In this document: positions 1-64,000 of the stretch, one piece after another
How the letters are laid out: every line of letters starts with the position of its first letter
Numbering within the stretch: position 1 is the first letter of the stretch
NCBI GenBank assembly: GCA_963804995.1
Contig: CAWDSK010000006.1
Coordinates: forward strand, 288,001-352,000
Reading direction: 5' to 3'
DNA length: 64,000 nucleotides
From: an uncultured Acidobacteriota bacterium
GTDB lineage: Bacteria; Acidobacteriota; Terriglobia; UBA7540
Made by a program: the position numbers and the translations under genes
Notes under the pieces: generated by a model
Database searches by the model: none
What the model was told of the DNA's origin: nothing
Seen by the model: the letters and a program-made list of their open reading frames with translations, nothing else

Positions 1-58
1 CCATGCCCGCTAAGCGCCAGAAAGGCCAGCGAAGCAGATTCACATTGGTATCGATCAT
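1..58 (-). CDS. 5' end of a second amidohydrolase-family gene (runs off window)
   Basis: ATG at 58 overlaps the upstream TGA (ATGA); reads MIDTNVNLLRWPFWRL, resembling amidohydrolase N-termini. Confidence 0.55.
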   Translation of the reverse strand, partial: MIDTNVNLLRWPFWRLAGM

Positions 59-1029
59 AGCTGTACCCTTTCGCCTTGAGGATGGGTTGTAGCACGCGGC
101 GTAGGTTCCCGCCCAGGATTAGGCGGCGCGTTCGAGTCGGATATATCGGCGCCCATCACCTTGCCGAGCTGCGAAGCAAAGCTGCGCCCACCTACGTCGC
201 TGCCGTACATGACATGCTCAGGACCCAGTTCCCAAACCGCCATCTCCGTGTAGCCTGCCGTGGGATCGGACCCGCACAGGTCGGCGTAGACGTTTTTCAC
301 GCCGCGGATGGCGCGAATTCCCAATTCCCATTTCCCGCCCGTGTGACCACACACGACGGTGACAGAAGGATGCCACCGCGCGAGCGCCGCGACTTCCATG
401 GGAGTCGATTCCGCGGTGTCCTCCGGCCCCAGAGTATTGATCCAGGTGTGGTGCATGATGACGGCCTTCAGCTCGCCGGCGCGCTCGAAGATGGGATCGA
501 GAAAATCGAGCGGGCGCGGCGCACCGTACGTCGGAGCACCCGGCTGTTCATTGGGATGCCGCAGCGTGTCATACTCAAACTTCAGTCCGACCATGGGGCC
601 ATCGCGTACACAGCGGTTCACTTCATCGAGGCAGGCTTGTATATCGTGGAAAGGGTCGATGAAAGCGTAGCCCAAGGTACGGCCGTTCGAGTACTTGAGC
701 GCTTCCATCACCTCGTCGTTTTGTTGACGCATTCCTTCTGCGCCGACGTGAAATTGCTCCTTCATCCCCAGGAAGACGCACATTCGCTCCACGCCCATGC
801 GGTCGGCGAAACGCAGCATGTCCTCCATTCGTTCCCGTGGGGTTGAGCCCGAGAAGCCGATCAGATGGGTGCGCCCGTCCCAGACGTGCAGGGACTTGAG
901 GGTGGCCAGATCATCGAGCTCTGGGGAACCCGCCAGAGACGGGAGCGCGTTGCCCGCAACGCCTGCGACCGCCAGTCCTGCGGCGGCGCGGCACATGAAA
1001 CCACGCCGCGACCACAGCCCACACTTCAT
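55..1029 (-). CDS. Amidohydrolase family protein with Tat-type signal
   Basis: SRRGFM twin-arginine motif; WDGRTH, CGHTGG and YGSD motifs; start likely ATG 1029; a more family-like C-terminus (RRLILGGNLRR) is in another frame near 130, suggesting an indel. Confidence 0.8.
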   Translation of the reverse strand: MKCGLWSRRGFMCRAAAGLAVAGVAGNALPSLAGSPELDDLATLKSLHVWDGRTHLIGFSGSTPRERMEDMLRFADRMGVERMCVFLGMKEQFHVGAEGMRQQNDEVMEALKYSNGRTLGYAFIDPFHDIQACLDEVNRCVRDGPMVGLKFEYDTLRHPNEQPGAPTYGAPRPLDFLDPIFERAGELKAVIMHHTWINTLGPEDTAESTPMEVAALARWHPSVTVVCGHTGGKWELGIRAIRGVKNVYADLCGSDPTAGYTEMAVWELGPEHVMYGSDVGGRSFASQLGKVMGADISDSNAPPNPGREPTPRATTHPQGERVQL

Positions 1030-1064
1030 AGTGCGTTCTCCCGGCAGAGTCCAGGCAAGCTTCG

Positions 1065-2258
1065 TCAAACCCTGACGAAAATCCGCTTCTTGTACATGAC
1101 CGTCAGAATGCCCAGCCACAGCGCCATCCAGGCGAAGGCATAGAGTTCTGATCCATGCATAGGCCCGACCCACGAAGCAAGGTGGCCGTAGATGAGCGAT
1201 TTCAAGGTGACAATGGCGCCATTGGCCGTATGGAGTCTGACCAATTCGAGGTCGGTCAGCGAAGAGCTATCGCCCCCCAGCACCCAGAGAAAAAGTGAGT
1301 TGACCCCGACGATCACGAAGGGCTTCGTCCACCAGGTGATCTTCCGGACGTCGGCCAGATAATAGCAGCAGGCCAGGATGACGAGCGCCATTCCAGAGAT
1401 GAAAAGCACGAGGGAACTGGTCCAGAGGTTCTGGTTGATGGGAAGCCAGACGCTCCAAACCAAGCCCGCGAGAAGTCCCAGGTTTCCCGCCACCAGAAAG
1501 TGGCGGACCTTTTGGATCGCCGGGCGCGAGGAGCGGAGATACAGCCCCGTCAGTACACCGAGCAGCATTTGGGCAATGGCGGGCAGTGTGCCTAGCCAGC
1601 CCTTTGACTCCCACGTGCGGCTCGCCAGATGTCCGGGCATGACATGCATATCGATGTACTGCACCCAGTTTCCGTCTCTTACCAGCATTCCCGCGCCATG
1701 CCCGGGAACGGGAATGAACTTCAACAGAACAAAGTAAAGCACCAGAATCGTGGCAGAGGTGATGGCCAGTCCCTTGGGTTTGAGCTTCAGGTAGAGAAGA
1801 GAAGCGAAGAAATAGCAGAGAGCGATTCTTTGCAGCGCGCCGAAAATGCGAATGTTCGCGAGGTGATAGCGGTCATGCCCGCCCATGAAATTCGTATACC
1901 AGTTCATGAAGACACCGACGGCGAACAGGATCGTGGTGCGCTGCAGAATATGGGCGACGAGCTTTCCCTTCGATTCCCTCCGAGCCAGCCGCCCGGCAAA
2001 GGAATACGGCATGGCGACGCCAACGATGAAAATGAAAAACGGGAAGATCAGATCCGCGATCGTCCAGCCGTTCCACCGGACATGCGTAAGCGGCGCATAG
2101 GTAAAGCGCTCGTTGCCGGGCATGTTCACCACGGTCATGGCGATAAGGGTCATACCGCGAAAGATGTCCAGTGAGAGCAACCGCTCCTTGGGACGCACGA
2201 GTGGAGGTGGGGAACTTTCACTGTCGACCACTACTGCTGGCGTTGCTGGGCTGCTCAT
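1065..2258 (-). CDS. HGSNAT/NagX-like membrane acyltransferase
   Basis: RLLSLDIFRG, GWTIADLIFPFF, GALQRIA and PINQNLWTSS motifs; many hydrophobic segments. Confidence 0.85.
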   Translation of the reverse strand: MSSPATPAVVVDSESSPPPLVRPKERLLSLDIFRGMTLIAMTVVNMPGNERFTYAPLTHVRWNGWTIADLIFPFFIFIVGVAMPYSFAGRLARRESKGKLVAHILQRTTILFAVGVFMNWYTNFMGGHDRYHLANIRIFGALQRIALCYFFASLLYLKLKPKGLAITSATILVLYFVLLKFIPVPGHGAGMLVRDGNWVQYIDMHVMPGHLASRTWESKGWLGTLPAIAQMLLGVLTGLYLRSSRPAIQKVRHFLVAGNLGLLAGLVWSVWLPINQNLWTSSLVLFISGMALVILACCYYLADVRKITWWTKPFVIVGVNSLFLWVLGGDSSSLTDLELVRLHTANGAIVTLKSLIYGHLASWVGPMHGSELYAFAWMALWLGILTVMYKKRIFVRV

Positions 2259-2409
2259 TTCTCTCTCCTGTTGAACAGATGAGCGTCATGATAGCTTTCT
2301 CCAGACCCTGACAAAAATGCTCTTCGGCATGACACCTGTGTTCTTTAATTCTATGGGAATTTGGGGTCTCCCTTGGCTCAGGTACCACCGTGTACCGCAT
2401 GGCGGCGGA

Positions 2410-2700
2410 GTGGAGGACTACCCTCGAGAACCTGACGGAGTTCGCAACCCGTCTTGCCACGCAGGAGGCTCGTCGGCAGTATCTTTTCCGCCTCCGCCGG
2501 CCTGGTCGGTTTCGGTGTTCGCGCGATCGGCGTGAGAAGTATTGGCTGCTGCGCGGCGTACTCCTGCAGTGTACGGGCTGCAGTCATCAGGCCTCGGACA
2601 CCATCAGGCAAAACACGCGTAGCTCCGTGCCGTTGTGGTTTCGGGCCATGTGGTGGGTGGCCGCCCAGCAAAACGGTGCCAGAGTCTTCGGTCTGCAGGT
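2410..2700 (+). pseudogene. IS1595-family transposase N-terminal remnant
   Basis: EDYPR..LTEF, degenerate zinc ribbon, LWFRAMWWV..QQNGA..FGLQ; truncated. Confidence 0.7.
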
Positions 2701-3259
2701 AGATTCTTGCCCAAGACCGACGCTTTAAAATAGACAGATATAAATTGAGACAGCCAGCCTCTGACACCCTCGGGATTCTCGAAGGTCCCTCCGACGTTGG
2801 CCTGTCAACCGTTGTAGTTCCCGTGCTGCGCATCTAAGGTGTTCGCTCTAATCTAATATCAACTAACATGTCAGATGGCCCAAATACTGTCGATGTCGGA
2901 GAATGTCAAGCTATTTCTCGGGGGCGTTTTTTCGAGCAGATTCCTGGGGTATCACTGCAAAATATGAGTGCCCGCCTGTTTGCCTTCGAGGCCTATTACC
3001 ACTTCGCGGTCCGTGGACCGCGTGTGTTTGCCATTTCCGGATTTCGGCCCGCCGGTGGGGCCTTGCGCTGGTACAGAACATGCGTTGTCGGTCTGAGGCG
3101 AAGCCTCGCTTGTGTCATGCATCTAGCCCTTCCTTAAACCTGGGGATCTTGCTCATGCTCCCCTCAACAGGCGCACTCCAAACAAGTACTACGCGATTCT
3201 GATTGTGATTCTGGATGTGGTTTTGGTTGGGGGTGAGGCGGGCTTTCACATTATGGAGC

Positions 3260-4190
3260 CATCCTCAATGTAGGCATTGCTGGGTGAGCTCACGAAACTA
3301 GCGTTCGGCCAGATTCACCCAGGAACTCGAAGTGGGAGTGAAGTGCAGGTGAAAGCGCGGATGCCGCTGCAGCCACGTTTTCACGCGACGATGCTTGTGC
3401 GTGCCACATTCGTCCACGATCAAGTGCAGGTCCAAGGGCGGGGAAGCTTGGGTGATAATGTGCTTCAGAAGACGGATGCTTTCCCGATGCCGGTGCTGAG
3501 GCATGAAGTCGCCGGTGACCACCCCATCGAGCGTGCTGAGCACTGCGAACGGGATGGTCGTCCCATGGCGTTTGTAGTCGTGCGTCATCGTGCTACAACG
3601 TCCTTCCTTCATGGGCAGACCGGGCTGGGCGCGGTCGACGGTTTGGATTTGGATCTTCTCGCCGACGTACAAGACGAGTGCATTGTCAGGAGGTTTAGAT
3701 GGAAACCCACGATGTCGTGGAGTTTCTGCGCAAACTTAGGATCGCCCCACAGCTTGAAGGTTCGCACCCCATGGGGCTTAAGGTTGTGTTATTTCTAGAC
3801 GCAGCGAATGGTGGCTTCGCTAAGACCTTAGGCCCCAGCCATGCTGCGTGTGCTCAAATAGGTCGTGTGGGGCGGTCGGCTGTGTAGAATCGCCTCTAAG
3901 AAGGCGCGGACTTTGCTCTCCGCGATGCGTGGAATCCGACCGGGAAAAGGGGCGTCAGTCTCCAGCCCGGACGAGCACAGCGCCAAGAAGTGCTGCCACC
4001 AAAGCTGCACCCTCGGGCGGGATACTCCCAACTGTTGAGCAATCTCCCGCAAAGGATGCCGGTCGCAGCCATGAGGATGATCTGCGCACGCGGCACTACC
4101 CGCCGGGGCGGACTTCTGACCCGCGCCCAGACCTCCGGCGTGCTTCGCGCTTCTGGTGTCAAAAGGATCGAAGCTGCTCTTCTGATCATG
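3260..4190 (-). pseudogene. IS630-family transposase remnant
   Basis: IAQQLGVSRP HTH, THDYKRHGTT and FHLHFTPTSSSWVNLAER spread over broken frames; boundaries approximate. Confidence 0.85.
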
Positions 4191-4818
4191 CAGCCGAGCA
4201 TAACGGGGTCAGCCGAAAGGATTTGACGCATTTCTGAAGAATTACGCTAAAATGTTTGAGTGCGAGTCGTTCATAATAGTTCACCCGTCATTTACCTCAA
4301 GCTGTCGCGTGATGCTCTGTCGCCTACAGATATTTGTAATGCCCTCTGAGTACTACATTGGAAAGGGATGGTTATCGAACAATTCGGTTTGCATCGAGAA
4401 CATCGCGAGCAGAGCTAGGCGGCAACGCATGCGCCTCAAGGCCCTGCGCGCCACTCGGCTTAGTTCTCCGGAGTTCTGGGGATAGAAAGTCGGTGATTCA
4501 CGCTACTTGCAGTATCCCCGAAGGTACTCCAACGGGTTCGTCGCCCCCGCCTGGGCCGGCAGAACCTACTGTCTCCCTTTGTGCCCGGACACGAAATCTC
4601 GAAGCGACCGGTTCGGGCTAACTGCTGCTTCCAACGGTTCACTTATAGACGGCTCTCCCAAGCTGCCTTCAGCCGGCGTCGTTTTAGGGTTTCGAAATCA
4701 CGTTTGCACTAACGTTTCACTGTGGCTGGATTTTCCAGACTGGTAACCCAATCTGTACAGAAAGACGAAACTACATTATCTGATGCTTAATAGATATAAA
4801 GGGGTGAGTTGAGTCAAG

Positions 4819-5631
4819 ATGGACAAAAGCCACAACAGGAACCGCAGCCTTTCTGAACAGGCTTACCGCTTCATTCGGGACGGAATCCTACAAGGGCAGT
4901 TACCGATGGGCACTCCAATATCACGCCGGAAGTTGGCTCTCCAATTTGGGATGAGCCTCTTACCGGTCTCGGAGGCCATTCTGCGCCTCAAACATGAAGG
5001 GCTGGTGGAGAGTCGGCCCCGCGCGGGAACGAGGGTTCGCATTCCCACGCCACAAGAAATACGAGACCTCTATGTCATGCGGGAAGCCCTGGAAAGCCAA
5101 TCCGCGCGACTTTTTGCCGAGAAGGCTAGTCCCCGCGAACGGCGTGAGGTGCGCGAAATGGCGGAGAACTTGGACGCGAAGTTCGAGCAATGCAGGAACA
5201 AAGACGCTGATCCCAAAATCATTTATCACGCCTTCGATTATCATTTGTCATTACACGTGCGAATCGCCGAATGCACAGGGAGCATTGCTCTGCATAATGC
5301 GATCAAAACAAACAATCTCTTAATCTATAATTGGATTTTGGACATCGCAGCGCAAATGCCTATCCGTATGCCAGCGCACTATCATCGGAAAGTAATCGAT
5401 GTAATCGCGGGACCCGATCCCGAAGCGGCGGACGCTGCGATGCGCCAACACGTGCGCTCCGGCCTAAAAGAGACTCTGGCTGCGGCTATCTCCATCCTTG
5501 GGCCGGGCGTCGGTCGTTTCAAGCCATCGGGAGCGTCGCATTCGGTGTCGCAGTCAAATTCAGCAGCCCAAGGGACCTGGAGGTCTAGAGCTCAGCACGC
5601 CGTGCATCTGTCCTCAGACAACAACTGGTAG
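4819..5631 (+). CDS. GntR (FCD-type) transcriptional regulator
   Basis: wHTH SLSEQAY..GMSLLPVSEAILRLKHEGLV; C-terminal ADAAMRQHV; present TAG stop comes from the antisense intron end. Confidence 0.9.
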   Translation: MDKSHNRNRSLSEQAYRFIRDGILQGQLPMGTPISRRKLALQFGMSLLPVSEAILRLKHEGLVESRPRAGTRVRIPTPQEIRDLYVMREALESQSARLFAEKASPRERREVREMAENLDAKFEQCRNKDADPKIIYHAFDYHLSLHVRIAECTGSIALHNAIKTNNLLIYNWILDIAAQMPIRMPAHYHRKVIDVIAGPDPEAADAAMRQHVRSGLKETLAAAISILGPGVGRFKPSGASHSVSQSNSAAQGTWRSRAQHAVHLSSDNNW

Positions 5632-7583
5632 GGTCGGGAACTGGCGCGGCGGCTCCGAGAAAGCTCCGAGCCCCGTTTCCAGCTCCCGCCACATCACACG
5701 TAGCGTGCGGATTTCCCGCACTACGCGTTCCTGCACACTTCACGGCAAGGGTTATGGGGCCTATCGGGTCGGGGCGGCTGCCCAGGAGGATGACTGATGG
5801 ACCACGCGGTACTCGTGGAAGAGCCCGAGCGTGCCATACAGCCACTCCTTACGCCACCGCTTCCATCCGAAGCCTGGGCGTTGTCTGGCCCTCGCCAAGT
5901 GGCACCGAATCTTCTTCTCTACCCAGTCGCGGATATACGAGAAGCACCGGCTGGAGTGCCCGACCGCAAAGTAGTTCACCCAGCCGCGCAGAATGGGATT
6001 GATCTGCTCGATCAACCCCCTCACAGGCTGAGAGCGATAGCTCCGGAAAACTAGCTTGAGCTTGCGTAGCAATGCCGTCCGCTTCTTGCCCCGCGGCGTA
6101 CGCAGCGGCATCCATCGGCCCCGCCGACTGCGGATGCGACGGAACTCAAACCCCAGAAATCCGAAACTCTCTCCTTGCTGAAGATCCACCCTCCGGCTTT
6201 TCTCCTCGTTCACCTCAACCTGCAGCTTGGCCAACTCCTCCCGTAGCCGCTTTTCCACTGCCTTGCGAAGCCAGGCCTGCCGGGGATGAGCGTTCACCAG
6301 AACCACCAGATCATCGGCGAATCTGGCATATTCGACGTTCATCCACCGCCCCTCGCGGGTGACTTCCTTCGCCTTTTCCAGCATCTTGTCCACCTCATTG
6401 AGGTACACGTTACTGAGCAAGGGCGAAATCACCCCGCCTTGCGGAACACCCTGCTTCCCCGACGCCTTCAGCAGCAGTTTGAGCAGCCCTAGGACCTCGG
6501 TGTCGTTCACTCGCCGTGCCACCTTCTCCAGTACGAGGGAATGTCGAACCGTATCGAAGTAGGAACGCAAGTCGAGATCAACGACAAAGGTCATGTGCCG
6601 CACGATTGCCTCCGAGACGCGTTGAATCGCAGCGTGGGCTGACTTCTTCGGCCGGTAGCCAAACAATCCCGGTTGGAAATCGGCCTCAAAGATCGGTTCC
6701 AGGATCAGCTTCAACGCTCCCTGGACCACTCGGTCGCGAATGCAAGGAATCGAAAGTTGGCGAACCTTTCCGCCCTCCTTCGGAATCCCTACCTTCCGCA
6801 GCCGTCGAGGTCGATATCTCCGCTGCACCAGCTCCTCGCGAAGCTGTTCGAGAAATCCCTGCAAGCCTTCAGCCTCGATTGCCTGGAACGTGACCCCATC
6901 TACTCCTGGGGCTCCCTTGTTCTCCTTAGCTAGCTGATACGCTTCCCAGAGAGTTTCTCGTTTGCAGACGTGGACATACAACCCCCAGAATCGCCAAGTC
7001 GGTTCAGCCTTCGCCTTGACGTAAAGTCTTCGCCGCAGGTCTTGCAGCTTAAAGGGCGCTTTTATCATTTCACCCCTGCCTCCCATGTTGGCCAAGACTT
7101 GCTGTGCAGCAAGGCCCCTTCGCTCCATGGGCGTTACCCCACTTCGTCGCTACTTCGAGCCTAACCGCCACCGTCTCGCCGTCAGCCGATTTCCCGTTGT
7201 CTCCGGTTATACGGCCTACCCTGCTCCACCGATCTCTCGATGGGACGAGGACGGTTTCTCCAGTTGCTTGACATGCCCTTGCCACCGTGCTGCCCCTACC
7301 ACCCCGCCGGAGTGACATGTCGTCTCGGTCAGCCCACGTCATGCCATGCTGCCTTCGCCCCGAAGGAGAGGGCTCGGCCTCCGGATCTATTTTTTTGTCG
7401 AGGCCACCTATGGGTTCACTTGCGTTACGGCCCGGTGACTCGCTCACCATCCCTTGGATGGCTTTGTCGGTCAGCTTCATCCGCTTCGTTTCCTCCACGG
7501 ATGCGACCCAAGCTACAAGGCTCCTGACTCTTGCCTTGGTGGGACTAACTCCCACTGAACATACCAGCCTTTGCTGGACACAC
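5628..7583 (-). mobile_element. Group II intron, copy A (1956 bp)
   Basis: 5' GTGTG at 7583; 3' CCCGACCCTAC at 5628; domain V-like GTGCGGGAAATCCGCAC; EBS1 TCCTTC at 7362-7367. Confidence 0.93.
5761..7128 (-). CDS. ltrA: Group II intron reverse transcriptase/maturase, no endonuclease domain (start may be downstream)
   Basis: GAPGVDG, IPCIRDRVVQ, PQGGVISPLL, RFADD, domain X LRGWVNYF; carries PGLFG variant. Confidence 0.95.
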   Translation of the reverse strand: MERRGLAAQQVLANMGGRGEMIKAPFKLQDLRRRLYVKAKAEPTWRFWGLYVHVCKRETLWEAYQLAKENKGAPGVDGVTFQAIEAEGLQGFLEQLREELVQRRYRPRRLRKVGIPKEGGKVRQLSIPCIRDRVVQGALKLILEPIFEADFQPGLFGYRPKKSAHAAIQRVSEAIVRHMTFVVDLDLRSYFDTVRHSLVLEKVARRVNDTEVLGLLKLLLKASGKQGVPQGGVISPLLSNVYLNEVDKMLEKAKEVTREGRWMNVEYARFADDLVVLVNAHPRQAWLRKAVEKRLREELAKLQVEVNEEKSRRVDLQQGESFGFLGFEFRRIRSRRGRWMPLRTPRGKKRTALLRKLKLVFRSYRSQPVRGLIEQINPILRGWVNYFAVGHSSRCFSYIRDWVEKKIRCHLARARQRPGFGWKRWRKEWLYGTLGLFHEYRVVHQSSSWAAAPTR

Positions 7584-9539
7584 GTAGGGTCGGGAACTGG
7601 CGCGGCGGCTCCGAGAAAGCTCCGAGCCCCGTTTCCAGCTCCCGCCACATCACACGTAGCGTGCGGATTTCCCGCACTACGCGTTCCTGCACACTTCACG
7701 GCAAGGGTTATGGGGCCTATCGGGTCGGGGCGGCTGCCCAGGAGGATGACTGATGGACCACGCGGTACTCGTGGAAGAGCCCGAGCGTGCCATACAGCCA
7801 CTCCTTACGCCACCGCTTCCATCCGAAGCCTGGGCGTTGTCTGGCCCTCGCCAAGTGGCACCGAATCTTCTTCTCTACCCAGTCGCGGATATACGAGAAG
7901 CACCGGCTGGAGTGCCCGACCGCAAAGTAGTTCACCCAGCCGCGCAGAATGGGATTGATCTGCTCGATCAACCCCCTCACAGGCTGAGAGCGATAGCTCC
8001 GGAAAACTAGCTTGAGCTTGCGTAGCAATGCCGTCCGCTTCTTGCCCCGCGGCGTACGCAGCGGCATCCATCGGCCCCGCCGACTGCGGATGCGACGGAA
8101 CTCAAACCCCAGAAATCCGAAACTCTCTCCTTGCTGAAGATCCACCCTCCGGCTTTTCTCCTCGTTCACCTCAACCTGCAGCTTGGCCAACTCCTCCCGT
8201 AGCCGCTTTTCCACTGCCTTGCGAAGCCAGGCCTGCCGGGGATGAGCGTTCACCAGAACCACCAGATCATCGGCGAATCTGGCATATTCGACGTTCATCC
8301 ACCGCCCCTCGCGGGTGACTTCCTTCGCCTTTTCCAGCATCTTGTCCACCTCATTGAGGTACACGTTACTGAGCAAGGGCGAAATCACCCCGCCTTGCGG
8401 AACACCCTGCTTCCCCGACGCCTTCAGCAGCAGTTTGAGCAGCCCTAGGACCTCGGTGTCGTTCACTCGCCGTGCCACCTTCTCCAGTACGAGGGAATGT
8501 CGAACCGTATCGAAGTAGGAACGCAAGTCGAGATCAACGACAAAGGTCATGTGCCGCACGATTGCCTCCGAGACGCGTTGAATCGCAGCGTGGGCTGACT
8601 TCTTCGGCCGGTAGCCAAACGATCCCGGTTGGAAATCGGCCTCAAAGATCGGTTCCAGGATCAGCTTCAACGCTCCCTGGACCACTCGGTCGCGAATGCA
8701 AGGAATCGAAAGTTGGCGAACCTTTCCGCCCTCCTTCGGAATCCCTACCTTCCGCAGCCGTCGAGGTCGATATCTCCGCTGCACCAGCTCCTCGCGAAGC
8801 TGTTCGAGAAATCCCTGCAAGCCTTCAGCCTCGATTGCCTGGAACGTGACCCCATCTACTCCTGGGGCTCCCTTGTTCTCCTTAGCTAGCTGATACGCTT
8901 CCCAGAGAGTTTCTCGTTTGCAGACGTGGACATACAACCCCCAGAATCGCCAAGTCGGTTCAGCCTTCGCCTTGACGTAAAGTCTTCGCCGCAGGTCTTG
9001 CAGCTTAAAGGGCGCTTTTATCATTTCACCCCTGCCTCCCATGTTGGCCAAGACTTGCTGTGCAGCAAGGCCCCTTCGCTCCATGGGCGTTACCCCACTT
9101 CGTCGCTACTTCGAGCCTAACCGCCACCGTCTCGCCGTCAGCCGATTTCCCGTTGTCTCCGGTTATACGGCCTACCCTGCTCCACCGATCTCTCGATGGG
9201 ACGAGGACGGTTTCTCCAGTTGCTTGACATGCCCTTGCCACCGTGCTGCCCCTACCACCCCGCCGGAGTGACATGTCGTCTCGGTCAGCCCACGTCATGC
9301 CATGCTGCCTTCGCCCCGAAGGAGAGGGCTCGGCCTCCGGATCTATTTTTTTGTCGAGGCCACCTATGGGTTCACTTGCGTTACGGCCCGGTGACTCGCT
9401 CACCATCCCTTGGATGGCTTTGTCGGTCAGCTTCATCCGCTTCGTTTCCTCCACGGATGCGACCCAAGCTACAAGGCTCCTGACTCTTGCCTTGGTGGGA
9501 CTAACTCCCACTGAACATACCAGCCTTTGCTGGACACAC
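7584..9539 (-). mobile_element. Group II intron, copy B (1956 bp), directly abutting copy A
   Basis: 5' GTGTG at 9539; 3' end at 7584; EBS1 at 9318-9323 complementary to the 5' exon GAAGGA (9540-9545). Confidence 0.93.
7717..9084 (-). CDS. ltrA: Group II intron reverse transcriptase/maturase
   Basis: Same protein as copy A except PGSFG. Confidence 0.95.
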   Translation of the reverse strand: MERRGLAAQQVLANMGGRGEMIKAPFKLQDLRRRLYVKAKAEPTWRFWGLYVHVCKRETLWEAYQLAKENKGAPGVDGVTFQAIEAEGLQGFLEQLREELVQRRYRPRRLRKVGIPKEGGKVRQLSIPCIRDRVVQGALKLILEPIFEADFQPGSFGYRPKKSAHAAIQRVSEAIVRHMTFVVDLDLRSYFDTVRHSLVLEKVARRVNDTEVLGLLKLLLKASGKQGVPQGGVISPLLSNVYLNEVDKMLEKAKEVTREGRWMNVEYARFADDLVVLVNAHPRQAWLRKAVEKRLREELAKLQVEVNEEKSRRVDLQQGESFGFLGFEFRRIRSRRGRWMPLRTPRGKKRTALLRKLKLVFRSYRSQPVRGLIEQINPILRGWVNYFAVGHSSRCFSYIRDWVEKKIRCHLARARQRPGFGWKRWRKEWLYGTLGLFHEYRVVHQSSSWAAAPTR

Positions 9540-10148
9540 TCCTTCGCCAAAACTCCATCGGCTTGATCGCCCTTGATTCTTGAGCTGTTGTGGCTACCAA
9601 AAACCTCGTTCGCATTGAATCAATTGATGTTGGCCGGCCGCCGCTGGTATCGTTCCCAATCGGGCTCAGGTCGTAAGTCGGGCCGGTGCCGACCATTGCC
9701 ACACATAACTCAACTTTCCTCGAATGATCTGCGATTTGAGTATGCGACGAGATTTCAGGGCGCCAGTCACTTTTCCGGTAAGCGACAATACGCAGGTGCC
9801 TACACGCTGGATGTGGGGCCCGACGGGGACATGCCCTCCGAAGGCGAACGATTCATTCGGGGCAGCGGTCGGGCAAGTATTGCTCGCCACTCCAATGGCT
9901 CGGCGGTCCTACAGCAAGTGGAATACGCAGGGGAAGAAGTAGCTCTGAGTTCTCGGGCTATGGGAACTCGGCTCCTACCCCTCGGTTTAGGAAACCGGCG
10001 GTCGGCTTTCTATGGCTGACGGCAACTTGCTTGGAATCCTTATGTTCCAGCCACTTTTGACACGCATAAAATAACCGTTGTAGTCACTTTTGTAGCTGGT
10101 GACTTCCGCACGTTTCTACAACCCTGGGCACCCAAGCGTTTACTAGGC

Positions 10149-10503
10149 TAGAGCGGTTTCGATTTAAGTACTTACATGCCCGCAAGAGGCGAAGAAGTTT
10201 GTGCATTCGCTTGGGGAGACCGTATTGAGCAATTCCCCGATTTCCTTCCAGAGGGCATCGATATCTCGTTTGGCGGCTTTGCGGAGCAGCGCCTTGAGTT
10301 TGGAAAAGAACCTTTCGATCGGGTTCAGGTCCGGGGAGTAGGGAGGCAGATAGAGTAGGGTGGCTCCGGCCGCGGTGATCGCTTTCTCCACTCCCGCCAC
10401 CTTGTGACTGCTGAGGTTGTCCAGAATCACGGTGTCTCCCGGTTGGAGCGTTGGGCACAGGAATTGATGCACATAAGCCAGAAACATCTCGCCGTCCATC
10501 GGC
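10149..10503 (-). pseudogene. IS630-family transposase C-terminal fragment with terminal repeat
   Basis: VILDNLSSHK and LPPYSPDLNPIE; TA-GAGCGGTTTC end at 10149; cut at 10503 by the next IS. Confidence 0.9.
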
Positions 10504-11806
10504 TGTCCCTACCAATAATCTCGTTCATCTTGAAATCATTGATTTTCTCGGGAAACGTCGTTAGGCTCCCTCGTCCATGTTTATCCCACTCCTTTCCGCA
10601 TTGGTTAGCATCCGATCTTGGTTTCGAAATCGAGCAATGCTGCAAATGGAAAACCTTGCCCTGCGCCACCAACTGACAGTTCTTAAAAGGTCTCAGCGTG
10701 GCCGGCTTCGTCTGGACTCCGCCGACCGATGGCTTTGGATTTGGCTCTCTCGCTTCTGGTCGAACTGGCGCTCGGCGTTGCTCATCGTCAAGCCCGAAAC
10801 GGTAATCGCCTGGCATCGCCAGGGATTCCGCTGGTATTGGAGATGGAAGAGTCGGCACGGCGAGCCGGGAAGGCCTACCATCGAGTTGGAGGTTCGGGAG
10901 TTGATCCGAAAGATGAGTCTGGCGAACCCGCTCTGGGGAGCACCCCGTATTCATGGGGAATTGCTCAAGCTCGGAATCCAAGTGTCACAAGCCACAGTCG
11001 CGAAGTACATGGCTCGGCAACGAAGACCGCCATCCCAGACGTGGCGTACTTTCCTTGAGAACCACGTGCAGCAGTTGGTTGCGACGGACTTCTTCGTCGT
11101 GCCGACCGTCACTTTTCGACTCCTATACGTCTTTATCGTCTTGGCGCACGATAGGAGACGCCTACTCCATTTTAACGTCACCGCCCATCCCACTTCCGAA
11201 TGGACGGCGCAACAGCTGGTTGAGGCGTTCCCTTGGGACAGCGCGCCACGCTACCTGCTCCACGATCGCGACTCGATTTATGAAGGGTCATTCCGTTAAC
11301 GAGTTCGGAGGATGGCGATTCAGGAAGTTCTGACGGCCCCCAGATCGCCTTGGCAGAATCCATACGTTGAGCGCCTAGTGGGCTCGATCCGGCACGAGTG
11401 CCTGGACCATGTTGTTGTGTTCAACGAGTCTTCACTGCGTAGCCTTCTAAATTCTTACTTCGCGTATTACCTACGTTCGCGAACACATTTGGCGTTGGCG
11501 AAGGATGCCCCGGAAGCGAGGGTTATCCAAGGGCCGGAATTCGGTGCCGTGGCAGAGATCCCCGAAGTCGGAGGACTCCATCACCGTTATGAACGGAGAG
11601 CAGCTTGAAGCGTCATTCCCCCAAGAGACAGTCTTGAGTCTCCTTCCGGTGCCAGCAGACGTTGGCGTTGGATGACAGAACCACGGATCGATTCCAGGAC
11701 CCGTCTCCTTGAGAACGATGGTGAGGATATCATGCGGTGCTGCTGGGAGGGTCACGGAGCCATGACGGATTATCTTCCTACTGCGATCGAGTTTTTGGTA
11801 TGGACA
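10504..11806 (+). mobile_element. IS481/IS3-like insertion sequence (1303 bp)
   Basis: Imperfect IRs TGTCCCTACCAATAATCTCG and TGTCCATACCAAAAACTCG (reverse complement); no target duplication. Confidence 0.8.
10577..11608 (+). pseudogene. Integrase-core (rve) DDE transposase with in-frame TAA at 11297
   Basis: ENLALRHQL, WGAPRIHGELLKLG, ATDFF, LHDRDS, PWQNPYVER, GGLHHRY. Confidence 0.9.
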
Positions 11807-12461
11807 GGAGGCGGCGCGAGTGCAGGAGTGGCGAGCCCTGGACGCCATCTACTCGCTGGGAGAGTTCCACTTGCAGCTCTTCGGGTGGGATCAGGAAAGG
11901 CGCTTCGTGGTGGTGCGAGAGCAACTGCGGGAGACGAAGCGTTCGCCGGGCCGGAAATTATTGGAAGTTCCTGGTTACACCTTTCGAGTTTTCGTCACCA
12001 ACCTGCCCGATCCGCCAGAAGAAGTCTGGCGGGACTATAACCAGCGGGCCTGCGTGGAGCAACGCATCGAGGAGTTGAAGTCGGACTTGGGCGCAGACGA
12101 TTTCTGCCTGCGGGAATTCTTCGCCACCGAGGCGGTGTTCCTGAGCATTCTGATGCGGTTCAACCTGCTGGGGGAGTTCCAACGCGCCAGTGGGATGACC
12201 GGCTACCGACAGCCGGCCAGCTTGCGGGTGCAGGTGTTCCTGTGCGGAGCGATCCTGGGCCGTGCGGGCCACCGACCGGTGCTCCATCTGTCGGCCGCCT
12301 GGGGAGGCTTGGGAAAACGCAACTTCCTGTTCGACAACCTCTTGGCGTATGAAATCCCAACTTCGCGCAAGTTGGAATTGCAACCACACGGGGCGGGGTG
12401 AAGCACGGCCTCCAAACCCTAGCCCGGAGGCTAAGAACTTCGTTCAACTTACGAATTCGGG
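11807..12461 (+). pseudogene. IS1380-family transposase C-terminal fragment with right end
   Basis: FVTNL and YNQRACVEQRIEELK; ends GAATTCGGG followed by TTAA. Confidence 0.8.
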
Positions 12462-12832
12462 TTAAAGAAATAAAGATGCGACCGACAATTGCAGTCTGAG
12501 GCTCCGAACCCAAGGAGAGGAGCCCTCGCGTCCCTGATTTTCCGCACCACGCGGGCCCATTGGTGCTCACGTCGTCGTGCATCGTAGCTAAACCAAATAC
12601 CATGAAACCGGGTATGCGCTCGCAGGTAGTCGATATGCCAGTGGGGTCGAAGGGACGGCTTCTGGTGGTGGGCGATCCGAGCACGCAGACCCCCCGAACC
12701 CAAAGCGCTCCCCAGATAGATGTAATACCCAGGTTGCAGCCGCATTGTTCCAAGGCGCCCGATCTGAACGCGGATGTTGGTCGAACAAGACAGGATCAGC
12801 CCGTATGTCCCTGGCTTTGGCTTAAGAACCAT
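12449..12832 (-). CDS. GIY-YIG/Uri superfamily nuclease (DUF123-like)
   Basis: GTYGL..YIYLGSA, HWHIDYL, GFGASDCNCRSHL; stop codon lies in the IS1380 end. Confidence 0.8.
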   Translation of the reverse strand: MVLKPKPGTYGLILSCSTNIRVQIGRLGTMRLQPGYYIYLGSALGSGGLRARIAHHQKPSLRPHWHIDYLRAHTRFHGIWFSYDARRREHQWARVVRKIRDARAPLLGFGASDCNCRSHLYFFNPNS

Positions 12833-12964
12833 TCCAGCTGCCAGTCTATTCGAGAGTGCGGAGCCCGCCAGGCGAACTCGCCGTACCGGTCCATCGAAGA
12901 GGATTGACCAAGCCAACGCATGCTACGCAGGACCCCTATGGCCTGGCCGTTTCTGCTTCGCAAT

Positions 12965-13867
12965 TCACTCCCCGGCAAGCTCCCTCCGCAGGTTTTCCCA
13001 CAACGCCTGCTCCCGGTGATAAGGATCATTGGCCAGCACCTGTTCTCTGGAGCTCAGGTCGGCGAGAAACCGGAAGCCGCTGGCGCAATCGGCGCAAATT
13101 CTCTCGCGGTCGATCCTCGCGTCACGGCGCACCAAGTCCCGTAAGTCGTCCCAGTCAAATTCCCTGCCCTCCTCAAATTTCCTCATGAGGCGCGCGGGAT
13201 CGAAGGTATCGCCCGCCTGCCAAAGCTTCAGCACCACAAGCCGGCGAATAAGCGGATAATCGATCGGCCGTGTCGCGTACATCCCGAGGTCGTAAATGTC
13301 GCGCGCCTTGTTGCGCTGATAACAGGCGCGGATTTTTTCAGCAAGAATTTCGGGCAGCGCCAGGCAGGTGATCTCGGCGGGGGCGAAAGGCAAGAGCCTG
13401 AAATAAGTCTGTTCGTATTGTGGCCGCCGCTCGGGCGGGAGCGTCGGCGTCTCGCGACGGCTGATCTGCAGTTTTATTTGGCTGTCGCCTGCCACGTTCC
13501 AATCATGCGAATAGGTCGGATTCACACCCCATGACAGACCGTCCTGGGTCTCGTAATAACTGTTATCAGGAATGTGGAACCTGATCCCGTGAAATTCCTG
13601 CTCGAAGGCCCCCATCATGGCGAGGATGACATCCTCGTGATCGTGCTCCTCAAGCGCGGTGAAATCCAGATCAGTGGAGAACCGTGCATGGCTTCCGATG
13701 AACATCTTCCGAAGACAGGTGCCACCCTTGAAGGCCAACCTGTCCAGAATGCGGTGCTCCGAGAGAAGCTGAAGCAAAAAGGTCAGGACGATTTCCTTTT
13801 CAGCGATCATCATGTCGCGAAGACCGGACTGGGTGGAGTAACGCCGCACCTCGGGTTGCGTAAGCAT
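12965..13867 (-). CDS. abiEii: AbiEii-family nucleotidyltransferase toxin (type IV TA)
   Basis: FKGGTCL, RFSTDLDF, EILAEK, KARDIYDL. Confidence 0.9.
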   Translation of the reverse strand: MLTQPEVRRYSTQSGLRDMMIAEKEIVLTFLLQLLSEHRILDRLAFKGGTCLRKMFIGSHARFSTDLDFTALEEHDHEDVILAMMGAFEQEFHGIRFHIPDNSYYETQDGLSWGVNPTYSHDWNVAGDSQIKLQISRRETPTLPPERRPQYEQTYFRLLPFAPAEITCLALPEILAEKIRACYQRNKARDIYDLGMYATRPIDYPLIRRLVVLKLWQAGDTFDPARLMRKFEEGREFDWDDLRDLVRRDARIDRERICADCASGFRFLADLSSREQVLANDPYHREQALWENLRRELAGE

Positions 13868-13869
13868 GC

Positions 13870-14733
13870 TTACCCGTCCTTCTTGAGCGCTCTTCCCCGG
13901 CCTAGCCCGGCGCTTTCATGCAGTTCTTCTCCCGACACGTTCACGAACAGATGCCATGTCTTGTCATAGCCGATGGCGCCGGGAACTTTGTGTGCGGGAT
14001 TCGATCCCATCCATGTCCGGGGGCCGCGGGCGGCGAGGTCAAGCAGCCTTTCGCGGACGGCGGTGGGCATGTCCGCCTTGACGTGATCCATCACCCAGCC
14101 GAATCTACGGACCAGCGCAATCGAATCGATCCGTTGGAGATAGTCTGCCGCCTTTGGCCAATCAAAACGGCGACTGGCCGCCGCCAGAATGGAGGCGGCC
14201 TCTCCCACGCCACCGGCCAGCGTCGGGCGGTCGATGCAGTCGATGGCCGTCTTTTCTCGATCGGACATCATGACTTTGTAGCCGAGGACGTCGACAGGAG
14301 CGAATCCGAAAAATTTCGCAGGCTTGGGATTGACGATCCGCACCCGTCCCTCCCCGACCTGCCGACCCCGCAGGCGCGTCGGCGTGACGAGTACGATCAA
14401 CCGGCGATGCTGTGTCGTTAGCCCGTAGTGCTCGGCGGCGCTGCCGTATCCGATGTAGTAGGGATCGGCGATGCGGCTCGCTAGCGCGAGGAGATTGCTT
14501 TCGCCCAGGGCAGCGGGCCCCTGGTCGGGCGGGATGACGAGGTACTCTCCCCAGCTCGCCCGCTCGAGCCACCCTTTCCGGCGCAGCGATTCAATTACCT
14601 TGTCAGCCGCCTTGGCGCTACCACCCAGCAGTTGGACAATCTCCGGCCGGCCCACTTCGCGCCGTTCTTGTTCGGCGAGGGCAAGCACAACTCGGCTCTC
14701 CTGTGGCGATAAGGTGCGGACGGTGAAATCCAT
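13870..14733 (-). CDS. abiEi: AbiEi-family antitoxin/transcriptional regulator
   Basis: wHTH (LRRKGWLER), YYIGYGSAAEHYGLTTQ, SDREKTAIDC; 2 bp upstream of the toxin gene. Confidence 0.88.
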   Translation of the reverse strand: MDFTVRTLSPQESRVVLALAEQERREVGRPEIVQLLGGSAKAADKVIESLRRKGWLERASWGEYLVIPPDQGPAALGESNLLALASRIADPYYIGYGSAAEHYGLTTQHRRLIVLVTPTRLRGRQVGEGRVRIVNPKPAKFFGFAPVDVLGYKVMMSDREKTAIDCIDRPTLAGGVGEAASILAAASRRFDWPKAADYLQRIDSIALVRRFGWVMDHVKADMPTAVRERLLDLAARGPRTWMGSNPAHKVPGAIGYDKTWHLFVNVSGEELHESAGLGRGRALKKDG

Positions 14734-14749
14734 AATATTCTTACTCACA

Positions 14750-14772
14750 AAACCCCCTGTTTTAGGGGGTTT
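14750..14772. promoter_or_regulatory. Inverted repeat upstream of abiEi, candidate operator
   Basis: AAACCCCCT-N5-AGGGGGTTT, 17 bp before the ATG. Confidence 0.5.
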
Positions 14773-14861
14773 CGATGAACAAAATATCATCTCAGGCCTT
14801 GCATGTCAATCATGTGCAGATATTTCCCCTCAAAGGGGGCTGGCCTTAACTGATTATAAGC

Positions 14862-15212
14862 TTATGCGAAGCGTCCGTCGCGCAGGACTCGCGCTTGAAC
14901 GGAAAGCCGCCGGCGCAGCATCTCCAGAGCTTGTCCCGCCTTCTTCTCTTGGAAGAAACTGAGGGCGGCGTTAAAGAAGAGCAATACGCCAATGATGATG
15001 GCCTCAGCACGTTTCTTCAGTATGATTTCGAGAAGAATAGTAACTTCGAGCATCCAGGGAACAGGAGCCCAAAATTTGCCGAAAAATCTTCGCCAAGGAT
15101 GCGACTTCGGCTCCTCGACCGCAGTCGGGCCGTATTCCAGAAGACGCTTCGTCGCCTCATCACTCGTCAATCCTGCGGATGTTTGAGCGCCGGCCGGGAA
15201 AACGTTTCGCAT
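14862..15212 (-). pseudogene. P-type (H+-efflux-like) ATPase N-terminal fragment
   Basis: GLTSDEA..RL..YGP, FWAPVPWMLE, ARVLRDG, then stop. Confidence 0.85.
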
Positions 15213-16152
15213 GGCCGTTATTATCTCATGGGAAGACCCGATGCTTGGGGACTGGCATCACAGACGGCATTGCCCACTCGGCAAACCATACAGCAGGATC
15301 GCAAGTACGAGTTCAACAGCTTATCGTACTGATCGACAACCTCGACCGCCCGGGGCCGGTCGCACACATGCCCGCAAATGGTTACTGGGACAGTCTGAAT
15401 TCAGATGGTTTAAGCCTGGCAGCAAACGTGACGCTCTGCGACAATAAGGTTGGAGGCGGTATGAATGGTCGTTAAATACCCTCAGAGCCATGAATATTTC
15501 GAACTCGCTGAGCCAGTGAAGCCGAGCACGGCGAAAAAAGTCAGAAAGAAGGTTGTTGTGCGCTTTGCGGTGAGGGAAACCACGTCGTATGGCCAACAGA
15601 CTTAAATCCGTTTTCACGAAAATGTCAGAAGGTTTGACCACTGGCTAGTTGGAGGTAGAAATAGACCAGCCCCTGTTTCCGCCGGGGCCTCTTAGAACTT
15701 TTGGGCGCAATCGATGGGTAAAGGAGAATTGCGTCCGATGCGAGCCAAAAACTCTGCAGCGACAGAAGTCAAGGCAGGATGCTCGCTTCGTTCCGACACC
15801 TCTGCAACTAGCAATGGCTTCCAACCATCAAAGTCCCTCAAGAACACCTTTCGCGCCGCCTGTGCTTGCCCTCACTGTAATCAGAGTGATCGCCGTAAGT
15901 TTTGCGATATCAAGAAGGTGGAACTTGGTAGAGCGCAGCCCAGAAGGGCTTGGCGTCGACCGATTGGCGAACTTGTGTTTCGCCAAAATCTCATCCGCGC
16001 AGGAACTGGCGCGAGTCGCTTTGTGCCTCGGATTGAAAAGAGAACCTGGACTCGGTTAAGAGTTGCTTTGAGGAGCGCGAAGGTTCTATTTAGACGAGGA
16101 CCTGGGCAGATGCGACGTTCTTATCTAAGGATGGGCGAAAAGTTGGCCCGGA

Positions 16153-16398
16153 TCAGGCAGCCCGATCGTAACGATGATGCAGCCCGCCAAGTCGATCCTG
16201 AGATAGGATGCGCCCCGAGGCTTTGGAGCGAATTCTGTGGTCGGGGGTTCCCTTCCTCAACCCAAGGTGCGTGCGGTCTTCGTGGTAGTAGTGAACGTAT
16301 TCAGAGAGCATACGTTTCAAATGGCGTTCATTCACCGCAATGACGTGATCCAGTAGATCTTGTCGGCAGCTTTCAACCCAACGCTCCCCTACGCCATT
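16153..16398 (-). pseudogene. C-terminal part of split rve transposase
   Basis: NGVGERWVESCRQDLLDHVI..GGLHHRYDRAA. Confidence 0.9.
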
Positions 16399-16691
16399 GG
16401 ATCAGGTCGTCAACTACACACCATAGAGACTATTCAAAACGACGTTTCCGAGTAACTCACCCTTACCATCCACTGTTCCAACGTGAATTCGAATGGGTGG
16501 ACTACCGCCAGAACTGGGGGGAGGACCGAGTGTATTTCTACGACGAAGGAGGCCAGTTGACCTCGCTACCGGCGCGGTGGACGAGTGTCGTGGGGGAGGA
16601 CCCATTCGTGGTCATAGGGGGAGGCCGCTCGTATTTTCGCGTTGAGGACCTGATTGAATTGGTGCGTTTGGTGGAGGGTTTACGGTCCTGA
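16399..16691 (+). CDS. DUF5372 (Y4bD-like) protein, 5' end missing in the integrated state
   Basis: FRVTHPYHPL..RQNWGEDRVYF..SLPARWT; frame is open from the element end with no ATG/GTG/TTG before 16497. Confidence 0.75.
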
Positions 16692-16705
16692 AGCCCCGGA
16701 AGGTC

Positions 16706-16747
16706 TGTAAAGGGAATTACGCCGTTTGTGTTAAAGGGATTATGTCG
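16706..16747 (+). repeat. Two imperfect 19-bp direct repeats, 23-bp period
   Basis: TGTAAAGGGAATTACGCCG / TGTTAAAGGGATTATGTCG. Confidence 0.6.
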
Positions 16748-16841
16748 GAGCTTGAGCCGAAGTCCAGAGTTTTCGGTGGGTGTGTGAGTGCAATATCCGC
16801 TTATTGTGCAACACAAATTCGGGTCGGAGGATAGAAAAGGC

Positions 16842-16870
16842 TTGACAGGGAGCAAGAGAATGTATATAAT
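16842..16870 (+). promoter_or_regulatory. Consensus sigma70 promoter of the recombinase operon
   Basis: TTGACA-17 nt-TATAAT, upstream of GGAGGAG and ATG 16912. Confidence 0.85.
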
Positions 16871-16911
16871 TAACATTACACTCGTTTGCCGGATTTGCTC
16901 CGGAGGAGCCC

Positions 16912-17379
16912 ATGTCCCCTTCCTCACGCCACGATGCCAAGCGCCATATCCTGCGCTCCCAAGGTACCTTGAATCCCCGCCCGCAGGAGGTGGCCCACGC
17001 CCTGTTCCAGGACAGCGACTTCTTCGATCCCCGGGACTTGCTGCAGGTCAAGTACGAGATGCTGCGCCAAGTGAGGGTCGAAAACCAAGCGGTGAGCCAA
17101 GCGGCGGAGGCTTTTGGTTTCTCCAGACCCTCCTTCTACCTCGCCCAGGCGGGCTTCGTAGCCAGGGGACTCGCAGGATTGATTCCCCAGAAACGGGGAC
17201 CTCGGCACGCCCACAAGCTCACGGCCGAGGTAATGGAGTTCGTCCGGCAGGCCCGAGCTGCCGAACCCTCCTTGCGGAGCGAGGAACTGGCGGCCCGGGT
17301 GAAGAAAGCCTTCCGTCTACGGGTCCATCCTCGCAGCTTGGAGCGCCGGCTTCGGCAGCAGCAAAAAAAACGACGTTGA
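16912..17379 (+). CDS. Helix-turn-helix protein
   Basis: FFDPRDLLQVKYEMLR, AAEAFGFSRPSFY, GLIPQKRGPR. Confidence 0.85.
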   Translation: MSPSSRHDAKRHILRSQGTLNPRPQEVAHALFQDSDFFDPRDLLQVKYEMLRQVRVENQAVSQAAEAFGFSRPSFYLAQAGFVARGLAGLIPQKRGPRHAHKLTAEVMEFVRQARAAEPSLRSEELAARVKKAFRLRVHPRSLERRLRQQQKKRR

Positions 17380-17681
17380 GCGACCCTCCCGTTGCTCCCC
17401 TGATGGCCCAGGAGGGGATCGTAAACCAATATGAGGAACTCCGGCGACAAGTGCGGGGTGAGTTAGGCGGCAGGCGCGGAGCCTTGGGCCTGGCGCTGTT
17501 TATTCGCCAGGGGATGAAAGGCTGGATGGAAGCCTGGTCCCACTGCCTGCCGGGTGGGATTCCGATGAAACCCCAGAATCCGTCCGGCCCTGAGGAGAGG
17601 GTTCCTCTCGATCTGCACACGGAAGTGGTTACGATTCTGGCGAGCATGGTACTTCACAGTCGGCCGGAGGTGAGAGGATGA
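17376..17681 (+). CDS. Small hypothetical protein of the element
   Basis: TTGA and ATGA overlaps with neighbours; YEELR..GLALFIRQGMKGW. Confidence 0.7.
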   Translation: MSDPPVAPLMAQEGIVNQYEELRRQVRGELGGRRGALGLALFIRQGMKGWMEAWSHCLPGGIPMKPQNPSGPEERVPLDLHTEVVTILASMVLHSRPEVRG

Positions 17682-19771
17682 GAACCGAAATGCCGCAGAA
17701 GGTTCAAGCCCACCATTTGAAACGCGACGCCTACCTGTATATCCGGCAGTCCACGCTTCGGCAGGTCTTTGAGAATACCGAGAGCACCCAGCGCCAGTAC
17801 GCGTTACGCCAACAGGCCGTGGCCCTGGGCTGGCCTTTGGAACGGATCATCGTGATCGACAACGATCAAGGCCAGTCGGGAGCTTCGGCGGTAGACCGAG
17901 AGGGATTTCAAAGGTTGGTGAGTGAAGTGGGGATGGGGCGAGCAGGGATCGTTCTGGGTCTCGAGGTGTCGCGCCTGGCGCGCAACTCCACGGACTGGCA
18001 TCGACTGCTGGAGATCTGCGCGCTCACCGACACGCTCATTTTGGATGAAGATGGCATCTACGACCCGGCGCACTTTAATGACCGCCTGCTGTTGGGGCTG
18101 AAAGGCACGATGAGCGAGGCGGAACTGCACGTGCTGCGAGCCCGGTTGCGAGGCGGAATCCTCAGCAAAGCTCGGCGCGGTGAGTTGGAGATCCCACCTC
18201 CGGTCGGCTTGGTCTATAACGGCTCGGGGCAACTCGTTCTCGATCCGGACCAGCAGGTGCAACAGGGCCTTCGACTCTTGTTTGAAACCTTCCGTCGTAC
18301 GGGATCCGCCCTGGCCACGGTGAAGGCCTTTCGCCAGCAGGGGCTGCTGTTTCCCCGCCGCCTGCGGGCGGGGCCCCACCAAGGAGAGTTGGTATGGGTG
18401 GAACTTGTTCACAGCCATGTCCTGCGCGTTTTGCACAATCCTCGGTATGCCGGGGCCTACGTCTTTGGCCGGAGTCAGACGCGCAAGAAGCTGGAGGGTG
18501 GCGTGACGGTGAAGTGGTTGCCTCGCGAGGAGTGGGACACTTGCCTTCCTGGGGCCCATGCGGGTTACCTCTCCTGGGAAGAATATGAGAGCAATCAGCG
18601 GCGGTTACGGGAATCCGCGCAAGCTTGGGGTCCCGACCGTCGTCAAAGCCCTCCGCGGGAAGGTCCAGCGCTTCTGCAGGGATTAGTGATCTGTGGCCGC
18701 TGTGGGAATCGGATGACCGTGCGTTATCATGTTCACCGGTCACGCCTGGCCCCCCATTATGTGTGTCAGCGGTACGGTATCGAACACGCTCAAACCATCT
18801 GCCAGACGGTTCCTGGAGCGGGTATCGACCAGGCCATCGGGGAACTGCTGATCGAAGTGGTCACTCCGTTAGCCCTGGAGGTGGCGCTGAGCGTGCAGCA
18901 AGAACTTCAGTCTCGTTGGGAAGAAGCGGATCGGTTGCGCCAAACCCAAGTCGAGCGCGCCCGGTATGAGGCGGAGCTGGCCGAGCGGCGCTACTTGCGT
19001 TGCGATCCCGACAACCGGCTCGTGGCGGATTCGCTCGAGGCCGACTGGAACCACAAGCTGCGTGCTCTGGGAGAGGCTCAGCAAGAGTATCAACGTCAAC
19101 GTCAGGTCGACCGTGGGTTGTGTCGGGAAGAGGAACGCGCTCAGATTTTTGCCCTGGCCACAGACTTCCCTCGGCTGTGGCGCGATGCGAAAACGCCACA
19201 TCGAGAACGGAAGCGTATGGTCCGCCTTCTATTGGAAGACGTCACGTTGACCCGCAACCATGAGATCACGCTTCAGATCCGCTTCAAGGGGGGAGCTACA
19301 AAGACCCTGCATTTGCCCATCCCCCTCAATGCCTGGAAACAGCGCACCACCAAGCCGGAGGTGGTGGCGGAGATCGACCGGCTCCTGGATCAACGTACCG
19401 ATCGGCAGATCGCTAGCCTGCTGAATGAACGCGGCTGGCTCTCGGGCGAAGGCAGGCCCTTCAGCCCTCACATCGTTGCGCGCATACGGCGTAACTATGC
19501 CTTGAAGAGCGGTTACACTCGCCTACGCGGAGCCGGCCTGTTGACCCTGCAAGAGATGGCTAAGCTGCTCGGCATCTCCACCGGGTGGGTGAAAGTCTGG
19601 CGGGACCATGGTCTGTTAAGAGCTCAAGCCTACAACGAGAAAAACGAGTGTTTATATGAACACCCCGGCGATGATCCGCCGCGCAAGATGCAAGGGACGA
19701 AGCTCGCTGCCAGGCAGCGATTCTTCGAGGACCCCTCGAATCATACCAATGAGGTGCAGTATGAAGCATAA
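17678..19771 (+). CDS. Large serine recombinase (697 aa)
   Basis: YIRQS catalytic motif, VSRLAR, LHNPRYAG, CGRCG zinc ribbon, coiled coil, C-terminal HTH. Confidence 0.95.
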   Translation: MRTEMPQKVQAHHLKRDAYLYIRQSTLRQVFENTESTQRQYALRQQAVALGWPLERIIVIDNDQGQSGASAVDREGFQRLVSEVGMGRAGIVLGLEVSRLARNSTDWHRLLEICALTDTLILDEDGIYDPAHFNDRLLLGLKGTMSEAELHVLRARLRGGILSKARRGELEIPPPVGLVYNGSGQLVLDPDQQVQQGLRLLFETFRRTGSALATVKAFRQQGLLFPRRLRAGPHQGELVWVELVHSHVLRVLHNPRYAGAYVFGRSQTRKKLEGGVTVKWLPREEWDTCLPGAHAGYLSWEEYESNQRRLRESAQAWGPDRRQSPPREGPALLQGLVICGRCGNRMTVRYHVHRSRLAPHYVCQRYGIEHAQTICQTVPGAGIDQAIGELLIEVVTPLALEVALSVQQELQSRWEEADRLRQTQVERARYEAELAERRYLRCDPDNRLVADSLEADWNHKLRALGEAQQEYQRQRQVDRGLCREEERAQIFALATDFPRLWRDAKTPHRERKRMVRLLLEDVTLTRNHEITLQIRFKGGATKTLHLPIPLNAWKQRTTKPEVVAEIDRLLDQRTDRQIASLLNERGWLSGEGRPFSPHIVARIRRNYALKSGYTRLRGAGLLTLQEMAKLLGISTGWVKVWRDHGLLRAQAYNEKNECLYEHPGDDPPRKMQGTKLAARQRFFEDPSNHTNEVQYEA

Positions 19772-19776
19772 GCCTT

Positions 19777-20562
19777 CTGCCAGGGACTCTCGAAGGAGGT
19801 CCGCACCGGGCTCATCTTCAGGGATCGAACGGCCACGGGGACCTCCAACCCGTATTTCGCATCCCGGTCGAAGATGAGAAACCGAGGAGCCATCTCAAAC
19901 GGGAACGCTTCTCGCAGCTGTTGGACGACCCACAGGCTAGTCGGGTGCTTGGTGACGTTGAAGTGCAGGATACGTCGCCGGCCATGGCTGATGACGAAGA
20001 AGCCATAGAGCACGCCAAAGGTTAATGTTGGCACGGTGAAGAAATTCATGGCCGCAATCGCTTCCCTGTGGTTTCGGAGGAAGGCGAGCCAACGTTGGGC
20101 TGGCTCGGGATCTCTCGGCGCCCGTTTCATCCAACGCGAGATCGTTCTCTCGCAAAGATCAAAACCGAGCATAAGAAGCTCGCCGTGGATGCGCGGCGCT
20201 CCCCAGGTTGGATTCTCAACAACCATCCGGAAGATCAACTCTCGGACTCCCTTCGGTGTCGGCTTCCTCCCAACCCGCGTCCTGACTTTCGAGATCAGAT
20301 TCCAGTACAAGCGAAAACCAGCTCGGTGCCACCGAATTACGGTTTCAGGTGTGACGACGATCAGGGCTTGTTCCCATCCTGACCAGTATCGACGAACGGC
20401 AACCCAGAACAATTTGTCGAACGGGCTCAGGCACGGGCGTCGACGCCGCCGCTTCAATACGGCGAGTTGTTGGCGTAACGCAAGATTCTCAAGGAGGAGA
20501 CTTCGTCGCATGCGAAAGAAGCGAATCAGCGTTCCGACGCACAGGCCGATGAATTGAAGCAT
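19777..20562 (-). pseudogene. N-terminal part of split rve transposase
   Basis: LENLALRQQL, WGAPRIHGEL, FDRD, SPWQ; first catalytic Asp appears as Asn (AMNFF). Confidence 0.9.
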
Positions 20563-20826
20563 GGCCAGGAGTTATAGCAGAAAGCTGGTGGGACGGCGGC
20601 AGTTATGTCATTGATTTCAGAGTCGGCCAGGGTTTTGGCGAACGACAGGGGTTGGGTTCGAAACAAGCGTGATTACGCGGCTGTAAAAGCATCTCTCCGA
20701 GTTGTTCGCGGCCACCCTGAAGCAGTGTCGATCAGACGTTCCCTTGAGATAAGGGAGCGACGGCATGTCGTTCCTGCAAAGGCGTAGCAGGATAGGCAGA
20801 GGCAAGTTTTCGGCACTACATTCGCT

Positions 20827-21681
20827 TCAATTCGCCGCCTCAACCGGGCAGAACTCAACGAGAATGACTGTCATATTGTCAGGCCCGCCGTTCTCATTTC
20901 CCCGTGCAATCAAGTGGCTAGCTTTTTCGGCGAGAGGAATTTCCAGTTCCAGGATGTCCACTAATTCTTCCGGTGGAACTACCTTGTATAGTCCGTCGCT
21001 GCACAGCAAGAGCAGATCCTGAGGTTCTATATCGATGGCGGTCATGACGACGTTTATCTCAGGTTGTGCCCCCACCGCCTGGATCAGGTATTCCTTGATC
21101 TGTGCGTTCACCATAGAAGGGTCTTCACCCCGGTTGCGCAATTGATTGCCGTAGGTCTGATCCTGGGTCAGCAAGATGAGATTACCGTCGCGGAATAAGT
21201 AAGCGCGCGAATCTCCGACCTGGGCCACGTCGGCTCGCGGCCCACGCAAGAGCGCTGCGGTCAGCGTGGTGCCCATCGTCTGCTTCTCCGCGTTTTCTTG
21301 GGCGAAAGAGTAAACCGCTCGGTGGGTTGCCACGACCGCTTGTTGCAGGGCAGAGGGTGAATCCGGGGGACCGGTTCCGGAATCCTGCAACTGGGACACG
21401 ATTTCCTTGGCTAGGTTTTCTAGGCACAAGCGGCTAGCCACCTCGCCCGCATGGTGGCCGCCCATCCCATCGGCTACTGCGAGGAGCAAACCGGGCGCTT
21501 CAATGGATAAGGTGCTCCCCTCTCCACTTTGCGGAGCAGCGCTGCCGTCGAGGGGAAGTATGAGGTGGTTATCTTCGTTATGCCCCCGTTTTCGACCCAC
21601 ATCGGTGATGGGGGCGACGTGGGCCGAGAGGCCTCCGTCTTGAACTGAGAACGAAGATGGTTGGGGGGCGTTGAACGCCAC
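20827..21681 (-). CDS. PP2C-family Ser/Thr phosphatase (PppA/Stp1-like)
   Basis: NED, VADGMGG, MGTT, VGDSRAY, LCSDGL, GGPDN. Confidence 0.93.
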   Translation of the reverse strand: MAFNAPQPSSFSVQDGGLSAHVAPITDVGRKRGHNEDNHLILPLDGSAAPQSGEGSTLSIEAPGLLLAVADGMGGHHAGEVASRLCLENLAKEIVSQLQDSGTGPPDSPSALQQAVVATHRAVYSFAQENAEKQTMGTTLTAALLRGPRADVAQVGDSRAYLFRDGNLILLTQDQTYGNQLRNRGEDPSMVNAQIKEYLIQAVGAQPEINVVMTAIDIEPQDLLLLCSDGLYKVVPPEELVDILELEIPLAEKASHLIARGNENGGPDNMTVILVEFCPVEAAN

Positions 21682-21959
21682 GTGAAAGACCTCCTGCCTC
21701 CGCTTGCCATGTCAAACTGAATCCGGGGCGCACCTCAGCTTTTGTCAGTTTATCCCAAACATTGAGAATTGCAAGTCAGCGCAGGCTCCACGCTGCAGTT
21801 GGCCGCGGATTGTGGTAGACTCCTCTCAGTCCTAGTCAACACGGAAAACGTCGCAGTTTCGTCGGGGTTCTGGGTCACTCGGCTCGTCGGCATGTAGCGC
21901 GGATGAACGGCCGTTTCCCGTTTGACTTTGGACTCCAACTCTTGTTAGTTTGAAGCCTT

Positions 21960-23316
21960 ATGAGACAACTGCAGCCGGTTATCTGGGCAAAGGGGACCTT
22001 CCTCACCCCGCAGCATTTACAGCTTCAGGACCGGTTTATTGAAAGTGTGTTGGAGTTCAAATTAGACGCCCTGTGGTTCTGCCCGTGGGGTTTCGCGGAT
22101 ATGCAAATCGACCGGGAAGCTCTTTCCACCGGCACCTTGCTACTGTCCCGCGCCACCGGGTTGTTCCCGGATGGCTTGGCGTTTGAGATTCCCGACTCGG
22201 ATCCCGCCCCACCCGCACGATCCTTGGAGCAAGCCTTCGGACCTGACCAGAACAGTGTCGACGTTTACCTGGCAATTCCTCAATATCACGATCATGGCCT
22301 CAACGTCACGATGGGTCAGAGAAACGGGGATACGCGCTATCAAGCCGAGGTTGCCCTGCTACGCGATGAGAATTCCGGACTGGCGGAAAGGCCGGTGCAG
22401 GTTGCCAAGAAGAACTTTCGGTTGCTGGTGGAGGGAGAACCCCGCCAGGGGAGTACTTCCCTGCGCATCGGGCGTATCAGGAAGACCACGGCAGGAACTT
22501 ACCAGTTGGACCCGCAATTCGTTCCACCCGTAATCGATCTTTCGGTCAGCGAATACTTAATGGCGATTCTGCGCCGGCTGGTGGAGATTCTGGCCGCCAA
22601 GACCAATGCGCTTTCGGGTATGCGCCGGCAGAAGAATCAGAGCCTGGCGGATTTTACGGCTTCCGACATTGCGAACTTCTGGCTGCTTTACACCGCCAAT
22701 AGCTATTTCCCCATCCTGCGGCACCTGTTTGAATCAAAGAAGGGGCATCCGGAAAGACTCTATACGGCGATGCTCGCCCTGGCGGGGTCGCTCACCACAT
22801 TCTCAACGACCGTGCAGGCGCGCGACCTCCCACTCTATGACCATGATAATCTCGGCGCCTGCTTTACCGATCTCGACGAAAAACTGCGGGCACTTCTCGA
22901 GACCGTGGTTCCCAGCAATGTCGTTTCGCTGCCCGCTGAAACTCACTCAGCCTTCGATCTATGCAACGGCTCTTGCCAATGACAAGTATCTGTTTAACAC
23001 CCGGATGTATTTGGCCATCAGTGCCGATCTGGGCGAGGCGGACTTGCTCAAAAGAGTTCCTCAACTGGTCAAACTCTGCTCGGCCACACACATTGAAACA
23101 CTCATTCGTCAGGCTCTCCCTGGTCTGCCCATGGTGCACGTCCCTTCCCCGCCCGGCTCAATTCCCATCAAACTCAACTACCAGTATTTCAGCTTGAATC
23201 AATCCGGGGTCGCATGGGAGGCTGTCCAGCGAGCTCGAAATATTGCCGCCTACGTCCCCGGAGACATTCCCAACCCCCAACTGGAGCTGATTATCCTCCT
23301 CCCGCAAGCGGAATGA
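21960..23316 (+). CDS. tssK: T6SS baseplate TssK, copy 1 (frameshift near 22932)
   Basis: VIWAKGTFLTPQHLQ, HPERLY, ALPGL, YQYFSL; two overlapping frames. Confidence 0.9.
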
Positions 23317-23326
23317 TCTTGCTGCC

Positions 23327-25438
23327 TTAGTGCTTAAGAGCAAAGTATAAGATCAACCCCACAGCAACCAGGAACAGGCATACTAGAACTATGCCCATCA
23401 CCAGGAACATCCTCCTTCTCTTCTTCGAGCCATCGAGGACCTGGGGCTGCGGGGCCGGCGATAGGCCCACGCCATAAGCAGGAACAGGGGGCGGCTGATA
23501 CTGCGGAGCAGCATAAGTTGGAGGTGGTGGTGCCTGATACTGTGGAGGAGCATAAGTTGGAGGCGGCGGTGGTTGATATTGCGGCACCTGCGGCACCTGG
23601 GGATAAGCCATCTGCGGCGCCGCGGGTGGAGGTGGCGCTTGATACACCGGAGCCTGGGGCATCCCTGGGGGAGCAACCCCTGGAACCGCAGGGTAGCCAT
23701 AGCCCGGCAGGCGGAGGGGCCGCCGGTGGAACTGCTTGGGGTGGTGTCGGGGGCCTTCGAGGAGTCTCAAAGAGCCTCGTGTATTCGCCAGGCTGGCGCG
23801 CCTCAGGCGGAGGCGGCGCTGGCTGAACGATGGGTGGGGGCGCCGCGACGGGCTGTGGAACAGGTGTTACCGGCTGGGGCTGCCGCTGGAACAAGTTCGT
23901 GTATTCGCCTGGCTCGGCCTTGGCAGGCTTCGCTGCAGGCGGCGGACTTGACGGTTTGGGCGCTTCAAGCGCTGGGGATGCTGGTGTTGCCGTCGGCGAC
24001 TTATAGTTCTGCATCATCAGGGTTAGCGCGCCAGGCCCTTTCTTTGCGCCTGGCAGAGGTGCAGACGGTTGGGACGGGCCTCCAAGACCGGGCGGCCGCG
24101 TTCCCCCCCTCGGATCAGTGCCACTTTTGCTAAATAATTGTGTGAACTCACCGGGACCGCGCGATTCGCTTTGCGAAGCCGGGGAAGCTGGAGGTTCTTG
24201 GGCTGGCGAAGCAGGCGGCGCCAAGGGCTGGGTGACCGTCCGCGAAGGAGGAAGGGGCCGCGGGTGGCTGGGGTTTTGCCCATGGATGCTTGGAACAATT
24301 GGGTGAATTCCCCCGGCCCGGCTTTTTCTGACAGGGGCTGCGGCGAAGAAGCGCACGGCGCCCATGCGGGCGGTGATGATAAGGGAAGGGGTTGATCGGC
24401 TTTGCCCTTCCCCATCGCAGAGAACATTTGCGTGAACTGGCCGGGGCCCTCTGCCTCCGGGGTTGGTGGCGGAGGGGCTACACTCGGTGGCATGGCCGAC
24501 GCGGGTGGTGATGAGGGAAGGGGTTGATCGGCTTTGCCCTTCCCCATCGCAGAGAACATTTGCGTGAACTCGCCCGGGCCCGAAGTCTCCGCTGGTGCTT
24601 GCGGAGGTGGGACATCCATTGGCTCAGGGGGCGCCAGCGGCGCGCCCGCCCGTGGTGATTGCTTCCGGCTCTGATAAACCACCTCAAAACCACTCGGAAC
24701 CTGACCTCGGGGGCGCTTGTCAGGAGGCTTTACCGCAGGCTCGGGCTTTAACTCCGGTGTTGGCGGGGGCGCCGGAGGGGTAGCCTTCTGCCCGGCGAGG
24801 CCTGTCACCAAAAACTGCTTGGTAAATTCCCCAGGGCCTTCCTTTGCTGCCTCCTGTGGAAACGGAGCGCAGAAGTTGTGGGGGACGGACGGAAACACCG
24901 TCCTTAGGCACGGAGGGCACGGGGGCCTTCGCCTACCACCAGGAGCGCCGAACATGCGCGTGAATTCACCGGGTTCATGCTGGCTTTCCCGTGGCTCCGG
25001 CGGCATCTGCGACAGCGGCGTCCCCACCGATGAGGGCAGTCTCCCTTGCACATCACCAGGCCTTGACGGGGTAAGTCTCCGAGTTGCAGATCAGGGTCGC
25101 CGTGGGAAGGCACTGCGGATGTTTCGCTCTCTCCTTGTGAAGCCGCGATCGACTGAAGCCATTTACGAAGGTCCAAGCAATCCGGCACATCCGCCGTCAC
25201 GATGAATACGCGGTCTTCGCATGTCCCATTTCACGAAGAGTTCGGTTCCTGGGGCGCCCGCCCCGGGGAGATACTTGAAAACCAAGGACGCCAAATCAGG
25301 CTGATGCGGAGCAGTCCGTCCGGGCAAGAGCTGGTGCAGCAGGACTGGCTGGCCAGTCGTAGTGTCTTGCGCCCGGAAAGACATCGTTTCCCCGTCTTCC
25401 AACTTGGAAACGATGAGGTATTTTTCCAGGAAGCTCAT
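23327..25438 (-). CDS. Proline-rich PGEFTxxF-repeat protein with C-terminal TM helix (several frameshifts)
   Basis: Same motif recurs across ORFs 24023-25051 and 23334-24365; kinase N-lobe-like start; KKRRR plus hydrophobic tail. Confidence 0.7.
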
Positions 25439-25875
25439 GATCAGGGTCCCGTCTAAACTTCACTCTATATCATCATAAACGAGGTTCGCAAGCTCTTTGC
25501 CTTGGCGGGTAGCGGTCATCGTATTATCGCTTCTTCCCTTGATGGTGTGACCAAAACCCGACCAAAACCACAGCCGCCCAGGAGATTTCTTGTTCGTTGA
25601 AACACGGGTGATCGCGAAAGTCTGTTGCTTGGCGGCAAGATGTTGTAATATTGACGGCGAATCGTACACGAAATGAACTCCATGTATGGTAGGCTTTGGG
25701 TATGCCAGCGTGCCCGTCTGTTGCCATCTTCGGGGCCGGCCTTTAAGGGGTCCGAAGAGAGTGGCCCTGCGGGTCAGGGGGCGTGGGATCCTGGACGGAA
25801 GATCTGAAGATCGTCGGACAGGCGAAGGGAAAACCTACCCGATAGCGACTAACCGAAAACTACCGGGTTGACTCC

Positions 25876-27232
25876 ATGAAGCAACTTTCAAAAGTTGTGT
25901 GGTCGGAGGGTATGCACCTCGGGCCGCATCACTTTCAAGTGCAAAACCGCTTTTTCGAAGAGATCACGCACTTCGGGATCTCGAAATTGTGGTTCGAGCC
26001 TTATGGAATCGTAGGGCTGGAACTTGATGCCGAGGCCTTGCGTAACGGCACCGTGTCCGTAGTCCATGCGCGAGGGATCTTCCCGGACGGACTGCCCTTC
26101 AACATGCCGGAGAGCGATCCGCTGCCTGCCCCGCGCGGTATTGCGGATTTATTTCCGCCGACTCGGGAAAGCCTGACCGTGCTCCTGGCAATCCCCCCCC
26201 ACCGGCCGGGCGCGCCGAACTGTGCTCTGACCGATCAAGAAAACAACGGGCCCACGCGTTTCATCGCCGAATCCGTAATGATTCCTGATGAGAATACGGG
26301 CATCGGATGAAAAGCCCTTGAAAGTCGGGCGAAAGAATATACAAATCCTCCTCGACACGGAGGATGCCGGAGATATGCAGACTCTGCCCATCGCCCGCAT
26401 CCGCAGAGATGGATCGGGCAATTACATCTATGACGAAGGCTTTATTCCCCCCTGCACTCAGATCAGCGCCAGCCCCACCCTGATGTTGATGACCCGCCGG
26501 TTGATCGACATTCTTCAGGAGAAGAGTGCGACGATGTCTCTCGATAGCCGGGGGAAGGGGAAATTTCAATCCGGCTTTTCGGCGCAGGAGATTGGACAAT
26601 TCTGGTTTTTGCACGCCATCAACTCCAGCCTGGGGCCCCTCCGCCACCTGTTCTTCACCAAACGCGGGCATCCGGAAGAACTCTTCCTCGAACTCCTTCG
26701 TCTGGGGGGAGCACTTTGTACTTTCGCCCTGGATTCTCAGCCCCGGAATCTTCCCCTCTATAATCACATGGCACTCGATACGTGCTTCGCGGAGATTGAG
26801 AAGCACATCCACGATCATCTCGACCTTCTGGCGCCTTCGAATTGCCTTTCCATTCCGCTTAAACCCGTCGCCAACTACTTCTATGAAGGCGACATCACGG
26901 ATCAACGTTGTTTGGACCGCGCCCGCTGGATGATTTCCGTGCACGCGGCGTTGGGCGATGCCGAAGTCATTACCCGGACGCTTCAACTGGTCAAGGTTTG
27001 CTCCGCGCAATTCGTTCCCCAACTGGTGAAGAGGGCGCTGCCCGGCATGGAATTGACGCACGTTCCGGTTCCTCCCTCCGCCGTAGCCCGGCGGGTCGAA
27101 AGCCAATACTTTTCGATTGGCCGCGCCGGGCCGTGCTGGGATCACATCGTGCAAACTCGTCGCGTGGGAATCTACGTTCCGGGTGACATCCCCAACCCGG
27201 AAATTGAATTGCTCGTTATCCTGGAATCCTGA
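25876..27232 (+). CDS. tssK: T6SS baseplate TssK, copy 2 (frameshift near 26305)
   Basis: VVWSEGMHLGPHHFQ, HPEELF, ALPGM, QYFSI. Confidence 0.9.
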
Positions 27233-27242
27233 GAGGTCAGGC

Positions 27243-27968
27243 ATGGGTGGACAACAGGCTGGCGTTTTGCCGGTACAGGGCGCCGGACGCACGAATCTGG
27301 CATTGATTTACCAGGAAATCCTGACCGCCATTACGCGTTTTCGCTCCAACCGGCAGGCGGTCGCGGACGCCGGGTCATTTCGAAATCAGATCAAGGGGGC
27401 GATCGGTGCGGCGGAAGCGGAAGCGACACGAAACGGCTACGCCCCTGACGATGTGCGCCTGGCCACTTTCGCGGTCGTCGCTCTCCTGGATGAATCGATT
27501 CTCAACTCCAACAATCCTATGTTCGCAGATTGGCCGCGCATGCCCTTGCAGGAAGAATTGTTCGGCATGCACACCGCCGGAGAAATGTTCTTCGGCTGTA
27601 TCGACCGGCTGATGGCGAAAAGCGATTCCCCGCAAACGGCCGATGTGCTGGAGATCTATGCCCTCTGCCTGCTGCTCGGTTACCGGGGACGTTACAGTAT
27701 TAGCGGTCAAGAGGGCGTACGTGTCGTCGCGTCCACGGTGACGGAAAAGCTCCAACATCTTCGTGGCGGACCGCGCCCGCTGGCTCCGAACTGGGCGCCT
27801 CCCAAAGATGCGGTCCGTCAGCAAGCCTCCGATCCCTGGGTTCGAGCTCTCCTCTTGGGCACGATGGGAGCGTTGCTTTTTGCGATTCTGTTTTTTGTGG
27901 GGTTCAAATTCGTGCTCATTTCCGGGGCATCAGGATTACACTCGATTGCTCCGCTTACGCCCCATTAG
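27243..27968 (+). CDS. tssL: T6SS TssL (DotU), no OmpA domain
   Basis: VALLDE, PLQEELF..AGEMFF, CLLLGYRGRY, C-terminal TM. Confidence 0.92.
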   Translation: MGGQQAGVLPVQGAGRTNLALIYQEILTAITRFRSNRQAVADAGSFRNQIKGAIGAAEAEATRNGYAPDDVRLATFAVVALLDESILNSNNPMFADWPRMPLQEELFGMHTAGEMFFGCIDRLMAKSDSPQTADVLEIYALCLLLGYRGRYSISGQEGVRVVASTVTEKLQHLRGGPRPLAPNWAPPKDAVRQQASDPWVRALLLGTMGALLFAILFFVGFKFVLISGASGLHSIAPLTPH

Positions 27969-27977
27969 GGAGTCCCC

Positions 27978-30900
27978 GTGAACACCAAATTGAAATATTG
28001 GATCGCTGCGGTTGCTCTTATCGTGTGGTTGGTCCTGGCTTGGTTTATAGGATCCTGGTTGCATTTGCAAGGGAGTAGCCTTTGGATACTCCGGATTGCC
28101 CTGGCCTTCATTGGCGTCGTAGCCTTCATCATCGTGATTTGGTGGTTCGTGGTCAGGGACAAGGAACGTGCGGAAATGACCCCCGCCGGAGCGGCAGGCG
28201 GTGATGAAATTGACATCCTGATTCGGGAAGCGGAGATGCGGCTCCAGGCATCGCAATTGGGCCGGAGTGCCAGGATCGGCAGCTTGCCTCTCTACCTGGT
28301 CCTGGGTGAGACCGGTTCCGCCAAAACCAGTGTCGTCCTGCATTCCGGGCTCGAACCTGAATTGCTGGCGGGTCAGACCGTTCAGGACAAAGTTCCGGTC
28401 CCCACGCGTACGGCGAACCTCTGGTACGCCCGGCAATTTATCTTTGCGGAAGCCGGTGGCCCGATGCTGCAAGACCGTCCAAGGTGGGCCAAATTTGTGA
28501 AGAAGTTGGCGCCCCGCCAGCTTCACTCGGTATTTGGAAAGGGCACGCCTTCCCCCCGCGCCGCACTGGTTTGCGTGGACTGCGAAAGCTTTATGAAGGC
28601 GGGCGCTCCCGAAGCCTTGGCCGCCAGCAGCGAGCGGATACGGACACGCCTTCGCGAAGTCTCGCAATTGCTGGGCATCAGCCTTCCGGTCTATATCCTT
28701 TTCACGCGGGCCGATCGCCTGCAATTCTTTCAGGATTACGTTCGCAATCTGACCCATGACGAGGCCTCGCTGGTTTTTGGCGCGACATTGCCCATGGTCA
28801 CCTATTCCACCGGCGTGTATGCCGAGCAGGAAACCGCCAGAATCTCCGGGGCGTTCGACAACCTTTTTCAATCTCTTGCGGATCGGCGCGTCAATTTGCT
28901 TGCGCAGGAGTTTGATGCCAGCCAAGCTGCCCACCATCTACGAGTTCCCCAGGGAGTTCAGAAAACTACGGACTTTCTTAGTCCAATTGGTGGTCGACCT
29001 GTGCCGGCCAAGCCAGTTGCGCACCGGCCCCTTCCTTCGCGGGTTCTACTTCTCCGGCGTAAGACCCGTTACGATCACGACGGCGGGACCCACGCTGGTC
29101 CAGGAGGAACCGATCGCCCAACCCTCCGGCGCAAGCGCCGCGGAGCACGCCACCGGATTCTTCGATGTCCGGCAGGCGAAGGCCACGGATGGCCCAGCAA
29201 GCCCAGGCTCCGGAAGTCGGCGAAACCCGCCGAGTCCCTCAGTGGGTTTTTCTACCCCATGTTTTTAGTGACGTGCTTCTCAAGGACACTTCCGCCCTGG
29301 CGGCGAGCGCCTCCAGCACCAAAACCAGTGTCTGGAGACGAATCCTGCTCGCTACGGCGATGGTGATTCTCCTGATTTTCATCATGGGCTTTATCGTCTC
29401 ATTCGTTCGCAATAAGAACCTGGAAAGCCAGGTGGTCACTGCCGCCCAAGGGATTTCGGATGTTCAGTTGACCGGTCAACAACTGCCCTCCCTGGACATG
29501 CTGAACAAGCTGGAAACACTCCGGCAGTCCGTCGAGACCTTGTCGGACTTCCAACAGAATGGCCCGCCCTTCAGTATGCGGTGGGGATTGTACGTTGGGA
29601 ATTCCCTTTATCCCGATGTGCGGAGGATCTACTTCCAGCATTTCAAGCAACTGCTGTTTGGAGAGGCGCAGGCGAGTCTGGTGCAGACTCTTTCCGCGCT
29701 TCCCGGCGCACCCGGACCCAACGATCAATATGGGCCCGCCTACGATACCTTGAAGGCTTACCTCATCACCACCTCCAATCACGACAAGAGCACCACCTTA
29801 TTCCTTTCACCCGTCCTGATGAAAGCCTGGGTTGCGGGCCGGGACATCGATCAAGACCGCGTGCAACTGGCGCAAAAGCAGTTCGACTTCTACAGCGAGC
29901 AGTTGAAAATTCAAAACCCCTACTCCTCGGAGTATGACACGCTGGTGGTCGCCCGAGCTCGCAATTACCTCTCCCAGTTCTCGGGCGTGGAGCGCGTCTA
30001 CCGGTTCGTGCTGGCCGAGGCTGATAAGGCCAATCCGTCGATCAACTTCAACAAGAAATTCCCGGGTTCCGCGGAGGTGGTGGTGGATCGAACCGAAGTG
30101 AGTGGCGCCTTTACAAAAAGCGGTTGGGCCTTCATGCAAAATGCCTTGCAGAATCTGCCCAAGTATTTCAGTGGAGAACAGTGGGTTCTGGGGCAGGAAA
30201 GTGCTTCCAACATCGACTTGGCAAAACTCGCGACGGATCTGCGCAGCCGATATCAACAAGACTTTATCGAGCAGTGGCGTTCCTTCCTGAGAAACGGGAA
30301 TGTGGTCCGTTACGGTGGCCTTGCGGACGCGGCGCAAAAGCTCTTAAAGCTCTCCGGCAATCAGTCCCCGCTCCTGGCTCTCTTCTGCGTCACGGCTCAG
30401 AACACGGCGGTCGACCAAGCCGATGTTGTCAAGGCGTTCCAGCCTGTCCAGGCTGTCGTTTCACCTAACTGCCAGGATCAATACATTGGGAGCTCCAACC
30501 AGCCTTACGTCGCCGGACTCAGTGGCCTCCAGGCCTGCCTGGACCGGGCCAACAATACCCCGGGCGACAAGGATGCCGCGAAGGCCCAGTGCCTCAACGA
30601 CGCCTCCAACGCCCAACAGGCCGCACGGCAGATCGCCCAAGGATTTAAAATTGATCAGGATGGCCACGTCGACCAGACGGTCCAGAATCTGCTTCTAGCC
30701 CCCATTACGGCGATTACGCCCGTCCTGAAACCTGGTCCGGTGAGTGGCGCGGGTTTGTGCGCACAGATGAGCCCGCTCGAATCCAAGTTTCCCTTCAGCT
30801 CCCAAGCTACCCTGGAAGCTACTCCGCAAGATCTGGCGGGGATTTTTGACCCCACCAACGGCGCGTTGGCCCAGTTCTACAACTCGGCCCTGAAGAGCCT

Positions 30901-31456
30901 TCTCCTCCCCCAGGGGACAGGTTACATTGCCAATCCTTCGGCAACGCAGGCGGTAAATCCCGCCTTCCTCAGCTTCTTTAATCGCGCCGCCGGTGTGCAA
31001 CGAGCACTTTACGCAGGCGCACCCGGACAACTGCAATTCAAGTACGCGCTTCGTCCGCATCCGACCGAGAGCGTCAGTAGCGTCTCCATGAATATTGACG
31101 GCCAAGCCTTGAACTTTGCCGGCGGCAATTCCTCGTTCCAGCAGTTTACGTGGCCAGGATCAGGCCAAGGCGTGACGCTCACGGTGAAGATTCAAGGTGG
31201 GTCCGAATTGGGATTCCCCAGCTACAGCGGAACATGGGGAGTCTTCCATTTCTTTGCAGATGCTGACAAGACTGTGCAAAATGGAAGTGTTTACAACGTG
31301 GAGTGGGTCCTGCGCGTCGCTGGGGGGCGTCCGGTAACCGCTCCAAATGGAAAGCCCGTAACCGTGCAGTTCGACCTGGATACCCTCGGAGCCCTTCCTA
31401 TTTTGCAGAAAGGCTTCTTCTCCTCGTTGCGGTGCGTATCGAATGTGGCGCGCTAA
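27978..31456 (+). CDS. tssM: T6SS TssM (IcmF), frameshifts near 28921 and 29187
   Basis: N-terminal TMs, LPLYLVLGETGSAKTS, LPVYILFTRAD, LRGFYFSG, WGLYVG, WGVFHFF. Confidence 0.9.
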
Positions 31457-31708
31457 GGGAAATTCCCTGGGGCGGCTGGGGAGTATGGGCAGCCGCCACG
31501 TGACCTTGACAAGGCTTTATAAACCCTTATAGGCTATTACAAAAGATTACAGTTGATTTCTCTTCCCTAAATGGATAATTCTATTTACGGTATACCGCTG
31601 GTAAGAAAGTTTAGCACAGCACCCTTTTCGTACTATTGAAACTCCGTGCAAGTCCTTTGGGCTCTGCTCATTGAAGTGTGGAGCGCAGGAATTACATGAG
31701 GAGGCGGG

Positions 31709-32059
31709 ATGACAGACAGCGAACTTGAGGAGCGTATGGACAGCGCTCTCCAGCAAATCAGGGAGGCGATCGAAGCGCGGGGGGCACTACTCGAACTCGA
31801 CAAGAAGCCCGATTTCCGCTGGGCCGGCATAGCTCGCACGCCGTCGGGCAAGTTGTTGATCCAGACTCAAAAGACGGGAAAGCAAGCTGGTCCGGACAGC
31901 AAGAAACCCGTCGCGGAAGCTGTGGCTGACCTGACCCTGGAGGGGCGGTTCCTTGCTCGTCTTCTCTTCTACCCGGCCAGTACCGAGGTAGAACTCCCGG
32001 GTGGGGCTCATAAACCCTTGGATCATTCGGGCGTTGCCAAGATATTCGTTTCTGTGTAG
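31709..32059 (+). CDS. Hypothetical protein
   Basis: GAGGAGG RBS, 116-aa ORF. Confidence 0.55.
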   Translation: MTDSELEERMDSALQQIREAIEARGALLELDKKPDFRWAGIARTPSGKLLIQTQKTGKQAGPDSKKPVAEAVADLTLEGRFLARLLFYPASTEVELPGGAHKPLDHSGVAKIFVSV

Positions 32060-32306
32060 CTGGCCTGTGCCGCATTCCCCGATTCCTCCGGAAAATTGTG
32101 TTGACACCCTTGAATCGGGAAGGCGGCGCCTCATTTGTCGGCCAAGCGCACCCTGCGAGTTTCGTAGTGAAGGCAACGATCCCTGACCACACGAACGCAG
32201 CCCAGGCGCGCTTCCCCTCCCCAATGCCCATTACCCAGTGGAACCCACTTGGGGATTTTCCAAGCCCACCACAGTCTCCCGCGAGCCAGCGTAAGTAAGG
32301 ATTCCT

Positions 32307-32786
32307 ATGCCTGATCCCCCTGCGCGCGTGAAGTTCAATCCGAACGTCAACCCTCTGTTCAATCCCAACATCAATCCGAAGGCAAACGCCTCGCTCAATC
32401 CTTTATTTAACCCTTGGATTAACCCACTGCGAAACACTCGCATCAGCCCGAAATCTAATCGTTCCTTGGATCCGCTCATCACAACCTCACTCAATCCCAC
32501 AGCCAACTCTTTGCTCGACCCTAAGCAAACTTCAACTTATTCCGGGTTACGTCGTTGGTCACCCGATTCGGAATTAATCGGTTATATCGTGAACACGCAA
32601 AATAAGGCGGTGCTCCTGCTGTTTGATCAAAATCTTGAGTGGAAAGCCTTCGCGGTTGACAACCAGCGGCAGGGATTCAATATTTTCGACCTGGCCGGAG
32701 AGTGGCAAGGCTATCTTCTGAAAAACGCTGCAGGTGGCCTGAACGAATTCAACCTGGAGGGTGATTGGGTGGCGTTCATCATGTAA
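32307..32786 (+). CDS. Hypothetical protein with NPxxN repeats and four beta-type repeats
   Basis: AAGGGA RBS; periodic Asn-Pro tract; four FDxxGEWxG-like units. Confidence 0.75.
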   Translation: MPDPPARVKFNPNVNPLFNPNINPKANASLNPLFNPWINPLRNTRISPKSNRSLDPLITTSLNPTANSLLDPKQTSTYSGLRRWSPDSELIGYIVNTQNKAVLLLFDQNLEWKAFAVDNQRQGFNIFDLAGEWQGYLLKNAAGGLNEFNLEGDWVAFIM

Positions 32787-32827
32787 CCACTACTCATTAC
32801 GTTGGTACAGTTTGAATTTCTTGCTAG

Positions 32828-34842
32828 CCTGCCTTTCGCACTTCCACCCGCTACCGGGCTGATTTTGGCAGCTTGCGGTGCACAAGGTCTTTGCCTTCAA
32901 TGGGCGCGGGTTGAAGAGTGCTTGTAGGCCCGACCTACCCTCTTTTCTGGGGCGCGAAGGTCTGGCATTCTGGGGCGTGCACCTGAAGATTCATCGACGC
33001 AAAAAGGACGGCAAGGAACATCGTTATTTCAGCATCGTCGAGAGTCGGCGCGTGTCGCGCTCGAAGGTCGTGCATCGGACGGTGCTGTATCTGGGCGAAA
33101 TCAACGACAGCCAACAATCCGCGTGGCGCAAGACGCTGGAGGTTTTTGACGAGGACCGTCGCGTCCTCGCGTCCCTGAGCCTCTTCCCGGAGGACCGCGA
33201 ACTTCCTGCGGATGCTGTGGACGGCGTACAAGTGAAGTTGAGTGAAATGCGCGTTGAGCGGCCGCGCACCTTCGGTGGCTGTTGGTTGGGCTGCGAGCTG
33301 TGGCGCCAGTTGAAGCTGGACGAGTTCTGGCAGGCGAGGTTGCCGGAAGGGCGCGAGGGAGTTCCGTGGGAGAAGGTGCTACGGCTGCTGGTGGTGAACC
33401 GGTTGATCGAGCCGGGCAGCGAATTCCGTGTGCATCGGCACTGGTTCGATCAGACCGCCATGGCCGAGTTGCTGGCAGTGAACTTCGCGGTGGCCGAGAA
33501 GGACCGGCTCTATCGTTGTCTGGATCGAATACTGGCGCACAAGGCGGAGTTGTTCCAGCACCTGCGGCTGCGGTGGCAAGACCTCTTTGCGGCGCGCTTT
33601 GATCTGCTCCTCTACGATCTCACCAGCACCTATGTGGAAGGAGAGGCGGAAGCGATTCCCAAAGCCCGCCACGGTTACAGCCGGGACGGGCGGTTCGACT
33701 GTCGGCAGGTGGTGATCGCCCTGGTGCTGACGCCGGAAGGTTTCCCGCTGGCCTACGAAGTGATGGAGGGGAATACTTCCGACCGGAACAGCTTGCGCGG
33801 TTTTCTGGACAAGATCGAGAGCGTGTACGGCAAGGCACGGCGGGTGTGGATGATGGATCGGGGAGTTCCCAGTGAAGAACTGCTGGCGGAGATGCGCACC
33901 CCGGGGCGGGAGATGTTTTACCTGGTGGGGACGCCACGGGGCAAGATCCGGCAGTACGAAGCGAAGTGGACGGAACTGCCGTGGCGGAAGGTGCGCGAGT
34001 CGGTAGAGGTGAAACTGTTCGCGGAGGAAGGCGAGTTGTATGTGCTGGCGAAGAGCGCAGGCCGCCAGGCGAAAGAGATGGCCATCCGTCGACGCAAGCT
34101 GGCACGGCTGTTGTGGAGGCTGCGGGCCTTGCGGCGCGTGTGTCCGACGCGTGATGCGTTGCTGATGAAGATCGGAGCAGCCAAGAGTGAAGCCGGACGG
34201 GCCTTCGGTTTCGTGAAGATCAGCGTGCCCAAGGCCCAGGAAGAAGTGACTCGCCAGACCTTCCAGTTCCGGCTCGAGCGCAGCAAGTTGGAGGAAGCGG
34301 AGCGGCGCGATGGACATTATCTGTTGCGCACCAATCTGACGGGGGAAAATCCCGAGGTGTTGTGGGACCGCTACATGCAACTGGCGCAGATCGAAGCGGC
34401 CTTTAAGTGTTTGAAGAGTGAGCTGGGAATTCGGCCGATTTATCATCAAATAGAACATCGCGTCGAGGCCCACATCCTCATTGCCTTTCTGGCGTACGGC
34501 TTGTGGGTGACGCTGAAACAGCGTCTGCAGGCCCACGCTCCGGGCCTGACGCCGAAAGCGGTGCTGGAGAAGCTGGCGGGCATGCAGATGCTCGATGTGT
34601 CTTTCCCGACCACGGATGGGCGCCGATTAGTGATGCCCCGCTACACCGAGCCGACACCCGAACAAAAGCTCCTGTTGCACGAACTGCAGCTCGTGCTCCC
34701 CACTCAGCCACCGCCCAGGATCACGGTCCAGCCGGAAATCTTTCCTGCTGGAATGCTGCGTTTGTAGGCCAGACCTTGGCAATGCCTGTACTGAAAAGAA
34801 GCGAGTTAACCCAACTCAACACCCTGAAGTGCGAAAGTTCGG
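32828..34842 (+). mobile_element. IS1634-family insertion sequence, apparently intact
   Basis: IRs CCTGCCTTTCGCACTT / CCGAACTTTCGCACTT; CTAG (GCTAGC) on both flanks. Confidence 0.92.
32977..34767 (+). CDS. IS1634-family DDE transposase
   Basis: YDLTSTYVEG, GYSRD, MDRG, IEAAFKCLKSELGIRPIYHQ. Confidence 0.95.
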   Translation: MHLKIHRRKKDGKEHRYFSIVESRRVSRSKVVHRTVLYLGEINDSQQSAWRKTLEVFDEDRRVLASLSLFPEDRELPADAVDGVQVKLSEMRVERPRTFGGCWLGCELWRQLKLDEFWQARLPEGREGVPWEKVLRLLVVNRLIEPGSEFRVHRHWFDQTAMAELLAVNFAVAEKDRLYRCLDRILAHKAELFQHLRLRWQDLFAARFDLLLYDLTSTYVEGEAEAIPKARHGYSRDGRFDCRQVVIALVLTPEGFPLAYEVMEGNTSDRNSLRGFLDKIESVYGKARRVWMMDRGVPSEELLAEMRTPGREMFYLVGTPRGKIRQYEAKWTELPWRKVRESVEVKLFAEEGELYVLAKSAGRQAKEMAIRRRKLARLLWRLRALRRVCPTRDALLMKIGAAKSEAGRAFGFVKISVPKAQEEVTRQTFQFRLERSKLEEAERRDGHYLLRTNLTGENPEVLWDRYMQLAQIEAAFKCLKSELGIRPIYHQIEHRVEAHILIAFLAYGLWVTLKQRLQAHAPGLTPKAVLEKLAGMQMLDVSFPTTDGRRLVMPRYTEPTPEQKLLLHELQLVLPTQPPPRITVQPEIFPAGMLRL

Positions 34843-34996
34843 CTAGCGGGTCAGCTTCAGGTAAGACTTTTCAGGCTGAATCCTGAACTGGGATTGCAAC
34901 TGTAACGCTAGCGGGGACATGGACCGAATCGAGCTGAAGCGGCGGGGTGTTGCCGAACGCAGACATCACCAAAGCGTGTTTCCGCCCCTTGGGGAA

Positions 34997-35737
34997 TCAG
35001 GAGTTTTCGGGTATCCCGATTTCGTATCCCCAAACGGGGTAGGTTATGCATCGCGATGGTTTGTCCGGATCGTAGAGAACCGTCAGAACTCCCCCCGTCG
35101 CGTTGCTTCGGGACACACTCGTGAGATCCGTTTCTACCAGGTTTCCTGCGGCGTCCCGATATTGAAGAGTCCAAATCGTGCCACCCTTATCACCACCTCT
35201 ACATCCGGTGACCACTGCGCAGGCTGGCTTACCCCACCTGAGTAACTTCTGTTGCAACCTCCGCCTGGAGTAACCAACCAAAACGATTAGCCCGGCGACG
35301 CCCCAAAAGATTACGCTTGGCCAAAGCATCCACCCTTGCCAATAGGGAGCATGCAAGTAATTAAGGAACGCGTGAAAAACCACGGGGGGAGAGTTTGGCC
35401 GCCCCCCGTGCAAAAAAACGAACCCAGGTACATATATGAGGTACATCATGATCATAAGCAAGAGAACCATCCGAAGGCTGCGCAACAGGCGAATGCCGAG
35501 GTGCGTCCTCCTGACTGGCCGAGGCGTGGGAAGATTGAGTTCCGGCCGGAGGCTCCATCCCTCCTCCGCCTTGCGCTGCTCAGCTTCACGCTGATGCGCG
35601 ACCTCATCGGGACTGAGTACCCTTATGCTGCCGCGCCGTTTGGCACGACGTACCAGAAGCCAGATGATTAAACCCGGTACACCGATGAATACCACCGCGA
35701 TTAAGAAGTCGAGCTCAATCGTCAGGCTTATGGGCAT
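34997..35737 (-). CDS. Membrane protein with DUF3592-like C-terminal domain, paralog 1
   Basis: Three hydrophobic segments; LLRWGKPA.AVVT..VLTVLYDPDKP. Confidence 0.65.
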   Translation of the reverse strand: MPISLTIELDFLIAVVFIGVPGLIIWLLVRRAKRRGSIRVLSPDEVAHQREAEQRKAEEGWSLRPELNLPTPRPVRRTHLGIRLLRSLRMVLLLMIMMYLIYVPGFVFLHGGRPNSPPVVFHAFLNYLHAPYWQGWMLWPSVIFWGVAGLIVLVGYSRRRLQQKLLRWGKPACAVVTGCRGGDKGGTIWTLQYRDAAGNLVETDLTSVSRSNATGGVLTVLYDPDKPSRCITYPVWGYEIGIPENS

Positions 35738-36081
35738 GGATTTTTCTCCAATCCGCTCGAGTCGAAGCGCACAGCGGCCCCCTCACTTGGCTCCCGGCTT
35801 GGGCGAGGATTCCAGTTATGGCGCATTGTGCCGGGTGTACCTTCGAAGTTGGAATTTTTGCCCCTTCAGGCGGTTCCTAGTGTGTGTCCGCTTGTCTCCC
35901 AGCGAAACCCTCAGTTTTCTGTTTCGCGCATGGATTGTCCCCGTGGCTTCTAAATGCCGTTCCAGGGGTCTTGAAACCACCCTCTCATAGCTCGGCTCCT
36001 CCCGGGCTGCAAGGATGGCTTGTATGCCTGGGAGCGGGTAGTGGATAGCTACGGCAGTGCAGTCATGACCATGGGCTTTTT

Positions 36082-36255
36082 TCATGCCCGATACCCCAGC
36101 GGCAGCCGCACGTAGTCAATCTGGATGGGGCACGCCGTCACCGTTGCCATGCGCAAAGTGAAATTGTGGTAACCCGACCACTGCCCATTTTCGGGTTGCT
36201 TCACCCGGCCTTTCAGCACAGGATTCATATGAAGCCATTCCATGTATGCCCTCAA
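36082..36255 (-). pseudogene. REP-associated tyrosine transposase (RAYT)-like C-terminal remnant
   Basis: WLHMNPVLKGRVKQPENGQWSGY resembles the YIHxNPVxxGLVxxPExWxWSSY motif. Confidence 0.6.
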
Positions 36256-36269
36256 CATCAAGGGGAAAA

Positions 36270-37031
36270 CTAAAACAGCCAGCCGAGCTTCGCCAGAAAG
36301 ACTACCAGAATCACACTGGAGACCGCGGCGCCAAGGAACATCTGTCCCAGGGCGCGCCTCCGTAAGGTGGACTCCTCCTCCTTCCCGGTCTTCGAGGTGA
36401 TGATGAATGTCGGCTCGTTTTGCCCCTTGGTGATGAAGTTGCGATCATACTCCTCTTTCGGAGAGGGGTTTTGCGTGCAGGTCCCGACGATGTCATACCA
36501 ATGGCCGGGAAGAATCAGGTACTCTGTGAGCCGGAAATAGCCTAAAGGAAGGCCTCCCGCGCCGAGCATGAGCGGCAGCTCGCCCGGGTGCGGCGCGTGG
36601 ACGCTCCCGATATAGGCCAGTAGGCTTGTGGCCGGTTCGGAGCCTGTGGAAGAGAAGCGTTTGCCTAATTCCCGCTGCGCACTTTGCACCAAGTCGTACT
36701 CGGCGTTGTGGGCGTCCACCGGCGCTTTGCCGGTGTCATCATCCAAATAGAACAGTGGGCCGTCGGCATCCGTGGCGTAGTGTCGCCAGCTTCTGTCATT
36801 CATTGTTTCGATGTCCACCCAGTAGAAATAACAGGGCGTTTTCGAGACCGGCCCGTTCACGAGCTGGTCGCCCGAGGCTTTGCCGTGGATTCGCACCAAG
36901 CCCATGGGGAGGCTACGGATGGGGATGGTGGGAGTGTCTTTGAGGATTTCGATTTTTCGGAAGATTTTGAGTCCCAAGAAAAACGTATAGAGGCCCACGC
37001 AAAAGAAGAAGAAAAGAAGAAGGACTACCAT
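36270..37031 (-). CDS. GIDE-domain-like membrane protein
   Basis: N- and C-terminal TMs; DTPTIPIRSLPMGLVRIHG, FYLDDDTG. Confidence 0.7.
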   Translation of the reverse strand: MVVLLLFFFFCVGLYTFFLGLKIFRKIEILKDTPTIPIRSLPMGLVRIHGKASGDQLVNGPVSKTPCYFYWVDIETMNDRSWRHYATDADGPLFYLDDDTGKAPVDAHNAEYDLVQSAQRELGKRFSSTGSEPATSLLAYIGSVHAPHPGELPLMLGAGGLPLGYFRLTEYLILPGHWYDIVGTCTQNPSPKEEYDRNFITKGQNEPTFIITSKTGKEEESTLRRRALGQMFLGAAVSSVILVVFLAKLGWLF

Positions 37032-37118
37032 TCGCCACCCCTCACGCTACCGAGGTGACGATTGTAACACTCTTCAGGTGGCGAGGCTGGGCCACCCTCA
37101 GGATCTCCCGCCGGGGGG

Positions 37119-39204
37119 TTATCGGGCATCGTCCAAGGTCCAGCGAGGCACTTTCGTGCCGTTGAACCCGAGCATATCTTTACCGGTGAGAAGATAAGTT
37201 GCATAGGCGACTTCGTTACGAGTCGGGACCTGGCCGGTGTTGGCGTTGTGACAGAACATATACTTGAAGGCGTTGCCCAAGTCCCCGCCGCCCCACACTT
37301 CGTTGTAACACTTGGCGACATTGTCGGCTCCAATGCGCCGGTCGTGACTCCAGCGTTCCGCGAACAGCAGCCCCCAGATCTGGCCGGGATTCATCTGGAG
37401 TGCTCCCGCCCAACCGGCCTTGCTGTAATCAACTTCGGTCCGTCCCAGCCGTAGGCGCGAAGATTCTGGATGAGGTCCGAGGTGTCTCTGGCCGGACCGG
37501 AAAAGAGTCCGACGGCGCCATCCAGAACCTTGTCCTCTTTGTAAATCATCGTCCGCGTCTTAGCCACGCGAAACATGTTGTAGTAAGACTCCTCGGTGGA
37601 ATGCGTGGGCCGGGAAAGCGATTCCAGCAGGTACTTGGGGAGAGCGAGGGCCAGGTTGGGCGCGACCTCGTAGTTCCAGCCGAAAAATGCGCGAGCTTGC
37701 AGGGCCTGGGCAAGAGCGGGGCTCTCGGCAGAATCGCAGTCATTCATCAACGCCAGGCTGCGGTGCAAGTTGAGCCCTCGCTTCTGCACCATCCAGTTCC
37801 AAAAATCCGGGGCGACAGCAATATAGCCTCGCACGATCTGAGGGTTGCCGTTGACGTTGACCACGATGAGATGGAGGGTTTGGGATTTCGTGGCTGACCC
37901 CGAAGGCGGAGAATTATAGGTGATCAGATCACTGAGACCGCCGCTCTTCAGTTGATTCAGATAGCCGTCGTACCATGAGCTCAAGACCGTATGGACAAGT
38001 CGGCTGCCCGGAATGGCTGCCGAATGCTCGTAGGTGAGCAAGTCATCGACCGGAACTCCGTGTCCTTCCCAGTCGAAAATTCCGGGATTTTGCAGGCTCG
38101 AGAGTTTGGTGACGATGCCTTGAACAGTGGCTTGCTGGTTCACCAAGGTCGTAATGCTGCTGAAGTTCTCTTTGGAAAGATAATCTTCCTCAGCGCGGAT
38201 ATCGTCAAGGGTGTTGACGTAACCCGTCTGCGCCGCGGGATCCTGATAGCCGTCGGTGGTTGAGCCCGCCGGTGGCATGGTGAAGGGAGCAATAATCAGG
38301 GCCGTCTTGGAGGGAGGATCGCTCGACGGATCGCCCGGGCTTTGGGGATCCAGATGGACGCACGGGTCATTGGTAAGGGTGGCGGTGTGGAGGGCCGGAT
38401 CGGTACCCACAGGATCTACATACCCCAGATAAATCCACTCGTCGGGGCCCTGGCAATACTGAATGCGAATCACCCCTCCCGCTTCGGCGTCGACTTGTTT
38501 GACCTCGTTGGGGTCGCCGCTTTGGCAGGGAGCACTCGCCTCGGCAACCGGAAAGACCGCCGCGTAAAGCTGGGAAGCCCGACCCAGAAGATTCCAGCCG
38601 CCCTTGGCCCCGAAGCCTCTACCTGCACCCGGGACTGGGCATACGCGAGGGCGCGCTTGACGGCTTCCGTCGCCGATATTCCCAGAGCATCATCAGCGCG
38701 GGCGGCTCGATAAACGGCAAAGATACCGCTTTCAAGAGGAAACGAACTCTTCTGCCAATAGGACTGGCCCGGCCCGCTGGAAAGAACTTGGAAAGGCATC
38801 GTGACTTGCTCGTCGGTAAGGCGTAGCGCGAAGCGGGCATCGACTTTAAAATCCGCGGCACCAAAAGTCAGCGACATTTCACCGTTGGCATACGACCACC
38901 GCCCGTGGTAAGCGAGCGCGTGTTTGGCGCTCATCGCGTAAAGATACGCTTCGTCGCCCGGATTGAACCCCAACAAAATTGTCGAAGTCGGATCGGGATG
39001 AGTTCCACTGGAATCACGGACGAATTGATAGGCCACCTGGATCGGTGAAGTTGTGCTGGCCGCGTAGGTTTGCAGAGCGCCGACTAGGCTCGCCAGCAGA
39101 GCCATGAACAAGATTTGCCCGGCGCGCCGTGCCGTCTTACCAGACATGCGCCCTCCGGTTTGATCACCCGTGTCGAACGGGGGTCCTGATTTGTGAGCTT
39201 TCAC
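37119..39204 (-). CDS. Large exported protein, probably one frameshifted gene
   Basis: Signal-peptide-like N-terminus; three overlapping ORFs; second frame is open upstream of its GTG; EGHG..NDC motifs. Confidence 0.55.
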
Positions 39205-39228
39205 GCCACCCTCCCATGGTTCGGGGAA

Positions 39229-40047
39229 TCAGGAGTTTTCGCGTATCCCGATCTCATATCCAGCAACGGGGTAGGTTGTGAATCGCGATGGCTTGTCCGG
39301 ATCGTAGAGAACCGTCAGAACTTGGTTTTGAGACAATTTGCGGTCCACATACCCTCTTACGAGGTTGCTGGCGTCGTCCTGATATTCGAGCTTGGATCTT
39401 GTACTGCCGGAAGATTTCGGGCCCCCCGGGCTATGCAAAACGTCGGTGACCACTGCGCGGGCTGGCTTACCCCACCGGAGTAACTTCTGTTCCTTCCGCC
39501 GCCGGAAGTGTCCAGGCAAGGCGCTCAACCCGGTGAGCCCCCAAAAGATTACGCTAGGCCAAAGCATCCACCGTTGCCACTGGGGAACTTGCAAGAAAGC
39601 TTGCAACATATCGAGGAACGCATCAAAAATATAAGAGGGGACACTCTGATCCCTCGCCACCGGCGTCACGTGCGTCGAAAGAAACCCGATGGTATAGATA
39701 AAGCTCGCAAGAACTATAAGGAACAAAATGCGCGGAAGGCTCCGCAACAGGCGAGCACCCAGCGGTGCGCCCCTCACGTGCCGAGGCGTGGGAAGACTGA
39801 GTTCCGGGGGGAGGCTCCATTCCTCCGCGGCCTTGCGCACCCGCTCAGCGGCCAACTGCTCTTCGGCCTTGGTGAACTCCACAATGGGCAGACCGGACTT
39901 CAGCCACCGCCGCCTTGCTTGCAACAAACGCCGGAGGGCTAACCCCCCTGCGCCGAGGAATGCCGCCAAGAAAAAGACGACCATCAGGATCACGGATCCA
40001 GGAACGTTCGCCAGTCCGCTCCAGTGAAAGCTCATTGCGCCTCCCAC
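39229..40047 (-). CDS. Membrane protein with DUF3592-like domain, paralog 2
   Basis: Shares WMLWPSVIFWG, QKLLRWGKPA and VLTVLYDPDKPSR with 34997-35737. Confidence 0.65.
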   Translation of the reverse strand: MGGAMSFHWSGLANVPGSVILMVVFFLAAFLGAGGLALRRLLQARRRWLKSGLPIVEFTKAEEQLAAERVRKAAEEWSLPPELSLPTPRHVRGAPLGARLLRSLPRILFLIVLASFIYTIGFLSTHVTPVARDQSVPSYIFDAFLDMLQAFLQVPQWQRWMLWPSVIFWGLTGLSALPGHFRRRKEQKLLRWGKPARAVVTDVLHSPGGPKSSGSTRSKLEYQDDASNLVRGYVDRKLSQNQVLTVLYDPDKPSRFTTYPVAGYEIGIRENS

Positions 40048-40363
40048 AGCTTGGACACCAACCTGTGCGACAATTCCAGTTATTGCGTATCGTGCTGAGC
40101 GTGCCTTGAAAGTTGGAGTTGTTGACCCTTAACGCGGTTCCTAGTGTATATCCGTTTGTCTCCCGGCGAAACCCTCTGTTCTCTGCTTCGCGCCTGGATT
40201 GTCCCTATGGCTTCCAACCGCCGTCCCGAGGGTCCTGAAAACACGCTACCACAGCTTGGTTTCGGCCGGGCTCTGAAGATGACTTGTATGCCTGGGGGTG
40301 CGGATAGCTAGGAGAATGTGGAGAGCGGGTAGCCACGCAACGCCGTCCTGACCGTGGACTTTC

Positions 40364-40490
40364 TCATACCCGTTACCGTTGCGGCAACCGCACGTAGCCA
40401 ACCTGAGTTGGGCCACGCCACCGTCGCCTTCTCCCAACCGAAAAGGTTGTCATTCGACCACTGCCCATTTTCCGGCTGCTTGACCGATTT
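40364..40490 (-). pseudogene. Second, more decayed RAYT-like remnant
   Basis: VKQPENGQWS; shares GACCACTGCCCATTT with about 36180. Confidence 0.5.
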
Positions 40491-40640
40491 GGAACGCCCA
40501 TTTTGGAAATTGGCCAAACTGAACCACCACCCTACCCATTCAGGGCTTGGACGCAGGAAGCAATGAGCGTACAATTTCCCTGGTCATTCAAATCCTAGCG
40601 TGTGAGACAATTTCAAATTGCCGAGGTGAGGAGCCTCCCC

Positions 40641-42203
40641 ATGCCAGACCGTCACTCCTTTGGTGAGATTCATCTCGACGTGACCGCAGGCTGTGAGCGG
40701 GTCGAAGCAAAGCCTGGGTCGGAAACCCCCTTCCGAGTCGCCATTCTAGGAGATTTCAGTGGTCGTGGAAATCGCCAGCTCATCGAAATCGGTGAGGCTC
40801 TGGCGAATCGACGGCCCACGGTGATTGACCGTGACAATTACGATTCCGTTTTGGCGAAGATGGCGCCCCATTTGGAACTCCTCATGGGTGGAAATGATGG
40901 CTATCCCATTACCCTGAAGTTCAGTGATTTGGAGGAGTTTCATCCCGACAGTCTCTTCCGGCAGGTGCAATTGTTTCAGAAGCTGCGTGACACCCGTGAA
41001 AAACTCAGCGACCCGGAGACTTTCGCTGAGACCGCGCGCGAACTCGGCATAAGAGGAACCCCGCCACGGGTAGCTACGCCTGCCCCGGTGGTGCCTCCCA
41101 GGGATTCGAGTGCAGATATACAGCAAGCCGTCTCCGGAAACCTCCTGGACCAAATGCTGGAGGAGACGGAAAAGAAAGCGGACCACCCGCATCCTTCCCG
41201 CGTCCCCGACCCATGGACCGCCCTAGTCCGCAGAATTATTGCTCCGCACATTATCCCCAAGGCTGATCCCCGGCAGGCTGAGGCGCTGGGGTTGCTCGAC
41301 CTGGCGACGAGCGCACAAATGAGTGCCCTTCTTCACCTGCCCGCCTTCCAGGCTATGGAGTCCGCATGGCGCGCCGTCTTCTTCCTGGTTCGTAACCTGG
41401 AAACAAGTTCCCGGCTCAAAGTGCTGTTGATCGATGTGAGCAAGGAGGAACTGGGTCGCGATCTCGCTTCCTCACCGGACCTCAGTTCCACGGGGACTTA
41501 CAGGCTGCTGGTGGAGAAGACGGTAGGGACTCCCGGTGCTGACCCCTGGGCCATTCTGGCTGGGAACTACACCTTCGACTCTGAAGATGTTGAACTGCTC
41601 GGGCGCATGGCGAAGGTGGCCGCAGCGGCGGGCGCTCCGTTTATCGCCGGTGCAAGCCCTGGTCTACTAGGTTGTGATTCTGTTACCGACTTGCCCGATC
41701 GGCGCAAATGGACGAAGCAGCCCGCCCCGGAGACCGTTGCTGCCTGGACAGCGTTGAGGGGTCTGCCGGAAGCACGTTATCTTGGATTGACCTTGCCCCG
41801 CTTTCTGATTCGCTTGCCTTACGGAAAGGAAACTGAATCCACCGAACTTTTTGATTTCGAGGAAATCCCTGATCCCGCCGCCCATGACGATTATCTGTGG
41901 GCCAATCCGGCCTTTGCAGCGGTTTTGCTGCTGGCCCAGACCTTCACTGCGCAGGGGTGGGAACTCCGTCCTGGAACTCTCTCGGATATCTCGGGCCTGC
42001 CTATTCACATTTACACCCTGGAAGGTGAGTCAAGAACCAAGCCGTGTGCGGAAGTTCTGATGACCCAGACGGCGGCCGAGGAGATGCTGGAGAAAGGGTT
42101 CATGCCCTTGGCTTCTTTAAAGGACCAGCCGGTCATTCGCTTGGTCCGCTTCCAAGCACTCGCCGACCCACCCAGTGCGCTCGCGGGACGATGGAGCCTC
42201 TAG
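40641..42203 (+). CDS. T6SS contractile-sheath-like protein, TssB-like N-terminus fused to TssC-like domain
   Basis: PFRVAILGDFSG, IDRDNYD, FHPDSL, then LLHLPAFQAMESAWR, LPRFLIRLPYG, YLWAN. Confidence 0.85.
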   Translation: MPDRHSFGEIHLDVTAGCERVEAKPGSETPFRVAILGDFSGRGNRQLIEIGEALANRRPTVIDRDNYDSVLAKMAPHLELLMGGNDGYPITLKFSDLEEFHPDSLFRQVQLFQKLRDTREKLSDPETFAETARELGIRGTPPRVATPAPVVPPRDSSADIQQAVSGNLLDQMLEETEKKADHPHPSRVPDPWTALVRRIIAPHIIPKADPRQAEALGLLDLATSAQMSALLHLPAFQAMESAWRAVFFLVRNLETSSRLKVLLIDVSKEELGRDLASSPDLSSTGTYRLLVEKTVGTPGADPWAILAGNYTFDSEDVELLGRMAKVAAAAGAPFIAGASPGLLGCDSVTDLPDRRKWTKQPAPETVAAWTALRGLPEARYLGLTLPRFLIRLPYGKETESTELFDFEEIPDPAAHDDYLWANPAFAAVLLLAQTFTAQGWELRPGTLSDISGLPIHIYTLEGESRTKPCAEVLMTQTAAEEMLEKGFMPLASLKDQPVIRLVRFQALADPPSALAGRWSL

Positions 42204-42282
42204 GGTAGTAGGCAGTTGGCAGCAATTATATTTTGCGAGTCGCGGCGGGAAGGTGGATTAGCGGCGGCGGGTCGCAGGCGCC

Positions 42283-42418
42283 TTGGAGTGCGGTCGCAGC
42301 AGCTACCGCCTTTCGGGATGGCGTGTAAAATCGTCTCTCGATTCCAGGACCACGTCGCAATCCCATCGGGCACGGGTGCGAAGCTTTGGAGTGCGGCAGC
42401 TTGCTGGCGCTACCGCCG
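42283..42418. repeat. Two REP-like palindromic units between convergent genes
   Basis: TTGGAGTGCGG..CTACCGCC occurs twice. Confidence 0.55.
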
Positions 42419-44164
42419 AAGCTCAAGTTCGATAAGTTTCACGACCTCCTGCCATCCCCCGGCAGTGGTCTGGCGAAACAGCCGTGCAGTTGGATACCAG
42501 GGACTATCCTCGCGTTCCAAAAACCAGCGCCAATCACAACCTTTATTCAGCAAGATCCATACGGGTTTACCCATGGCGCCGGCCAGATGTGCAACGCTAC
42601 TGTCGACGGAAATCACCAAGTTGAGATTGGCGACTATCGCCGCCGTATCGGCAAAATCCTTCAACTCAGCCGCAAGATCGATTAATCGCACGTCCGGCGG
42701 CATCTGCTTCACCTGCTCGCTTCCCGGGCCCAACTGCAATGAGTAAAAGGTTGTACCGGCCACGTTCATCAGAGGCACAAGCTGTTCGAGTGGAATGGAA
42801 CGTAAGCGATCGCGATGGTGGCTGGGGTTACCGCCCCAGGCCAGCCCGATGCGCCGCGTATTCCCCTGGAGCCGCTGTTGCCATGCCTCCACCTGTGTCA
42901 GGTCAGGATAGACATAAGGGACTCTTGCCGGGATCGTATTCAATTCCGTTCCGAAGGCCAAAGGTAGACTGAGCAGAGAGCACTGCCAGGCGAACTCTGG
43001 CAGCGTCTCGCCGCGGCTCATCACGTGCGCCGCACCGTCGGTTCCCGAAAGCAGACGACCTAACTGCGGCTGAACTTCCAGCACGACCTGTCCGCCGCGT
43101 GCTGCGACCAACGGAACATAACGCACGAACTGAAGGGTGTCTCCCAAACCTTGTTCGGCATAAAGGAGGATGCGCTCACCGCCAAGCGGTTCGCCTTTCC
43201 ATCGGCGTTGGACTAACCTTCGGTCATCGCCAACCCCGACCTTCCAGCGGGATTCAAATTCGGCCCAGCCGGCCGACAGATCGCCTTGCAGCAGATGGAT
43301 AATTCCCAGATTGACAGTTGCCTCGGCGGAGTCCGGCCGCAGTGCGCGCAGGCGATGAAAGCAATCTGAAGCTTCGGCCAGCTCGCCCAACCCGTAGAGA
43401 ACGAATCCCAAATCACCATAGGCGGCATGCAGCGTAGGGTCTAGCTTTATAGCATCACGGTATGCCTCCGCCGCGGAGATGAGATCACCTTTGCATTCAA
43501 AAAGGTATCCGAGGCCGGCTATCGTCTTTGCCGAGCGGGGATTGAGTCGGAGGGAGCGCCGGAAGGCTTCAATAGCCGCCCCAAAATTGCCGAGATTAGT
43601 GAGAACAAGAGCAAGGCCGTTGTAGATCTCAAACCTTGCCGGGTCGAGGACCAGGGCGCGCTGGTACAACTCGGCGGCCGATTGGAGGGCGCCACCTTGA
43701 TAGAGAACCCTTGCCAGGTGGCAGTAAGGGGCAGGAGAATCAGGCAGGAGAGTCACGGCACGCTGGTAGGAATTTGCCGCGGCGGCGAGGTCCCCAAGCC
43801 GTTCCTGTGCCTCGCCGAGATGCAGGTGCGCTTGTGAAGACTCGGGGCAAAGCTCCACGACTCGCCGGAAGCAATCAATGGCTGGCTGAATCTTGCCCTC
43901 CGCAAGGTATGCACCGGCACGATTGTTTAGCATACCCGGGTCGGCGGCGAGGGTCGCGCTGAGCGATTGGATTGACTCCTGAGGGGAACCTGCCGCCCCT
44001 CCCAATAAGCGCGACATCTGCCGGGCCTCGGAAGACGTTGGGTCCGCCTTCAGAATCTTGCGGTAGCACGCCGCGGCCAGCTCAATGCGACCCTCGCGAT
44101 GATGCTTCAATCCCTTCTTGAGAAGCTTTTGGATATGGTGCTGAGGGGAGACTGCGCCCGCCAC
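42410..44164 (-). CDS. TPR-repeat protein with C-terminal glycosyltransferase (GT9-like) domain
   Basis: Tandem TPRs; EQGLGDTLQF, SVDSSVAHLAGAMG, SPWYPT. Confidence 0.9.
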   Translation of the reverse strand: MAGAVSPQHHIQKLLKKGLKHHREGRIELAAACYRKILKADPTSSEARQMSRLLGGAAGSPQESIQSLSATLAADPGMLNNRAGAYLAEGKIQPAIDCFRRVVELCPESSQAHLHLGEAQERLGDLAAAANSYQRAVTLLPDSPAPYCHLARVLYQGGALQSAAELYQRALVLDPARFEIYNGLALVLTNLGNFGAAIEAFRRSLRLNPRSAKTIAGLGYLFECKGDLISAAEAYRDAIKLDPTLHAAYGDLGFVLYGLGELAEASDCFHRLRALRPDSAEATVNLGIIHLLQGDLSAGWAEFESRWKVGVGDDRRLVQRRWKGEPLGGERILLYAEQGLGDTLQFVRYVPLVAARGGQVVLEVQPQLGRLLSGTDGAAHVMSRGETLPEFAWQCSLLSLPLAFGTELNTIPARVPYVYPDLTQVEAWQQRLQGNTRRIGLAWGGNPSHHRDRLRSIPLEQLVPLMNVAGTTFYSLQLGPGSEQVKQMPPDVRLIDLAAELKDFADTAAIVANLNLVISVDSSVAHLAGAMGKPVWILLNKGCDWRWFLEREDSPWYPTARLFRQTTAGGWQEVVKLIELELRR

Positions 44165-44425
44165 GGTATGACCTCGATGGCCTGCTTACGGGTCGGCCGA
44201 CTTCGCCAGGATTTCTGTTTTCAATTCTTGACCGACTGACAGCATACTTCCTGACGGCCGCTCAATTCAATCGTGGGGGCAGGTTTTCAGTTTCCGCCCG
44301 CACGCCGCCTATTAGTCCCGTGCCCACTTGGTTCAGTGCTTTACGGAAGCGTTCGAAATCAACACAAGCACCGTGTGAACAGAATACGCCCGGAACCTCA
44401 TAAAACGGGAACGGGACTAACAAAA

Positions 44426-44914
44426 TCAGACCTTCCGTATCCTCTCAATCAACCCACTCGTCGAATACCACTCGGCCAACGGAATCACGACCACCTCCCC
44501 TCCGGCATCTTCGACTTCCGCCCGGCCCACGATGGTCTCAGGCGTCCAGTCCCCGCCCTTGACGAGCACGTTCGGCATGATGGCCTTAATGAGATTGAGT
44601 GGCGTGGGTTCGTCGAAGATGACAACGTAATCGACTGCGGCGAGTCCAGCCAGCATTTCAGCGCGCTCGGCTTCTGGAATGATCGGCCGCTCGGGTCCCT
44701 TGAGCTCGCGCACACTGCGGTCGCTGTTGAGGCCGACAATGAGAGCATCGCCGAGGCTTTTCGCCGTTTCGAGCATGCGCAAGTGGCCGACGTGCAGGAG
44801 GTCGAAGCAGCCGTTGGTGAAGACGATCTGGATGTGTACCATCGGTCGCCGGGAACGGATGGAGCGACAGATGTCGACCGCGGTGGGGAGATCAACAACC
44901 TTGCTGTTCTTCAT
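44426..44914 (-). CDS. rfaE2: D-glycero-beta-D-manno-heptose 1-phosphate adenylyltransferase
   Basis: [44 protein letters not shown]. Confidence 0.9.
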
Positions 44915-44977
44915 CAACTTTCTCCGATTGTGTCGACCGGCTGATAGCATACTTGCTGGCGGCCTCTGAATTCAATC

Positions 44978-45597
44978 GTGCGTGCGCGTTTTCAGTTGAG
45001 AACGGTTCTCGGCGCAACGGCCTTTGACCCACTTGGGCACGCAGCCCATGCCATCACTGGCGACCAGGGTCGCGCCGTCCAAGGCGAAAAACCGACAGGC
45101 CGAAACCCTTACAGCGCCGGAACTTTCAGAGCGGCCGCGGACCTCTTGGCACGGGTTATGTTCTGGTACTTCGTGGAGCAGGAGCCGGCGCGAATTCCGT
45201 TTCCACAACTGCCCACGGAAGTCGAGTTGCGCGCCCGGCAACAGTTCGGATTTGTTCCGAAGCCGGACCAGGATGTCCTTGCGGACATTGCCTAGTTCAT
45301 CTGGGTGACTTACTTTGCGGGCCTCCTGGACCTTCACCTTCATGTCCCCCCTATGTTGTGTGCGCGAGCGACAAGCCCCTAGCCAGTCCCCTCGCCCGAT
45401 GGCCGGTTCAACAGAGTGACGTCGTGTCGACGTTTCACCACAAGAGCTTGAAACTGGGAAACTCCATCCATCGGGGTCTACTCGCCCTACTCGATGGCTC
45501 ACGCGACCGCACCGCCTTGCGCACCGACCTCATGCAAATCTTCGAAAGTGGAAAGCTCAACTTGTCGATGGAGACGGTAAGCGGGTTAGCGACATGA
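44978..45597 (+). pseudogene. C-terminal remnant resembling methyltransferase-regulatory-domain proteins
   Basis: KPLASPLARW..LLALLDGSRDR in broken frames. Confidence 0.45.
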
Positions 45598-46242
45598 GCC
45601 TGGTAGGCAAGGCCATTAAGAGAGAAGAACTGGAATCCGTCCTTGCCTCGCGGGTAGTGGAGGCCCTGATGAACCTGGGTCTGGCAAGCCTTGACCCCTC
45701 CGACGGTAGTCGCCTGTTTTGCCTTGTTGTACTTTATCCCGTGGGGTCGCTTTCCTCATTCCCCTGTGTGATGGCCAAGCAACCGTCCGGCAGCTCTGGA
45801 AGAGGTGCAAGGCCCACGATTTCATCCATGCCGAAACCTCTCCCTAGGAATTTGCCAAGCTGATCGGCGTCCTGATTTCAGGAGGTTTCCTCGAGGTAGC
45901 CGACTTTGCACTGCCGGATCCGCAGGCCGGGGAGGAACCCCTTGCCGACGCGCATGAGCACCTTCCACATCAAGCTCTGTAGGGATGGCGATGTGCTCAA
46001 CCTGAGGGCGGCCGGAGAAGCTCTTTGCCCACTCTCGGGGTGGGGCTGGGGGAAGAGACCCGATGAAAGAGGATGTTAGGCTGCCAGGCGGGCAAGGGGC
46101 TGGCAACTCAAGGGCTGGTCACAGCAATCGCCGGGCAGGAGAACTTAAGCCAGATATTTCTAAAATAGATATATTAAGAAATAAGATAAACTAACCTAAG
46201 AATTCCGCACTGGGGTGAATATCTCGTTCCCTTTTCATTTCC

Positions 46243-48210
46243 CTAGTGGCCGAAGAATTTCTCCAAGGTTTCAACCTCGCGCTCCGCCATTGCCCGATAC
46301 TTGTTCGCCGCCACAAGGTCCTTGGCATTCAAGGCCTTGTCAAATTTATCCATGTACATTCTCATTCGGGTCTGTGAGGTTGAAATATCCGATCGCAAAT
46401 TGTTGCCTCCGGCCGCCATTTGCTTGCGCAGGCTCTCCACACTTTGGTCTGCGGCCTGGGCACGGGCAGCCAGCTTGTCATGCTGATCGGTCAGTTCCTC
46501 AAGTTCCTGCGTATTGACGGGGTTGGTCTCCGCGGGGGTTTGCGCAACCTGTCCTGCCCCACCCGGCACTGGGGGCGAAACGATATTCCCTCCACCCGCC
46601 GCCAGATTGGAAGGAGTAGCGTGGTTCGTCGGGGCCTTGTTGGTGAGGTGCGCCGTTTTTCCACCCGGGTTGACCGGATTCTCGGTGGAAGGCGCCTTTA
46701 AAGATGGGTTCGCTGAGGCTCCCGATGCGACCGGAGGGGAACTAGCACTACCCGCGCCGAATGCTCCGGTGGCGTGGGTTGCGTCAGGGTTCGGAGAGGT
46801 TGCAACTGTGGAGGGATTCGGTGCGCCCGTCTGCGGCTGCGTGCCGGCGTCGGGGTTCGGAGAGATTGCAACTGTGGGGGGATTCGGTGCGCCCGTCTGC
46901 GGCTGCGTGCCGGCGTCGGGCGTTGGGGTGTTCGGGGCCACGGTAACGGAATTGGGCGTAGCGGGCGTGGCCACCTGGGCAGTTTGGTCTCCGCCGGCTC
47001 GGGTCTTCATGATGCGTGGAACCTGCGTCGCGGCCAGGACAATAATCCCCAAGGCAATTAATGCCCCCAGGGTCATGTAGAGCCCGCGATAACCTTTGGA
47101 GCCGCTGGGCGGGGGGACGCCGTGGGAAGGAACAGGCGGAGGGAGTGTAGTCGCCATGGGATCCGCCGGCTGGGGGGCCATCACCGTAGGCAAATTGCTG
47201 GCGGAGATGTAACTCCCCGGAGCGGAAACCGCTCCGCCCATTGCCACCGGCTGCGCGGGTGCCGGCGGGGCCGGGGTTGTTGGAGTGGCCATCATGCCCG
47301 TCGCGGAGGCATACACGGGGGAGGCGTTAAAGGCCGGGGCGATGCTTCCTAAGGGCGCTCCGGCGGAGGCTTGCACAGGGGTCGATTTAAGCGCCGGGGT
47401 GATGCTTCCTAAGGCTGCGCTGAACGCCTCGGCGGTTTGAAACCGCTTGGCGGGGTCCTTTTCGAGCGAGATCATGATGATGTCATTGAGCGCTTTGGGC
47501 AAGTCGGGCATCATTTCAATCGGCGGCATGGGGGTCTGCTGCAGTTGTGCCACCATGATGTCGAAATCACTCTTGCCCTTGAAGGGCCGCGAACCCGTGA
47601 CCAACTCGTAGAGAGAAACCCCGACTGAGTACAGATCCGAACGGCCATCCAACTCGTTGCCCTGCACCTGCTCGGCCGACATGTAGAAGATCGAACCCAG
47701 GGTGGTGCCGGTCTGGGTCAGCTTCCGGTCGGTTTTGGATTTGGCGATTCCAAAGTCCATGAGTTTGATCACGTTGTCGGGTGTCAGCATCATGTTGGCA
47801 GGCTTGATGTCCCGGTGAATGACGCCGCGTTTATGAGCATAACCCAGCGCCGCCAGGACCTGCGTAATGTAGCTGATGGCATCCTCGAGGGGAACTGCCC
47901 CCGCCTTGGCCCTTTCATCCAGGGTCGTACCATCGACAAACTCCATAACCATGAGGAGCTGATTCTCCAGGCGAAACGCGGTTCGGAGGCCGGCGATATT
48001 GGGATGATTCAAGCTTGCCAGCACCTTGATTTCGCGCATGAATCGGTCCGCGAGTTCAGGGTCATTGGCAAGATCCGGCAACAACACTTTCAAAGCATCG
48101 ATGCGGTCAGAAATCTGGTTCTTGACCTTGTAAACCTTCCCCATTCCGCCTGCGCCCAACAGGCCGATAATCTGATAATCCCCCACCGTGTCGCCAATTT
48201 GAAAGCCCAT
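46243..48210 (-). CDS. Hanks-type membrane Ser/Thr protein kinase (PpkA-like role)
   Basis: GAGGMG, ALK, HRDIKPAN, DFG; one TM; Pro/Thr linker; C-terminal coiled coil. Confidence 0.95.
   Translation of the reverse strand: MGFQIGDTVGDYQIIGLLGAGGMGKVYKVKNQISDRIDALKVLLPDLANDPELADRFMREIKVLASLNHPNIAGLRTAFRLENQLLMVMEFVDGTTLDERAKAGAVPLEDAISYITQVLAALGYAHKRGVIHRDIKPANMMLTPDNVIKLMDFGIAKSKTDRKLTQTGTTLGSIFYMSAEQVQGNELDGRSDLYSVGVSLYELVTGSRPFKGKSDFDIMVAQLQQTPMPPIEMMPDLPKALNDIIMISLEKDPAKRFQTAEAFSAALGSITPALKSTPVQASAGAPLGSIAPAFNASPVYASATGMMATPTTPAPPAPAQPVAMGGAVSAPGSYISASNLPTVMAPQPADPMATTLPPPVPSHGVPPPSGSKGYRGLYMTLGALIALGIIVLAATQVPRIMKTRAGGDQTAQVATPATPNSVTVAPNTPTPDAGTQPQTGAPNPPTVAISPNPDAGTQPQTGAPNPSTVATSPNPDATHATGAFGAGSASSPPVASGASANPSLKAPSTENPVNPGGKTAHLTNKAPTNHATPSNLAAGGGNIVSPPVPGGAGQVAQTPAETNPVNTQELEELTDQHDKLAARAQAADQSVESLRKQMAAGGNNLRSDISTSQTRMRMYMDKFDKALNAKDLVAANKYRAMAEREVETLEKFFGH
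46790..46920 (-). repeat. 66-bp tandem duplication within the kinase linker
   Basis: PDAGTQPQTGAPNPxTVAxSPN twice. Confidence 0.85.
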
Positions 48211-48238
48211 GGCTCACCTCCCCTTTGGGAAGAACCCG

Positions 48239-49207
48239 TTACTGCTCCGTCTCCGCGGCATCGCCCACCGCCGGAGGCGTTGATCCGGAATACGTGCCCG
48301 TGGAAGAACCCTCATCCGCCTGGGTAATCGTCAAGTCACCCACTTTAGTCAAAACTACCTTCAAAACCTTTCCCGTCGCGGGGTCGTGGATTTCCTTGCC
48401 CTTGCGCGAAATGGCCAAGCGGTCGCCCACCTTGACCCCGGCTTTGGTGCCCACGTTCAAAATCACGGTGTTGCCCTCAACGTCCGCCACCAATCCGGAG
48501 ACCTCCACTTTCACGGTAGGCAGCGCGTCAGCTTTGTCATCAAGTTGTTGGCCCAAGTTGGCGACCGAGGCATTCACCGCTTCGCCCAGGATGCTGTTGG
48601 CAAAATTGCTGCTGCCCATGTCGAGCTGCCCGCCTCCGCCACCGGACCAGCCGCCGCCTCCGCCGCCCATCTTAAAGCCGCCGCGCTTCGATTCTCCGCT
48701 CCCGGTTGCCACCGCCAGAATTTCCGCCGTGTTGATGTCGATTATTTTGGCGGTGACGTTCACGACGGCCTTGGCCTCACTCTTGCCGACTCCGCCGAGG
48801 CCATACCTTCCCAAACCGTAGCCTCCCCCGCCCACTCCCACGTGCTTATCGTCGCGGCCAAACTGGGTGATGGTGCCGGTGATGATGGCACTCACTCCCA
48901 AGATGCGGCCGATCTTGGCCGCCGTCGTGGCGTCAGCGCGGTCGCTGTTCGAAAAATTCTGTTCTTTAAGGACCTTGTCCATCGCGTTGCGGTCGATTAC
49001 TCGATATTTTCCGTCCTGAACAAGTTTCTGCTCCAGCAGAAGCGAGATGCCTTTGCCTACGTCCTGGTCGGTGCCAAAGTAAGCCTGCACCTCTGAACGC
49101 ACTGTGCCGTAATCAAAATCCAAAACTGCCACGCGCTTCTTGTCCTGCGCCCCTGCGCCCGAGGTCACGATCAGCATGACCAGCAAGATCCCCAAAACCT
49201 TTCTCAT
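48239..49207 (-). CDS. CsgG/HfaB-family exported protein with C-terminal beta domain
   Basis: Signal peptide; RVAVLDF, VIDR..VLKEQ, IGRILGV.AIITGTITQFG; LNVGTKAGVKVGD. Confidence 0.85.
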   Translation of the reverse strand: MRKVLGILLVMLIVTSGAGAQDKKRVAVLDFDYGTVRSEVQAYFGTDQDVGKGISLLLEQKLVQDGKYRVIDRNAMDKVLKEQNFSNSDRADATTAAKIGRILGVSAIITGTITQFGRDDKHVGVGGGGYGLGRYGLGGVGKSEAKAVVNVTAKIIDINTAEILAVATGSGESKRGGFKMGGGGGGWSGGGGGQLDMGSSNFANSILGEAVNASVANLGQQLDDKADALPTVKVEVSGLVADVEGNTVILNVGTKAGVKVGDRLAISRKGKEIHDPATGKVLKVVLTKVGDLTITQADEGSSTGTYSGSTPPAVGDAAETEQ

Positions 49208-49484
49208 TGTCCCCTCCGGAAATGAACTTGAACGCCGGAACCGATCGTCAAGCCCGCCCCCTCTTGACGCCGGCGGTCGTTCCTACCTGCTACCCCTCCG
49301 ATGCCTTGAAAATCCACCGCGGGCCGTGGCCCATCCCCTTTTGCCAGCTCAGGATGGCTTTGATCTAAACTTTGTTCGGGCCAGGTTCCCTAAAATCTGT
49401 TTTCTGAATTCTAATCGATGAATTATAACACTTTTTAGACATGAATAAAAGGCGTTTGAACCAGTGGTGTGGTGTCATTTGGAA

Positions 49485-49668
49485 GTGGCACGGGCGTCCG
49501 AATCTGTGAAAAAATACCATTTTCACCGCTGAGACGCTGAGACGCAGAGAAATGACCCTTTGTTTTCAAGCCTCTGCGCCTCCGCGTCTCAGCGGTGAAA
49601 GGTTTGATGGGATTTTTTCACAGCTTCTCCCGCCCGTGAACGGTCACGGCCAAGATGGCCGTGCCACG
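49485..49668. repeat. REP-like palindrome interrupted by a 128-bp MITE-like insert
   Basis: GTGGCACGG..CCGTGCCAC; insert 49500-49627 with 16-bp IRs and TCC duplication. Confidence 0.7.
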
Positions 49669-50153
49669 GCGAAAGACACGACTACCGAACCAGTGGCAGC
49701 GGTTTCGGAATTCACGACGAGGAAGGCGTTCGATGGTGGCTTGGGGGGTGTGTTCAGGCCGGGTGGGCCGGGCGGACAGGGCGGGATCTATTGTGAGAGG
49801 CCATTTTTTCGCTGCTGACGGACACGGCCACGACGCGCGGACGGGCGAGGAACCGAAGCGAGGGAAAGCGAGGCAATCAAGGCAGGGGGCTGTTAACTAG
49901 AGTCCAGCAATGCCGGGGGCGGGGGGTACGGACGGCCATCCATGGGGGAGCGCAGATAGTCGGCCAGACCGAGACACTTCGTCATGTACTGGCGCAGGCG
50001 ACAGGGCGTTGCCCACCTCGGTGATGTTCCTGACGGGTTCCGCCGCCACCGGCCGGCGCCTTGGGGTGAACAACGTCCCCGTCGCTCATTAGCCAATTTC
50101 GACTCACGATCAACCTCGAAAAGCTAAGCACGTATGGCGGCCTCGAATACTTC

Positions 50154-50444
50154 CTATCCGATGAGCACGGTAAAACATCCGAGAACGATGGTGCCCCCGT
50201 GGGCAGTTAGATCAAGCATGCGAGCGGCGGGCAGGCTTCCCACCAAAACGGTGAAGGACCCCAGCGCGATAACATCAGGGGGTCCGACGCAGGTCGCCAG
50301 ATCCGTCACCCGAGCTTGCGGCAGGCTTCCCGTCAGAACGGTCGGGCAGCAGGGGGGCAGAATGGGGCCGCCCACGTGCGGCACAATTCCGGTAACCATG
50401 GGGCAAACGTGCAGGTCAGTCACTCGAGCGGCGGGCATTCCCAT
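50154..50444 (-). CDS. PAAR domain protein
   Basis: PAAR, PQAR and PAAR motifs; HVCP. Confidence 0.95.
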   Translation of the reverse strand: MGMPAARVTDLHVCPMVTGIVPHVGGPILPPCCPTVLTGSLPQARVTDLATCVGPPDVIALGSFTVLVGSLPAARMLDLTAHGGTIVLGCFTVLIG

Positions 50445-50478
50445 AAGGATCCTCCCTATCGACGTTTTCGATCAACCT

Positions 50479-51072
50479 TCACTGCTGGGGGGCTTGCTGC
50501 ATTCGAGCCATCAAAGCCGATGCTTTTTGCATAAACACGCGATACTTTTCCTTGGCCTTTTCGGGTTCACTGACCACGCCCGCGAGGAATACCGCGCCGG
50601 CAACAATTTCGGAGGTGACATGGTCGGGCGGCGGCGCGGGTTGGACGTTAGGCGGCGTCATGCTAGGACCCGCGAAAAACACGGCCATTGCCAGCAAGCC
50701 GGAAGGGGTCTTCGGGTCTTCCTTGTCGGCAATTTCCTTGGCAGCCCAGCGATTCTCCTCATTAGGAGCAGACACCCATCGTTCCGCGGCTACCTGAACA
50801 TTCGGAAGGGGTTTGTCTTTTTGGCTCGCCAGGATATGCCGCACGCAAAGGCAACCCCACCCGATCGCTTCCCGCTTGGGGAGCAAGTGGGCGACCACAC
50901 GGATCGCGTCGCGAAACAGCTCTTTCTCCACCAGGAGACCGAGGAATTCCTTCGTCGCTGTTTGCTCGGTCACGAGAGCCTTGGCTTCATCACTCACCTT
51001 GGCACGCGCACAGAGCTGCTGCAACGGCGATGCCGGTGTTTTCGCTACTCCATCACTGCCCATATTTTGCAT
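50479..51072 (-). CDS. DUF6931-like protein between vgrG and PAAR
   Basis: AHLLPKREAIGWGC, WVSAPNEENR; position in the operon; start could be 51063. Confidence 0.7.
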   Translation of the reverse strand: MQNMGSDGVAKTPASPLQQLCARAKVSDEAKALVTEQTATKEFLGLLVEKELFRDAIRVVAHLLPKREAIGWGCLCVRHILASQKDKPLPNVQVAAERWVSAPNEENRWAAKEIADKEDPKTPSGLLAMAVFFAGPSMTPPNVQPAPPPDHVTSEIVAGAVFLAGVVSEPEKAKEKYRVFMQKASALMARMQQAPQQ

Positions 51073-51074
51073 CC

Positions 51075-53042
51075 TTAGTTGATCATGACGATTCCGCCCT
51101 GGCACTGGAGCATGGCGCCGGCCGTCACCTTGGTCATAACCTGTCCGTTGATGGTAATCATCATCCCCTGGATGGTCACGCCCATTTGATCAACCTTTAC
51201 GCTGCTTTGCCCCACCGTGAGGGTGATCGATTGCATGGCCTCGGTCGAACTCGCGCCCAAATCCAACTTCGTAGTTTGATTTCCCATGGATATTTTCAGC
51301 GAATCGTTGCCCATGCTGATCTCCACGCTGCGGTTACCCATGTCGATCTTGTGGTCGTCATTGCCTTGCGAAACCTCAACCAGTCGGTTCCCAGTCTTAA
51401 TGGTAACCGATTCGTTACCCTGATCAACGGTCTCGGTCCGATTGTTCTTAACATCGATGGTCTGGTCATGGCCGACGGTCAAGGAATCGTCATTCTCAAC
51501 CTCCCGAGTCATGTCCTTTTCCGCGTGGATAAAGAACATTTCACTTCCCTTTTTGTCTTCGAAGTGGATTTCGTTGAAGTTGTCGGTGCCCCCGCCTTTT
51601 GAGCTGCGGGTTTTCATAACGCTTTGCGTCATGTTATCGGGCAGGGTGTAGGGCGGCATCTGTTCCGCGTTGTAAACCCGCCCGGTAACCAGCGGCTGAT
51701 CGGGATCCCCCTCCAGAAAATCCACCATCACCTCCTGGCCAATGCGCGGTAGGAAGATCACACCCCAATTCTTGCCCGCCCAGAACTGCGACACACGAAT
51801 CCAACAGGAACTATTCTCATCCTTCTTTCCCTGCCGGTCCCAGAAAAACTGCACCTTGATCCGGCCGTATTTATCCGTGTAAATCTCTTCCCCCGAAGGG
51901 CCCACCACCACTGCCGGCTGTGGTCCCATAATGGTGGGATGGGGAGTTGAGCGCAGAGGCCGAAAGGGAACGGAGGCAGGAATACATCGGAAGGAATTGG
52001 AGTAATGTTCTTCCGTGCCGCCCCTCCGAGAACCAAAACCCGTGGTCCGGGCGTGATGCTCAATGTCCGTCAAGAGGTAGGAAGTGTTCATGTCCTCGCG
52101 GTAATGCTCCGTCAACGTGAACTTATAGCCGCTAACCATGCTGCGCGCATCACTTGTCCCATTGATGACCAGATGCACTGCTTCCTCTTCCTGCATCCGG
52201 ATTTTCGTCAAGGGCACCCCTTCGCCTTTATTCAGGTACTTTCCAGGATAATCGTAGGTATCATATTGACTGTTTCCGCCCACGCTGTCGAGAGTGGCGG
52301 AGGTAGCAAGCAGACTACTGCTCGGCGTTTCAAAATTGTAGTCGGTGAGAGTACATTTACCCGTGCGCAACTCCTGCTCGGCGTGCCATCCGTCCACCAC
52401 GTCCTCATCCAGAACCGCATGAGTTTCAAAGTAGAAACGGAATTGGTTCTGGCCCGGGCAATTCGCGTTGGCGCTGGCATCGTCGCCCATCACTAGCGTG
52501 TGTTTGTCCTGCTCATGTTTGAAAAAGTAGAAAATGCCGTACTCTTCCATGAGCCGGGATACAAAATTGAAATCAGTTTCGCGGTATTGGACGCAGTAGT
52601 CCCGCGCTGTGTAGGAACCCTTGGTTGAATCAGTAAAATCATTGAAGCCCAGATTGGTAAATACCTTCTTGATAATATCCGGTATTTTCATTTTCTGAAA
52701 AATGCGGCAATCCGCGGTGCGCGTCAGGAACCAAAGCCAGGGGACCATTTCCGCATGGTAAGAGGTGAAGGTTTCATCCGCGCCCCCCTGGCCAAAGCGG
52801 CTGATAACCCCGCTGAGGTACCGGGGAGTACCGTCCGCTTGGGTCACCGCGATGGTCACATTTTTCCCGATGATTTGGGTGAAATCGATGCTGGGGTCTT
52901 CGGATAGGAGGTCTAATTCGAAGCGAAAGAGCCGCGAAATCCCTTCTGACCCCCTGAACCCTTTCAGGAGGAGTTTATCCTTTCCCAATGGCGTGGTGAG
53001 GGTGAAGAGACTGGTCTCACCGTGTACGAAGCTCGTCCCCAT
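51075..53042 (-). CDS. vgrG: T6SS spike VgrG (TssI), no C-terminal effector extension
   Basis: QYRETDFNFVSRLMEE, DKYGRIKVQFFW, PRIGQEV, GDPDQP, gp5 repeats. Confidence 0.96.
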   Translation of the reverse strand: MGTSFVHGETSLFTLTTPLGKDKLLLKGFRGSEGISRLFRFELDLLSEDPSIDFTQIIGKNVTIAVTQADGTPRYLSGVISRFGQGGADETFTSYHAEMVPWLWFLTRTADCRIFQKMKIPDIIKKVFTNLGFNDFTDSTKGSYTARDYCVQYRETDFNFVSRLMEEYGIFYFFKHEQDKHTLVMGDDASANANCPGQNQFRFYFETHAVLDEDVVDGWHAEQELRTGKCTLTDYNFETPSSSLLATSATLDSVGGNSQYDTYDYPGKYLNKGEGVPLTKIRMQEEEAVHLVINGTSDARSMVSGYKFTLTEHYREDMNTSYLLTDIEHHARTTGFGSRRGGTEEHYSNSFRCIPASVPFRPLRSTPHPTIMGPQPAVVVGPSGEEIYTDKYGRIKVQFFWDRQGKKDENSSCWIRVSQFWAGKNWGVIFLPRIGQEVMVDFLEGDPDQPLVTGRVYNAEQMPPYTLPDNMTQSVMKTRSSKGGGTDNFNEIHFEDKKGSEMFFIHAEKDMTREVENDDSLTVGHDQTIDVKNNRTETVDQGNESVTIKTGNRLVEVSQGNDDHKIDMGNRSVEISMGNDSLKISMGNQTTKLDLGASSTEAMQSITLTVGQSSVKVDQMGVTIQGMMITINGQVMTKVTAGAMLQCQGGIVMIN

Positions 53043-53122
53043 GAATTTGCTCCTCCTGGTTGGGTTACGAACGGGTTCTCGCCCGCTACCCCTCATTCAA
53101 TTATTACCCGCTTTTCTTATCC

Positions 53123-54553
53123 TTAATTCACAGCGTCCCGCTTTGATTGGCCCCTGATCGCTTCGATCAGCCCGTCCTTGGCTGCGTCGACGGCCTTTTT
53201 CGCCCACTGTTCCCAGTTGGCCTCGACGTATTTCACCGCCATGTCGATCAACGAGCCATCGGTCAGCTTCTTCAGCGTGAACTCCGTCAGCTTCTTTTCG
53301 GCAGCGTCGGCTTTGACGCCCTGCGGTGACGTCACCGCATCTTTGATCCAATCCGTAGTCGCGCCAGCGATGAGCTCACGGATCTTGCCACTGATGGGGT
53401 TTCCCAAGGCCTTGATGGCGGAAAGCAATCCCAAGTCGAAAAAGAACTTGTCCAGATACGTGAAGCAAGTATTCACGAACCGGCTCAGCGGGCCGGTGGC
53501 CATGGCATTGCCGCGGAAGAGAGTCCAAAAGGGGTTTAACGCCTCCGCGAGCCCCTTCTTGTGGCACTCCGCCCACTTGATTTCCGCCTGGTCCGACATC
53601 TTGGCCAGTTGGGCCGACGATTGCAACCAATGGATCTGATCGACAGTGATGGTATCGCCGGCCACCCCGGGACTCGTCATGAGCTTATTGGACGCCGCCA
53701 TACGAATGGCGTACATGTACAGATGAAAGTATTGGGACGCCATTTCCTTGATGAAACCTGTGAGGTAAGCCCTCACGAGCACCAGGATCTTGGGTCTGAT
53801 ATATTTGAGCGCTCGGCGCAAGACCTCGCGGGCAATATATTTTTCGCTGACCTCGGCCGCGGCCTTGGCCTCCCAGCCTCCCGTGAGCCCCCAGAGGAAG
53901 TCCATGAAGAGGCCGGTGAACTCATGGATGATCACGTTGAGTTCAGCCAATTCGGCCGCCAATTCCTTCCAGATTAAGTCGACGGCAAAGTCCTCCGGGT
54001 AGTCCCATTGACGGGGAAACGGCACGATGGTGCCTCCCGCCACCAAGCAGCGACGGAAGATGACCCCGCCACTCCACTGATCGGTCAAGCTGGGGATGAT
54101 CTTCGTGATGACGAAGAGCACGCGGTATCTATCGTCAGAATCAATATCCAGCACGAAAAACAGCAGGGCCGTGAAGACGTTGGAACCGGGATCGTCGAAA
54201 CCAAGATGGCGGAGTTGGCTGCGGCTGACGCTGCCGTGGTTGAGGGTGTCGCCCTCGCAAAGCCAGGAGGAGTCTTTCTTGGGATCCGCACGCGATACTA
54301 GCCCGGGGGGCGGGTAAACTATTTGTCCATTCCTCCAGACTTCACACATGGGCTGGCCGGAACGTGAATAGACGTAGCGCACACGAATTCTTCCGTCGTT
54401 AGGCGGGGGATGGAACTCGGGCTGCTGCGGAATCGGCTGGGCCGCGCCCGCAGGCCGCACATCCATGTGTCCACGAAGGCCCTGGGCTGGGGGAACTTGC
54501 GAAAATTGTTGCTGCTGGTCTTTCCCTAGAGAGCCCGGAACTTTTCCAGTCAT
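53123..54553 (-). CDS. Hypothetical protein (476 aa), candidate T6SS effector
   Basis: GGAGG RBS; located between tssH and vgrG; no family recognised. Confidence 0.75.
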   Translation of the reverse strand: MTGKVPGSLGKDQQQQFSQVPPAQGLRGHMDVRPAGAAQPIPQQPEFHPPPNDGRIRVRYVYSRSGQPMCEVWRNGQIVYPPPGLVSRADPKKDSSWLCEGDTLNHGSVSRSQLRHLGFDDPGSNVFTALLFFVLDIDSDDRYRVLFVITKIIPSLTDQWSGGVIFRRCLVAGGTIVPFPRQWDYPEDFAVDLIWKELAAELAELNVIIHEFTGLFMDFLWGLTGGWEAKAAAEVSEKYIAREVLRRALKYIRPKILVLVRAYLTGFIKEMASQYFHLYMYAIRMAASNKLMTSPGVAGDTITVDQIHWLQSSAQLAKMSDQAEIKWAECHKKGLAEALNPFWTLFRGNAMATGPLSRFVNTCFTYLDKFFFDLGLLSAIKALGNPISGKIRELIAGATTDWIKDAVTSPQGVKADAAEKKLTEFTLKKLTDGSLIDMAVKYVEANWEQWAKKAVDAAKDGLIEAIRGQSKRDAVN

Positions 54554-54744
54554 GGCGTCCTCCGCCAGGTACGCTTTGGAAATGTGGCATTACAATTAAG
54601 TCCGGCGGGAACTCCGGTCAGGATTGCTCCCGCAACCGGCCCCACGCGAATGCCCCCCGGGCATGGGAACCTTCACAGGGAAGACCCCTCCCCCTCGGCA
54701 TTAAACACCGTGCAGCGTGAACTCCCCGTCCATGCAGGCCGTGC

Positions 54745-57450
54745 TTAGTTGTACACAAACGCCCCATTGGCTCCGATGCCGACGTGGATACTCGCCACCT
54801 TCTCGCCCTCGGCCATTCGCCCCAACAACTGCCGGGAAATATCCGGCAGCAGGGTGTTGGTGAGAATGTTGTCCACGTTCCGGGCTCCGCTCTCAACTTC
54901 CGTGCAGCGGCTGGCGACAACGTCCACCAGGGCCGGCTCATAGGTCAGCCGAATCTGGTGGTTCTCTTCGATGCGTTTCCGAATTCTCCCCAGCTTCAAT
55001 TCGATGATCAACTTGAGGGAATCTTCGCGGATCGGGTAGAAGGGGATGAGCACCATGCGGCCGAGAAAAGCCGGCTTGAAGATCTTATTCAGCTCGGGCC
55101 GCATCGCTTTGATAATGCCTTCCGCCGAGGGCATGGTTTCCTTATCGGCACACAGCTTCATCATCTGATCGGTGCAGGCGTTAGAGGTGAGGATAATGAT
55201 GGTGTTCTTGAAATCAATTTCGCGGCCCTCGCCATCTTCCATCTTACCTTTATCGAATACCTGATAGAAGAGTTCCAGAACATCCGGATGCGCTTTCTCC
55301 ACTTCATCGAGCAAAACCACCGAGTACGGGCGCCTGCGGACGGCTTCCGTCAATACCCCGCCCTCGCCGTAGCCGACATATCCCGGCGGCGAGCCTTTCA
55401 AGGTCGAAACCGTGTGCGGCTCCTGAAATTCCGACATGTTGATGGTGATGAGGTTGTGTTCTCCGCCGTAAAGCAGATCGGAGAGCGCCAGGGCCGTCTC
55501 GGTCTTTCCCACACCGCTGGGGCCTACCAGCATAAAGACCCCGATAGGCTTGTTGGGATCATCGAGGGCGGCGCGGGAGGTCTGCACGCGTTGGGCGATC
55601 ATGTCCAAGGCATGCTCCTGGCCGATGACACGCTTTCCCAGCAGCGAACCGAGCGAAAGCACGGTGGAGATTTCATTTTTCAGCATCTTTCCCACCGGGA
55701 TACCGGTCCACGCAGCAAGCACCTCGCCTACAATCTGGGCGTCAACCGCCACCCGCAACATGGGGGTTTCACCTTGCAAGGCGGCAAGCTCCGCTTCCAC
55801 CTTGGCGAGTTCGGCGCGCAAGGCCTCAGGATTCGCAGCTGGTGCGGGGGCGGCAGCCGCAGCGGGTTGGGGTGCGGCAACCGGCGCTGGCGCCTGAGCC
55901 GGGGCAGCGGCAGGAGCCTTTCCTGTTGCGCCCTCGATTTGGGTTTGGAGGTCCCGGATCTTGGAAACGAGTTCGAATTCCTTGGTCCAGCGCTCGCGCA
56001 GAACCTTTAGACGGGCCTCGACCTCGACCTTTTGCTTGGCGATTTCCGCCAAGCGTTCCGCATGATCGGCTCCGACGGCCGTCTCGCGCTCCAGGATTAC
56101 CCGCTGAACTTCCAGATCATCCAGTTGACGCCCCGCATCCTCGATGAGGGGCGGCGTGGCGCTTTGCCCGAGGGCCAGGCGCGCGCAGGCTGTGTCCAAG
56201 ATGCTGACCGCTTTGTCGGGCAACTGCCTCCCCGCCAGATAGCGATGGGAAAGCCGCACGGCGGCCGTCAGCCCTTCATCCATAATACGAACCTTGTGAT
56301 GCTTCTCCAGGGAAGGAACAATGCCGCGCAACATAACGGAGCATTGCAGTTCGACCGGTTCTTCCACCTTGACAACCTGAAACCGCCGCGCCAAGGCGGG
56401 GTCCTTTTCAAAGTACTTTTTGTATTCGGACCACGTGGTGGCGGCAATCGTGCGCATTTCACCACGCGCCAGGGCGGGCTTCAGCAGGTTGGCAGCATCG
56501 TTCTGCCCGGCTTGGCCACCGGCACCAATCATGGTGTGGGCCTCGTCAATAAACAAAATAATGGGCACGGGAGAAGCTTTGACTTCTTCAATCAGGCCCT
56601 TGAGGCGGTTTTCAAATTCACCCTTGATGCCTGCCCCAGCCTGGAGCAACGCCAGATCGAGAGTGCGAACCACGACGTTGCGGAGGGGGGGCGGCACATC
56701 TCCCTTGGCGACGCGCGCCGCGAAGCCTTCCACCACCGCCGTCTTCCCCACCCCCGCTTCGCCGGTGAGGATGGGGTTGTTTTGCCGGCGGCGCATCAGG
56801 ATATCGATAATCTGGCGGATCTCCACATCTCGTCCCAATACCGGGTCGATTTTTCCGGCCTTGGCGTTCTCGGTGAGATTGACGGTGAATTGATCGAGAT
56901 TGGCGGTCTTACCCGCGCCAGCCGGACGCGGAGCCCCCGGAGCGCCCGCAGGCGCCCCCGCGGGCTCCACCATCTCTTCCTCCGAATGTTCCACGATGGA
57001 GAGAAAATCCTTGCGCAGGACTTCCCCCTCGATTTTCTGGAGTTCCTTGCTTACCTCGCGAACCAGCCGGCTGAGCTCCTCATTCGTCACCAGAGCCACG
57101 ACGGTGAACCCCGTCCGAATCTCTCCGGAACCGAAATCAATGGACCCGATCGTCCAAGCTTCGGTCAGCATCTTGACCAGCGAAGGACTCAAGGTCGGGG
57201 TGCGCGCATTTCCCTTCTTGAGCTTGTCAAGGCTCCGGGTCAGCTCTGCGGTGAGACGCGATTTGTCGACGCCGAAACGATTGACGATCTGGGCAAAGTC
57301 CCCGTCCGGTTGATCCAGGAGCTTGAGCACATAGTGCTCGACTTCAATGTCATAGTTGGTGCGAGTCAGGCACAGGCCGGCAGATGACTCCAAGGTCTTC
57401 CGGGTAGACTCATTGAGTTTTCCGATCAGCGACTTGAGGTTGATGTTCAT
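54745..57450 (-). CDS. tssH: T6SS ATPase TssH (ClpV)
   Basis: GEAGVGKT, GPSGVGKT, AANLLKPALARG, GYVGYGEGG. Confidence 0.97.
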   Translation of the reverse strand: MNINLKSLIGKLNESTRKTLESSAGLCLTRTNYDIEVEHYVLKLLDQPDGDFAQIVNRFGVDKSRLTAELTRSLDKLKKGNARTPTLSPSLVKMLTEAWTIGSIDFGSGEIRTGFTVVALVTNEELSRLVREVSKELQKIEGEVLRKDFLSIVEHSEEEMVEPAGAPAGAPGAPRPAGAGKTANLDQFTVNLTENAKAGKIDPVLGRDVEIRQIIDILMRRRQNNPILTGEAGVGKTAVVEGFAARVAKGDVPPPLRNVVVRTLDLALLQAGAGIKGEFENRLKGLIEEVKASPVPIILFIDEAHTMIGAGGQAGQNDAANLLKPALARGEMRTIAATTWSEYKKYFEKDPALARRFQVVKVEEPVELQCSVMLRGIVPSLEKHHKVRIMDEGLTAAVRLSHRYLAGRQLPDKAVSILDTACARLALGQSATPPLIEDAGRQLDDLEVQRVILERETAVGADHAERLAEIAKQKVEVEARLKVLRERWTKEFELVSKIRDLQTQIEGATGKAPAAAPAQAPAPVAAPQPAAAAAPAPAANPEALRAELAKVEAELAALQGETPMLRVAVDAQIVGEVLAAWTGIPVGKMLKNEISTVLSLGSLLGKRVIGQEHALDMIAQRVQTSRAALDDPNKPIGVFMLVGPSGVGKTETALALSDLLYGGEHNLITINMSEFQEPHTVSTLKGSPPGYVGYGEGGVLTEAVRRRPYSVVLLDEVEKAHPDVLELFYQVFDKGKMEDGEGREIDFKNTIIILTSNACTDQMMKLCADKETMPSAEGIIKAMRPELNKIFKPAFLGRMVLIPFYPIREDSLKLIIELKLGRIRKRIEENHQIRLTYEPALVDVVASRCTEVESGARNVDNILTNTLLPDISRQLLGRMAEGEKVASIHVGIGANGAFVYN

Positions 57451-58498
57451 ACGCGTTTCCTTCCCAAAGCTGAAGAATGGTTTCCGAGGCATCCACCTTC
57501 ATGGGCCGGGTGGTGACATAGGTATGCCATCCGAGTTGAGGAGCGTTCTCCCCTTCCGCGCCCAGTTCACAAGGCGGCACATCCCGGTGGTCCAGAATCA
57601 GTTGGATCTCAAAATCAAATTCCCCGTTGGAAAAAAGTCTGGTCAAGGCCCCTAGGGGCGCGAAGGCGGAGCCTTGGGGAAGGAAATCCTGGTACTGTTC
57701 CAAGGATAAGGGCCCGATTTTAATACGGACACGGGCCGTCTGATCCCACACCTCATCCCCCACGACCGCCCCAAATCCCAGTTGCTCAGATTCACCGAGT
57801 CCACCTTGGAGAGCCGTTTGCGTATTTCGGTCAAGCGGATACCAGCCACCGGCGAATTGTTCCACCTCAACGGGGACTTCGAAGTAATCGCCGAGAAGAT
57901 TGCGGAGGGCCGACGCCGAATGTGGCCGTTGGGCCAGAAGCCCGGAGTAATAAAGCAGTGAATCATCGAGCACCGAGAGCCGGTTTTGCAGACCGGGCGT
58001 TCCCATGCCAATCAAATCCATCAAATGGTGGGAAAAAGGGTCCAGGCCCTCGCGCTCATAAGCAACGGAAAACCGGTATTTCTCCCAAGCCAGATAAAAA
58101 AGCGAAATAATGCGATGGTTGAAAATATCAAAAAAATCGACCGCGGAACGATCGCCCGAGCGCGTTCGCTCCGCTAACAAGGACGTGTAGTAGAGGGGCA
58201 AGACACCTTCCGGCCCTGTCAAACCCATGAAGTTAACCTGCATCCGCCCCGGGCCGTCTTGGGGCCATTCGAGAGCTTGCACTTCGCTGGCGGGAAAAGC
58301 CAGAGTGGAATTGGCGAGGAAGCGGACCACTTCGGCGCTGGGAGGATGGAACCCCCCCACCGGTGATTTGCCGGGGAAAAGGCGCTCCAGAAGGCGAACC
58401 GCCTGGAAGAACTCAAAGAGATAGGGTTCCTCCCGGAGTTCTGCTTCCACGGTGGAGACGCTTACATCAGGATCACTTGGCCTGCCCGTGGTGGCCAT
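57410..58498 (-). CDS. tssG: T6SS baseplate TssG
   Basis: FEFFQAVRLL, NFMGLTGPEGVLP, DFFDIFNHR. Confidence 0.95.
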   Translation of the reverse strand: MATTGRPSDPDVSVSTVEAELREEPYLFEFFQAVRLLERLFPGKSPVGGFHPPSAEVVRFLANSTLAFPASEVQALEWPQDGPGRMQVNFMGLTGPEGVLPLYYTSLLAERTRSGDRSAVDFFDIFNHRIISLFYLAWEKYRFSVAYEREGLDPFSHHLMDLIGMGTPGLQNRLSVLDDSLLYYSGLLAQRPHSASALRNLLGDYFEVPVEVEQFAGGWYPLDRNTQTALQGGLGESEQLGFGAVVGDEVWDQTARVRIKIGPLSLEQYQDFLPQGSAFAPLGALTRLFSNGEFDFEIQLILDHRDVPPCELGAEGENAPQLGWHTYVTTRPMKVDASETILQLWEGNAYEHQPQVADRKTQ

Positions 58499-60300
58499 TC
58501 TTTGAGCACCCCCCTGCGCTGACGAGTCTTGACAACGAGTTGGCTGAAGCTATTGAGCGAAGCGTAGAGGCCGAGGAAATGGTCCAAAACCGCGGCAAAT
58601 AGATAGACGCCGCTCCCCGCATAGTCTTCTTCGTCAAACTCCATTTGCACTTGGGTGCCGCGGGCGAAGGCAATTCCGCTCTCGGAATTGATGCGTGCAA
58701 AGTGACGTTTGCTACTTACCCCCGTGATTCCGGAGATTTGCTTGTCCACATCGGCGGAATCCGAAAAGTTATAGAGACGGAGGACCTCCTGCAAGGCTTC
58801 CTTGCCCTCCTCGACAATGGAGAGGTAGTTGAGCGCAAGATGAGAAATCAATCTCCAAAGAGCATTCCGCCCCATGGGCGGCCGGAGCGTTGGGGTGGGT
58901 TTGCGCAAGGCGACGGCGCCCTTCATCGATCCGATTCCCTCGACCTCGAAGTCGCCGCTTTCGTTCCCAAACGGCAGGCGGGAAGGAATGTCACGATTGG
59001 TGCAGGTGCAATGAGCGGTAATCACCTGTGCGTCCGGCAAGCAAGTATGCATGGAAAGGTCAACGAGAAATAGGGAGACCTCCGATCCCTCGTCCCCCTT
59101 CCGGCTGGAAGGACGCCGCGTGGAGTACCAGAACGTTTGGTTCTTTTCCCTCAGGGTGCGGTGCCGGTAGGAATAGAACGGTTCATAATGGGTAAGCTCA
59201 TGGGTGACCGGGTCAGAACTGACAACATCGTCGATGGAGAAAATCTCTGTGGCCATCCTCCGCCGCGCATCCGGAACCACGGGGTATTCCGACCGCCGCT
59301 GGGTCAACATGATGGGCTCAGCAGTTTGAGGAAACAGATTGATGACCGGCGCAGTCCCCAGAAGAATCGCTTTGGCCGTGACTGCCTCGGCCAATCTTTG
59401 CTGTCGCTGCTCGGCTTCAAATGGGGATATGAGAAAGATGATTTCCGCACGTTCGCCGGGAATCGCTTTCAAGGGTTGTTCCAGGCCGTTAAGTTCAAAA
59501 AAAAAGAATTTCTCCGGAAAGGCGAAATACTCCTGCAACAGCCTGTAGCCCTGGAAAGATCTTCGCGGGTACGGCAACACCGATTCCGATTCGGAAAACC
59601 CCATGGGCCGCAGGGACTTTATGTTGAGCGGGTGAGGGGGCTGCTTGGTATTATCGGGGTCCCGGATGATGATTTGCCGACAATTGTTGGACAGTAATTC
59701 GTACAGCGTATTCACCACATCGCCTTCACCGTTGAGAAAGAACCGCAGGGATGACATTTGGAGCTTGTCGAAATTGACATCAGGAAAGCAGCGGAGTTCC
59801 ACCCGGAGAGCGGCGACCGCGTCAGGAGCGCGCAAGGGGGGATTGAGTTTATCGGGGGTGATCCACCGGGCATCGCCCACTTCAACAGGCCAAAGGGTGA
59901 CATCGTAACATGTGCTAAATTTGCAAGGAACCCCATCCACCGGCCGGGAATACAGGACGGAATCGCGCGGAATTTCGAGACCGGTGGTCAGCTTTCCCTG
60001 CTCCGGGTCAAGGCGAAACTGCGCCACAGTCATGGAGGGGATAGGCCTAAGAAAATGGGGGTAAAGGATGTTGAGCAATCCCTCGGTAATCTGCGGGAAT
60101 TCATCGTCAATTTTCAGATGGACACGAGCGGCGAGAAGAGCAAACCCCTCCAGGAGCCTCTCCACATGCGGGTCTTCACACCGGTTTACGTCCAGTTGCA
60201 GGCGCGCGGCGATCTTGGGATGCTTCTCGGCGAATTCCTTCCCCATCTGGCGGAGAAAGGTAAGCTCATTTTCATAATAATCGAGAACTTTATCGCGCAT
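58462..60300 (-). CDS. tssF: T6SS baseplate TssF
   Basis: DPHVERLLEGFA, LLQEYFAFPEKF, WRLISHL.LNY, SLNSF. Confidence 0.96.
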   Translation of the reverse strand: MRDKVLDYYENELTFLRQMGKEFAEKHPKIAARLQLDVNRCEDPHVERLLEGFALLAARVHLKIDDEFPQITEGLLNILYPHFLRPIPSMTVAQFRLDPEQGKLTTGLEIPRDSVLYSRPVDGVPCKFSTCYDVTLWPVEVGDARWITPDKLNPPLRAPDAVAALRVELRCFPDVNFDKLQMSSLRFFLNGEGDVVNTLYELLSNNCRQIIIRDPDNTKQPPHPLNIKSLRPMGFSESESVLPYPRRSFQGYRLLQEYFAFPEKFFFFELNGLEQPLKAIPGERAEIIFLISPFEAEQRQQRLAEAVTAKAILLGTAPVINLFPQTAEPIMLTQRRSEYPVVPDARRRMATEIFSIDDVVSSDPVTHELTHYEPFYSYRHRTLREKNQTFWYSTRRPSSRKGDEGSEVSLFLVDLSMHTCLPDAQVITAHCTCTNRDIPSRLPFGNESGDFEVEGIGSMKGAVALRKPTPTLRPPMGRNALWRLISHLALNYLSIVEEGKEALQEVLRLYNFSDSADVDKQISGITGVSSKRHFARINSESGIAFARGTQVQMEFDEEDYAGSGVYLFAAVLDHFLGLYASLNSFSQLVVKTRQRRGVLKEWPPRAGQVILM

Positions 60301-60301
60301 G

Positions 60302-60787
60302 CTAGGTGCTCTTGACCTTGTATTCGCCTTTCGACGGCTCTAACAACGTATCAAAGAAAACCGGTTCCGGGGCTGGGTCCATGCGCAGCAAGCCCTCAAT
60401 ACTGAAGTGGATGCCGCGCACCACGTCAGAGGAAGGTTGGAGAGTCACCTTTACAGCCTGTAGCCTGGGCTCGAAGAAGCTGATCGCGCTCTTAATGGTT
60501 TTCGTCAGATATTCCTGGTCCTTGACCGACTGCAGGTACAGGCTGGTGGTGTCAGGGACGCCGTAATTGTAAACGGAATGCTCCACCTCCCGCAAAGATT
60601 CCGGGGGGTCTTCAATGGTGCTGCGCGTATTAAAGAGCCACTCCAAATCCCGCCGGAGCGCCGCCCGCAATTCCCGCAGTGATTGTGCTCTGGACATGGG
60701 GGGCTCCAGTTTGCGGTCCGGTTCATCATCGATGAGCCGATCCAGCACCGACAATGTTACGGGGCCTTCCTTGTCAAAAGATGGCAT
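60302..60787 (-). CDS. tssE: T6SS baseplate TssE
   Basis: SVLDRL, RDLEWLFNT, NYGVPD, FEPRL. Confidence 0.95.
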   Translation of the reverse strand: MPSFDKEGPVTLSVLDRLIDDEPDRKLEPPMSRAQSLRELRAALRRDLEWLFNTRSTIEDPPESLREVEHSVYNYGVPDTTSLYLQSVKDQEYLTKTIKSAISFFEPRLQAVKVTLQPSSDVVRGIHFSIEGLLRMDPAPEPVFFDTLLEPSKGEYKVKST

Positions 60788-62616
60788 TAGCTTCCGAGAG
60801 AGGTGATGGCCTGAACGGGATCAAGGCGGACAACCTTTTGGAAGAGTCTATGTTTTTCCGCGTCGTCCCCCTGTACTCGCTGGCTGTTCTTCATGATCAT
60901 CATCAGGGCTTTGGCGATCGTTTTGGGGTTTTCCCAGGTCTCCAGGTGATTGGTCTCAATGCTTGACGCTAAGTCTTCAATGATGGGCTGGGCAATCTCC
61001 GTCTTCCCGGCCGCGACGCAAATCTCGGCAAGCTGCAATTTTCGGAAGAACTGGCCCCTGCCGGTAAGCTGCCTTTCGACTTCGCGCATCATGGTGTCGA
61101 TGGCTTTTTCGGTTTGTCCTGCCTTCAAAGCCTCGTTCGCCAAGTCGTAACTGTCCACGAATTTTCGATGCCAACCGGGTGCCGAATTATTTTGCTTGAC
61201 CGGAGCTTCCGCGGCGGGCATGCCGTCCGGCGCGGGTGCGCTCTCCGGGGTAGGACTCGGCGTTTCCGCGACCAGTTCCTGCAACCACGCTCGCGTTTCG
61301 CTATTGGCGGCAGGAGTATCATCGAGCAAGCTGACCTCCAGCGCTTGCGGCACATCACGCACCAGAGTCTTCAATTCACTTCGAATGGCGATGGCAATGC
61401 CGGAATAATCGCCCCCCAATCCAGCGCAGGCATCGACAGTGAATTTCTGGAGATCCAGCCAGCCACGGCTGCACGGGAGGGACATGCAGTTTTCCGCGGC
61501 CTCCAGCAGTTCGGTCCACTTCCCTTCAATGGCCAGTCTCTTGATATGCTGTCGCAGCTCGGTAGGGGGACCTTCCAAAAGGGTCATATCCTGTTTGCTC
61601 AAGGCAGCCCGCAACTCACCCCAGCGCAGACCCCTCATCATCAAGTAAGGCGCGGGGCTGAAGGGATCAAGTTTACGGAGGGCTGCCGCGGCGCCCGCCA
61701 CCGCCGTAATCGCTCCTCGACGCTCCGCCGGTTCCTTGTCGCCAAAAGGGATCACAATGCCCGCGGACGCCGACCCCACCAACCTGGGTGTTTCGCCCGA
61801 ACTCGTCTCGGGGGCTGCCTCGGGCTGCCCCGCCTCAACGGGATCCGGCTCCTTCTCGCGCTTCTTCTGGAGAAATCCATGCACGACAGGCCGGATCTCT
61901 CCTAGCACTGACTCCAGCTTGTTAAGGGAAGGCGCCGCGTCGCCAAATTTCGCGTTGCAGGATTCCTTCAGTGGGGCGAGGATTCCCAGGCAACCGTCAA
62001 GGTCCTTCTCGCCTTTTGCGTAAAAAGCCTTGGGAGTTTCTTCGAAACACTTGTCGAGGGCTTCCAGTGCCACCTTCCCTTGCTCAATAGCTGCGGCGCG
62101 GGCCTGCTTAGCTTCGTCACTTTTCGCGTCGTCCTCGTACCCCAGCTTGCGGGACTCTAACACGTCCGTAAAGCCATACGGTTCCTTTTGCACGAGGGGA
62201 ACGCTCTTCAGGGGAATTTCGAACCGGGTGGCGAGGAACTCCAAAGGGGCAGCCCGCATTTCCACATCGCCATCCTCAATCGCGGGGTAGAGCGTGTCCC
62301 AGAATTTATCCACCAAGCCGTGGCAAAGGTTCAACCCTTCCCGGAGGCCGCTAAAGCCGTTTTGCTTTATCCATGCCTCGGTGAGCCAAACCGCCAGCCA
62401 CAAGTCCTTGCTCTTCTTGGTAAGCGCTTCTGTGGTGAGTTTGATGACCAGTGGATTGTCCGCTACTTTGCGGTCGCTCTCGGTCATCCCAGCGGGTGGA
62501 ACCGCTTCCTCGCGCCGGGCTTCCTTGATTTTGCTGTAGATTTCTTCGTAGCGAAGGTCGGCGCCGCTGGGGTTGGGTCCCTCGATAGGATTTAACAGGT
62601 CGTCAGCAAGCGACAT
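60787..62616 (-). CDS. tssA: T6SS TssA
   Basis: ImpA_N LLNPI..GADLRY, SKDLWLAVWL; WLDLQ; LETWE. Confidence 0.92.
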   Translation of the reverse strand: MSLADDLLNPIEGPNPSGADLRYEEIYSKIKEARREEAVPPAGMTESDRKVADNPLVIKLTTEALTKKSKDLWLAVWLTEAWIKQNGFSGLREGLNLCHGLVDKFWDTLYPAIEDGDVEMRAAPLEFLATRFEIPLKSVPLVQKEPYGFTDVLESRKLGYEDDAKSDEAKQARAAAIEQGKVALEALDKCFEETPKAFYAKGEKDLDGCLGILAPLKESCNAKFGDAAPSLNKLESVLGEIRPVVHGFLQKKREKEPDPVEAGQPEAAPETSSGETPRLVGSASAGIVIPFGDKEPAERRGAITAVAGAAAALRKLDPFSPAPYLMMRGLRWGELRAALSKQDMTLLEGPPTELRQHIKRLAIEGKWTELLEAAENCMSLPCSRGWLDLQKFTVDACAGLGGDYSGIAIAIRSELKTLVRDVPQALEVSLLDDTPAANSETRAWLQELVAETPSPTPESAPAPDGMPAAEAPVKQNNSAPGWHRKFVDSYDLANEALKAGQTEKAIDTMMREVERQLTGRGQFFRKLQLAEICVAAGKTEIAQPIIEDLASSIETNHLETWENPKTIAKALMMIMKNSQRVQGDDAEKHRLFQKVVRLDPVQAITSLGS

Positions 62617-62622
62617 GGTTTA

Positions 62623-63345
62623 TCAGTCTCCCGTTGGAGCCGGACTGAACTCCACTGAGCGCAATTCGAGGAAAGGAAGCTCTTCATCATCTACCAGCCA
62701 CATCTTCTGGCCGAATGGGATCTCCTCATCGTATCCCTCGCGTTGCTCCCACACGGTGGCCCGTCCGAGCCGCACAGCATCATCGGAGTGTTGCCAAGAG
62801 AAGGGAGCAAGCACCGGGAGTAGTACCTCGCCGAGTTCCGCCCCTTTGAACGAGGGCGTTGTGCGAACCGCCGCGGGCGTCCACAGGAGATCTCTTAGCC
62901 GCTTCGGGGGCTCGATGTGAATCGAGGCCACGTGCTCAAGGGGAAGCCATAGGTAAGCGCCTGCTGCAAAAAGTTCGAGTCGGGTTCCGATCCTGGGATC
63001 GGCGTCCGAAAAAGAGCCGAACGGCTTGCCATTGAACGTGCCCGTAGCAGCCGGCGCAGGCGAGTCCGGGCGCTTCGGATACTCTCCGCGGGTAAAAAGG
63101 TCCTGCCGCTGTCGCTCGGCATAGAGCGCACTGCGATAAAGCAGAACCCCTAGCTCACTCAACGGTCCCTCCTGACCCAGCACCTCGAGTTGCTTGTCCG
63201 CCCGCTCATACTCTCCTGCGAAACATAAGAGCTCGAAGAGGAATGTTCGGCGGCGCGCGTCCGTCGGATTATCTCGGACTTCGGTACTCAGGGCCTTCAG
63301 CGCGTCAGCCAACCGGCCGGCTCGAAACAGCTCTTGTGAGTTCAT
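62623..63345 (-). CDS. tagJ: T6SS accessory TagJ (ImpE/SciE)
   Basis: LFELLCFAG..RA..QL, DADPRIG, LRDLLW, GQKMW. Confidence 0.92.
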   Translation of the reverse strand: MNSQELFRAGRLADALKALSTEVRDNPTDARRRTFLFELLCFAGEYERADKQLEVLGQEGPLSELGVLLYRSALYAERQRQDLFTRGEYPKRPDSPAPAATGTFNGKPFGSFSDADPRIGTRLELFAAGAYLWLPLEHVASIHIEPPKRLRDLLWTPAAVRTTPSFKGAELGEVLLPVLAPFSWQHSDDAVRLGRATVWEQREGYDEEIPFGQKMWLVDDEELPFLELRSVEFSPAPTGD

Positions 63346-63468
63346 CTCCGGCTCTCCCTTAGGACAAACAAATACTCGCCGCGGGTAAACCCGGACCGTG
63401 AGTCAACCCGTACCGCGCAGTCGCTGTCAATTCAAGCCCAGCAGGCAACAGCAACACACATCGACGTA

Positions 63469-63502
63469 TCTTCACGGCCCACCCGCTGGATGGCCGTGAA
63501 GA
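63469..63502 (-). terminator. Stem-loop downstream of hcp
   Basis: TCTTCACGGCC-N12-GGCCGTGAAGA; no clear U-tract. Confidence 0.5.
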
Positions 63503-63541
63503 CACTTCTCTCGATGTCACCACCCGGAACGGCCGGCGGCG

Positions 63542-64000
63542 TTACGTCTGTTGCACCTGCTTGATGTCATAAGTTGCCTGGCCGGCCAGGGTAACCGAGC
63601 CGCTCTTGGTATCCTGAGTGTAATACTGGTACTGGATCTTTTCGTACGCGATGCTGAGGCTCGCGTGAGGGACTCCCGTCGCTCCCCCATCTGTATTGAA
63701 ACTGGTAATAAAACAATTGGTCAGCGTGATGACGAGATAGTTATAGGGCGTACCGCCGCCTCCCGTCTTGCGGCCAGTAAACGTGCACGTAGCGACATGC
63801 GCCCCCGTCACCAGGTCCTTTATGATCGCGAAGCTGCCCTCTTCCAGAGCGAAACTGACCGTCAGGTCCGATAGAGAAGGTTTTCCGGCGGCGAGACCTT
63901 TGCCGCCGAGACTGGCAGGATTCGCCGCACCCCAGCTCCAACTTTCGAGCTCGATGTTGTTGGTCATGCCTTGCGCTTGCGATTCACCCTTGACACCTGT
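63542..64000 (-). CDS. hcp: T6SS tube protein Hcp (TssD), 5' end outside window
   Basis: GVKGES, IELESWSWG, YLVITL, SIAYEKI. Confidence 0.93.
   Translation of the reverse strand, partial: TGVKGESQAQGMTNNIELESWSWGAANPASLGGKGLAAGKPSLSDLTVSFALEEGSFAIIKDLVTGAHVATCTFTGRKTGGGGTPYNYLVITLTNCFITSFNTDGGATGVPHASLSIAYEKIQYQYYTQDTKSGSVTLAGQATYDIKQVQQT

What the first reader, a model, noticed from the sequence alone, without database searches (positions are those of the whole stretch)
5620..9630. Intron homing site is the terminal inverted repeat of an IS family
Seen: removing the introns gives TG|TCCTTCGCCAAAACTCCATC, matching the IS ends at 15974 (TGTGTTTCGCCAAAATCTCATC) and 20647 (TGTCGTTCGCCAAAACC). 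EBS1 TCCTTC sits in a GCCC/GGGC stem-loop and pairs with IR positions 3-8; a CAAAA tract could be EBS2. The unoccupied IS ends in the window mismatch EBS1, and another orphan IR-like end lies at 9589. Established: group II introns often target mobile DNA, including attC sites and IS genes. Inference: this lineage specialises on IS termini, which would disable the end it occupies.
Basis: partly seen in the sequence, partly recalled or inferred. Interest (0 to 1): 0.7.

Follow-up and report, generated by a model that had tools for sequence, protein, structure and literature searches.

The report
Intron homing into insertion-sequence tips
Two back-to-back copies of a self-splicing mobile intron sit two bases inside the end-repeat of a common jumping gene, and many of its relatives land at the same spot with matching changes in their guide sequence; this strategy is already known from one rhizobial intron, but this intron group and target appear to be new.

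Summary
Two head-to-tail 1,956-nt group II introns (5628-7583, 7584-9539, minus strand; endonuclease-less, FADD motif, g2/class F variety) split the terminal inverted repeat of an rve_3 (IS3/IS481-like) element between positions 2 and 3. The target matches 26 nt of an intact element's left end in a related genome. Among 160 homologous loci, a clade (SH-aLRT 98) has the transposase in end geometry at 20 of 58 sites, against 0 of 55 outside. EBS1 covaries with its target (22 variants; 6.0 of 7 pairs against 2.95 shuffled). Corrections: EBS1 is 7 nt, and EBS2 is the A-run, not CAAAA. Specialisation is leaky: 2 of 5 sites in this genome are in host genes, and some matching ends are empty. Disabling of the end is untested. 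Sister lineages mostly hit domain V of other introns. Precedent: RmInt2 homes into ISRm17 repeats and forms tandems. Unchecked scan notes report similar homing into IS66, Tn3 and IS1380 ends on other DNA. Verdict: new variant of a known kind.

The parts
7584..9539 (-). Group II intron, copy next to the 5' exon (1,956 nt)
   Evidence: Rfam group-II-D1D4-4 at 9376-9513, 125.9 bits
5628..7583 (-). Second head-to-tail copy; one private change (IEP S155L by my reading of the codon)
7717..9084 (-). Intron-encoded RT/maturase, 455 aa from the first ATG, FADD motif, no endonuclease domain
   Evidence: Pfam RVT_1 + GIIM; TIGR04416 368 bits, cut-off 300; sequence
5761..7128 (-). RT/maturase of the second copy
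9317..9323 (-). EBS1 UCCUUCG in the GCCC/GGGC stem-loop (second copy: 7361-7367)
   Evidence: mutual information with exon -1..-7; the four stem pairs are kept in 54, 54, 53 and 54 of 54 variants; coordinates
9347..9351 (-). EBS2 AAAAA, pairs with exon -9..-13, 4 of 5 here (second copy: 7391-7395)
9255..9255 (-). EBS3 G, pairs with C at +1 (second copy: 7299)
   Evidence: G-C in 46 of 51 clade sites; top partner of +1 across all homologs
7652..7685 (-). Domain V with CGC triad and 5-nt loop (second copy: 5696-5729)
   Evidence: triad read by eye
5626..5627 (+). Terminal TG of the IS left end, cut off from the rest of the IR; this is the 3' exon CA
9540..9563 (+). Rest of the IS left IR (5' exon; IBS1 and IBS2 on the minus strand); orphan end with no transposase behind it
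   Evidence: with the TG it is identical over 26 nt to the left end of intact element L179; best score of 50 clade sites on the IR profile
9589..9632 (+). Second orphan left end of the same IS family
10504..11806 (+). Unoccupied rve-type IS; transposase 10577-11608 with one internal TAA
15974..20647 (-). Unoccupied rve-type IS whose transposase is split by a serine-recombinase element (about 16399-19776)
4819..5631 (+). GntR-family gene; its stop codon now lies in the intron's last bases; its domains end well before the insertion

Best explanation
This is a mobile, endonuclease-less group II intron of the g2 (class F in the broad sense) variety, from a clade whose main homing site is the tip of the terminal inverted repeats, left or right, of a widespread rve_3 IS family. 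Shown by sequence comparison: EBS1 (7 nt) pairs with IR positions 3-9, EBS2 with the conserved T-run (positions 11-15), and EBS3 with position 2, so the intron lands two bases inside the terminus and reads outward; EBS1 has been retuned many times to IR variants while this register is kept. Inferred from RmInt1/RmInt2: the RNP reverse-splices into single-stranded DNA at the replication fork, and two opposed targets per IS give one on the preferred strand. Inferred: the terminal dinucleotide is moved 2-4 kb from the transposase-binding part of the IR and replaced by the intron's GT, so the end probably cannot be cleaved normally. The intron also lands at look-alike sites in host genes. The tandem arose by a second insertion at the old 5' junction or by recombination with a circular copy; which one is open.
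For: Window target identical over 26 nt to an intact element's left end. Transposase at left- or right-end distance and orientation for 20 of 58 non-redundant clade sites against 0 of 55 outside; 17 of 44 against 0 of 44 with at least 300 nt of flank. IR profile from 16 intron-free ends of other genomes: 24 of 50 clade sites at p<1e-3 in the +2 register, at most 1 of 50 in each of eight other registers, 0 of 50 outside. EBS1/IBS1: 6.03 of 7 Watson-Crick pairs against 2.95 shuffled, 37 unique pairs, 22 EBS1 variants, 0 of 5000 shuffles; EBS2: 3.55 of 5 against 2.60. Clade support 98 in two trees, with members from Acidobacteriota, Gemmatimonadota and Gammaproteobacteria. Six copies at least 99.8% alike in this genome show recent mobility. 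IS ends make up 3 of 5 occupied sites but only 1 that I could identify of 37 unoccupied sites with perfect EBS1+EBS3 and at least 3 of 5 EBS2 pairs.
Against: 24 of 58 clade sites are not shown to be IS ends. Some lie in ORFs: IS1380 transposase (L083), the rve transposase itself (L127), an intron RT gene (L123), a PAS-domain gene and a HigB-like gene in this genome. Four high profile scorers are such ORF mimics, so the profile over-calls. One of the three 'IS-end' sites in this genome (C1) has the IR but no detectable transposase. Of 27 intron-free ends beside transposases here, one pairs 6 of 6 with EBS1 and one has the same IBS1/IBS2 as an occupied end. Minimum-energy folding does not open the EBS1 loop. 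Some metagenome flanks are chimeric (L082, L084) and related sites are not independent. Nothing tests splicing, homing or loss of transposition.
Confidence: 0.85

Rival explanations
1. No specialisation: a relaxed intron that inserts at any T-run plus EBS1 match, and IS ends are seen often only because insertions there are harmless and survive.
For: 2 of 5 sites in this genome are in host genes; about 40% of clade sites are not shown to be IS ends; subclades have moved to other targets (L010/L020/L024, L022, L083, L127).
Against: 22 EBS1 variants each match a variant of one IS family's IR in one register; 281 perfect EBS1+EBS3 sites in this genome are empty, many in a REP-like repeat; sister lineages show 0 of 55.
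Confidence: 0.1
2. The occupied end still works, and the intron hitch-hikes: the IS moves with the intron inside its tip, so the repeated context comes from transposition and not from repeated homing.
For: L012 and L013 show the same IS right end and intron with different outer flanks beyond +2; several occupied elements have full-length transposase matches (L012, L013, L016, L104).
Against: Both left and right ends and many different IS variants are occupied by one intron within single genomes (L011-L015; this genome), which needs repeated homing. The outer tip keeps only 2 IS bases next to intron sequence with no IR likeness.
Confidence: 0.1
3. The tandem itself is an assembly artefact; a single intron sits at this site.
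For: EBS3 is G and cannot pair with the G that starts the resident intron. The only other head-to-tail junctions found in the 160 loci (L135, L152) are outside the clade, have U at EBS3 and lie at contig ends. No raw reads were available.
Against: The copies differ at one base that none of the other four copies in the genome carries; the contig is 2.17 Mb; RmInt2 forms real tandems (PMC4615759). The homing-site conclusion does not depend on the tandem.
Confidence: 0.2

Closest known systems
[quoted passage not shown]
   Same: Endonuclease-less IIB-type intron; uses IS inverted repeats as target, two per element; relaxed EBS2; forms head-to-tail copies.
   Different: RmInt2 is class D, one intron in one strain, with U at EBS3 explaining its tandems. 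Here: g2/F variety, an rve_3 IS family, a multi-phylum clade with 22 EBS1 variants, and G at EBS3. I did not see the paper's Fig. S1, so RmInt2's position within the repeat is not compared.
B.th.I3 on pBMB67 and the g2 variety of former class F (Toro and Martinez-Abarca 2013, PMC3552965, parts 1-3 of 4 and Table S2 rows read)
   Same: FADD in RT5; no En domain; about 1.97-kb intron; 49% IEP identity, the closest named intron that I could identify in the plasmid collection.
   Different: B.th.I3 is listed in a transposase gene, not an IS tip; it is a long branch outside this group.
Group IIE/IIF ribozymes (Nagy et al. 2013, PMC3753933, passages)
   Same: 5-nt loop in domain V; small IIB-like ribozyme with EBS1, EBS2.
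   Different: Their targets were not the subject in the passages read; EBS2 was dispensable for splicing there, while here it covaries with the DNA target.
Introns that home into other retroelements (Methanosarcina twintrons; YADD-targeting introns; PMC4424553 and PMC2504315, passages)
   Same: A parasite of another mobile element that uses its conserved motif; the sister lineages here hit the 3' end of domain V of other introns (25 of 54 by pattern, about 11 more by eye).
   Different: The window's clade targets a DNA transposon end, not an RT gene or ribozyme.

Membership tests
Group II intron retroelement | GUGYG...AY ends, domains I-VI, RT/maturase ORF in domain IV | tested here: met
   (Rfam matched domain I only; domain V/VI were folded and read by eye)
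Group II intron retroelement | EBS1-3 pair with the exons | tested here: met
   covariation
Group II intron retroelement | Self-splicing and retrohoming activity | not testable with these tools
   six near-identical copies at five sites imply recent mobility
g2 variety (class F in the broad sense) | FADD in place of YADD in RT5 | tested here: met
   151 of 164 homologs with the motif have FADD; definition
g2 variety (class F in the broad sense) | No D/En domain | tested here: met
   Pfam shows RVT_1 and GIIM only
g2 variety (class F in the broad sense) | Groups with g2 references in an RT tree that holds all classes | tested here: inconclusive
   only B.th.I3 was available as a named reference (49% identity)
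Class D (RmInt1/RmInt2) | Close IEP kinship to class D introns | tested here: inconclusive
   no direct comparison with RmInt2; no Sinorhizobium record among the 118 plasmid hits at E<=1e-60 though 75 appear at 1e-30; FADD motif and 455 aa against about 415-420 aa listed for class D argue against
IS3 family (target element) | NCBIfam NF033516 cut-off 160 | tested here: not met
   72.8 bits
IS481 family (target element) | NCBIfam NF033577 cut-off 224 | tested here: not met
   70.9 bits
IS481 family (target element) | TGT-ended inverted repeats around one rve DDE transposase (feature recalled) | tested here: met
   terminal pairs recovered without a motif in 10 of 16 full-length elements; rve_3 clusters in the atlas; a subfamily ends in CGT
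IS481 family (target element) | Target-site duplication (feature recalled) | tested here: inconclusive
   by eye none of 5 nt in the elements; one 3-nt match; many are rearranged

The most novel reading that the evidence does not exclude
The clade is a dedicated, long-running antagonist of an unclassified but abundant IS family: its protein and EBS2 read the conserved core of the IR while EBS1 is repeatedly retuned, and the high variability of IR positions 3-9 partly reflects escape from the intron, an arms race at the transposon's cleavage site. The same IS family is also hit by a site-specific serine-recombinase element at one transposase codon, and the intron's sister lineages attack domain V of other introns.
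Probability: 0.15. Interest if true: 0.75.

Novelty: new variant of a known kind. Interest (0 to 1): 0.5.

Why it matters
It extends IR homing from a single rhizobial intron to a whole clade in another intron class and gives a natural library of guide-target pairs (22 EBS1 variants at one register), which defines the targeting rules of an untested g2/F intron. It makes a standing idea directly testable: that group II introns limit the spread of insertion sequences, here by hitting the cleavage site itself. It also marks out the ends of an abundant rve_3 IS family that falls below the IS3 and IS481 model cut-offs. The core strategy is published, so a specialist would find the scale informative more than surprising.

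Tried and rejected
Minimum-energy folding of the 5' 500 nt (z -1.79) and of the EBS1 hairpin did not show EBS1 as an open loop; covariation was used. Rfam found no domain V match even by E-value. A first loose regex for IR-like sites (labels) gave false positives (L030 group, L055, L073) and was replaced by transposase geometry and a profile. My first tandem pattern missed GCAUG starts; corrected. The idea that domain-V targeting is ancestral was dropped: with B.th.I3 as outgroup the two groups are sisters and the direction is unresolved (no AU test run). Class E, my first guess, was dropped for g2. Replication-strand bias: 4 of 5 sites have the intron on the G-rich strand, but skews are 0.001-0.03, inconclusive. 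Public runs were contigs only, none holding more than 0.34 of the words, so they could not test the tandem or expression. A wobble-tolerant pairing score picks 249 genome sites at 12 or more of 13 and does not explain site choice. Paper searches (open-licence library only) gave no report of a g2/F intron at rve/IS481-like ends; most hits were seen as listings only. Fig. S1 of PMC4615759 was not seen and may bear on how alike the RmInt2 position is.

Full report
Observation. The window holds two exact head-to-tail group II introns on the minus strand, 5628-7583 and 7584-9539, each 1,956 nt, with one differing base. Each has a 455-aa RT/maturase without an endonuclease domain and a domain I match to Rfam group-II-D1D4-4. 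The empty site is TG|TCCTTCGCCAAAACTCC. On the intron strand the 5' exon is the IS interior and the 3' exon begins with the terminal CA.

The target is an IS end. The family encodes a ~345-aa rve_3 transposase that scores below the IS3 and IS481 cut-offs. It was found in 15 of 41 genomes searched, this one included. A motif-free search for inverted repeats recovered terminal pairs, mostly TGT-ended, in 10 of 16 full-length intron-free elements. Identical ends at different places in this genome differ right outside TGT, which fixes the terminus. The window target is identical over 26 nt to the left end of intact element L179. It is an orphan end, cut short by a second orphan left end at 9589. 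Two further, unoccupied elements lie at 10504-11806 and 15974-20647.

This genome. There are six full copies at five sites: the window site, a left end directly before a transposase (C5), an IR without detectable transposase (C1), and two look-alike sites inside host genes, a PAS-domain gene and a HigB-like gene, both in sense. Of 27 intron-free ends beside transposases, one pairs 6 of 6 with the 6-nt EBS1 and four pair 5 of 6, one of them with the same binding sites as an occupied end. 281 sites with perfect EBS1 and EBS3 pairing are empty; 37 of these also have at least 3 of 5 EBS2 pairs, and I could identify one as an IS end. So base-pairing is needed but does not fully explain site choice; protein recognition of distal IR bases is an inference.

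Homologs. Counting this genome's five sites, 113 non-redundant sites had a readable 5' junction; the rest were cut by contig ends or were duplicates. An IEP tree gives a clade of 54 rows with SH-aLRT 98 that holds the window intron (98 again with B.th.I3 as outgroup). With a profile of 35 rve transposases, 20 of 58 clade sites have the transposase at left-end (8) or right-end (12) geometry, against 0 of 55 outside. A profile from 16 intron-free ends of eight elements in other genomes (chosen by eye) scores 24 of 50 clade sites at p<1e-3 with the terminus at +2, at most 1 of 50 in each other register, and 0 of 50 outside. Four of the 24 are ORF mimics. My union of the two tests, mimics removed, is 34 of 58. 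Some pairs are probably the same site (L004/L108, L088/L090) and two flanks are chimeric (L082, L084), so the count of independent events is lower.

Recognition rules. Unsupervised mutual information pairs exon -1..-7 with intron nt 217-223, exon -9..-12 with nt 189-192 (-13 with 193 as second-ranked partner), and +1 with nt 285. In the clade EBS1 makes 6.03 of 7 Watson-Crick pairs against 2.95 in shuffles (37 unique pairs, 22 EBS1 sequences, 0 of 5000), and EBS2 3.55 of 5 against 2.60. EBS3 is G opposite C in 46 of 51. The four stem pairs around EBS1 hold in 54, 54, 53 and 54 of 54 variants. Shuffles ignore kinship, but all four Watson-Crick pair types, or three of them, occur at EBS1 positions 2-6. 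EBS1 thus follows the variable part of the IR, and EBS2 the conserved T-run. A subfamily of the IS ending in CGT is hit in the same register.

Sister lineages. Outside the clade, 25 of 54 sites match the 3' end of domain V of another group II intron by pattern, about 11 more by eye, as do two plasmid copies (L191, L193). Which target is older is unresolved.

Mechanism. Shown: target identity, register and pairing. Inferred from RmInt1/RmInt2 (PMC4615759, passages): reverse splicing at replication forks and the benefit of two opposed targets. Inferred: the occupied end keeps 18 of its first 20 bases in place but its terminal CA is replaced by the intron's GT, which should block normal cleavage by a DDE transposase (general knowledge, not tested). 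The tandem is not explained by the RmInt2 rule, since EBS3 is G; re-homing with a mismatch, recombination with a circular copy, or an assembly fault remain open.

Class and precedent. The FADD motif, lack of En and 49% identity to B.th.I3 point to the g2 variety of class F in the broad sense; the 5-nt domain V loop fits IIE/IIF. RmInt2 already shows IR homing and tandems. I learned of that paper's relevance from earlier scan notes, which also report IR-homing introns for IS66, Tn3 and IS1380 on other DNA; I checked the paper, not those notes. Eight paper searches found no account of this intron group or target. Verdict: real, well supported, a new variant of a known kind; interest 0.5.

Noticed in passing
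window about 16399-19776 (recombinase 17678-19771); G000 C6:764600-767900, C6:882500-885850, C1:136230-139560: A 3.4-kb large-serine-recombinase element sits in four different rve-IS copies at the same transposase codon (SPWQ|N), with AA at both junctions: a second site-specific parasite of the same IS family.
   Followed up: partly
L027-L080, L129-L158, L191, L193: Sister introns insert at the 3' end of domain V of diverse other group II introns, with EBS1 near AACCGU or UUCCGU.
   Followed up: partly
rve-IS ends in G000 and L161-L190: Elements show no clear target-site duplication and often have CC just outside the terminal TGT; ends pile up next to each other (window 9540/9589; L007).
   Followed up: no
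L127, L128, L136; L083, L085, L156; L123: Clade members that target the inside of the rve transposase gene, an IR-like site in an IS1380 transposase gene, and RT domain 7 of another intron.
   Followed up: partly
G000 C4:160357-162312 and C5:1086362-1088317: Copies of this intron lie in sense inside a HigB-like toxin gene and a PAS-domain gene; the latter appears in an earlier scan note.
   Followed up: partly
G000, e.g. C2:24273, C5:31969, C6:1266626: A REP-like repeat carries a perfect IBS1+IBS3 for this intron but the eight copies listed are empty.
   Followed up: no
L135, L152: Head-to-tail junctions of related introns that start GCAUG and have U at EBS3, both at contig ends.
   Followed up: partly
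L030, L032-L035, L039, L133-L147; L056-L058, L063: Two alphaproteobacterial subclades sit repeatedly in other, unidentified repeated sequences.
   Followed up: no
G000, 38 places: A second, 31%-identical intron family is present in about 38 copies; earlier notes call it REP-homing.
   Followed up: no
window 21960-63345; 12965-14790; 10084-10515; 11820-12401; 32878-34767: A type VI secretion cluster with several genes in pieces, an AbiEi/AbiEii pair, IS630-like (by eye) and IS1380-like remnants and an IS1634 transposase.
   Followed up: no

Follow-up and report, generated by a model that had tools for sequence, protein, structure and literature searches.

The window, meaning the whole stretch of 64,000 nucleotides that was analysed, contains two 1956-bp copies of a group II intron joined head to tail with no exon between them, as confirmed by pairwise comparison of the copies. 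The pair is probably a real tandem, formed when a second intron re-homed into the occupied exon/intron junction of the first. The new and testable part of this explanation is an apparent independence from EBS3 pairing in introns of class F/g2.

Both units lie on the minus strand. On the intron strand, copy B (7584-9539) is the upstream unit and copy A (5628-7583) the downstream unit, and the tandem periodicity stops exactly at 5628 and 9539, which are the intron ends. The order on the minus strand is a 5' exon ending in ...GGCGAAGGA, then B, then A, then CAGTTG.... The 3' end of B (...CCCTAC) meets the 5' end of A (GTGTG...) between 7584 and 7583, within the junction region 7574-7593 (-), with zero extra bases, and this exact junction omits the 5' exon bases that are common to the other insertion sites. 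The first-pass annotation had described the exonless joint and one difference between the copies, and both descriptions held: the full comparison of the copies finds a single mismatch, at 6665 and its partner 8621, so that residue 135 of the protein (435 aa) is Leu in A and Ser in B. The exact junction of a 3' end with a 5' end, with IBS1 and IBS2 intact upstream, corresponds to a product of tandem re-homing. It does not correspond to a twintron, where one intron is nested within another, since A and B abut end to end. Copy B has the majority state of the six genome copies at all five variable columns; it is likely the later arrival, and copy A is likely the first.

The intron boundaries were fixed from six copies with different flanks, and the ends, GTGTG...TAC, agree with the group II ends 5' GUGYG and 3' AY. 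The domain I model RF02003 gave 125.9 bits vs 49. Folding yielded a domain V (D5) hairpin with a 5-nt loop at 7652-7686 in B and 5696-5730 in A, followed by a long domain VI (D6; fold z of -4.39) with a bulged A, at 7588-7646 in B (bulged A at 7590) and 5632-5690 in A (bulged A at 5634), all on the minus strand. The Rfam D5/D6 model gave no match to the intron even at E ≤ 1. The start of D5 appears to be AAC at both 5696-5730 and 7652-7686 of the window; the usual opening of D5 is AGC or CGC.

Each copy contains a minus-strand reading frame for a reverse transcriptase (RT)/maturase, at 7717-9024 in B and at 5761-7068 in A, the latter with Ser135Leu; the length of 435 aa is counted from the likely start codon. 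The protein has RVT_1 and GIIM domains, and its RT and maturase (X) parts were recognised by PF00078, PF08388 and TIGR04416, all above cut-off (368 bits for TIGR04416, cut-off 300). The domain profile search found no endonuclease domain in it. The RT5 motif is FADD and not YADD, with F in 120/120 homologues, and FADD is typical of group g2, class F introns (PMC3552965). The absence of the endonuclease, the 5-nt D5 loop and the long D6 also agree with class F/g2, where the RNA criteria for IIE and IIF are those of PMC3753933. In pairwise comparison with three named introns of groups g1 to g3, the protein identity is 49% to B.th.I3 (g2), 38% to Ni.ha.I1 (g3) and 31% to Sr.me.I2 (g1). As judged from these sequence characters, class F/g2 is the best fit for both introns.

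EBS1 (UCCUUCG; 9317-9323 in B, 7361-7367 in A) pairs at 7/7 positions with the exon before B and at 0/7 with the bases before A, which bears out the earlier statement that only B is preceded by an IBS1. In the 5' exon, IBS1 occupies 9540-9546 and IBS2 occupies 9548-9552 (together 9540-9552), and a candidate EBS2 (9349-9353 in B, 7393-7397 in A) is complementary to exon positions -9 to -13. The first base of the 3' exon, IBS3, is C at 5627. The delta-prime G at 9361 (7405 in A) pairs with the delta C at 9324 (7368 in A). In the wider family, delta and delta-prime pair and covary in 51 of the 52 EBS1 types, which supports a IIB-type layout. All these elements are on the minus strand.

The intron sits at the tip of a terminal inverted repeat of TGTCC type, 2 nt from the repeat end; the view of the host site in the first-pass annotation had missed this IS end. 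The inner part of the repeat lies at 9540-9565 (+), and its first 2 bases (5626-5627) lie beyond the far side of the dimer. A split transposase of IS3/IS481-like type, which scored below the cut-offs of both families, is located at 10577-11806 (+), and an inverted partner end of the repeat lies at about 11783-11806; the two ends are putatively parts of one element. Fragments of DDE_3/IS630 and IS1380 transposases at 3298-3672, 10164-10499 and 11820-12401 of the window belong to the same IS-rich region, and an AbiEi/AbiEii type IV toxin-antitoxin-like pair is present at 12965-14790 (-).

The reading frame of a GntR/FCD regulator (4819-5631, +) has its stop codon within the antisense intron, and its product is 270 aa with the introns vs 281 aa without them. 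Because the intron is antisense to the gntR tail and the longest intron-strand frame is 108 codons (the three stop-to-stop frames over the empty site measure 40, 108 and 29 codons), no consequence of splicing is evident. No host protein appears to need the splicing of the intron, and the locus looks neutral for the host. No sigma-70 promoter or terminator was found in 9000-10600, and no orthologous empty allele in the two relatives with a gntR match. The GC skew is too weak to call the leading or lagging strand.

Single-copy sites elsewhere in the genome, which the first-pass annotation had proposed to look for, were found: the assembly contains four further full single copies of the intron and one 92% partial copy. 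None of the six full copies differs from B at more than 4 positions, and the presence of six near-identical copies at five sites would be an indirect sign of mobility. Most of the sites resemble a transposon-type terminal repeat matching EBS1/EBS2. The +1 base is C at 6/6 intron sites of this genome; this C belongs in part to the IS end itself and is therefore no proof of selection by EBS3. At C1:135710-140389 (partly L223), a 4.68-kb element has two empty, near-perfect target ends with +1 = C, so the choice of an occupied site is not explained by target saturation. The element encodes an IS481/IS3-like protein (below cut-off) and a 697-aa serine-recombinase-like protein, and a near copy of the AbiEi/AbiEii antitoxin region seems to border it. 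No second dimer was found in the 7.55-Mb assembly, which contains two head-to-tail duplications of at least 500 bp. The other one is an ISKra4-family pair (contig C2:49368-53070, L256) with a period of 1847 bp and a 10-bp direct repeat in common. In the same assembly, another group II intron family with about 40 sites shows 0/41 3' ends adjoining an intron 5' end, and C follows every one of these 41 3' ends.

The single difference between A and B does not show that the copies are independent. All five variable columns among the six copies show a C/T exchange within one of the contexts GGAT[C], GT[C]GAG and GT[C]GTC, and the change at 6665 lies in GGAT[C]. Among 165 repeat-copy differences outside the intron, these contexts account for 10, 22 and 8, vs 0.8, 0.21 and 0.15 expected by context, that is, 40/165 over the whole assembly at GGAT[C/T], GT[C/T]GAG and GT[C/T]GTC. 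Since the context is change-prone in this assembly, the difference is weak evidence for independent copies. Furthermore, two variable columns show every one of the four allele combinations, and the changes strike residues that are invariant in 120/120 homologues, namely Ser135 (copy A) and Asp166 (three copies); the Leu135 protein is on record from this contig alone. These context-bound changes fit either consensus error at methylated motifs, which is known from nanopore data (PMC6591954), or real deamination hotspots. A premature-stop test for basecalling error gave 22/662 vs 117/7839. Single-base calls in this genome need care.

The dimer itself might be an artefact in which the assembler doubled one copy, or in which the contig tracks a minority allele or circular intron DNA. 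This explanation is favored by the probable error at the only difference, by the fact that the other tandem duplication of the assembly is likewise a multi-copy element, and by the direct evidence coming from one assembly, with no read spanning the locus among the runs examined: none of 23 sequencing runs holds half of the 64-kb stretch, and a contig of run X2, considered as support, crosses the junction by 26 nt, below the 31-nt bar, and was not counted. However, the boundary of the duplication tracks the splice sites and not the limit of the shared sequence, which includes the 5' exon. The dimer is on a contig of 2.17 Mb, the other intron family of similar size has no tandem ends, and the mixed pairs in other genomes described below need real adjacency. 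An artefact is thus unlikely.

The same junction occurs in relatives. The survey query was a 21-nt degenerate junction pattern built from the intron ends of this lineage, and it covers this lineage only. It detected 27 loci in eight other genomes, all MAGs, with two trimers each counted twice, and 82 metagenome stretches, of which 80 were listed. The D6 end matches at 27/27 genome loci and 78/80 listed stretches. The 107 loci show 74 different junction strings, and both outer flanks are visible at 16; short metagenome contigs with no flanks may derive from circles. The junction was found in no viral contig and in 0/72,556 plasmid records (none at 80% query coverage), and the family examples are MAGs or metagenome contigs throughout. 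A Bradyrhizobium plasmid with two back-to-back ltrA genes was considered as a tandem and rejected as a twintron in domain V. On this B. japonicum plasmid (L216, NZ_CP126016.1 200263-204108), a relative with 69% protein identity is inserted in domain V of a group II intron that is unrelated to it.

One trimer has ORF-less units of 830, 815 and 827 bp, and the other has three full introns of 1994 bp each (L038/L039 and L047/L048). In same-genus genomes, ORF-less relatives of 727 bp (L005, G001) and 771 bp (L008, G026) occupy the same kind of target end. In G102, an ORF-less relative of 927 bp occupies about 33 sites, which lie within domain V of other group II introns (with loci L032, L036, L037, L041, L046, L051, L052 and L056). 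The ORF-less copy of G101, with C at EBS3, stands directly before another intron at 7/26 sampled sites (5/27 by a stricter count), and that of G102, with G at EBS3, at 9/33 sites, which sit within other introns and may lack independence.

Mixed pairs consist of an ORF-less intron upstream and an ORF-bearing relative downstream. The upstream unit has 0-2 differences from the pure ORF-less copy and the downstream unit has 61-77, running from position 12-37 to 9-31 nt short of the end. A single crossover with a circle would yield chimeras, and the purity of the mixed units shows that tandems of this family can do without circle recombination. EBS1 of the upstream unit pairs with the outer exon at 6-7 of 7 positions in 31/32 cases, compared with 64/934 for cross-pairs; L089, which is among the passing rows, is a nested intron and an invalid test, without which the count is 30/31, and the sole exception, L072, seems to come from a longer loop misread by one base. 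EBS1 of the downstream unit finds at most 4/7 pairs with the end of the upstream intron (45 types). Insertion at the 3' (intron/exon) junction was rejected, with EBS1 pairing at 0/7 positions with the intron's own end. In G101, the +1 base of the ORF-less intron is G at 18/19 single sites. The G101 mixed pairs with a visible outer end (three loci, two distinct flanks) have +1 = C, as at the single site of the ORF-bearing partner. As these pairs end in C although the single sites of the ORF-less intron have G, the upstream unit came second.

Recombination with a circle, proposed earlier as an alternative, would proceed from an excised intron RNA circle through a DNA circle into the resident copy, leaving a tandem in which the circle junction is kept. 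True circles are made in vitro by the class F intron Ge.ur.I1-1 (PMC3753933) and perfect head-to-tail RNA circles in vivo by Ll.LtrB (PMC6248898). The route does not depend on EBS3 pairing, and the likeness of A and B is too close for a crossover to be either revealed or excluded. Against it, no DNA circle was seen here, and the non-chimeric mixed pairs show sequential insertion in this family, even with an intron whose EBS3 is G; we regard it as improbable for the present homodimer. Arrival of both copies in one event, by an end-to-end template switch of the RT onto a second intron RNA or by mobilization of a pre-formed dimer RNA, seems less probable still. The upstream unit then need not recognize the target and the G.G mismatch discussed below is avoided, and the position of the ORF-less intron directly upstream of 6/10 ORF-bearing copies in G102 could reflect movement as a unit. 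However, the upstream EBS1 fits the outer exon, and does so better than the downstream EBS1 where the two differ, with 7 Watson-Crick pairs vs 5 plus 2 wobble pairs in L037 and L051, and this genome has no second dimer.

The earlier proposal that the second intron homed into the 5' exon/intron junction is therefore strengthened by the family evidence and by laboratory precedents, with the small share left to circle recombination noted above. According to this re-homing proposal, copy A would have retrohomed first, at a site with +1 = C. Such an insertion leaves IBS2/IBS1 intact, as the sequence shows, and now facing the intron's own first G. A second RNP may then have reverse-spliced at the occupied junction and been copied by the RT, with the G.G mismatch at EBS3 tolerated.

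The first-pass annotation had missed the identity of EBS3, the base at issue in this last step. Of 420 columns, intron position 285 (9255 in B, 7299 in A, minus strand) shares the most mutual information with the +1 exon base, although narrowly (0.51 vs 0.49). It pairs with the +1 base in 17/21 groups, the misses being G.G, A.G twice and C.C; the G101 intron, with its preference for +1 G, carries C there, and the G102 intron, whose sites have +1 C, carries G. Positions 228-232, which belong to the internal loop beneath the EBS1 hairpin, were rejected as EBS3 for showing no covariation with +1. From this covariation, EBS3 of the present intron is inferred to be G and not the U or C that could pair with G1, so the second insertion meets a G.G mismatch. 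Upstream units in the family are similar: over 19 EBS1 types, 12 have G and 4 have A at position 285, a purine in 16/19 (15/18 without L089), with U found in 2 and C in 1, and in 12 relatives outside such junctions it is G in 10, A in 1 and U in 1.

Several observations count against the best explanation, among them the direct evidence from one assembly, the empty near-perfect targets on C1 and the limitation of family examples to MAGs and metagenome contigs, all described above. Two ORF-bearing copies of G101 have C at position 285 and yet have +1 = C. In addition, all 88 of 88 events in an RmInt1 selection had Watson-Crick EBS3 pairs (PMC4075523), and an RmInt1 construct carrying compensatory changes, although it homed to the wild-type target, failed to home to a +1G target (PMC3123198); by analogy, the rules of wild-type RmInt1 would forbid a target with +1 G. 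IBS3 is dispensable for the excision of RmInt1 (PMC4075523; PMC3123198).

It is conceivable, at somewhat less than even chances, that class F/g2 introns routinely re-home into occupied exon/intron junctions of their own or of relatives without pairing of EBS3 to G1. If this is true, dimers, trimers and mixed pairs of ORF-less and ORF-bearing introns would be a normal genomic state, at about 1/4 of the sites in two high-copy genomes, the landing site would be remade by every insertion, and whole arrays might be spliced or moved together. Recognition of the 3' exon in DNA by class F/g2 would be looser than that by RmInt1, and class F/g2 tandems with a purine at EBS3 would mean that the EBS3-pairing rule is not general, which bears on models of intron copy-number growth and on targetron design. 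No report of natural tandems independent of EBS3 was found in the literature searched, largely open-access main texts.

If the locus is transcribed, B may splice first and thereby restore IBS1 for A; alternatively, the 5' half of B may use the 3' end of A, so that both leave at once. The earlier expectation that A could splice only after removal of B therefore stands as a possible order but not as an obligatory one, since the 5' half of B could use D5/D6 and the 3' splice site of A. The C of the 3' exon of A matches EBS3 and could serve this skipping route, and C.te.I1 is a precedent for alternative 3' splice sites (PMC4424553). Ordered splicing would have no apparent consequence at this locus.

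Tandem re-insertion as a type of event is already known from three laboratory systems, and the papers on them each credit a U or C at EBS3 that pairs with G1 (PMC4615759, PMC4075523, PMC12584367). RmInt2 of Sinorhizobium meliloti GR4 (class D, PMC4615759) is, like the present intron, endonuclease-less and homes into IS inverted repeats, and its second insertion produces two head-to-tail copies. However, that product is from a plasmid assay and its EBS3, U, pairs with G1, whereas the pair described here is a natural locus of class F/g2 with EBS3 = G. The tandems of EcKTE56.groEL (IIB1, PMC12584367) have the same exact junction of 3' end and 5' end at the exon/intron boundary, and the ORF-deleted form gave 22.4% tandems vs 4.2%, an excess that resembles the dominance of ORF-less copies in the natural G101 and G102 pairs. 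They differ in coming from an over-expression assay in E. coli, in the U.G wobble at EBS3 and in the intron class. Retargeted RmInt1 likewise placed a second copy at an occupied site, but with an engineered C at EBS3 pairing with G1 (PMC4075523).

Of natural introns, the B.th.I3-type of class F/g2 shares FADD, an RT-X protein of about 435 aa and an intron length of about 1.96 kb (PMC3552965), and B.th.I3 itself shows the 49% protein identity given above and similar intron ends; tandem arrays are not mentioned in the portion of PMC3552965 on which this comparison is based. Bacterial and archaeal twintrons resemble the present pair in that repeated homing builds multi-intron stacks outside essential genes, although in those the intron is nested inside another, while here the copies abut (PMC4424553). 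By analogy with these systems, the present locus would work like the laboratory tandems but without their proposed cause.

Follow-up and report, generated by a model that had tools for sequence, protein, structure and literature searches.

A DUF5372 gene probably divided by the attachment site of a serine-recombinase transposon and completed on the excised circle

Introduction

Where does a gene obtain its translation start when its reading frame runs open to the very end of a mobile element? This question is raised by a DUF5372 gene in the window, the 64,000-nucleotide stretch of DNA of an uncultured Acidobacteriota bacterium that was analysed as a whole. A first-pass annotation had claimed that the gene is split across the attachment site and rebuilt only when the element circularises. 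Large serine recombinases (LSRs) are prized tools of genome engineering because a small cofactor sets their direction. To our knowledge, little is known of how direction is set in LSR elements that are not phages. We compared the locus with 160 related loci from genomes and metagenomes, which have 130 distinct left ends.

Results

The element and its insertion sites

The element comprises 3378 bp (window 16399-19776) and is moved by an LSR. Four near-identical copies were found in the genome, each at a TT of a different transposase gene; the copies show 0-3 substitutions, and in one of them there is a 1-nt insertion. On the left, the flanks of the copies part company precisely at ...TT|GG, and on the right at ...CCTT|; the TT common to both ends probably marks a 2-bp crossover. 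The left TT of the window (16397-16398) was present in 4/4 genomic copies and in 145 of 164 related loci, with flanks that diverge upstream of it; another left dinucleotide was found in L015, L050, L124, L144 and L151. When the flanks were joined by a script, open minus-strand frames of 324-383 aa were restored. The empty site was also observed and is precise: in a peat run, a contig of 195 nt, 2 letters of which are ambiguous, passes directly from 16396 to 19775 and so omits exactly 3378 bases.

The interrupted gene encodes a DDE transposase (IS481/IS3-like) on the minus strand. Its 3' part in the left flank (16153-16396, the attL B-arm) has weak rve_2 and IS3 matches and reads on as N-G-V-G-E-R-W past the crossover. 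The 5' part in the right flank (19777-20562, the attR B'-arm) matches HTH_32 and HTH_21 and weakly IS481/IS3, and stops at the crossover with ...F-E-S-P-W-Q. The catalytic-glutamate motif of DDE transposase genes was the target in 117 of 124 distinct flanks, which would make the element a natural 'transposon that kills transposons'. In multi-copy relatives, one of which has 11 copies, the flanks differ between the copies. We consider it likely, as one explanation together with the split gene described below, that the element is a 3.4-kb LSR transposon that excises as a circle at the TT and re-inserts into the transposase genes of other insertion sequences.

The operon of the element

The only strong promoter is internal and is not assembled from the joined ends. 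It is the sigma-70-type operon promoter that had been placed at 16842 on the plus strand (16842-16870), and its TTGACA-17-TATAAT was confirmed with 12/12 matches. It is kept in relatives: TTGAC with a -10-like box was found in 118/134 distinct intergenic regions between the DUF5372 and helix-turn-helix genes, where the -10 box is mostly CATAAT and the strict promoter pattern matches 14/134.

Three genes follow on the plus strand. The first encodes a helix-turn-helix protein of 155 aa (16912-17379; HTH_32, HTH_29, HTH_28), which is similar to the DNA-binding N-terminus of IS630/IS481 transposases and is conserved in relatives. The second is a small reading frame, ORF3, of 92 aa from its ATG (17403-17681). 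It had no match in Pfam or NCBIfam, is conserved in most relatives with 31-60% identity, and its stop overlaps the start of the recombinase gene (ATGA). The LSR of 697 aa (17678-19771) has Resolvase, Recombinase and Zn_ribbon_recom domains, with the catalytic domain PF00239 at residues 18-169 (E 1.7e-18), PF07508 at 198-312 (DBD1) and PF13408 at 332-389 (zinc ribbon, DBD2). R23-Q24-S25, which includes the nucleophilic serine, and the cysteines C339, C342, C363 and C375 are invariant in 36 homologues. The LSR reading frame is intact in the integrated form.

The DUF5372 gene body at the left end

As had been claimed, the DUF5372 frame is open from 16344 (behind a TGA stop at 16341-16343), contains no ATG, GTG or TTG before the GTG at 16497, and encodes FRVTHPYHPL from 16446, upstream of this GTG. 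The Pfam match to DUF5372 (PF17342) is full length (positions 1-78 of 78, 79.3 bits, cut-off 25) and begins with the V at 16452, 45 nt ahead of the GTG; domain and stop codon occupy 16452-16691 on the plus strand. The protein is thus a full-length member of the y4bD/y4pK family, and 'Y4bD/Y4pK family protein' is among the source names of the matches. The GTG at 16497-16499 is the first canonical start inside the element on the plus strand. Its truncated 64-aa product matches the Pfam positions 19-78 only (53.6 bits), and 18 of the 78 profile positions are lost, the invariant HPxHP among them.

Between the crossover and the domain lies an N-terminal extension (16398-16451, plus strand) of the codon T|GG and 17 further codons, which has no start codon and is an open frame in relatives. 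The distinct left ends are 57 nt long in 126 cases, 60 in 2, 48 in 1 and 63 in 1, a multiple of 3 in 130/130, and the extension was open and in register in 129/130. Stops were found at 1 of 2471 codons in the DUF5372 frame, and at 22/2341 and 143/2341 in the other frames. The F-R-V-T codons ahead of the internal start show third-position wobble. Start codons were absent from 90 of the 130 left ends; 39 contained GTG/TTG only and 1 contained ATG, and in two copies of the window's own genome a TTG is found at codon 4. The position of such an in-element start is conserved nowhere, and most of these starts are downstream of the invariant HPxHP motif.

An internal start in homologues, as the 'MTHPFHP'-type N-termini of database entries seem to offer, was considered and rejected. 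Among 80 loci fetched, the readable ones all had V/I-T-H-P after the same open extension, and by their sequences these N-termini appear to be choices of a GTG valine codon by the gene caller. With its probable start 3.3 kb away in the linear map, DUF5372 would be systematically mis-called, which would explain the inconsistent N-termini in the databases.

Ribosome-binding site and start codon at the right end

The sequence GAGG at 19751-19754 lies 6 nt ahead of an ATG at 19761-19763, and the TAA of the recombinase gene follows at 19769-19771, as described before. This SD-like sequence (19751-19760, plus strand) overlaps the right-arm motif GGTGCAGT at 19753-19760. The last segment of the element (19761-19776, plus strand) holds the ATG, 4 codons, the first base of the junction codon and the right copy of the TT (19775-19776). 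Joining the right end to the left end through the TT gave the predicted frame of 16 + 290 nt, which is 102 codons without a stop.

A right end was recognisable in 65 of 70 distinct end pairs by a position matrix in which the start codon was masked. In 64 of these 65 the start codon is exactly 16 nt from the element end (41 ATG, 23 GTG); the exception, L022, has CAG there and an in-frame GTG as the next codon. An SD-like motif upstream of the start was also found in 64/65. The junction frame was open into the domain in 63/63 evaluable pairs, those loci whose left dinucleotide is not TT being open by construction. Since the arrangement is inherited, the 64 right ends and 63 open junctions are not independent trials. 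In 10 of the 65 right ends the LSR frame already terminates upstream of this start, 17-46 nt short of the element end, so the conservation of the start is not explained by LSR coding. ATG and GTG were exchanged at least 9 times among 35 rows of the LSR tree, and the T of the start codon was kept in 29/30 representatives at LSR-synonymous sites. The first-pass annotation had asked whether start, SD and frame are conserved across homologous junctions and had warned that an in-frame join has a 1-in-3 chance. Start, SD and frame proved to be conserved throughout the family, and this conservation, with the openness of the frame, answers the warning. The comparison of the relatives thereby supports the claim that the attP crossover separates the gene body from its translation start.

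The left arm carries the motif ACTACACA (16413-16420, plus strand; family consensus ACTRCACC), whose reverse complement, GGTGCAGT, is found in the right arm. GGTGCAGT and ACTRCACC mirror each other at 15-22 nt from the crossover, and this inverted repeat is probably the half-site of the recombinase. Att function can therefore account for some of the SD-like sequence, for the 'S-T-A/T-P' codons and for the constant spacing on either side of the crossover. Both arms are conserved at positions 12-22, and conservation at -23/-24 and at -5 to -11 of the right arm far exceeds that at the mirrored left-arm positions. The layout looks canonical, with the outer attP motif at 15-22 nt and the conserved target bases of attB within 12 nt.

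Predicted structure and recombinase binding

The AlphaFold2 model of the DUF5372 protein (mean pLDDT 80) shows an SH3/KOW-like barrel of residues 11-63 and two helices. GTG 16497 corresponds to residue 33, after strand 1 and within strand 2, and the 64-aa product would be without strand 1 and half of strand 2. An assignment of function from the fold was rejected because the searches returned a generic SH3/KOW-like barrel only (best Foldseek E 0.013; VIA Z <= 5.3).

A complex model of DUF5372 and the LSR scored 0.73, and the best control scored 0.00; as a rough calibration, since own alignments were used, 116 of 157 solved complexes attained this mark, as did 2 of 215 mismatched pairs. The runs agreed in at least 98% of the contacts, with a partner pLDDT of at least 71. 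The predicted interface involves the LSR residues 338-343, 394-414 and 482-541 and the DUF5372 residues 20-25 (HPYHPL) and 67-95; residues 20-25 are missing from the 64-aa product. In this model we infer that DUF5372 sits on the junction of the zinc ribbon and the coiled coil of the LSR. The DBD2-coiled-coil junction is also where verified recombination directionality factors (RDFs) bind, by prediction or by observation (PMC12286644). The complex model lends support to the earlier guess of a role for DUF5372 in directionality or integration.

Search for the circle

The detection of the circle by junction-spanning sequence, which had been proposed as a check, did not succeed. Searched as an IUPAC pattern that covers approximately the family's majority subgroup, the junction of right end and left end was found neither in the genome itself (0 matches) nor in metagenome contigs (0 matches), and a go-back joint was absent from the contigs of 4 peat/wetland runs. 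Among the 24 runs listed as holders of the element, none was an RNA run. Since contigs drop rare forms, absence of the junction from them was not counted against circles. A circular permutation, with the 3' end of the recombinase gene directly upstream of DUF5372, occurred in 0/160 related loci. An unrelated LSR lies 1.4 kb upstream of DUF5372 in L020, and L117 is an internal-deletion derivative.

Discussion

Proposed mechanism

We favour the explanation, likely in our judgement, that the attP crossover lies within the DUF5372 gene and that SD and start, at the opposite end of the element, are united with the gene body on circularisation. In the integrated form, the gene body would stand at the extreme left without promoter, ribosome-binding site or start codon, and the SD, the ATG, 4 codons and 1 base would stand at the extreme right, overlapping the last recombinase codons. 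Formation of the circle, followed by translation of the junction frame, would make the 102-aa DUF5372 the last, translationally coupled cistron behind the promoter and the HTH, ORF3 and LSR genes. Judged from the arrangement of the sequences, the full protein is probably made only from the excised circle.

Two other sources of a start have to be weighed against this arrangement. Integrated copies might make DUF5372 from a start that is internal or near-cognate, in which case SD-like motif, ATG/GTG and frame would be by-products of the attP binding site. The inverted repeat does overlap the SD and abut the start, conservation at positions 12-22 is common to both arms, and some in-frame GTG, TTG or ATG occurs in 40/130 left ends. 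However, no in-element start is conserved and most come after HPxHP, and the 18 upstream codons, open and in register, would be purposeless if untranslated. The integrated copies also have no promoter or SD upstream, and their 64-aa product would be without the predicted interface residues 20-25. The right arm is, moreover, conserved at -23/-24 and -5 to -11 well beyond the left-arm mirror. That no circle junction was seen in the genome and the contigs searched would fit such by-products, which we nevertheless regard as improbable. The start could also come from the target, with DUF5372 switched on only where the flank offers an in-frame ATG, GTG or TTG. Against this stand the conserved SD and start at the other end of the element and the orientation of the flank, which in the direction of DUF5372 is antisense to a transposase gene and is not known to have a promoter that way. 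An in-frame start was offered by 21 of 115 distinct flanks (9 ATG, 12 GTG/TTG) and by none of the other 94, and an SD-like motif by 0/115. In L003, one of the copies in the genome, the flank reads ATG GAT T|GG, and the annotation of the genome takes that ATG as the start (P0001, 99 aa). We hold a start from the target to be very improbable.

If the gene is completed on the circle, DUF5372 may bind the LSR as a cofactor of the excised state only and alter which reaction the LSR favours. Our preference is for an effect in favour of integration, or for one that cancels an excision factor of the integrated form, and this is the least certain step of the proposal. The opposite sign was also considered: as a classical RDF, DUF5372 would stimulate attL x attR and inhibit attP x attB, and, made from the first circle, it would prevent re-insertion into the vacated donor site and bring about the excision of sister copies in trans. 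In favour of this are the 4 copies in the genome, the 11 in a relative and the canonical look of the att geometry. The predicted interface at the zinc-ribbon/coiled-coil junction is also that of verified RDFs (PMC12286644). But an excision factor made only after excision looks paradoxical, the first excision would need another factor or leaky translation, and a circle that does not replicate would disappear if it blocked its own integration; we think this sign unlikely.

A wider version of the preferred reading, in which the cofactor favours integration, takes DNA topology as the sensor of state. The DUF5372 gene would exist only in the circle, so that the integrated form has the recombinase without its cofactor, ORF3 or the HTH protein perhaps acting as excision factor, and the circle has recombinase plus cofactor, which flips the enzyme to integration. 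The family would then be a specialised parasite of transposons aimed at catalytic-glutamate codons. We put this forward tentatively, with more doubt than belief.

If true, a cofactor gene assembled by excision alone would be a new and very compact answer to the directionality problem, in which the direction of a serine recombinase follows from where the att site lies and not from a regulatory circuit. It would also give a testable role to DUF5372, a widespread family without a described function.

Comparison with known systems

A literature search in the main texts of articles found nothing on DUF5372, y4bD, y4pK or PF17342, no junction-completed gene in a serine-recombinase element and no serine recombinases aimed at transposase genes. 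Related principles are known. Lyras and Rood reportedly described in 2000 a circle-junction promoter of Tn4451/Tn4453, which are moved by TnpX, and in the IS3 family the promoter pjunc (IS911) is formed at the circle junction. As in Tn4451, expression would here be tied to the excised circle, with an LSR as the mover. In Tn4451 and IS911, however, the junction builds a promoter for the recombinase or transposase, whereas here the promoter is internal and the junction would build the start and frame of another gene.

Known RDF genes remain whole in the prophage, where they are under transcriptional control. Because the DUF5372 gene would be intact only after excision, the sign of its action may be the reverse of theirs. 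Like gp3, gp47, SprB and other RDFs of large serine integrases, which are diverse in fold, DUF5372 is a small protein, encoded beside the recombinase and predicted to bind at the junction of DBD2 and the coiled coil (PMC12286644).

A close parallel is with the suicidal tyrosine integrases (SSV1-type, pTN3, pT26-2), which a review describes from archaea only and compares with directionality control (PMC8371274). As in those elements, the attP crossover would lie inside one of the element's own genes, which is split on integration and would be whole only in the circle. There, the split gene is that of the tyrosine recombinase itself (PMC8371274), whereas here the LSR is intact and the gene of a small accessory protein would be split. 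The present element also differs in its bacterial host, and only the SD, the start and 4 codons are parted from the body of the gene.

The element and its insertion sites

The element (window 16399-19776, 3378 bp) contains four genes, all on the plus strand. Leftmost, directly at the element end, is the DUF5372 gene, followed by a helix-turn-helix protein (16912-17379), a 92-aa ORF without a known family (17403-17681) and the large serine recombinase of 697 aa (17678-19771), whose domains are Resolvase, Recombinase and zinc ribbon. A sigma-70-type promoter, TTGACA-17-TATAAT with 12 of 12 matches, is located between the first and second genes (16842-16870). A TTTACA/TTACA motif 5-7 nt downstream of the -10 box (16871-16885 and the equivalent place) is conserved in most relatives and could serve as an operator or start-site element. 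With E-values of 7e-11 and 6e-10, well short of the family cut-offs, the helix-turn-helix protein resembles the N-terminal DNA-binding region of the IS630 and IS481 transposases, which is curious given the transposase-gene targets of the element.

The genome (7.55 Mb, 9 contigs) carries four copies, each in a different transposase gene, that differ by 0-3 substitutions and a 1-nt insertion in one. The copy L004 (G000:C6:764621-767999) has 3379 bp instead of 3378. Its recombinase is matched as two pieces that overlap but lie in different frames, at the place corresponding to about window 17930-17960; the 1-nt insertion therefore frameshifts the recombinase. In all four copies the flanks diverged immediately before TT|GG on the left and immediately after CCTT| on the right. 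When the flanks were joined in silico by a script, minus-strand frames of 324-383 aa were restored, and a 195-nt contig of a peat run joined 16396 to 19775, skipping exactly 3378 bases with two ambiguous letters. Because of the flank divergence, the restored frames and the precise skip, the ends and the TT crossover proposed in the first-pass annotation are correct.

The genes hit encode DDE transposases from several IS families, and the insertion point lies among the codons surrounding the catalytic glutamate (left flanks of all 164 loci; window 16153-16396 and 19777-20562, minus strand). Counted from the crossover on the transposase strand, position 5 was a glutamate in 117 of the 124 distinct left flanks, and 108 of them fit (N/K)-(G/A/P/S)-x-x-E. 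The target preference of the family is striking, and the element is thus a parasite that inactivates other transposons. In a sample of 301 genomes from the phylum, 13 contained DUF5372, this one included, and one complete 8.8-Mb genome had 11 matches. Such a patchy, bursty distribution is typical of an active mobile element.

A reading frame without a start at the left end

The DUF5372 frame is open from 16344 and has no ATG, GTG or TTG before the GTG at 16497. From 16452, all 78 positions of the Pfam profile were matched with 79.3 bits, while the 64-aa ORF starting at 16497 matched positions 19-78 only (53.6 bits). The AlphaFold2 model of the protein, with a mean pLDDT of 80, comprises four strands (residues 15-18, 29-38, 41-47 and 53-57) and then two helices, and the resemblance of its barrel to SH3/KOW domains is generic only. 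Since the GTG is residue 33 of the model, translation from it would yield a 64-aa product in which strand 1, half of strand 2 and the invariant HPxHP motif are missing.

Related loci were gathered, 80 from genomes and 80 from metagenomes, and the gene order was common to nearly all. The stretch from the crossover to T-H-P, with 130 distinct sequences among the 164 loci, measured 57 nt in 126, 60 nt in 2, and 48 and 63 nt in one each, always a multiple of 3. One stop was found in 2471 codons of the DUF5372 frame (in L095), compared to 22 and 143 in the other two frames. No ATG, GTG or TTG was present in 90 of the 130 left ends, only GTG or TTG at varying places in 39, and an ATG in one. The F-R-V-T codons directly upstream of the Pfam boundary showed third-position wobble. 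Database N-termini such as 'MTHPFHP' were considered as internal starts and rejected, as the loci fetched with these proteins all, where readable, had V/I-T-H-P after the same open extension; we take them for the choice of a GTG valine codon by the gene caller.

Among the four copies of the genome, window position 16408 is C in L001 and L002 and T in L003 and L004, which turns TCG into an in-frame TTG at codon four, with the junction codon T|GG as codon one. In the deletion derivative L117 (482-1261), only recombinase residues 528-685, its C-terminal quarter, remain directly behind DUF5372.

The integration flanks are no substitute source of starts. Among 115 distinct flanks, 94 supplied no in-frame start, 9 an ATG and 12 only a GTG or TTG, and an SD-like motif was found in none. 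The flank of L003, one of the four copies in this genome, happens to read ATG GAT T|GG, and this start is used by the gene call of the genome.

A probable Shine-Dalgarno sequence and start codon at the right end

The right end has a GAGG 6 nt upstream of the ATG at 19761, and this ATG overlaps the last recombinase codons (stop 19769-71). Joining the ends through one TT gives the ATG, four codons and T|GG, in frame into the DUF5372 gene, 102 codons in total, just as the first-pass annotation had read it. A position matrix of the right arm, with the three positions of the start codon masked, was used to scan the recombinase 3' regions. This yielded 70 distinct end pairs from 91 loci, of which five (L005, L039, L117, L133, L161) had no recognisable right end, the contig being cut or the end disrupted. 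In all the other 65 the triplet at the start-codon position was 16 nt from the element end, with ATG in 41, GTG in 23 and CAG in one (L022, where the next codon is an in-frame GTG). An SD-like motif was present 3-14 nt upstream in 64 of the 65. The junction frame was open into the domain in 63 of 63 evaluable cases, where a few loci with a left dinucleotide other than TT (L015, L050 and others), whose ends are uncertain, counted as open by construction. Start, frame and openness are conserved within the family. On a recombinase tree of 35 rows, built after removal of the last 12 columns, ATG and GTG interchanged at least 9 times. In 10 of the 65 right ends the recombinase stops upstream of the start, 17-46 nt before the element end, so that there the start cannot owe its conservation to recombinase coding. 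One related element (L008, about 8180-9640) measures 4824 bp against about 3356 bp because roughly 1.45 kb, another nested insertion, lies within its recombinase gene.

The att site may account for part of this conservation. The right arm has GGTGCAGT and the left arm ACTRCACC, an inverted repeat 15-22 nt from the crossover that is very probably the outer half-site of the recombinase. Att-site function alone can therefore account for the GGTG part of the SD sequence, for the conserved 'S-T-A/T-P' codons and for the constant spacing between the crossover and each of the two motifs, and the in-frame arrangement is inherited, not re-invented 63 times. The symmetry does not explain that right-arm positions -23/-24 and -5 to -11 are conserved much more strongly than their mirror positions, that the first base of the start codon is always a purine, that a T is conserved at a recombinase-synonymous site in 29 of 30 representatives, or that the 12 codons between repeat and domain are open and length-constrained.

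A possible role at the recombinase

The complex of recombinase and DUF5372 was modelled from alignments of 36 and 72 rows, respectively, and scored 0.73 against 0.00 for the best control. Among solved complexes 116 of 157 score this high, among mismatched pairs 2 of 215; these counts hold only roughly here as our own alignments were used. The runs agreed in at least 98% of the contacts, with a partner pLDDT of at least 71. The modelled interface comprises residues 20-25 (HPYHPL) and 67-95 of DUF5372 and, on the recombinase, 338-343 (zinc-ribbon cysteines), 394-414 and 482-541, the latter two corresponding to both feet of the coiled coil and to the second half of the zinc domain. The model supports a binding of DUF5372 at the DBD2/coiled-coil junction, where verified directionality factors of large serine integrases are predicted or seen to bind (PMC12286644).

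If this model is right, DUF5372 would be a cofactor whose gene exists only in the circle. We keep a classical excision factor as a rival, but if such a factor were produced only after excision, the first excision would lack an explanation and re-insertion would be impeded. For these reasons we tentatively favour that DUF5372 would drive integration, or neutralise an excision factor made from the integrated form.

Comparison with known systems

The circle-junction pattern, which suits roughly the majority subgroup of the family, had no match in the own genome or in the metagenome contigs, the contigs of four peat/wetland runs contained no go-back joint, and among 24 runs listed no RNA run contained the element. 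As these circles can be expected to be scarce and short-lived, the missing junction is an absence of proof, not counter-evidence. The proposal that circularisation completes the gene is supported by the comparative evidence and one structural model.

Our literature search returned no mention of DUF5372, y4bD, y4pK or PF17342, and no description of such an arrangement. In IS911, expression depends on the circle through a junction promoter. The same holds for Tn4451/TnpX, according to a title cited in PMC13023037. In contrast, the promoter of the element is internal, and what its junction would assemble is the translation start of an accessory protein. An attP inside a gene that is intact only in the circle is described for archaeal elements with suicidal tyrosine integrases; these integrases are, in that account, exclusive to archaea, and their split is likened to directionality control (PMC8371274). 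The element shares the attP-split gene, but its host is a bacterium and its recombinase, a serine enzyme, remains intact. The split DUF5372 gene would represent known principles in a new form, combined with a striking target preference.
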